NCBI GenBank assembly: GCA_016840405.1 | Contig: JAEOSK010000038.1 | Location: 1-25,968, forward strand | Direction: 5' to 3' | Origin: Candidatus Hermodarchaeum yapensis | GTDB lineage: Archaea; Asgardarchaeota; Hermodarchaeia; Hermodarchaeales; Hermodarchaeaceae | DNA: 25,968 bases | Shown: piece by piece, positions 1-25,968 of the stretch | How positions within the stretch are numbered: the first letter of the stretch is position 1 | Layout of the letters: every line of letters starts with the position of its first letter | The notes under the pieces: model-generated | Told to the model about the DNA's origin: nothing | Database searches by the model: none | The model's input: only the letters and a program-made list of their open reading frames with translations | Made by a program: the position numbers and the translations under genes

Positions 1-144
1 AATTGTTCGGGCAATCCGGACACGAAGTGTCGCTGTTACCAGGGGCATTGCTTCTTTGAGTTGCTCCTCAATGCTTGGTGCCTGGAAGTTAGCAATGTCG
101 TCCGGTCGAGCCCTCCCAGACGCTGTTGCTTTGTCGATTGCCAT
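1..144 (-). CDS. N-terminal part of a hypothetical protein, truncated by the window edge (MAIDKATASGRARPDDIANFQAPSIEEQLKEAMPLVTATLRVRIARTI...)
   Basis: ATG at 144-142 with an open frame to the window edge; in-frame TGA just upstream; TATA box at about 200-206. Confidence 0.65.
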   Translation of the reverse strand, partial: MAIDKATASGRARPDDIANFQAPSIEEQLKEAMPLVTATLRVRIARTI

Positions 145-147
145 TGC

Positions 148-192
148 TCATTGACCTTCATTGAGTTTCATTGACATTCATTCATCTTCATT
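148..192. repeat. Five TCATT units at an exact 10-bp period (three are TCATTGA); probable operator array
   Basis: TCATT begins at 148, 158, 168, 178 and 188, between the TATA box and the start codon. Confidence 0.6.
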
Positions 193-199
193 TTTTGCC

Positions 200-216
200 A
201 TATAAAGCTTCGCTTA
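200..216 (-). promoter_or_regulatory. Archaeal BRE/TATA promoter (AAGCTTTATAT)
   Basis: TTTATAT with a purine-rich upstream flank; the same 10-mer (TATAAAGCTT on +) recurs at 25501-25510. Confidence 0.6.
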
Positions 217-567
217 TCTTCGAAGGGGCGTTTAACAGCTTTAGAAAAGCTCATTACTCTCAAGGATTGAGTAGCCGAAACGTTTTGAAATGGATTGTCA
301 TGGAAAGGAATCCCAGATAAAAGGTGAATAATGGTTATTTTTTGAATTTGCTATTTTTGTCGGGATGTTTTCATGCAAAATGAACATTAAAATGCTCTAA
401 TTCAAAATCATCGAAAGGCTTCAATCAAAGCCAAGTCACGAGGAATAGTAAACATGCGCGCGCCATGCTCAATATTCAGAATGAAAAGGCCTAAAGAATA
501 ATGCAAAAAAAGGTTGTTAGTTTGAGGGACCGTCTTCACTCTTTTTGAGTTGGTGTTTCGTAGTAGA

Positions 568-1614
568 TTAGTCTTCCTCAGGTTCTTCAACTACTTCGAG
601 TTCAGCCTCAGTAGTTTGTGTGAGTACAGATTCCTGGGAGAGATAAGCGAGTAGTCGGAAGCGTTCCGATTCATAGTGGAGAAGGCTACGAAGGTGTTCT
701 AGAGTAAAATGTTGAGCACTTCGCCTAAATTCAGTAAAACTTGTGAGTTGTGTACGAAGAGTGTCGAGTTGAAGTTCTAAGAGTTTCGCTTGGAGGGCTC
801 GATCGTCGGTGAGGTTGAGAGCTTGCTTAGCTAGATCCATGCTAGGCTGGCTCAGGGGGGCAAGGTAGACTGGTGGTTTATTACTTAGATTGATGAAAAG
901 GTGGTGTTCTAGGTTATCAGGAGTAGTTAGAGTTCGGTAAACGTCTTGAGTGACACCAAGAAGTGTGGGACGTTTCAGTTGTTGTTGTTCTCGACTCTCG
1001 AGGATGCCTTGGGCGGTTTCGATATCGGAGATACCTGGCATATTGGGGACGGTGAAGGGGAGTACTTGATCGATGGCTTGGCTGAGTTCATCGAATTTTT
1101 TGGTTTTCACGCCAGTGATGATGATAGCATTGCCCACGAGGATATTCAGAAGAAGAACATCGAGAGTGACGTCAAAGGTCTGGAGAATATATTCTGCTGA
1201 AGTGATACGGCGGCGGGCGACTTGTGAGCGTTCATTGTGGGCTTTGAGGGCTTCATTGATGACCGGCATAAATGACTGGAAAGGTTTGATGTCGCCGCTC
1301 CAGTTTTTCAAATGGGACTCGTACTGATTGTAGAAAAGGACGTTAAGGCTGTGAAGGACCGCTTGCACTTCGAGTTCATCCGCATTCCCATCAGCGAGGC
1401 CGACGGTGATTAGGGGGTCAAGAACGTCGTAGTGGAAGCGGTAGTCACCGGCTCCAATGGTGGCGATTTCTTCTTTGATGGCTTCTTGACCGAATTCGCG
1501 GATAGCAGTGAGGAGTCCGGTGAGGAGGGTATGATCGAGTCTCACAACAGGGGAGGTACGAGAAAGGAGTGTTTCGCCCGATTGGAGGAAAATGAAGACT
1601 GAGTGCATTGTCAT
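568..1614 (-). CDS. Longin-domain + DENN-like (folliculin-like) protein; eukaryotic signature protein
   Basis: The first ~125 aa follow the longin pattern (HSVFIFLQSGETLLSR...LLTGLLTAIREFG...LFYNQY...WSGDIKPFQSF). This is followed by cDENN-like LLLNILVGNAIIITG...AIDQVLPF...PTLLGV and a helical tail. Confidence 0.7.
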   Translation of the reverse strand: MTMHSVFIFLQSGETLLSRTSPVVRLDHTLLTGLLTAIREFGQEAIKEEIATIGAGDYRFHYDVLDPLITVGLADGNADELEVQAVLHSLNVLFYNQYESHLKNWSGDIKPFQSFMPVINEALKAHNERSQVARRRITSAEYILQTFDVTLDVLLLNILVGNAIIITGVKTKKFDELSQAIDQVLPFTVPNMPGISDIETAQGILESREQQQLKRPTLLGVTQDVYRTLTTPDNLEHHLFINLSNKPPVYLAPLSQPSMDLAKQALNLTDDRALQAKLLELQLDTLRTQLTSFTEFRRSAQHFTLEHLRSLLHYESERFRLLAYLSQESVLTQTTEAELEVVEEPEED

Positions 1615-1803
1615 TGGGTGACCGCCCTTCTGCCATGACCCCTGGTGTGATGTTGGTGTTTAGGCTTTGTTTCTGGACAATTAAAGGTTTCCTTAATTTC
1701 ATGGAATTCTTTTCTGATTTTGTTAGTAGTTGTGCCATTAGTCTTTTATCCAATAAAGGCGTCATTGGTCCAATTAGAATGCGTATACGGATCATGGTGA
1801 ACT

Positions 1804-2874
1804 ATGATGTCTGAGGATTCACTTCGGAAATTATTACCAAAGTTATCAGAAGCGATTGGAATCTCAGGATATGAGGTTGAAGCCCGTGATGTCATTCGTA
1901 AGGAAGTGGAAGACCTTGTTGATGAGGTTTGGGTTGATGCCTTGGGTAATTTGTTAGCAGTGCGTAAGGGTAAGCAGGAGCATCCCAGGATTCTCCTTGA
2001 TGCTCATGTCGATGAAATCGGATTTATCGTCCGATACGTCCACGATAATGGGTTCCTCCGGTTAACCCCCATTGGAGGGTGGGATCCCAGAATTTTACCA
2101 GGACACCGTGTAGCACTTCGCCCTGCTGGTACTGACCCATCCAATCGTGTCTATGGAGTTATTGGCGCCACACCCCCACATCTAACGACAGCTGCCCAAC
2201 GTGAGAAAGTGATCTCTATTGAGGATCTTTATGTTGATATTGGCGTGTTTTCAAAGGAAACTGTTGAAGAGATGGGTATACGAATCGGCACACAGATGAC
2301 GGTGTGGCAACCTTACATCGAAATGCCGGGTGACACGGTGTCAGGAAAGGCCTTTGATGACCGAGTGGGCTGTTTAGTTATCATTGAAGTGCTTCGACGG
2401 CTAGTGAAGAATGGTGATCATAAATCAACAGTGGCGGCAAATTTTGCCGTGGCGGAAGAGGTGGGCGGTCGTGGAGCTCGGACAGGCGCTTACACCCTTG
2501 AACCTGATGTTGCAATCGCTTTGGAGTGTACATCAGCAGGTGATATGCCCGGAATTCCAAAAGAGAAATCACCGACCCAATTGGGACAAGGGCCTGCCCT
2601 TACAGTAGCGGATCGCAACCTCATTGTTCATCCGCAGGTTCTAGCCACTTTAGAGAAGGTCGCGGAAAAAGAGAACATTACCTATCAAATCAAACAACCC
2701 CTGGGAGGCGGTACCGATGGTGGACCTATTTCTCAAACCCGTCATGGTGTGCCGACAGGAGTGGTATCAGTTCCATGTCGGTACATTCATTCAGCCATTT
2801 CACTGCTCCAGTTACGTGACATCATGGCTACTATAGATCTGGTTTACGGTTTCACTCAAACTTGGAAACCTTAG
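1804..2874 (+). CDS. M42 family (TET/FrvX) metallo-aminopeptidase
   Basis: DAHVDEIG, GKAFDDRVG, EEVGGRGA, GGTDGG and PCRYIHS motifs; SD GGTGA. Confidence 0.95.
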   Translation: MMSEDSLRKLLPKLSEAIGISGYEVEARDVIRKEVEDLVDEVWVDALGNLLAVRKGKQEHPRILLDAHVDEIGFIVRYVHDNGFLRLTPIGGWDPRILPGHRVALRPAGTDPSNRVYGVIGATPPHLTTAAQREKVISIEDLYVDIGVFSKETVEEMGIRIGTQMTVWQPYIEMPGDTVSGKAFDDRVGCLVIIEVLRRLVKNGDHKSTVAANFAVAEEVGGRGARTGAYTLEPDVAIALECTSAGDMPGIPKEKSPTQLGQGPALTVADRNLIVHPQVLATLEKVAEKENITYQIKQPLGGGTDGGPISQTRHGVPTGVVSVPCRYIHSAISLLQLRDIMATIDLVYGFTQTWKP

Positions 2875-2885
2875 GAGGGATGTAA

Positions 2886-3314
2886 TTGTCAATTCCTACA
2901 GTCGAGGAATTATTGAGAGGAGAAAATACCATATTCTTGGCGACAGCTGAAGGGGACCAACCCCGCGTTCGTCCTGTGACCTTGGTGGAAAATGCTGGAG
3001 AGCTCTTTGTTTTAACAGCGTTGAAAGATGCAAAAGTGGCTCAGATTAAAAAGAATGAGAAGGTGGAAGTTGTCAGGCTCTTACGATTTGAAGAAGATGG
3101 AGGGTATGTGCGTTTCAGTGCTAGTGCAAAGATTATTGATAATCCCAAGATTCGTGAGCGGTTAGCGAAGGCAACCTCATTTTTTTCAACGTATTTCAAG
3201 TCAGTAGATGATCCTAATTTCGTGTTGTTGCATCTAGCCCCGGTGAAAATTGAATATATGAAACCGGGACAAATGTATCCGGATTCTGTCGAAAAACTTG
3301 ATTTCACAAAGTAA
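2886..3314 (+). CDS. Pyridoxamine 5'-phosphate oxidase-like FMN-binding split-barrel protein (general stress protein 26-like)
   Basis: FLATAEGDQPRVRPV and KVAQIKKNEKVEV motifs; SD GGAGG with TTG start. Confidence 0.85.
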   Translation: MSIPTVEELLRGENTIFLATAEGDQPRVRPVTLVENAGELFVLTALKDAKVAQIKKNEKVEVVRLLRFEEDGGYVRFSASAKIIDNPKIRERLAKATSFFSTYFKSVDDPNFVLLHLAPVKIEYMKPGQMYPDSVEKLDFTK

Positions 3315-3437
3315 CAGGTAGAATTCGTCTTGATGGGTAAGTTATTTCTATGTGCGTCGGTACAGTCTGATTGTTCGGGACCATACGAGGTTAGCTTAAT
3401 CCTAAGGTGGACCGGTGTGGGTACGGTGAGTTAAGCA

Positions 3438-5597
3438 ATGGAACAGAATAGAAGCGAACCCGAGATAACTACTCGTATTGCTCAGCCATTGCTAAAACTT
3501 GAGGGGAATAGTATCAAAGTCGAGGGACAACAACTTCCCTTGTATAGTGGGTCCGTTGATTATTGGCGAATTCCTCGAGATAAGTGGGAAGGTGTCTTAG
3601 AACGCATCAGTGCCCTAGGATTCCGGTTCATTTCCACCGCTGTTCCATGGAATCTCCATGAAGTTGCGAGTGACCTTTTTGATTTTGGAACAACTGATAA
3701 ACAGCGAGATATCGAAGGGTTCCTGACCCTCTGTCGAGAAAAAGGACTGTATGTGACCGTTCGACCTGGTCCCAATGTAAATGCTGAACTGAATTATTAT
3801 GGATATCCGAAACGTATCCTCTATGATCCAGAAATTCAGGCAGTGTCGGCTTTTGGTACTCGGGTGATTATTCCTGCGACTCCAAATCCGTTTCCGATGC
3901 CTAGCTATGCAAGTGAAAAATTCTATGATGAAGTAACGAAGTTTTTTGATGCCATCTGTCCTATTTTTGCCCGGCATCTAGCCCCTGGTGGTGCGATTGC
4001 TGGCGTTCAGATTGACAATGAATTGCCACTGTTATTTATGAATGGACCTTTTAGTGCGGATTACTCAGTTCATGCTATCCGCTGGTACCATGAATTCTTG
4101 GAAGGTAAATATCCCTCGATTGGGGCGATTAACAGGGCGTATCGAACACGGTATGGCAACTTCACAGATATTGAACCCCCGCGAGCCTTAGCCACCACAG
4201 AGCGCGAGGCGTTACCTCGATACTTGGATTGGATGGAGTTTCAGGAATATTATGTGGGCTTAGCACTGAGTGTGCTTGCCAGCCTGTTATGGTCACGAGG
4301 AGTACGAGGCGTTATCTCGTTTCACAATTCTCGGAATATCCTGCCCATACTCCCCCTTAATGTTGGAAAAACTGAACGGGAACTGGATATCCAGGGAGCA
4401 GGGCTATATTTGGGTAAAGCCCGATATGATGAAATTCGACGCGGAATCCTCTATCTCAATACCGTGAGTCGTCTACCATTCTTATCTGAAGGAGGATTGG
4501 GGACCTGGCCTTGGGGTCCACCGCTTGACAGGAGTGATCAGGAATTTGCGTTACTTGTCGCGATTATGCATGGCGTCCGAGGATTCAATGCCCATATGTT
4601 GGTTGAGCGTAATCGCTGGCTTGGAAGTCCAATCTCGAACACTGGGACTGTTGATGAAACTCAATTTGCCTTTTTGAAGCGACTACTCACGATTTTACAT
4701 GAAGTGGAATTTCATACATTGCAACGAAATGTGCCGGTTCTACTTTTCCGTAATTTTGAATATGAGCGGCTTTCAGGGCTTTGTACTAGCTCGAATTGGT
4801 TAACTCAGCTTCTAGGAATTCCCACCGAATTGTTGTTGAATAATCGAACCTTTAGCTACACTGAAACTATCCAAAAAGCCTACCCTGCCATGTGGGAGGC
4901 GTTCTACTGGGGTTTATCCCGATCAAAGACACCTTTTCTAATTGGCGATACGGATATGGATCGTCCCGCCCTCAGTCACTTTCAGACAATTTTTCTCCCA
5001 AGTTTTGACTTTATGTCAGTAGAATTGCAGGAAAAGATCTTGGAATATGTCGAACGAGGTGGTTCTGTCGTTCTGGGTCCGGAGATTCCCTATCTTGGCA
5101 CCGATATGCGAGGGTGCACGATTCTGGGAGACACTGCGGGTCTACAAGCGCCAAGTACACGACGTCCCTTAGTTGGATTGCATGAGCCGTTTAGTTTAGA
5201 AAATGGGCAAGTGCGAGTGGGTACCCGTCCTGCAGGGACAATCAAGTCCTATGGTAAGGGTACGTTTATCTACTTGGGGATATCCCTTCCGCCATTCACT
5301 TTCCGGGATGAGGCAACCGAAGCCGAGAATGTTGCCACCCAAATTTTACAGCAGTTGAAGGTGGAACCGGTGGGTGATGTTCAAAACTTCGCAGTTGATG
5401 AGGTGTATTGGGGGACTCGGGCACCACGTGTCATTTTCCAAGCGAATCCGACTAACCAGCCCCAATCCGCGAGAATTAGGGTTGCCCAAAGAGCCCTTCT
5501 TCGTGATTTATGGACAGGTGAACAACTTGCCCAACGAGGTCCACAAGAAATCGCTTTGAACCCGTATGAGGTCCGTATTTTTGAGGTGATTCGATGA
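3438..5597 (+). CDS. GH35/GH42-type glycosidase (beta-galactosidase or GlmA-like exo-beta-glucosaminidase)
   Basis: SGSVDYWR, VPWNLHE, VRPGPNVNAE, QIDNE (acid/base) and PFLSE (nucleophile); C-terminal trimerisation-type domain (EYVERGGSVVLGP); no signal peptide. Confidence 0.88.
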   Translation: MEQNRSEPEITTRIAQPLLKLEGNSIKVEGQQLPLYSGSVDYWRIPRDKWEGVLERISALGFRFISTAVPWNLHEVASDLFDFGTTDKQRDIEGFLTLCREKGLYVTVRPGPNVNAELNYYGYPKRILYDPEIQAVSAFGTRVIIPATPNPFPMPSYASEKFYDEVTKFFDAICPIFARHLAPGGAIAGVQIDNELPLLFMNGPFSADYSVHAIRWYHEFLEGKYPSIGAINRAYRTRYGNFTDIEPPRALATTEREALPRYLDWMEFQEYYVGLALSVLASLLWSRGVRGVISFHNSRNILPILPLNVGKTERELDIQGAGLYLGKARYDEIRRGILYLNTVSRLPFLSEGGLGTWPWGPPLDRSDQEFALLVAIMHGVRGFNAHMLVERNRWLGSPISNTGTVDETQFAFLKRLLTILHEVEFHTLQRNVPVLLFRNFEYERLSGLCTSSNWLTQLLGIPTELLLNNRTFSYTETIQKAYPAMWEAFYWGLSRSKTPFLIGDTDMDRPALSHFQTIFLPSFDFMSVELQEKILEYVERGGSVVLGPEIPYLGTDMRGCTILGDTAGLQAPSTRRPLVGLHEPFSLENGQVRVGTRPAGTIKSYGKGTFIYLGISLPPFTFRDEATEAENVATQILQQLKVEPVGDVQNFAVDEVYWGTRAPRVIFQANPTNQPQSARIRVAQRALLRDLWTGEQLAQRGPQEIALNPYEVRIFEVIR

Positions 5598-6385
5598 GAA
5601 GGCTCGATGAGAACTATGAGTTTTTCAATGTGGACGTCTCCCAATGGTTAAACCTCCTTTCTACGCTTCCCGAGTTATCAAGCGAACGTGGAATTCTCTA
5701 TTTGTTATATCAAGGGTCTGAAATCACTCAAGCGTTCCATTCGTTGCAAGGGATTCGACCAGACTTAACCGGACCCTTTTCTTCGCCAGCCATTGCTATT
5801 CGACAATTACAAGAAAGCGAATCTGTAGACGCTGTGATCATGTTCGAACAAGGATTAGCTGTGTACCTGTTAGCAAAAATTCAAGCCGCTTTTACTCCCG
5901 AAATGGATATCCTACAATACCTTGAACTCGCCCAAGATAGTATCGACGAAGAGTTCGGTCGTCGATTCCATGTTTGGCCCCAAGAGTTCTGGGGGAAAGG
6001 CATGTTCTCACTATTCCAACGCATCCGAACACTCCTAGACGAGTTACCTCCTGATTTTCTCTTTGTGTTGGCCATCTTTGAAGGAAAACAAATATGGACC
6101 AGCCTTATCGTCGAACGAATAGCTGGACAAATTCGTCGGATTACAACGACTCGACAACTAGCACCAAAGAGTTTTGAAACCAGTGAATGGCAAACCGATT
6201 ATAAGAACCTCCTTCAGGCAGTATCGCAACAAATCAACCCACCCACCCTTGGCTTTTTTACCGATGATGAAACACTGCGATTTATTCTGCAAAGCGAGTC
6301 GCCTCTCGATTTCATACGACAAGCCCGTCAAAGGGGACTCATAATAATTGATCCGATTCCTTCTCGAATCAAAAGTCGGTTATAG
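5594..6385 (+). CDS. Hypothetical protein translationally coupled to the glycosidase
   Basis: 263 aa globular-looking ORF; ATGA overlap; SD GAGGTGA. Confidence 0.8.
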   Translation: MRRLDENYEFFNVDVSQWLNLLSTLPELSSERGILYLLYQGSEITQAFHSLQGIRPDLTGPFSSPAIAIRQLQESESVDAVIMFEQGLAVYLLAKIQAAFTPEMDILQYLELAQDSIDEEFGRRFHVWPQEFWGKGMFSLFQRIRTLLDELPPDFLFVLAIFEGKQIWTSLIVERIAGQIRRITTTRQLAPKSFETSEWQTDYKNLLQAVSQQINPPTLGFFTDDETLRFILQSESPLDFIRQARQRGLIIIDPIPSRIKSRL

Positions 6386-7348
6386 CGGTAACTGAATAGC
6401 ACGGCGTCTTTGTCTGATAGACAACCAAAGAGCAACAACTGCAACTAAAGTCACGATGGTTACTAAGATTACTCCAATTTCTGCCGGTGACAACATACTT
6501 GGTATCATTGGCGGATCGCCTGGTTCCACCTCTAACGAGAAGTTTCCTGGATAGCCATCATCGATGACTGGTTGTGGGGCAGTATCGTTACATGAATCCG
6601 CATAATCCGGAAAGGCAGGAAACACCACTGATGTGATGTATTCTTGACTCAGTGGTGAGGCAAAGGTAAAGGCTTCTTCCACGCAAATCTCCCCGTTGCT
6701 GTCTTGATCCGCTGAAGCATTGACCAAAGCATTCGTGAAAAAGTGGTTGAAGACTTCGCCAATAATTGGAAGACCTTCCTCAGGTAACCCAGCCCAAGCA
6801 TATCCTCCATCCTTTTGTGCGGCAGCTAAGTGAATATGTGGAGCTGAATCACTGGCTAGTGGTTCAATTATTTCTTCAGAATTACATGCTGAAACCACAA
6901 GCAGCTTTTCCTGACTCTGGAGTCCTGCCCATCGTGTGGGAAACCACAAATGCCATTGCATGTGGTCACGAATCCAATTTCCATGGGCAAAGATAAAGAA
7001 GAGCACGACATCATTGGCGTCTGCATTGAGAGCTAGAAATTGGAGAGCTGTCTCACCTACATACTGATCGAGGAATCCATGAAAGAATTGAATATGATGG
7101 GTTTGCCAGCCCAAGGAGTGAAGAGTAGCGTTCCATTTTGTTGAATCTGAGAAATCGGTGGATAAGTCTGTAATTGGTTCTGGATAATCATTCATCTCTA
7201 ACAGGACGGCCCAACCTTCACGCAAATTTGGTTGAGATTGAACGGTTATGGTTCCTCGCAAACCTAATTGTGAAAAGCACAATAATGACCCAAGGAATAT
7301 AACAAAGATAACCGTACACTGAGTCCGGGAGACGTGAAGAGCAGTCAC
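6380..7348 (-). CDS. Secreted, C-terminally anchored caspase-hemoglobinase-fold (C14/C13-like) cysteine peptidase
   Basis: WAVLL first strand, DVVLFFIFAHG (His), LLVVSACNS (Cys) and ADQDSNGEICVEEAF loop; N-terminal hydrophobic signal; C-terminal TM helix plus RQRRR. Confidence 0.8.
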   Translation of the reverse strand: MTALHVSRTQCTVIFVIFLGSLLCFSQLGLRGTITVQSQPNLREGWAVLLEMNDYPEPITDLSTDFSDSTKWNATLHSLGWQTHHIQFFHGFLDQYVGETALQFLALNADANDVVLFFIFAHGNWIRDHMQWHLWFPTRWAGLQSQEKLLVVSACNSEEIIEPLASDSAPHIHLAAAQKDGGYAWAGLPEEGLPIIGEVFNHFFTNALVNASADQDSNGEICVEEAFTFASPLSQEYITSVVFPAFPDYADSCNDTAPQPVIDDGYPGNFSLEVEPGDPPMIPSMLSPAEIGVILVTIVTLVAVVALWLSIRQRRRAIQLPL

Positions 7349-7465
7349 GAAGAATACTCGCTTACGATTACTCTTCTAATTTTCCTTTGGGGGCAAAATC
7401 GTTCAGAGAAACTAAGGTTTAGAAAAAAAAGAGGAACTACCCAAAGCACGACCCTTGCTATGGTT

Positions 7466-8404
7466 CTACAATTTTTCGAGACACAGATGAACCAATTTTT
7501 TGTCCTTATTTTGAAGTGTGCCTAGAATTTTCCCCTTGCTCTGGGTAGTTCCTTTTCCATCCTCTATATCCAATCGCTGACTGAGACGTCGCAGCTCCTT
7601 CATCATATTTGATCGAAGAGAAGTCACCTTCTTCTTCGGAGTGGCTTTAGGAGCAGCAATTTCATAGGCGAAACGTCCCATCAAATGACTGTGAAAATGT
7701 TGGTAAGTATCAGGACTATCAAAAATCTCAATAGTTTGCACTTGCCCCTCACTAATGACTGCAAGCCCCACCTGTTGTTCCTGAGGAACAACTTTATCCA
7801 ATTCACCTTGAATCGCTTTGGCAGCTTGTTCTTGAACATCACTAAGACGTGAAGAACTTTCATCTATGTCCAAAAGGGGTTTACCGGCAATGCGACTAGC
7901 CTTGAGCTTATCTCGGTGTTTCCGAACCTTGGACCAAACACGATCTTGTCCCGCTTCACTCTGAGCGATGGAAAGACCCCGAACACCGGGTGACGCAACA
8001 GAATAATGCTCAACATCTGTCATGAGACATTGGTATTTACGAATCGGATGCACATCATGAGTACAACGACAAGGGAGTTCCACTTTCGTTTGCGGTGGAA
8101 CCAAGTGGCTACCTATGATAATTCGTGACTGGGTTCCTTTGGCATGGACATCCATTCCTGCAATGAAGAGTACAGGTTGCGTTGCACGGTTAATGACGAG
8201 GACTGCGTCAATTCGTCCGGAATCCACGAGCTCTAATAGGCCTTTTTGTAAAGCCTCATGTGCCGTGATATACTCTCGTTGCTGAGTCTTTTCATTCTGG
8301 AGAATTGGAATGAAAAGGGCGTTGCCTATGGGTTGGGTTTCTCCAAGTTCTAGTGATTCGAAGGTGTCGATGAGATCTGATAGTGTTTCAATTGTTTCGG
8401 TTAT
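7466..8404 (-). CDS. ARPP-1 / DUF6569 family protein (extended upstream of the ORF-track start at 8227)
   Basis: LELGETQPIGNALFIPI...YITAHEALQKG (upstream of 8227, same frame), then VLVINRATQPVLFIAG, TQSRII and LVPP..ELPCRC; SD GGTGA 6 nt before ATA at 8404. Confidence 0.72.
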   Translation of the reverse strand: MTETIETLSDLIDTFESLELGETQPIGNALFIPILQNEKTQQREYITAHEALQKGLLELVDSGRIDAVLVINRATQPVLFIAGMDVHAKGTQSRIIIGSHLVPPQTKVELPCRCTHDVHPIRKYQCLMTDVEHYSVASPGVRGLSIAQSEAGQDRVWSKVRKHRDKLKASRIAGKPLLDIDESSSRLSDVQEQAAKAIQGELDKVVPQEQQVGLAVISEGQVQTIEIFDSPDTYQHFHSHLMGRFAYEIAAPKATPKKKVTSLRSNMMKELRRLSQRLDIEDGKGTTQSKGKILGTLQNKDKKLVHLCLEKL

Positions 8405-8433
8405 TGTTTTTCACCATTCCATTATATGTAATA

Positions 8434-8448
8434 TGTAATTTAATTACA
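8434..8448. promoter_or_regulatory. Perfect inverted repeat TGTAATT-T-AATTACA; candidate operator over the predicted TSS
   Basis: 7-bp arms located 15-30 nt downstream of the TATA box (TTTTTATA, 8463-8470, minus strand). Confidence 0.5.
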
Positions 8449-8521
8449 ATTAACACTTTGAGTATAAAAAGTTATGGACAACCGCTGAAAGAGAACGCGA
8501 ACAATCCAAGAGACGCACTAT

Positions 8522-9412
8522 TCAGGATGATTGTTTGGTGAGTTGTTTACGTTTCCGTCGATAGAAACGGGCGCTTATTCGACCTGCTGCTCGTTGTGAA
8601 TCGAGAGCTTCGAGCAGTTGGGCGTTGACTTCTTGTTTACATGCCTTCTCACCGAGGACTGCGACGTATTTCCTGGGAACTTTGGGATTAGTCACTCGCT
8701 GTTGAAGTCGCTTAACTTTCGCTTCGAGTCGACGAATTCCCTTAGTCATTTCAGATATGGAAGGTGGAGTAGGCGGAGTTGATGTGGGACGAGTTTCTGG
8801 TATTTCAGGGCGAACTTGTTGAGGAGTTTGTGTTGGAGCTGTGGGAGAAATCTGTCGTAGAGGTGTTAGTTCGGGAGGCCATAAAGGCGTCTCCTGTGAA
8901 GATGATTGTGATCGATCTAGTGGAGGCATTTCCATGCGAGACGAAGTTGGTCGATATGGACGCCTTGGAAGACTTCGTGGACGATCTCGGCGGTGTTCTC
9001 GAGGAGTGGGAGAGAATACTGGTGTCCGTTGTCTGCGTCGATAATAGTTTACTCCTTCGACTGTTATGACAGTGATGAGTGGAGCAAAAATCAAGAAAAG
9101 CCCTACCCACATGATGAGTGAATAGAAGTTCAATTCAGTCCAAGTAATGGTAGAATTTACTGTCATAGCACCAGAGAGAACCAGATTTGCGGCTCCGGCC
9201 ATAGAGAGGAAAAGCCCCACGATAATGAAAATAAGTAGTGAAAACATAATTTTAGGATTTGAAATATCGGATTGATTGATTGGTGTACCCGGAATAGGTC
9301 GTGTCTGGGGTTTAGGTTGAACTGTGATTTCCTCTTTCCTCCGAGTGTAGGTGGAGCTTGTTGTAAAAGAGATTTTCGCTAGTGAACCATTCAGTAGGGT
9401 TTGTGTCATCAA
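8522..9412 (-). CDS. Membrane protein: 2 TM helices, Pro/Arg/Thr-rich linker, coiled coil and SHOCT-like C-terminus (start uncertain)
   Basis: Two hydrophobic segments; IRRLEAKVKRLQQRV; LEALDSQRAAGRISARFYRRKRKQL. Confidence 0.7.
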   Translation of the reverse strand: MMTQTLLNGSLAKISFTTSSTYTRRKEEITVQPKPQTRPIPGTPINQSDISNPKIMFSLLIFIIVGLFLSMAGAANLVLSGAMTVNSTITWTELNFYSLIMWVGLFLIFAPLITVITVEGVNYYRRRQRTPVFSPTPREHRRDRPRSLPRRPYRPTSSRMEMPPLDRSQSSSQETPLWPPELTPLRQISPTAPTQTPQQVRPEIPETRPTSTPPTPPSISEMTKGIRRLEAKVKRLQQRVTNPKVPRKYVAVLGEKACKQEVNAQLLEALDSQRAAGRISARFYRRKRKQLTKQSS

Positions 9413-9622
9413 TGTTCTTCAAACCATGACGTTATGAGCGATTTTGAATAGCACCGACGTGAGAGAGTCCAAGGATAAGTAGAAACATGATTCCAAAATA
9501 GAAAATAGATTCTATACGAGTGGGGGTGAGTCAATGTCTTCCCAACTCCACAGAATAATAGGGAACGGCAGGATTTACTTTTTTCGGAGGAGGAGAAATT
9601 AATTTCTTGTGTGCTCTTAGAA

Positions 9623-12574
9623 TTAATCAGAAAGGTCAAGTTGGAGTGAATGAATTTGGTGAGGAGTAACTTCAGTAGTAAATGTATGAGTGTTTTTTTG
9701 CGTGATCTGTTGTTGGTTAGTGAGTTGTTCGGCGAGATTGACTGATACAATGTTTTTGAAAGGTAGAGATGTTTGGAGAGTCACTTTGGTTGTTGACCCT
9801 GTGATTTCGAAGAATCGTAGTATTGTTGTTTCAGAATCTTCAGCTCTTTTTAAGCAACTCAATACGAGAGAAGTTGTGTTAAATGAGAGGAAACTGTGTG
9901 TTGTAGGTAACCCCTTGTTTTTCTTTTCTTGTTCTTTGATTTGGAGAGCTTTGAAGGGGGTGATGAAGGCTCGAGTGAGGTGTTGTGTTTTTGGTTCACG
10001 CCAGGTGTTTGGATGGGGGATTATGGAGTAGTGGAATTTATGGCGTCCTGGGCATTGGGCCCCGGGTGTAGCGAGTTTGGGTCCAGCATGCCCGCGTCTT
10101 GTGGTGAGGTCTTCGCGGGAGAGCCATCCAACGGACCGGAGGAGGGTTAGGGCGATAGTGCGGTTGGTATCTTTGAGTACTTCGTATTCGGGGAGTCCGC
10201 GTGTGGTGACGAGTAATCCGTGAGTGCCATCTGTCACGTCGACAAAGTTTTGCATGGCGTGGGTGGTGGGCGAGTCTTCGAACCAGCCCATGGGTTTTTC
10301 GGGAATGTTGGGGTATTTGAGAATCGAAGTGAGGTAGAAGTCCATCATCAGTGGGTAGAGTTGTTGGTCCCAACTATGGGGCGCAGCAGTAAGTGGACGT
10401 TCGGTGACATGAAAAGGTGTGTCTCCCCAGGCGGTATCGGTTTCAATAGAGGTGGGGAAGAGAACGCGGAGGCGATGGTCTGAAACGGTATTGTCGAGGG
10501 TTGTGCTTATGTCAATGCGTGAATGGGTAGGATAGATGGTGATGAGGTGTTGGATCGGATAGGGTGTTCTGTCTTCTGACCGGCGTTTTCGACATATGTT
10601 AGCTTTGGTAGGTAACGAAAGGTGTGTTGTGACTTCTAACGTCACAACCACTGGTCCCTCTTCGATGAATCGAACTGTCGTCTTAGGATCATCGTGACTG
10701 GTGATGAGGGTATCCACTTGTGGAGGGCAGTAGTTGTATTCGTCGCCTACATCTCCACCATCCTCAATGGTGAGGAGGCGAGCGTAATGTTTCTGTGTGG
10801 GTTTGTGGAGTAGGTCCAATTCTCCGTGTGACGTGTATACAGTCAGGCGAAGTAGTGGATTTTCAATGACGTAGGAGTTTTTCTTGGCGGTTATCGTAAT
10901 CGGCGTTATGGTGTGTGAGTCGGATGTCAGATTATCAGGAGCGAGGAAGAAAGTCTGGTAGCCAAGAGCAGGAATTTCAGGAGCAATAAAGGTTAGTTGG
11001 ATTTGCTGGGTTGGGGCTGCGCTTTGGGGTTCACCTTCGTAGGGGTCTGGCAGAGTGTGAATTGGGAGGAAATGGTTGAAGCATTCGGATTGATCTAAGT
11101 TTGAAGTGATTTGGAATGGGACTTTCTTTCCTAATGAATCGTAGAGGGCTAGGTTTTCGATGGAGTTGGGGAATGTGGGAGGTTGGAGACGAACACGTAC
11201 GATATCCGAGTGTGCCCAGGGATGAGGGTTGAAGACTCGGAAGAACGCATAACATGGTTTAGGTATAGTTGAGTGTGGTTCAGTGTTGGCGTGGTCATTG
11301 ATGTGGGCAATGGCTTCACTGAGAAGTTGGTTACCAAGTTGCTGACTCCAAGCGAAGCGTCGTTCCATATCCGCATGTGTCTCATCGACACTGCAACCGC
11401 AAATCGAATCATGGGGATGGTTCTGGAGGAGGAGTTGCCAAGCACGTCGGAGACCTTCAGTAGGATAAGGAGCATCGTGCCACCAAGCAATAGTCGAGAA
11501 AGGTTCAACCCACCGTTCGAGGAGCTGCTGGGTGGCGTAGTTGGCTTGTTTCAAATACATCCGAGCAGAAAAGACTCCCGGCAAAACGGGGATGTATTTG
11601 CTACTATGTTGTTCACCTTCAATGACCGGTAGTTGATTAATATCAACTTCTTTGCGAATGATATTGATGTAATCTTCAAGGGTTCCATGTTTGAAAGTGA
11701 CGCCTTGAAGTTCTTTGATGAAGGGCGTAAACATTTCATCGAGAAATGGGCTCAGTTCTTCGACGCCAGATACTTCGGTGGTGGTAGGGCTTTTCCCTAA
11801 CTCACCAATGAGTTGAGCGATGGATCGTCCCTTGAGGATATCGGGTTCTTTGAGTCGTTGATTGATGGCGTCAAGTAGGTTAGGGAGGAATGGTTGGGGT
11901 GGTAGATGATCGCTTCCATTCATCAGCAGGATTGCTGAACTGGAACCATTGAGCGCAAGGAGATTCATTGGCATTAATAGTTGAGCTAGGGCAGCGTCCA
12001 CAGAATTGGGAAGATTTGCGGCTGTCGAATAGCTTGTTCGCAAATGGACCAAGAGCACTTCTGAACCATCTGGAGCACGCCATCGGAGTTCAGTTGGCAG
12101 TGTTTTTCCGCCGTCTTCGATTCCTCGCCACCAGACCGTTGAGTCAATATCGAAGCCTTTCAAAATTTGGGGAAGCTGCGCTATATGACCAAAGGCATCA
12201 GGAACGTAGCCAATTGGCATAACCCTACCAAATTGGCTGGCTGTTTGATGACCAAAAAGGATATTTCGAACTAACGCCTCACCGCTCACAAGGAATTCAT
12301 CAGCCAGCACATACCAGGGACCAATTTGAAATCGATTGCTAGCTATGAGGTTTTTGAGTCGGTCTCGGTTTTGGGGTCGCAGTTCTAGGTAATCGTCGAG
12401 AAGGATGGTTTGACCATCAAGGTTGAAATGTTTGTATTGGAGATTTTGCTCCATTAATTCGATGAGTTGGTCCATAGTTTTGACAAGTTGCCAGCGGAAA
12501 TCTTCGAAGGGCAGATACCATTCGCGATCCCAGTGCGTATGACTCACAACAATGACAGTGCGGAGTGGTGGCAT
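9623..12574 (-). CDS. GH38 alpha-mannosidase (MngB/mannosylglycerate hydrolase-like), cytoplasmic
   Basis: SHTHWDREWY, LDGQT, IGPWYVLADEFLVSGE, PDAFGH, QNHPHDSICGCSVD, DVGDEYNY and TLLRSVGWLSR. Confidence 0.95.
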   Translation of the reverse strand: MPPLRTVIVVSHTHWDREWYLPFEDFRWQLVKTMDQLIELMEQNLQYKHFNLDGQTILLDDYLELRPQNRDRLKNLIASNRFQIGPWYVLADEFLVSGEALVRNILFGHQTASQFGRVMPIGYVPDAFGHIAQLPQILKGFDIDSTVWWRGIEDGGKTLPTELRWRAPDGSEVLLVHLRTSYSTAANLPNSVDAALAQLLMPMNLLALNGSSSAILLMNGSDHLPPQPFLPNLLDAINQRLKEPDILKGRSIAQLIGELGKSPTTTEVSGVEELSPFLDEMFTPFIKELQGVTFKHGTLEDYINIIRKEVDINQLPVIEGEQHSSKYIPVLPGVFSARMYLKQANYATQQLLERWVEPFSTIAWWHDAPYPTEGLRRAWQLLLQNHPHDSICGCSVDETHADMERRFAWSQQLGNQLLSEAIAHINDHANTEPHSTIPKPCYAFFRVFNPHPWAHSDIVRVRLQPPTFPNSIENLALYDSLGKKVPFQITSNLDQSECFNHFLPIHTLPDPYEGEPQSAAPTQQIQLTFIAPEIPALGYQTFFLAPDNLTSDSHTITPITITAKKNSYVIENPLLRLTVYTSHGELDLLHKPTQKHYARLLTIEDGGDVGDEYNYCPPQVDTLITSHDDPKTTVRFIEEGPVVVTLEVTTHLSLPTKANICRKRRSEDRTPYPIQHLITIYPTHSRIDISTTLDNTVSDHRLRVLFPTSIETDTAWGDTPFHVTERPLTAAPHSWDQQLYPLMMDFYLTSILKYPNIPEKPMGWFEDSPTTHAMQNFVDVTDGTHGLLVTTRGLPEYEVLKDTNRTIALTLLRSVGWLSREDLTTRRGHAGPKLATPGAQCPGRHKFHYSIIPHPNTWREPKTQHLTRAFITPFKALQIKEQEKKNKGLPTTHSFLSFNTTSLVLSCLKRAEDSETTILRFFEITGSTTKVTLQTSLPFKNIVSVNLAEQLTNQQQITQKNTHTFTTEVTPHQIHSLQLDLSD

Positions 12575-12715
12575 AGGAGGGTCATCCTCGATTATTAGGT
12601 GAGGAATGAATATGGTGACCTTGAACTTATAGCCTTATGATGTTCACTTATCGGTGACCCTCTCTTCCTTTTAGTAGGCTTGTGGCGAACGTTTCTAGCA
12701 TGGAGACAGCTAGAC

Positions 12716-12967
12716 ATGACACAACTCCTACAACCTCAGGCTGATTCGGATCGCATCATTTGGCAGGTTTTACAGGAACTACAACCCCATCGCACACGGA
12801 GCCAACAGGCTGCCATACTTCGTGCAAATCAAGTGCAACGGCTCCGACCACTTCTCGATTATGTGTGTCGTCTGCATTGGCGGGCAGGACGAACAGAAGA
12901 AGGAGAAGCCGCCCTGAAACGGTTCGTCTACAGATTTCTGAGCGGGGATATTCCCTATTACGATTAG
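12716..12967 (+). CDS. Small helical hypothetical protein (83 aa)
   Basis: ATG at 12716 after GGAG; fills the intergenic gap; followed by a T-tract. Confidence 0.55.
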   Translation: MTQLLQPQADSDRIIWQVLQELQPHRTRSQQAAILRANQVQRLRPLLDYVCRLHWRAGRTEEGEAALKRFVYRFLSGDIPYYD

Positions 12968-12984
12968 CCCCGTTTGAAATGACC

Positions 12985-13044
12985 TTTTTTCTCAAAAAGA
13001 AGAGATTCTAGGAGAGGGCAGCCGGGAACCGGTGCCTCTCCTAG
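12985..13044. terminator. GC-rich hairpin plus T-tracts between convergent genes
   Basis: CTAGGAGAGGGCA-GCCGG-GAA-CCGG-TGCCTCTCCTAG at 13008-13044; T-rich tracts on both strands at 12985-13003. Confidence 0.65.
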
Positions 13045-13066
13045 CATTTCAATTGAATGAGAGAGA

Positions 13067-14377
13067 TTACTTTCGTTTCTTGTACCAATTCCAGATAAAG
13101 CTTGCAACAATGATAATCACGGTTATTGCTGCTCCTATGATGATGTATTCCATTGGTATCGGAGTTGGTTCGCTAGGGGGACCAAGGCTTACACCAACAT
13201 CCCAGTCCCAATCGAAGATTTGTGTGAAGTAGTTAGCGACACCCGAATGAGTGATGATGACACCCGCTTCCCGATTTTCATGGGTGGATTCAAAACTCCA
13301 GTTAATGCTGGAAACTAGAACCTTATTGCCGTCGACTATGACGCCTTTGTTATGTGTCCATCCAAAGTACGATTGATTGCTGAATCTAACTTGCACACCG
13401 TTCGCAAGAAGCATTTCACCAACTTCTTGCATACCTGAACTACGGTTGTCCAACATGACTCGACAAGTAACCCCACGTTGTGCCGCAGCAATAATGGCGT
13501 CGTTGAATTGGTTAGGATTACCATCCCACTCCATTTTCGAGTACATCTGTTGGACTTCAAGGGTGGTCGTTGCAGAATCAATGAGGGCTACGATGGTCGG
13601 AATATCGTTATCGGGAGATAAGACACATTGTATACTCATTGAACCAGTGAATGTTTGATTCTCAAAGGGTGCAGGATAGGAACCAGTGGTTATATTGTCA
13701 CTGAATTCCTCCTCATCGGCGATGTCAGGAATATAGGGTTCAACATTATCCAGAGTGAGATCGTGGACAAAGGTTTCCATGAAGTAATTGACGACATCCG
13801 GTTGTTGAATTACGACACCCCATTCACGATTCCCTGCGCTAGACGCTGGGGGAATTCCAGATTTTGCCCAATTCGCACTTTCGACGACAAGATACTCTCC
13901 ATCAAAGATCATGAATTTTGCATGAGTAAACTCTAGGTCTGTATCCTCTGAATAGAAGAGTTGTAGATTTGATCCAAATGCAGCGTTTTGAGAGAGATTG
14001 TAAAATGCACCTTTGGTTAAAGACCGTTCAGCAGCAGAAGCCCATTTCCAAGATACAATGATAGTGATTTCCATACTGCCATTTCTGACGAGAGCATCAT
14101 GGATTGCTTCAATGAGGAACCAATTAGTGAGGGCATACACCATGATTTGCATTTCATTTTCTGTTCTTTCTAATAGATCAGAAAGCACTAGAAAACTTGA
14201 GTCAGGTGAAGAAAAGGCGTTCACTGTCGCCGTTCCAGTAAATGTGGTAGCAGGTTTATCCAAAGGGGGTTGTGCATATACATTGATTGAGGTTCTTGGG
14301 AGGGGAATAGCGAAAGAGAATACCATGAATCCGATGAGTGAAAACATCATCAGTGTTTGTAAACGTTTTAGCCTCAT
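13067..14377 (-). CDS. Membrane-anchored phospholipase D superfamily protein (two HKD motifs)
   Basis: HAKFMIFD..SANW and HNKGVIVD..SSINW..NRE; signal peptide from MRLKRL; C-terminal TM helix plus KKRK; SD GGAG. Confidence 0.9.
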   Translation of the reverse strand: MRLKRLQTLMMFSLIGFMVFSFAIPLPRTSINVYAQPPLDKPATTFTGTATVNAFSSPDSSFLVLSDLLERTENEMQIMVYALTNWFLIEAIHDALVRNGSMEITIIVSWKWASAAERSLTKGAFYNLSQNAAFGSNLQLFYSEDTDLEFTHAKFMIFDGEYLVVESANWAKSGIPPASSAGNREWGVVIQQPDVVNYFMETFVHDLTLDNVEPYIPDIADEEEFSDNITTGSYPAPFENQTFTGSMSIQCVLSPDNDIPTIVALIDSATTTLEVQQMYSKMEWDGNPNQFNDAIIAAAQRGVTCRVMLDNRSSGMQEVGEMLLANGVQVRFSNQSYFGWTHNKGVIVDGNKVLVSSINWSFESTHENREAGVIITHSGVANYFTQIFDWDWDVGVSLGPPSEPTPIPMEYIIIGAAITVIIIVASFIWNWYKKRK

Positions 14378-14430
14378 AGGCAATACTCCAAAATGTAATT
14401 TTTTAGTGTACAGTGTTGATTGCAATTAGC

Positions 14431-14457
14431 CTTATAGCCTTGTGGTTATGCTATAAG
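14431..14457. promoter_or_regulatory. Inverted repeat CTTATAGC-N11-GCTATAAG in the divergent promoter region
   Basis: 8-bp perfect arms; CTTATAGCCTT also occurs at 12626-12636, at a similar distance from the GH38 start. Confidence 0.4.
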
Positions 14458-14588
14458 CCGACTTAAAAGAATTTAACCGGATTCCGTTTTTAATACAGCA
14501 CCCTTATTTCGTCAAACAACAGGCGCGATATTTTATTAAGAACCTAATACTTTGCTATTGCCATCAATTTGTTTGAAAGGTGTGCATA

Positions 14589-15071
14589 ATGCGGAAAGAA
14601 CTTCTTTACGAGTTCCCCACAGTTCCCCCTGCTCAGAAGGCATTCAAATGCGTGTGTGACCGGTTAGGCCTCGAAGCACGTGAAGAAGATATGAGCGGGG
14701 GCTTAATCGCCCGTAGTGAAGACCGAACCTTTGTCGTTCGGTTACTCACTGAGAAAACGGCGCGGGGCACCACAAGAATTGATGTTCAAATCCGGGTATC
14801 AACCGATGATCAATTGGGTGCAGTAGTAGCCTGTTTTGGGGAACCCGAAAAAGAACGGGAAATCGCACCGAGTTCCAAGACCTTTGCCCAGACTGTAGTT
14901 GATACTGAGTATGCTGGTGACACGAACGCATTTATCGCAGATGTTTGTCAGCAGCTGGATATTCCCACTGACCGTTTTGGGAGTTACCGGGCCATGGTGC
15001 TCTCCACAGCACGAATGGCGGGAGCTCCAGATATGATTAAAGAAGCGGCTGAAAAACTCAAAACTCTGTAA
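14589..15071 (+). CDS. Hypothetical protein (160 aa)
   Basis: ATG after SD AGGTG; TATA-like TTTTATTA at about 14530; alpha/beta N-terminal part and helical C-terminal part. Confidence 0.75.
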   Translation: MRKELLYEFPTVPPAQKAFKCVCDRLGLEAREEDMSGGLIARSEDRTFVVRLLTEKTARGTTRIDVQIRVSTDDQLGAVVACFGEPEKEREIAPSSKTFAQTVVDTEYAGDTNAFIADVCQQLDIPTDRFGSYRAMVLSTARMAGAPDMIKEAAEKLKTL

Positions 15072-15096
15072 AAGAATGCTTGCACTCTTGGTGTCT

Positions 15097-15264
15097 TTAT
15101 CCGAATCGTAATTCATAGTTGTCGGCTGTATGTCCACATTGCGGACAGACGTATTTCTTTTTCTTCAAAACACAACCCCGATGAAAGGAGGCATTACATT
15201 CTGAACATTTCAACGGTGTTTTCACTATCTTTCCGCACGCTTGGCACACATCATCAGAACTCAT
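15097..15264 (-). CDS. Stand-alone C4HC3 cross-brace zinc finger (PHD / RING-variant) microprotein, 55 aa
   Basis: MSSDDV-CQAC-x9-CSEC-x4-H-x2-C-x8-CPQC; SD-like GATGTGAT. Confidence 0.8.
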   Translation of the reverse strand: MSSDDVCQACGKIVKTPLKCSECNASFHRGCVLKKKKYVCPQCGHTADNYELRFG

Positions 15265-15355
15265 GGCATCACATCTGTGTAGACAATACACCGTAAAATG
15301 CCTGATTAAACGTTTCCCTAGTCACTTTCAGAGGTGATTTTTGGCTGTGGAAACC

Positions 15356-16276
15356 TTAGACTTGCTTTTCCTTGATGTAAGGGACGCCAATAGCTTTGGG
15401 TGGCACAGATCGACGGATAATACCAAGCGCAACAATCACTGAAATGTAAGGAATCATGTTGATGAAAGAGGAATAACCAATAAGCCATTCCCAGCCAGGA
15501 GCAAATTGCACTCCATAAGAAATTGCTTGGAGGAAACCAAAGAACAATCCAGCGAATAGGGTACCAATGGGGTTCCAGTTTCCAAATATCATTGCAGCAA
15601 GGGCTAAGAATCCGTTACCTGCTGTCATTCCGATAGTAAACCGAGAACCAAAGCCAATCGACATTTGAGCACCAGCAATCGCAGCTAACATACCGCTAAT
15701 AAGAACCCCATACATCCGGTAATTTTCAACACTAATCCCAGCAGTGTCAAGGGTACTAGGATCTTCACCCGCAGCCCGTAGTCGGAGACCGAAAGGAGTT
15801 CTGTACAGCAGATACCAACAGATAGGTATCAGTGCTAACATGGCGAAGGTGAGAGGCGAGACTAGACCAATAATAGGAACCCGAACTTCAGGAAGAGTAA
15901 TCACTTGACCCGAGGCACCTGCTGTTCCCCATATGACCCATAGCATTAAAGTTGTAAAACCTGCAGCGAAAAGGATGATTCCGGTTCCACTCACAATCTG
16001 GTTCCCTTTGAGTTTCACACTAATCACACCGTGAACTGCACCGAGAATCAGCCCAGATATGATAGCGGCGAAAACTCCAGTCCATGGGTTATCTGTGTAC
16101 CAGCTTGCAGCTACCGCTGCCCAGGCACCCATGAGCATCATGCCTTCAAGAGCAATATTAACGACACCTGATCGTTCTGAAAACATACCTCCGAGGCCTG
16201 CGAGAACAAGTGGAGTACCAAGTGTAAGCGTTGCTTGGATGATCCAACCCCAGAAAAGCACGTCAATGATCTGCAT
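15356..16276 (-). CDS. Nucleoside ABC transporter permease 2 (NupC/YufQ-like)
   Basis: SERSGVVNIALEGMML, TPFGLRLRAAGE and GFLALAAMIFGNWNP. Confidence 0.93.
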   Translation of the reverse strand: MQIIDVLFWGWIIQATLTLGTPLVLAGLGGMFSERSGVVNIALEGMMLMGAWAAVAASWYTDNPWTGVFAAIISGLILGAVHGVISVKLKGNQIVSGTGIILFAAGFTTLMLWVIWGTAGASGQVITLPEVRVPIIGLVSPLTFAMLALIPICWYLLYRTPFGLRLRAAGEDPSTLDTAGISVENYRMYGVLISGMLAAIAGAQMSIGFGSRFTIGMTAGNGFLALAAMIFGNWNPIGTLFAGLFFGFLQAISYGVQFAPGWEWLIGYSSFINMIPYISVIVALGIIRRSVPPKAIGVPYIKEKQV

Positions 16277-17877
16277 TAGAACTCACCTCCAAAGATAACA
16301 CCTTGACGAACAACGACTATGTAGCTCCATATCGCAAATACAAATCCCAGTATTCCAATGACTAATAATGGGATAAGTAAAGAACCACCGAAGATTAACG
16401 TGTTCACGACGCCTAAAATTATCAAAACAATAGACAGTGGGAGGAAGGCCCAAATAGCACGTTTTTCAAGTCTAAGCAGTGCATAGAAGACGTATAAACC
16501 AATGACTCCGAAGATAATCGCTAGAGATAAAGTAGCCACATGCATCGCCATATAGGGGTCAGTGAGAATCAGTGTTGGAAGGTTAGGAATTAGGTCAAGC
16601 ACCATAAGGGTTCCAAACATGCTAGCTGCCATTGCGAGTAAAATCATACTACCTATAAGTGCAAAAAGTGAACCAAGGAAAATGGGCAGGGATTTCATGG
16701 GTTCTTTTCGAATCCATTGAGCCCAAGAAATTTCTCTTTTAGCCAGCCATTCAACAATTTTTGGAGCTGCGACAAAGAGTACCACGAGCCCTTGAATTAC
16801 ATCAATCATTTCAGCAGGGACCCGTCCGACTGTCTGCATAGGTATAGCTCCGGCTCGGAGAAATCCAAAGAAGATTGCGCCAAGTAAGACCCCCATCGGG
16901 CTATTTGCCCCTAAAACGGCAACCGTGATACCATCAAAACCGAGACCTCGGGACCAGCCAGCGTAGAACCTGTGATAATAGCCTAGAATTTCGACAGCAC
17001 CTCCCAGGCCTGCTAAACATCCACTAAGGAACAATGAGATGACAATCATCTTTTTGGGATTTATACCTGCAGCTTCGGCAGCGGGTTCATTTAGACCTAC
17101 CGCCCGCATTTCATATCCGAGAACGGTATTTTTCAATAGAATCCAAACACCGATCACGCATAAGATGCCAATGATGAAACCAAAGTGGAGGTAGAATGAA
17201 CCAAAAAGTTCGGGAAGATAGGCAGTCGGCCATATTGCTGGTGTTTGTGGCTGTGGTTGAATCAAAGTTGGATCCCGTAATGGTCCTGCAGCCAACCAAG
17301 TGGTGAAGTAAGGAACTGCGATGTAAGTCATCATCATGGTTGTGACCACCTCATGGGCCCCACGGTAGGCTTTGAGGATAGCTGGGACGAATGCCCATAA
17401 TCCACCCACGACCGCTCCAATCAACAAAGCGAGTAATGGATGAACAAAGATTGGTAACATAGCCATAAAGCCGACAATTGCTGCAGCCATTGACCCCATA
17501 TATAGTTGACCTTCAGCACCGATATTGAATAGCCCAGCCCTAAAAGCAAGAGCCACAGAAAGTCCTGTCAGAATCAAGGGAGTGGCCCACCAGAATATGA
17601 TATCGGGTTGAAGAAGGGCTCCACCTATTAGAGTCGAAAATGCCACAATGGGATTGAAGCCCGTACCAAGCATTATTAGGGAGGCTACCAAGAGAGCAAG
17701 GATAATGGACATAATTGCCCAGCCCACCTGAATCAATGATCGCCTTAGATTGTGCCATTTAAAAAAACCAGTAATCTGTTCCCACATTGAACCCAGAAAT
17801 GTTGTCATTGAGCCGTCCATAGTCTTTGGTGGGCTTCCTCCCATTTCAGATTCGAGGTCTTTTGAAGAGTCAGTCAT
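16276..17877 (-). CDS. Nucleoside ABC transporter permease 1 (NupB/YufP-like) with a 4-TM C-terminal extension
   Basis: AFRAGLFNIGAEGQ, HEVVTTMM, GYEMRAVGLN and GFDGITVAVLG. Confidence 0.92.
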   Translation of the reverse strand: MTDSSKDLESEMGGSPPKTMDGSMTTFLGSMWEQITGFFKWHNLRRSLIQVGWAIMSIILALLVASLIMLGTGFNPIVAFSTLIGGALLQPDIIFWWATPLILTGLSVALAFRAGLFNIGAEGQLYMGSMAAAIVGFMAMLPIFVHPLLALLIGAVVGGLWAFVPAILKAYRGAHEVVTTMMMTYIAVPYFTTWLAAGPLRDPTLIQPQPQTPAIWPTAYLPELFGSFYLHFGFIIGILCVIGVWILLKNTVLGYEMRAVGLNEPAAEAAGINPKKMIVISLFLSGCLAGLGGAVEILGYYHRFYAGWSRGLGFDGITVAVLGANSPMGVLLGAIFFGFLRAGAIPMQTVGRVPAEMIDVIQGLVVLFVAAPKIVEWLAKREISWAQWIRKEPMKSLPIFLGSLFALIGSMILLAMAASMFGTLMVLDLIPNLPTLILTDPYMAMHVATLSLAIIFGVIGLYVFYALLRLEKRAIWAFLPLSIVLIILGVVNTLIFGGSLLIPLLVIGILGFVFAIWSYIVVVRQGVIFGGEF

Positions 17878-19466
17878 TGTGTTAGTTCCTCCGAAGGAAT
17901 CGCACGTTGTTCCCCTGCCATTAACAAACCAAGTTCACGTTCATCGGTTTCCTCTGGAGTTCTAATGGCTACGAGTTCACCTTTAAAAATAACAGCAATG
18001 CGATCTGAAACATTTCGAATTTCGTCAAGGTCAGCTGAGATGAGAAAGATAGCTACACCTTGGTCTCGCATTCTAATGAGCACATTGTGAATGTATTCGG
18101 TCGCTCCAACGTCTAGACCACGAGTAGGATGGGATGCGAGGAGCAGTTTGGGATTTGGTCCGATGGCACGGGCAGCCACTACTTTTTGTTGGTTGCCACC
18201 TGAAAGTGTTGATATTGGTTCGTCGATATCACGTAATCGAATATCGAAGTCTTTGACAAGTATGTTGGAATAATTGGTGATATCTAGGGCGTTCAGTAGA
18301 AAGCCACGGGGACCGGTTGCGAAAGGCGGTTCATGTTGACCCCCTAGTATGAGATTTTCCTTTGTGGTGAAATCTAAGATTAGACCCTGCTTTTGTCGGT
18401 CCTGTGGGATGTAGCCGACACCCGTTGCACGCATCTTTCGAGGTCGATATTTGGTCACCCTTTCCCCTTCAATGTAAATCTCGCCGTGATGGACTTTTCG
18501 AAGTCCCCATATCGCTTCGACTAACTCATCTTGACCATTCCCATGAACTCCAGCTAGTCCGAGGATTTCACCTCGCTTCACTTCAAAGGAGATATCTCGA
18601 ACGGCGGGAAGTCCTCGATCATCTTGCACATGTAGGTTCTCAACGGATAAGACGGTATCAGTTGGTTTGGCAGGAGTTTTCGCAACACGGAACACAACAG
18701 GACGTCCGACCATCATTTCAGCTAACTGTTCACGAGAGGTGTCAACTCTCTTCACTGTCCCCACTAGCTCACCACGTCGTAATACTGTAATTCGGTCGCA
18801 GATGGTCATGGGTTCTCGAAGTTTATGTGTGATAAGTATAATTGTTTTCCCTTCTTTTCGGAAGGTTTCCAGGGTTTCAAAGAGCTCATCAACCTCTTGT
18901 GGCGTTAACACCGCAGTGGGCTCATCTAAAATCAGGATATCAGCATCTCGATAAAGGATTTTGATGAGTTCTACCCGTTGTTGAAGCCCCACGGAGAGAT
19001 CCTGAATTTTTGCATAAGGGTCAATTTGTAACCCGTTTTCTTCTGCGATACGGAGAATCTTTTTTTCAGCGCTCCGGAAATTCGTGGGCAACGCAGGATT
19101 AATACTGGGTCTCCAATACTTCAAATTGGCAGTTAAATTCGCGTATAAGGGTTCAGCACCAAGAACGACGTTCTCTGTGACCGTCATGATGGGGATAAGC
19201 TTGAAATGCTGGTGCACCATTCCGATGCCAAGACGGATTGCATCCTGAGGAGACTTGAAATTAACTTCTTTGCCACGAATTTTCACGGTCCCAGAGGTTC
19301 GAGAGAGCAGACCATAAAGGACATTCATCAACGTTGTTTTTCCAGCTCCGTTTTCACCGAGAAGACCATGAACTTCTCCTTCTCCGATTCGGAGCGTGAT
19401 ATCACAATTGGCCTGTACGTTTCCGGGGAAGACCTTCCAGATATTTTCCAGCTCAATAGCGTAGAT
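17874..19466 (-). CDS. Nucleoside ABC transporter ATP-binding protein with two ABC domains (NupA/YufO-like)
   Basis: GENGAGKTT, GMVHQHF, LSVGLQQRVE, LDEPTAVLTPQE, LSGGNQQK and PTRGLDVGA; start placed at ATC 19466 after SD GGAGGTG (GTG at 19475-19484 is an alternative). Confidence 0.93.
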   Translation of the reverse strand: MYAIELENIWKVFPGNVQANCDITLRIGEGEVHGLLGENGAGKTTLMNVLYGLLSRTSGTVKIRGKEVNFKSPQDAIRLGIGMVHQHFKLIPIMTVTENVVLGAEPLYANLTANLKYWRPSINPALPTNFRSAEKKILRIAEENGLQIDPYAKIQDLSVGLQQRVELIKILYRDADILILDEPTAVLTPQEVDELFETLETFRKEGKTIILITHKLREPMTICDRITVLRRGELVGTVKRVDTSREQLAEMMVGRPVVFRVAKTPAKPTDTVLSVENLHVQDDRGLPAVRDISFEVKRGEILGLAGVHGNGQDELVEAIWGLRKVHHGEIYIEGERVTKYRPRKMRATGVGYIPQDRQKQGLILDFTTKENLILGGQHEPPFATGPRGFLLNALDITNYSNILVKDFDIRLRDIDEPISTLSGGNQQKVVAARAIGPNPKLLLASHPTRGLDVGATEYIHNVLIRMRDQGVAIFLISADLDEIRNVSDRIAVIFKGELVAIRTPEETDERELGLLMAGEQRAIPSEELTQ

Positions 19467-19569
19467 GGAGAACACCTCCACCACATTTGTTAGTGAAATG
19501 TCAGCCCTTTTTCGAAATGGGCGACATACCCTGTTTGCGGTTCTTCTAGTATATAATCTCAATGTTTGT

Positions 19570-19613
19570 CAAAAAAAAGAAAAAAGGGGAAAGAGGGGCT
19601 AGTTAGCCCTCTC
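19570..19613 (-). terminator. Hairpin plus U-tract after the binding-protein gene
   Basis: Minus strand reads GAGAGGGCTAA-C-TAGCCCCTCTT followed by TCCCCTTTTTTCTTTTTTTT. Confidence 0.65.
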
Positions 19614-19618
19614 GTTTC

Positions 19619-20749
19619 TTAGCCCAACCATGGGAAGTCAATTGGAACTAGATAGGTGCCGTTGGTTATACCTTCCGTAAGATCTTCGAGTATGTCGCGG
19701 GTGGCCGTTGGCCATGTCCAACCCAGAAGGGTTTCATTGTCTTCCCAACCTACACCACCGTTAGCAAGGTTATGAAATTGAAGACCAGTCAATGGTGTAC
19801 CAGTTACGCTGGCAGCTTCAATAACCCAGTAACATGCAAGATCGACGCGTTTTAGCATTGATGTGAAAACGACAGTTGGGGCAACGGGATTATCTGGATC
19901 ATCAGTTCCTAAGAACATCTGTGGACTGTCAACACCAATGGCCCATACAGGATAGGCGAGGGGGGTGGCGTTCTGCTTCACTGCGGAGTCAATGACTCCG
20001 AGACCAGATTTCCCGGCAGCTGCGAAGATGATGTCTGAGCCACCGGTATAAATTCCGTCAGCAAGTGATTCACCGAGAGTTGGGTTGTCCCATGCGCCCA
20101 CGTAGGTATGGACAAAATCGGCACTTCCGGTCTCGTTATCGAGTGCAAAGGTGGGGTTACTAAAGTTTGCACCCCAGAAGTAACCTGCAGCAAACTCGCG
20201 GATGAGAGGAATATCCATTCCACCCACGAAGCCGATTTTATCTTGGGTTGTCACAGTACCTGCTATTGCGCCGACGAGTGCAGAGCCCTCACCAGCTGCG
20301 AAAAGCAGTGAAGCGACATTCGGATATGTAGCGGGGTCAATGAACATGTCTACGATGGCAAAAGCTTGATCGGGATAGTCCTCAGCAACGGCCATTACCG
20401 CATCAGCTTGGTCGAACCCGACACTGATGATTACATCATACGGGTCCGCCCAGGGTAAATGGGCCGCATATTGGCGTAGGAATGGTTCATACTGTGCAAT
20501 TTCATCTGGCTCAACAAAGGTAAAGCTGATGTCAAAGTCATTGACAGCATCAACGGCTCCCTGGTAACAACCGTCATTGAAAGATTTGTCTCCGAGTCGA
20601 CCAGTCGCAAAAACGATGGCCACGTCATCAGGGTTTGGTGGAGCTTCCTTGGGTACAAGGAACCACCAAGCTGCGATAGCACCTCCAGCAACAATGATGA
20701 TCACTATGAAAATAATGGCGATAAGTCTTGTATTGCTTCCATTACTCAT
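19619..20749 (-). CDS. BMP/PnrA family nucleoside-binding protein with an N-terminal TM anchor
   Basis: GRLGDKSFND, GFVGGMDIPLI, DIIFAAAGKSGLG, AIGVDS and TSMLKRVD; SD GGAGG before ATG at 20749. Confidence 0.92.
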   Translation of the reverse strand: MSNGSNTRLIAIIFIVIIIVAGGAIAAWWFLVPKEAPPNPDDVAIVFATGRLGDKSFNDGCYQGAVDAVNDFDISFTFVEPDEIAQYEPFLRQYAAHLPWADPYDVIISVGFDQADAVMAVAEDYPDQAFAIVDMFIDPATYPNVASLLFAAGEGSALVGAIAGTVTTQDKIGFVGGMDIPLIREFAAGYFWGANFSNPTFALDNETGSADFVHTYVGAWDNPTLGESLADGIYTGGSDIIFAAAGKSGLGVIDSAVKQNATPLAYPVWAIGVDSPQMFLGTDDPDNPVAPTVVFTSMLKRVDLACYWVIEAASVTGTPLTGLQFHNLANGGVGWEDNETLLGWTWPTATRDILEDLTEGITNGTYLVPIDFPWLG

Positions 20750-20846
20750 ATTTGGCTCCTCCAGTTGCCCCGCACTAGAAATCGTCGACGTTAGAAGCAC
20801 TTTTTAGCGTTTCTAGTACGACTCATATCTGCGAAGGGCAAGAGAG
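20750..20846 (-). promoter_or_regulatory. Structured ~97-nt 5' leader; candidate cis-regulatory RNA
   Basis: Nested stems 20765-20770/20836-20841 and 20771-20781/20810-20820; TATA at 20871-20878. Confidence 0.45.
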
Positions 20847-20938
20847 CTAACCCCGTTACGTTCAAACGAGTATAAAAATCTAGACATAGGACCACATCAA
20901 TTGTTTCCATTTGAAATTGCGGTGTGCAAGTAAGGGCA

Positions 20939-21529
20939 TTAGATGTCGTGGATCAAACCACGTTTCCCGACCATAAATAGCTGAGTCGTCCCTAAAGAAT
21001 CGGTTGTTCCTTCAGCCTCATGGACATGACCACTATAAACAGCGAGTGGTTGTACTTCGGTGACAAACTCGCGGAGACTATGATAACCGATATGGGCTCC
21101 ACTCCAGGCCCTATCCACCGCTGTGCCATATGGAGGCGTATGGGTTACCAGCACCAAATTCTCAAGAGGCATAAACCGATTGAGAATTTGGTGCACTTTT
21201 TCTTCCGACAATCCAAAGGGGAGCCCAGGCATTCCTCCGCCGAGTCCCGCGAAAGTCTTTGATTTTAACACTACATATTCTCCGTGAAAATAGGTGAAGT
21301 GCGAACGTTCCTTGCAGATTAATTTCAATTCGTTGGCATCATCATGGTTTCCGGGCAACAGGTATACATCAGTGCCAACATCCAGTTGTTCTAATGTTTC
21401 GTCAAGTCCCCTCCCGAAACTCGCAAAATCGCCTAATCCAAAAGCGGCATCCATTTCCAGTAACTGCTGGCTGATTCGTGAAGTAGCGACTTGGTCTCCG
21501 TGAAGATCTGAGAAGAACAGAATCCTCAT
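20939..21529 (-). CDS. Calcineurin-like metallophosphoesterase (Icc-related)
   Basis: SDLHG, GD, PGNHD, THTPP and GHVHE. Confidence 0.92.
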   Translation of the reverse strand: MRILFFSDLHGDQVATSRISQQLLEMDAAFGLGDFASFGRGLDETLEQLDVGTDVYLLPGNHDDANELKLICKERSHFTYFHGEYVVLKSKTFAGLGGGMPGLPFGLSEEKVHQILNRFMPLENLVLVTHTPPYGTAVDRAWSGAHIGYHSLREFVTEVQPLAVYSGHVHEAEGTTDSLGTTQLFMVGKRGLIHDI

Positions 21530-21643
21530 GACCGCTAGAACACGCGGGCACCTATCAAAAAGTTTCCGAGAAAGATGCCCATGTGGAGTCTGAATTGGAC
21601 ACTGAATGTGAAATACAATAGGCAAGTAGCTAGTTGTGTGTTT

Positions 21644-22078
21644 TCAGATTTTACCTTCGACAACGATTAGCTCTTCAGTAATGATAGCGAGGACAACAGC
21701 CAGTCCAATTATGCCATTGAAGAGATCTAACGCTGAACCGGGTGGTGCAAGACCCATAAATTCCCTGACAAGTCGCCAGACAAGAGTCAATAAACTCATT
21801 CCTGCTCCAATCCCAATGAACCAGCGACCAATGCGTTGGATCTTCGCTACTACGAGTAGCGCCCCAGCAATTACTGTTAAACCACCAAAGGATCCAAGCC
21901 ATTGAAGGACCGCATTCGCGAATAATGCGATTGGTAAATACTGAGAGGGGAGATTCAATAGATTCCAGGCTAAAAGGATGTACGAACTGTAATCAATGGG
22001 ATTTGAGTAGCCACTAAGCAGTAGCAGAGTTCCAGTAATCAACCCGAGAATAACTGCTGCAATATTACGTCGAAGCAA
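21644..22078 (-). CDS. Four-TM hypothetical membrane protein
   Basis: Four hydrophobic segments; SD AGGTGAT before TTG at 22078. Confidence 0.7.
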   Translation of the reverse strand: MLRRNIAAVILGLITGTLLLLSGYSNPIDYSSYILLAWNLLNLPSQYLPIALFANAVLQWLGSFGGLTVIAGALLVVAKIQRIGRWFIGIGAGMSLLTLVWRLVREFMGLAPPGSALDLFNGIIGLAVVLAIITEELIVVEGKI

Positions 22079-22142
22079 AATATCACCTAAGGCATTTCTA
22101 CATTTGCTTCTTCTTAAAAGCCCTAGCAACGTCTCAATCTAA

Positions 22143-22260
22143 GTGTTGCAGCGGGCAAAGGATTGACACTCTCCATAACGGAAGTCAGGAGATTCATGGA
22201 CGTCATGAACAGACATCCACAGGGTGTGCCACCACCCCGTTAATGCGCCCTCCGAAGGCG
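22143..22260 (-). ncRNA. Putative TnpB omega/reRNA 3' region and flanking guide
   Basis: Right-end hairpin and TCAA terminus; reRNAs of this family overlap the tnpB 3' end; 5' boundary is a guess. Confidence 0.45.
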
Positions 22261-23400
22261 ACGCCTATATTTACAGCCCCTACAACGTCCCGGTGAGCTT
22301 CTAATCCACAACAAAGACATTTGAACAACCGCCCTCGCCTTGTATTCTTTCGTTCACCACACTGTGGACAGATGCTTGATGTATGCCTTTCATCCACCAA
22401 TTCAACCGTTATCCCATATTCCTCAGCCACTTCCTAGACGCGACAAACGAGATATCGATGGCTCCAAAAGTTATGCCGCATAACGTTGGACTTCCGTCCA
22501 CCTCTCGTATTTCCCAAAATTCCTCTAAGATCACCTATCACGATTTTGATCACCCCACCCATCCATAAATCTTCCAATGCCCTCCGAACAATGGTGCATA
22601 CATATTGGCGATACCGAAGTTTCCGACGTCGGTACAAGCGACGGATCAAATTTGTCGACTCCGTCTAATTCATCTCTTTTGCCACAGATTTTAGCCTATC
22701 AATCCTTTTCGAGAGAAACCACCAGTCAGATAGTGCGAGACGCCCACTATACATAATCGCTTGCCGATCACCATCCACCAAGACTGTAAGCAAGTTGATG
22801 ACACCTATGTCAATAAAAGCCCTCTTCTCGGAGAGTGGTTGATGCGGAGGCTGAATCTCCACTGGTTGATGGCCATACCACTTACTTTTGATTGCATCAT
22901 ATTTGATGGTGAGCAAGCCCTGTTTCATCCAGTTCTTCCACTTGGGATGACCCTGCCATTTCACATGTAGTTTCTTTGGGAGTCGAAGTAAATTTCCGTC
23001 CGTGCGATAGAGATCACCGCGGATCAGAATGATGTGCTTACGTGTGTTAGTTAGTCGATCAATCCAGTAGCCCGGTGGTCGAACTCGGGTAATGTGATGT
23101 GGAAGCTGCCCTTTTTTCTTCAGCTTCACCAATGCAAAGAACGATCGCCACGCTTCTCCATTCTTCCGTTCAATCTGTTGTGCTGTTGCGGCACCGACAA
23201 CACCCTTGTATTTGTCATAGAGGTCACGCCATATCCAGTTTATATTACCATTAAAGAAGGATTGGCGTCGGCGGTAAGTGACTTCGTTCCAAAGTCGCGC
23301 ACAAGCGTCAGTAATAGTGTGGAGTTGTTGAGTTTGCTTTGTTGTAGGTGCCAATGCTATTGTGTTAGTTCGTCGCAAACTGTACATCTGAGATTGATTC
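22163..23400 (-). mobile_element. IS200/IS605-family element, IS1341-type (tnpB only); left end not resolved
   Basis: tnpB reading frame plus right-end motif GAATCTCCTGACTTCCGTTATGGAGAGTGTCAA; no tnpA seen. Confidence 0.8.
22203..23387 (-). pseudogene. tnpB: tnpB RNA-guided endonuclease interrupted by two in-frame TAG codons
   Basis: Three ORF-track pieces in one frame; RuvC-I FIDIGVIN, RuvC-II IVIGDL, Zn ribbon CPQCG..FKCLCCG and RuvC-III HRDVVGAVNI; TAG at 22667-22665 and 22436-22434. Confidence 0.85.
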
Positions 23401-23547
23401 AATTCAGTATTTCGAAAAAAACTTAATAACTCATATTTTCGACGAATCATCTCTCCCAATAGATTTTGACCTTTCTCACTGATATTAATAGGAAGAGCAA
23501 CAACGATTTGAATCAATGGTCTTGGTCATCGAATATTTAGGAGGCAG

Positions 23548-24747
23548 TTGTTTCATATGTCTGAATCAGATGTTTGGTTTGTCAACCGACAGGTGGGACC
23601 CCGAAATTCCATGTTGGATAAACTCGAAATCCTCTGGAAGAAATTGGGTCTGAAAAAAGCCATCAAAAAAGATGCCCGTGTTTTCATCAAGACACACTTC
23701 GGAGCATACGGGAACCTCATGTACATGCGACCAGCACTCCTTCGAAAAATCGTAGATCTGGTGAAACAAGAAGGAGGAATGCCCATACTAGCTGAATCGG
23801 CTGGCTTAGGATATGGTTCGGGATTATACGGTGGTCGAACAACCGCTGCAGAATATTTCCGAATGGCAGCAGCCAACGGTTACACCATCGGCACCATGGG
23901 AGCACCTATTGTACTCTTAGATGGATATTGGGGGACTGATACGTTTGATGTGGTGATACGAGGAAAGCACGTCAAGAAGGTTGAAGTGGGAATGGCTCTC
24001 CGAGATGCGGATGTGATAATTGTCTTCACACATTTCAAAGGTCATGGAGGAACAGGGATGGGAGGTACGCTGAAGAATCTGGGCATCGGATGTGTCGGGA
24101 AATTCAGCAAAACAATGATGCATGGCCCTCAGAATCCTATTGTTAATGCTGAGGAATGTAAGGGTGCCGAATGTAGTAAATGCGTTGATGTGTGTCCAAC
24201 CCGGTGTATCACTGTGGATCCCAAGGTGGAGATTGATTTCAGTCGGTGTATCCATTGCATCCATTGCGTGTCGGTGTGTCGTTCTCAGGCGGATTCAAAT
24301 GCCATTACAGCGTCCTGGGGGGGTGATCCCATGGGTTCAACTGAACGGATGATTGAAAATGCGCTTGGTGTTGTTGATGGTGTTGGGCGCGACCGCTTTT
24401 ACTACTTCAATGTGGCTTTAGATATCAGTCAAACCTGTGATTGTGCCCCCTTTGGTCCTATGGCGCTTACGCCTGACTTGGGGATATTCGCTTCACGGGA
24501 TCCGGTTGCTATTGATTCTGCAAGCATTGACATGTTAAATGAAGCCCAACCAATCACCGTATCCGCATGTGGTGATATTGAGCCGGGAGAAGATAAGCTA
24601 GCAATTACCACACCATGGCCCGATCCTCACACTGGGGAAAAGACGCCGACCCAGTGCCATTTACGGCAAATCGAATACGCCGAAGAACTAGGAATAGGCT
24701 CAAAGAAGTATAAAGTTCGAAGTGCCGATAAGCGCAAACCTACTTAG
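23548..24747 (+). CDS. DUF362 domain protein with a 4Fe-4S ferredoxin insert
   Basis: IKTHFG, THFKGHGGTGMGGTLKNLGIGC, CSKCVDVCP, CIHCIHCVSVC, CDC and ASRDPVAID; SD GGAGG. Confidence 0.9.
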   Translation: MFHMSESDVWFVNRQVGPRNSMLDKLEILWKKLGLKKAIKKDARVFIKTHFGAYGNLMYMRPALLRKIVDLVKQEGGMPILAESAGLGYGSGLYGGRTTAAEYFRMAAANGYTIGTMGAPIVLLDGYWGTDTFDVVIRGKHVKKVEVGMALRDADVIIVFTHFKGHGGTGMGGTLKNLGIGCVGKFSKTMMHGPQNPIVNAEECKGAECSKCVDVCPTRCITVDPKVEIDFSRCIHCIHCVSVCRSQADSNAITASWGGDPMGSTERMIENALGVVDGVGRDRFYYFNVALDISQTCDCAPFGPMALTPDLGIFASRDPVAIDSASIDMLNEAQPITVSACGDIEPGEDKLAITTPWPDPHTGEKTPTQCHLRQIEYAEELGIGSKKYKVRSADKRKPT

Positions 24748-24824
24748 CTGAAAAATACTGGAACTGTACAAACCAAGAAGGAAAACCAACAGTGGGCTAG
24801 ATTGAGGAACCAGTAATCGGTCGA

Positions 24825-25478
24825 TTATTTCGATTTCTTAGATTTCGTCTTAGAGTTCATTCTATCGATTGCTTTCGAACTTGCTTTTTCGTTTCGCGTT
24901 TGCCATTCAACGGTGAAAAGCTGGGCATAATGGATGGGTACTCCGACATCAAGCAGGTGTGTTATGATCTCGTCTTGCGTTTTGCCTTCCTTTGATAGTT
25001 TGCTTGATATGTTGAAGGTGAATTCTTTTAGTTCCCAAGGATAGACGACCCATGCTTCAGTGCGAACGACGTAATAATCAGGTACTAGCTTAGTCCATGG
25101 TTTCATGTGTAGGGTAGCTGTTCGTGGGTTCTTGTATCCCCGTTTGTTAAGGTGGTCAAGGGCTACGATTAGACTATCACCGGTGTCGGAAATGTCATCT
25201 ACGATTAGGGGGGATTTCCATTGCATATCCTTGGGGAGGCTTTGACTGATTCGCGGTTCGGCATCACGAGCATAGATTCCACGGTACAGGTCCACTTTGA
25301 CGTTGGCAGTTTCCCGAGTGAAAAAAAGGTCTGACAGAATTCGTGCGGGAATCCATCCTCCCCGAGCGACACCAACAACGACGTCAGGTAGGAATCCTGA
25401 ATCCATTATCTTCTCGTAGAGTCGAAAACACAGTTCGTAGAGTCGTTCCCACCAGACGAACTCGTACGTGATTGCCAT
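24825..25478 (-). CDS. Type I phosphoribosyltransferase (hypoxanthine/guanine/xanthine PRT-like)
   Basis: VGVARGGWIPAR, LIVDDISDTGDSL and PDYY..WVVYPWE. Confidence 0.92.
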   Translation of the reverse strand: MAITYEFVWWERLYELCFRLYEKIMDSGFLPDVVVGVARGGWIPARILSDLFFTRETANVKVDLYRGIYARDAEPRISQSLPKDMQWKSPLIVDDISDTGDSLIVALDHLNKRGYKNPRTATLHMKPWTKLVPDYYVVRTEAWVVYPWELKEFTFNISSKLSKEGKTQDEIITHLLDVGVPIHYAQLFTVEWQTRNEKASSKAIDRMNSKTKSKKSK

Positions 25479-25498
25479 ACTGCTAGGTATCTATCTGG

Positions 25499-25512
25499 TC
25501 TATAAAGCTTAT
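25499..25512 (-). promoter_or_regulatory. TATA promoter of the PRTase, probably giving a leaderless transcript
   Basis: AAGCTTTATAG about 23 nt upstream of the ATG; no SD. Confidence 0.55.
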
Positions 25513-25627
25513 CGTAAATACTCTCCTAAATGGAGGAGTAGGAGGGAAGGCTTTGGTACTACTATATTTTGATTCGAAGGACTATGTATAAAGGGATAGA
25601 TTTCTAAGATGTTGCTGGCTGGAAATA

Positions 25628-25968
25628 TTGACGAAGAACGCTAATCCCGACGATCCTGAAGAAACACAAGAACATGTGGAGAGTCAGGATGATTCCGATT
25701 TGCGAGAGAAACTGGAAGACATTTCGTCTCGACTCGCTCGGATTGAACGCGTTCTCGCCCGAATTGAGCCTGAGATGGGCGAATTTCAGCAATCAACACG
25801 CCTAATCCGAGAAGGGATGGACTTCTATGGTTCACTCTTTAATATGATGGGTCGTTTTTCAGGACGCCAACGACTGGCGAAACGATTCCCTGAAATCGGA
25901 AAGGATGAAATCGGACGACTCGTTGTCGAAGCCCTTGAACCCGGGAAACCAATGAATGTGAGCCAACT
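25628..25968 (+). CDS. N-terminal part of a coiled-coil + winged-HTH regulator-like protein (truncated)
   Basis: From TTG: MTKNANPDD...LREKLEDISSRLARIERVL...KDEIGRLVVEALEPGKPMNVSQL, open to the window end. Confidence 0.65.
   Translation, partial: MTKNANPDDPEETQEHVESQDDSDLREKLEDISSRLARIERVLARIEPEMGEFQQSTRLIREGMDFYGSLFNMMGRFSGRQRLAKRFPEIGKDEIGRLVVEALEPGKPMNVSQ

Follow-up and report, generated by a model that had tools for sequence, protein, structure and literature searches.

Among the small RING fingers of archaea, srfp of Caldiarchaeum has been examined by mutagenesis: I30Q abolishes ubiquitylation, and W58A and R69A impair it (PMC5654768). Together with the C4HC3-type RING fingers of Asgard archaea (PF13639, PF14446), srfp offers the nearest comparison for the finger analysed here, with a shared register of CxxC-x(9-12)-CxxC-x4-Hxx[CH]-x(8-11)-CxxC. 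The same C4HC3 ligand set is found in the RING variants of Nse1 and Slx1 (PF08746), which occupy the C-terminus of large eukaryotic proteins in a Smc5/6 or Slx4 context, and in PHD fingers (PF00628), exemplified by that of BHC80/PHF21A (2puy). Nse1- and Slx1-type fingers act largely as docking modules. C1/DC1 domains (PF00130, PF03107) contain the segment CxxC-x(n)-CxxC-x4-HxxC within the longer pattern HX12CX2C...CX2CX4HX2CX7C. Asgard archaea are a search ground for precursors of eukaryotic signalling modules.

The window, a stretch of 25,968 nucleotides from the Asgard archaeon Candidatus Hermodarchaeum yapensis (contig JAEOSK010000038.1), contains a gene for a finger of this general type, with the following features:

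15100..15264, minus strand: coding sequence of the predicted two-zinc finger, 55 aa (translation, alignment of 18–20 homologues, dN/dS and AlphaFold2 model)
15097..15099, minus strand: stop codon TAA of the finger gene, at the same place in all orthologues of the genus
15268..15272, minus strand: GTGAT, Shine-Dalgarno-like, 3 nt upstream of the ATG
15301..15318, minus strand: GGGAAACGTTTAATCAGG, putative promoter element of the BRE/TATA type, with its centre ∼44 nt ahead of the start codon

The minus-strand translation of 15097–15291 ends with the 55-residue microprotein MSSDDVCQACGKIVKTPLKCSECNASFHRGCVLKKKKYVCPQCGHTADNYELRFG and the stop. An earlier note, made from the letters of the window, had described a stand-alone C4HC3 finger with the spacing CxxC-x9-CxxC-x4-HxxC-x8-CxxC, and this spacing is exact on the translation. 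The ligands are C7, C10, C20, C23, H28, C31, C40 and C43 (below, Cys1, Cys3 and Cys7 denote ligands counted in order), and the motif accounts for all 7 cysteines of the protein. When all six frames of the window are scanned with a relaxed C4HC3 pattern, a single match is obtained, against none in 200 shuffles. The KKKK patch (residues 34–37) and a tyrosine two residues before Cys7 (Tyr38) are both present as described. The acidic SDDV at the N-terminus is also there; its Asp residues, however, lie at −2 and −3 from Cys1 with Val at −1, and not immediately before Cys1 as had been claimed.

Sequence variation among the orthologues of the genus shows that the ORF is under strong purifying selection, with a median dN/dS of 0.083 (median pN 0.116 versus pS 0.79) and variable columns distributed 24/15/53 over the three codon positions. 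The position of the start is fixed, the codon alternating between ATG and TTG, and GTGAT precedes it at a constant distance in 14/14 loci of the genus. Motifs of the Shine-Dalgarno type are complementary to the 16S 3′ end. In the second genus of the family, GTGAT is replaced by the Shine-Dalgarno motif AAGGAGAA, and a TTTTAAG element lies further upstream. A near-identical 'AGAGAAACGTTTAAT' is found ∼35–50 nt upstream of the start in 14/14 loci of the first genus, within flanking intergenic DNA that is variable. This element looks like an archaeal BRE/TATA box and, as a putative promoter, points to transcription of the gene as a unit of its own, with a 5′ UTR of ∼20 nt. Since the dN/dS is 0.083, variation is concentrated at third positions, the fixed start is preceded by both a Shine-Dalgarno-like motif and a BRE/TATA-like box, and orthologues are found in 17/18 genomes of one family, we conclude that the gene for the 55-residue microprotein is real.

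The earlier note had proposed a search for homologues across Asgard genomes, profile searches against zinc-finger families and a structure prediction. The first of these, run as whole-genome and profile searches, was productive. Full-length orthologues with 69–95% identity are present in 13 of the 14 other genomes of the genus, and a form of 70–74 residues in 4/4 genomes of the second genus (41–49% identity over the matched stretch). In a profile search of 400 Asgard genomes, the microprotein family was found in 17 of the 18 genomes of one Asgard family, the remaining one being 77% complete, and in none of the 381 other genomes, whose matches score ≤31 bits and lie inside larger proteins. The genomes of the orthologue-bearing family are mostly labelled Hermodarchaeota, and some Hodarchaeota, Odinarchaeota, Thorarchaeota or Promethearchaeota.

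Protein databases give a different picture from the genome searches, which recovered 17 orthologous ORFs. A word-indexed search of a collection of 5.8 billion proteins returned one close relative, a 56-aa hypothetical protein with 73% identity, and the window's own 55-aa product is not in that collection. An exhaustive search of 1.84 billion representatives yielded just four small homologues; its other matches, C2H2 repeat proteins, were treated as spurious. Because the protein databases hold few members and lack the window's own product, the gene is usually uncalled in annotation, in agreement with the suggestion that it is easily missed.

The 20 homologues share all eight ligands without exception, F27, K36 and the C-terminal G55 are likewise invariant, and K12, V14, T16, P17, K19, K34, K35, Y38, G44, H45 and R53 are nearly invariant. 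Across the family's own 18 genomes, K35 is invariant along with K36. Ligand 5 is always a histidine, within an FHxxC motif, and the residue at −2 of Cys7 is a conserved aromatic (Tyr38, or Phe in some sequences of the second genus). The loop between ligands 6 and 7 comprises 8 residues in the first genus and 14 in the second, with the lysine run present in both. The homologues have a pI of 8.2–9.5. Their C-terminus, ELR[FY]G, is also conserved; its Gly was considered as a conjugation signal and rejected, as one homologue extends past it and there is no GG.

No Pfam model scores above its cut-off on the window copy. The top single score is that of C1_2 (24.7 bits versus a cut-off of 26), which matches 20/20 homologues at E ≤ 0.01, followed by zf-RING-like (22.6 versus 26.6), C1_1 (21.9 versus 26.5), PHD (17.3 versus 24), Prok-RING_1 (16.8 versus 29.1) and zf-RING_2 (15.0 versus 27.3). 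Marginal passes occur among the homologues for zf-RING-like (one, 26.9 versus 26.6), C1_2 (two) and PHD (one). The PHD model matches 19/20 homologues at E ≤ 0.01 at most, and one of the eight that were rescanned individually passes (P0004, 27.5 bits); a PHD family scan of the whole genome gave none above the cut-off. The profile searches thus gave a divided answer, with PHD, zf-RING-like and Prok-RING_1 all failing on the window copy while single orthologues pass zf-RING-like or PHD. The HVO_2753 family (PF07754) was considered and set aside, as it is absent on the finger ORF at E ≤ 1, and the genome's true homologue (61.7 bits) is encoded elsewhere, at C13:19680–19814.

The two families with the highest of these scores differ from the microprotein in several respects. 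C1/DC1 domains share the segment CxxC-x(n)-CxxC-x4-HxxC, and only the last two thirds of the C1 model are matched. The microprotein has no N-terminal His ligand and ends with a CxxC, whereas C1 domains end with a single Cys, and the window copy is below the cut-off. The Nse1/Slx1 variants share the C4HC3 set, are matched from end to end (residues 7–43 to positions 1–43 of the 43 in the model, 22.6 bits) and are among the best structural matches of the microprotein model. In contrast to the microprotein, they belong to large eukaryotic proteins and have longer last loops, and the Smc5/6 or Slx4 context is absent here.

A single-sequence search of the PDB was dominated by C2H2 artefacts. In a PDB-sequence profile search, PHD fingers lead the matches after the multi-domain C2H2 design Aart, also an artefact, with BHC80 (2puy, E 1.1e-4) followed by PHF2 and Cph2 and the PHD matches ranging from E 1e-4 to 1e-3. 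The alignment to 2puy places D5 over the Asp that contacts unmodified H3K4, which we take to be Asp489 of BHC80. The comparisons that tell most are those made by hhalign with RING fingers from Asgard archaea. A PCI+RING protein, whose finger scores 39 bits with zf-RING_2, is matched with a probability of 94.6% (E 6.6e-8), a second Asgard RING with 88.6%, and the genome's own RING paralogues, including the RING of its ubiquitin operon, with 86.8% (E 4e-6) and all eight ligands in register. In the paralogue alignment the lysine run lies over a conserved KVKG, and [YE]EL follows the last CxxC in both. Further features common to the microprotein and the srfp/Asgard RINGs are the small size of the finger, the FH motif, the Lys-rich stretch before Cys7 and the CP.C motif, with hhalign probabilities of 87–95% overall. 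The top non-family matches of the microprotein profile in other Asgard genomes are the C4HC3 fingers of PCI+RING and vWA+RING proteins (zf-RING_2 39 and 30.6 bits), and in the ESM Atlas the closest clusters bear the name 'RING-type', some with Prok-RING_1. By these profile comparisons, the microprotein is homologous to RINGs, and by the genome searches it is lineage-restricted.

CxxC-x4-HxxC was taken in the earlier note as the spacing of eukaryotic PHD fingers, the Nse1 RING variant and Rubicon-homology zinc fingers. Bona fide Asgard RINGs that pass zf-RING_2 use the same C4HC3 set, so, as judged from these sequences, this signature is the normal spelling of Asgard RING fingers and alone is not diagnostic of PHD. 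Part of the PHD proposal has held, namely the C4HC3 set, the aromatic at −2 of Cys7 and the acidic residue at −2 of Cys1 that aligns in 2puy; membership in the Pfam family has not (17.3 versus 24 bits). A PHD-looking C4HC3 finger in an Asgard genome is thus no evidence for chromatin readers. Multidomain PCI or vWA proteins with C4HC3-type RING fingers are encoded in two of the Asgard genomes (L087 in G127 and L089 in G133).

An AlphaFold2 (AF2) model calculated from a 20-sequence alignment has a mean pLDDT of 78 and consists of short β-hairpins around each knuckle and a one-turn helix that begins at H28/C31. In an exhaustive VIA-align search, RING, U-box and ZZ domains make up almost the whole top 50, aligned over residues 1–55 with Z of 4–5.4 and rmsd of 2.1–3.3 Å; such fold-search scores (Z about 5) are modest, as expected for 55 residues, and not decisive. 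Foldseek against the PDB gave no match at E ≤ 0.001; its best rows are TRIM RINGs, Nse1, Slx1 and Ring1b, with TM-scores of 0.52–0.60, rmsd of 2.5–3 Å and E > 0.04. The small zinc proteins of archaeal ribosomes, in which the knuckles are sequential, superpose with TM-scores of 0.34–0.42 and an rmsd above 4 Å (HVO_2753 type, 0.34). The model therefore does not resemble the two sequential zinc ribbons that the earlier note had named as the outcome contrary to its proposal. A fold of the cross-brace class is the favoured reading of the model, with the pairing of the ligands deduced from the fold matches and homology.

The microprotein is found in a genome with ubiquitin, two E2-like genes (contigs C19 and C40) and several RING paralogues. 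The ubiquitin cluster at C19:26407–28898 comprises an E2-like gene (minus strand) together with genes for a coiled-coil protein (179 aa), a RING (82 aa) and a ubiquitin that ends in GG (78 aa). This operon RING carries V29, W58 and R69 and passes both Prok-RING_1 and zf-RING_2. Three further paralogues of ∼175 aa (L002, L005 and L008, on contigs C34, C57 and C56) each carry a hydrophobic N-terminal segment and a zinc ribbon ahead of a CxxC-x4-HxxH RING at the C-terminus, and may be membrane-anchored E3s.

At the positions equivalent to those probed in srfp, the microprotein has diverged. Ala9, after Cys1, is aligned to an invariant Val of the RING paralogues, and the second genus has Val here. 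The helix following ligand 6 is ∼2 residues shorter than in srfp and the Asgard RINGs, as seen from the alignment, in which the 'EW'/'WI' of the RING helix faces a gap of two residues, and has no conserved Trp; position 33, the counterpart of the Trp in the hhalign alignment, varies between L, F, Y and K and is Phe or Tyr in many orthologues. The linchpin Arg/Lys is replaced by Gly44, aligned to Arg69, in 19/20 sequences. Some active RINGs lack the linchpin Arg. The microprotein further differs from the srfp/Asgard RINGs in lacking a flanking region, in lying outside the ubiquitin operon and in scoring below every RING Pfam cut-off (window copy). The alternative put forward in the earlier note, a RING-type E3, is weakened by this comparison, with the counterparts of I30, W58 and R69 being Ala, deleted or variable, and Gly, respectively.

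We suggest that the 55-residue microprotein, the product of an independently transcribed gene, binds two zinc ions in an interleaved cross-brace of the RING/PHD/C1 class, with C7/C10/H28/C31 as the predicted site 1 and C20/C23/C40/C43 as the predicted site 2. Its probable ancestors are the C4HC3-type RING fingers widespread in Asgard archaea, of which it would retain just the bare finger. The E2-docking surface would have been lost through the shortened helix (by about two residues) without a conserved Trp, the Ala after Cys1 in this genus and the Gly at the linchpin, and the almost invariant lysine run appears to fill the equivalent stretch. The basic hairpin, together with the acidic N-terminus, may bind an acidic partner, for instance nucleic acid, an acidic stretch of a protein or anionic lipid. 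From the lost E2-docking features and the lysine run, we therefore propose that this RING-derived microprotein serves as a non-catalytic docking or regulatory module and not as an E2-activating ubiquitin ligase, a reading to which we assign a probability of roughly one half, zinc stoichiometry, topology, loss of E3 activity and type of ligand all being inferred. The family, strongly constrained and usually uncalled, would then represent a RING reduced to its zinc core with a poly-lysine surface, and a simple test case for the role of a RING scaffold that no longer has a ligase surface.

A functional minimal RING E3 or E2 cofactor, which like srfp would dock E2∼Ub and promote transfer, is unlikely in our estimate. 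It would account for the homology to Asgard RINGs and for the presence of ubiquitin, two E2-like genes and RING paralogues in the genome; moreover, the Pro after Cys7 is mostly kept among the homologues, the second genus has Val after Cys1, and one orthologue passes zf-RING-like. These points are opposed by the Ala after Cys1 in this genus, the short helix without a conserved Trp and the near-universal Gly at the linchpin, given that the equivalent mutations in srfp impair activity (PMC5654768). The microprotein also has no substrate-binding region, and its gene is unlinked to ubiquitin, E1 or E2, with the ubiquitin cluster having its own canonical RING. A PHD-like peptide reader, in which the acidic N-terminus and the β-strand before Cys3 bind an unmodified Lys/Arg tail such as the histone PREKTTR, seems improbable to us. 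The host does encode a histone (L045:1474–1713, contig C14) that starts with a short extension, MPREKTTRI..., and has a basic tail, KQWKKTRR, at its C-terminus; its N-terminal peptide is PREKTTRIVPLA, and the start MPREK[TS]TRI is conserved in both genera, with R2, K4 and T6 as in H3. The finger itself offers the C4HC3 set with FHxxC[VI] and the aromatic at −2 of Cys7, the PHD fingers that lead the PDB profile matches besides Aart, with D5 over the Asp contacting K4me0, and the one homologue that passes Pfam PHD (27.5 bits); the positive support for a histone reader is motif resemblance. In >100 Asgard genomes from families without the microprotein, however, the same histone N-terminus is matched starting at residue 1, so there is no phyletic link between tail and finger. 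The window copy scores 17.3 against the PHD cut-off of 24, true Asgard RINGs have the same C4HC3 set, the structural matches favour RING/U-box, and a strongly basic finger with a poly-Lys hairpin would be an odd receptor for a basic tail. The 8-residue loop between ligands 6 and 7 is short for a PHD finger, in which this loop is usually longer, and the nearest demonstrable relatives of the microprotein are RINGs. A literature search found no paper dealing with Asgard PHD fingers, and the published description of Hermodarchaeota makes no mention of RING, ubiquitin or histones. Were a reader of PREKTTR nevertheless present, a chromatin 'reader' module would be older than eukaryotes.

An architecture of two sequential zinc knuckle pairs, as in a small HVO_2753-like protein that binds nucleic acid or associates with ribosomes, is to our mind the least probable explanation. 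It would fit a basic microprotein whose four CxxC/HxxC pairs are separated by short spacers, and weak matches to the ribosome-bound small zinc proteins 9fhl_C and 9znf_BV were obtained. The structural comparison disfavours it (TM-scores of 0.34–0.42 and rmsd above 4 Å, versus 0.52–0.60 and 2.5–3 Å for RINGs), as do the lack of a PF07754 match on the ORF at E ≤ 1, with the true homologue encoded at another locus, the invariance of His as ligand 5 and the register-perfect alignment with RINGs. The most far-reaching reading, a PHD-like reader of the unmodified histone PREKTTR extension or, as a second possibility, an inactive RING partner regulating the lineage's expanded set of RING E3s, we regard as improbable. 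If true, either histone-tail binding or regulation of the ubiquitin system would bear directly on how chromatin or ubiquitin signalling arose in eukaryotes.

The surroundings of the finger gene differ between the two genera, and gene context points to no partner or ligand. Genes for ubiquitin, E1, E2 and JAB proteins are not among its neighbours, the ubiquitin/E2/RING cluster being on contig C19. In the first genus, the finger gene follows a nucleoside-type ABC transporter operon; in the second, this operon is missing and the gene upstream encodes a metallophosphoesterase. In the window this operon (15356–20800, minus strand) encodes a Bmp/PnrA-like binding protein, an ATPase and two permeases, and is located between a metallophosphoesterase gene (20939–21625) and the finger gene. 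The neighbours common to both genera are just a convergent 160-aa gene and a PLD-like gene. The convergent gene (14589–15071, plus strand) encodes a protein of 160–163 aa with no Pfam match and is arranged tail-to-tail with the finger gene in both genera. Its AF2 model (pLDDT 91) consists of an N-terminal α/β domain and a C-terminal helical part; as its structural matches are generic α/β proteins only (best Z 8.2), it was not retained as a functional lead or partner. Further along the window, the C-terminus of a 283-aa ORF (22665–23516, minus strand) matches the start of the OrfB_IS605 transposase model with 28.1 bits, slightly under the cut-off of 30.5, and this ORF may be a truncated TnpB-like gene.
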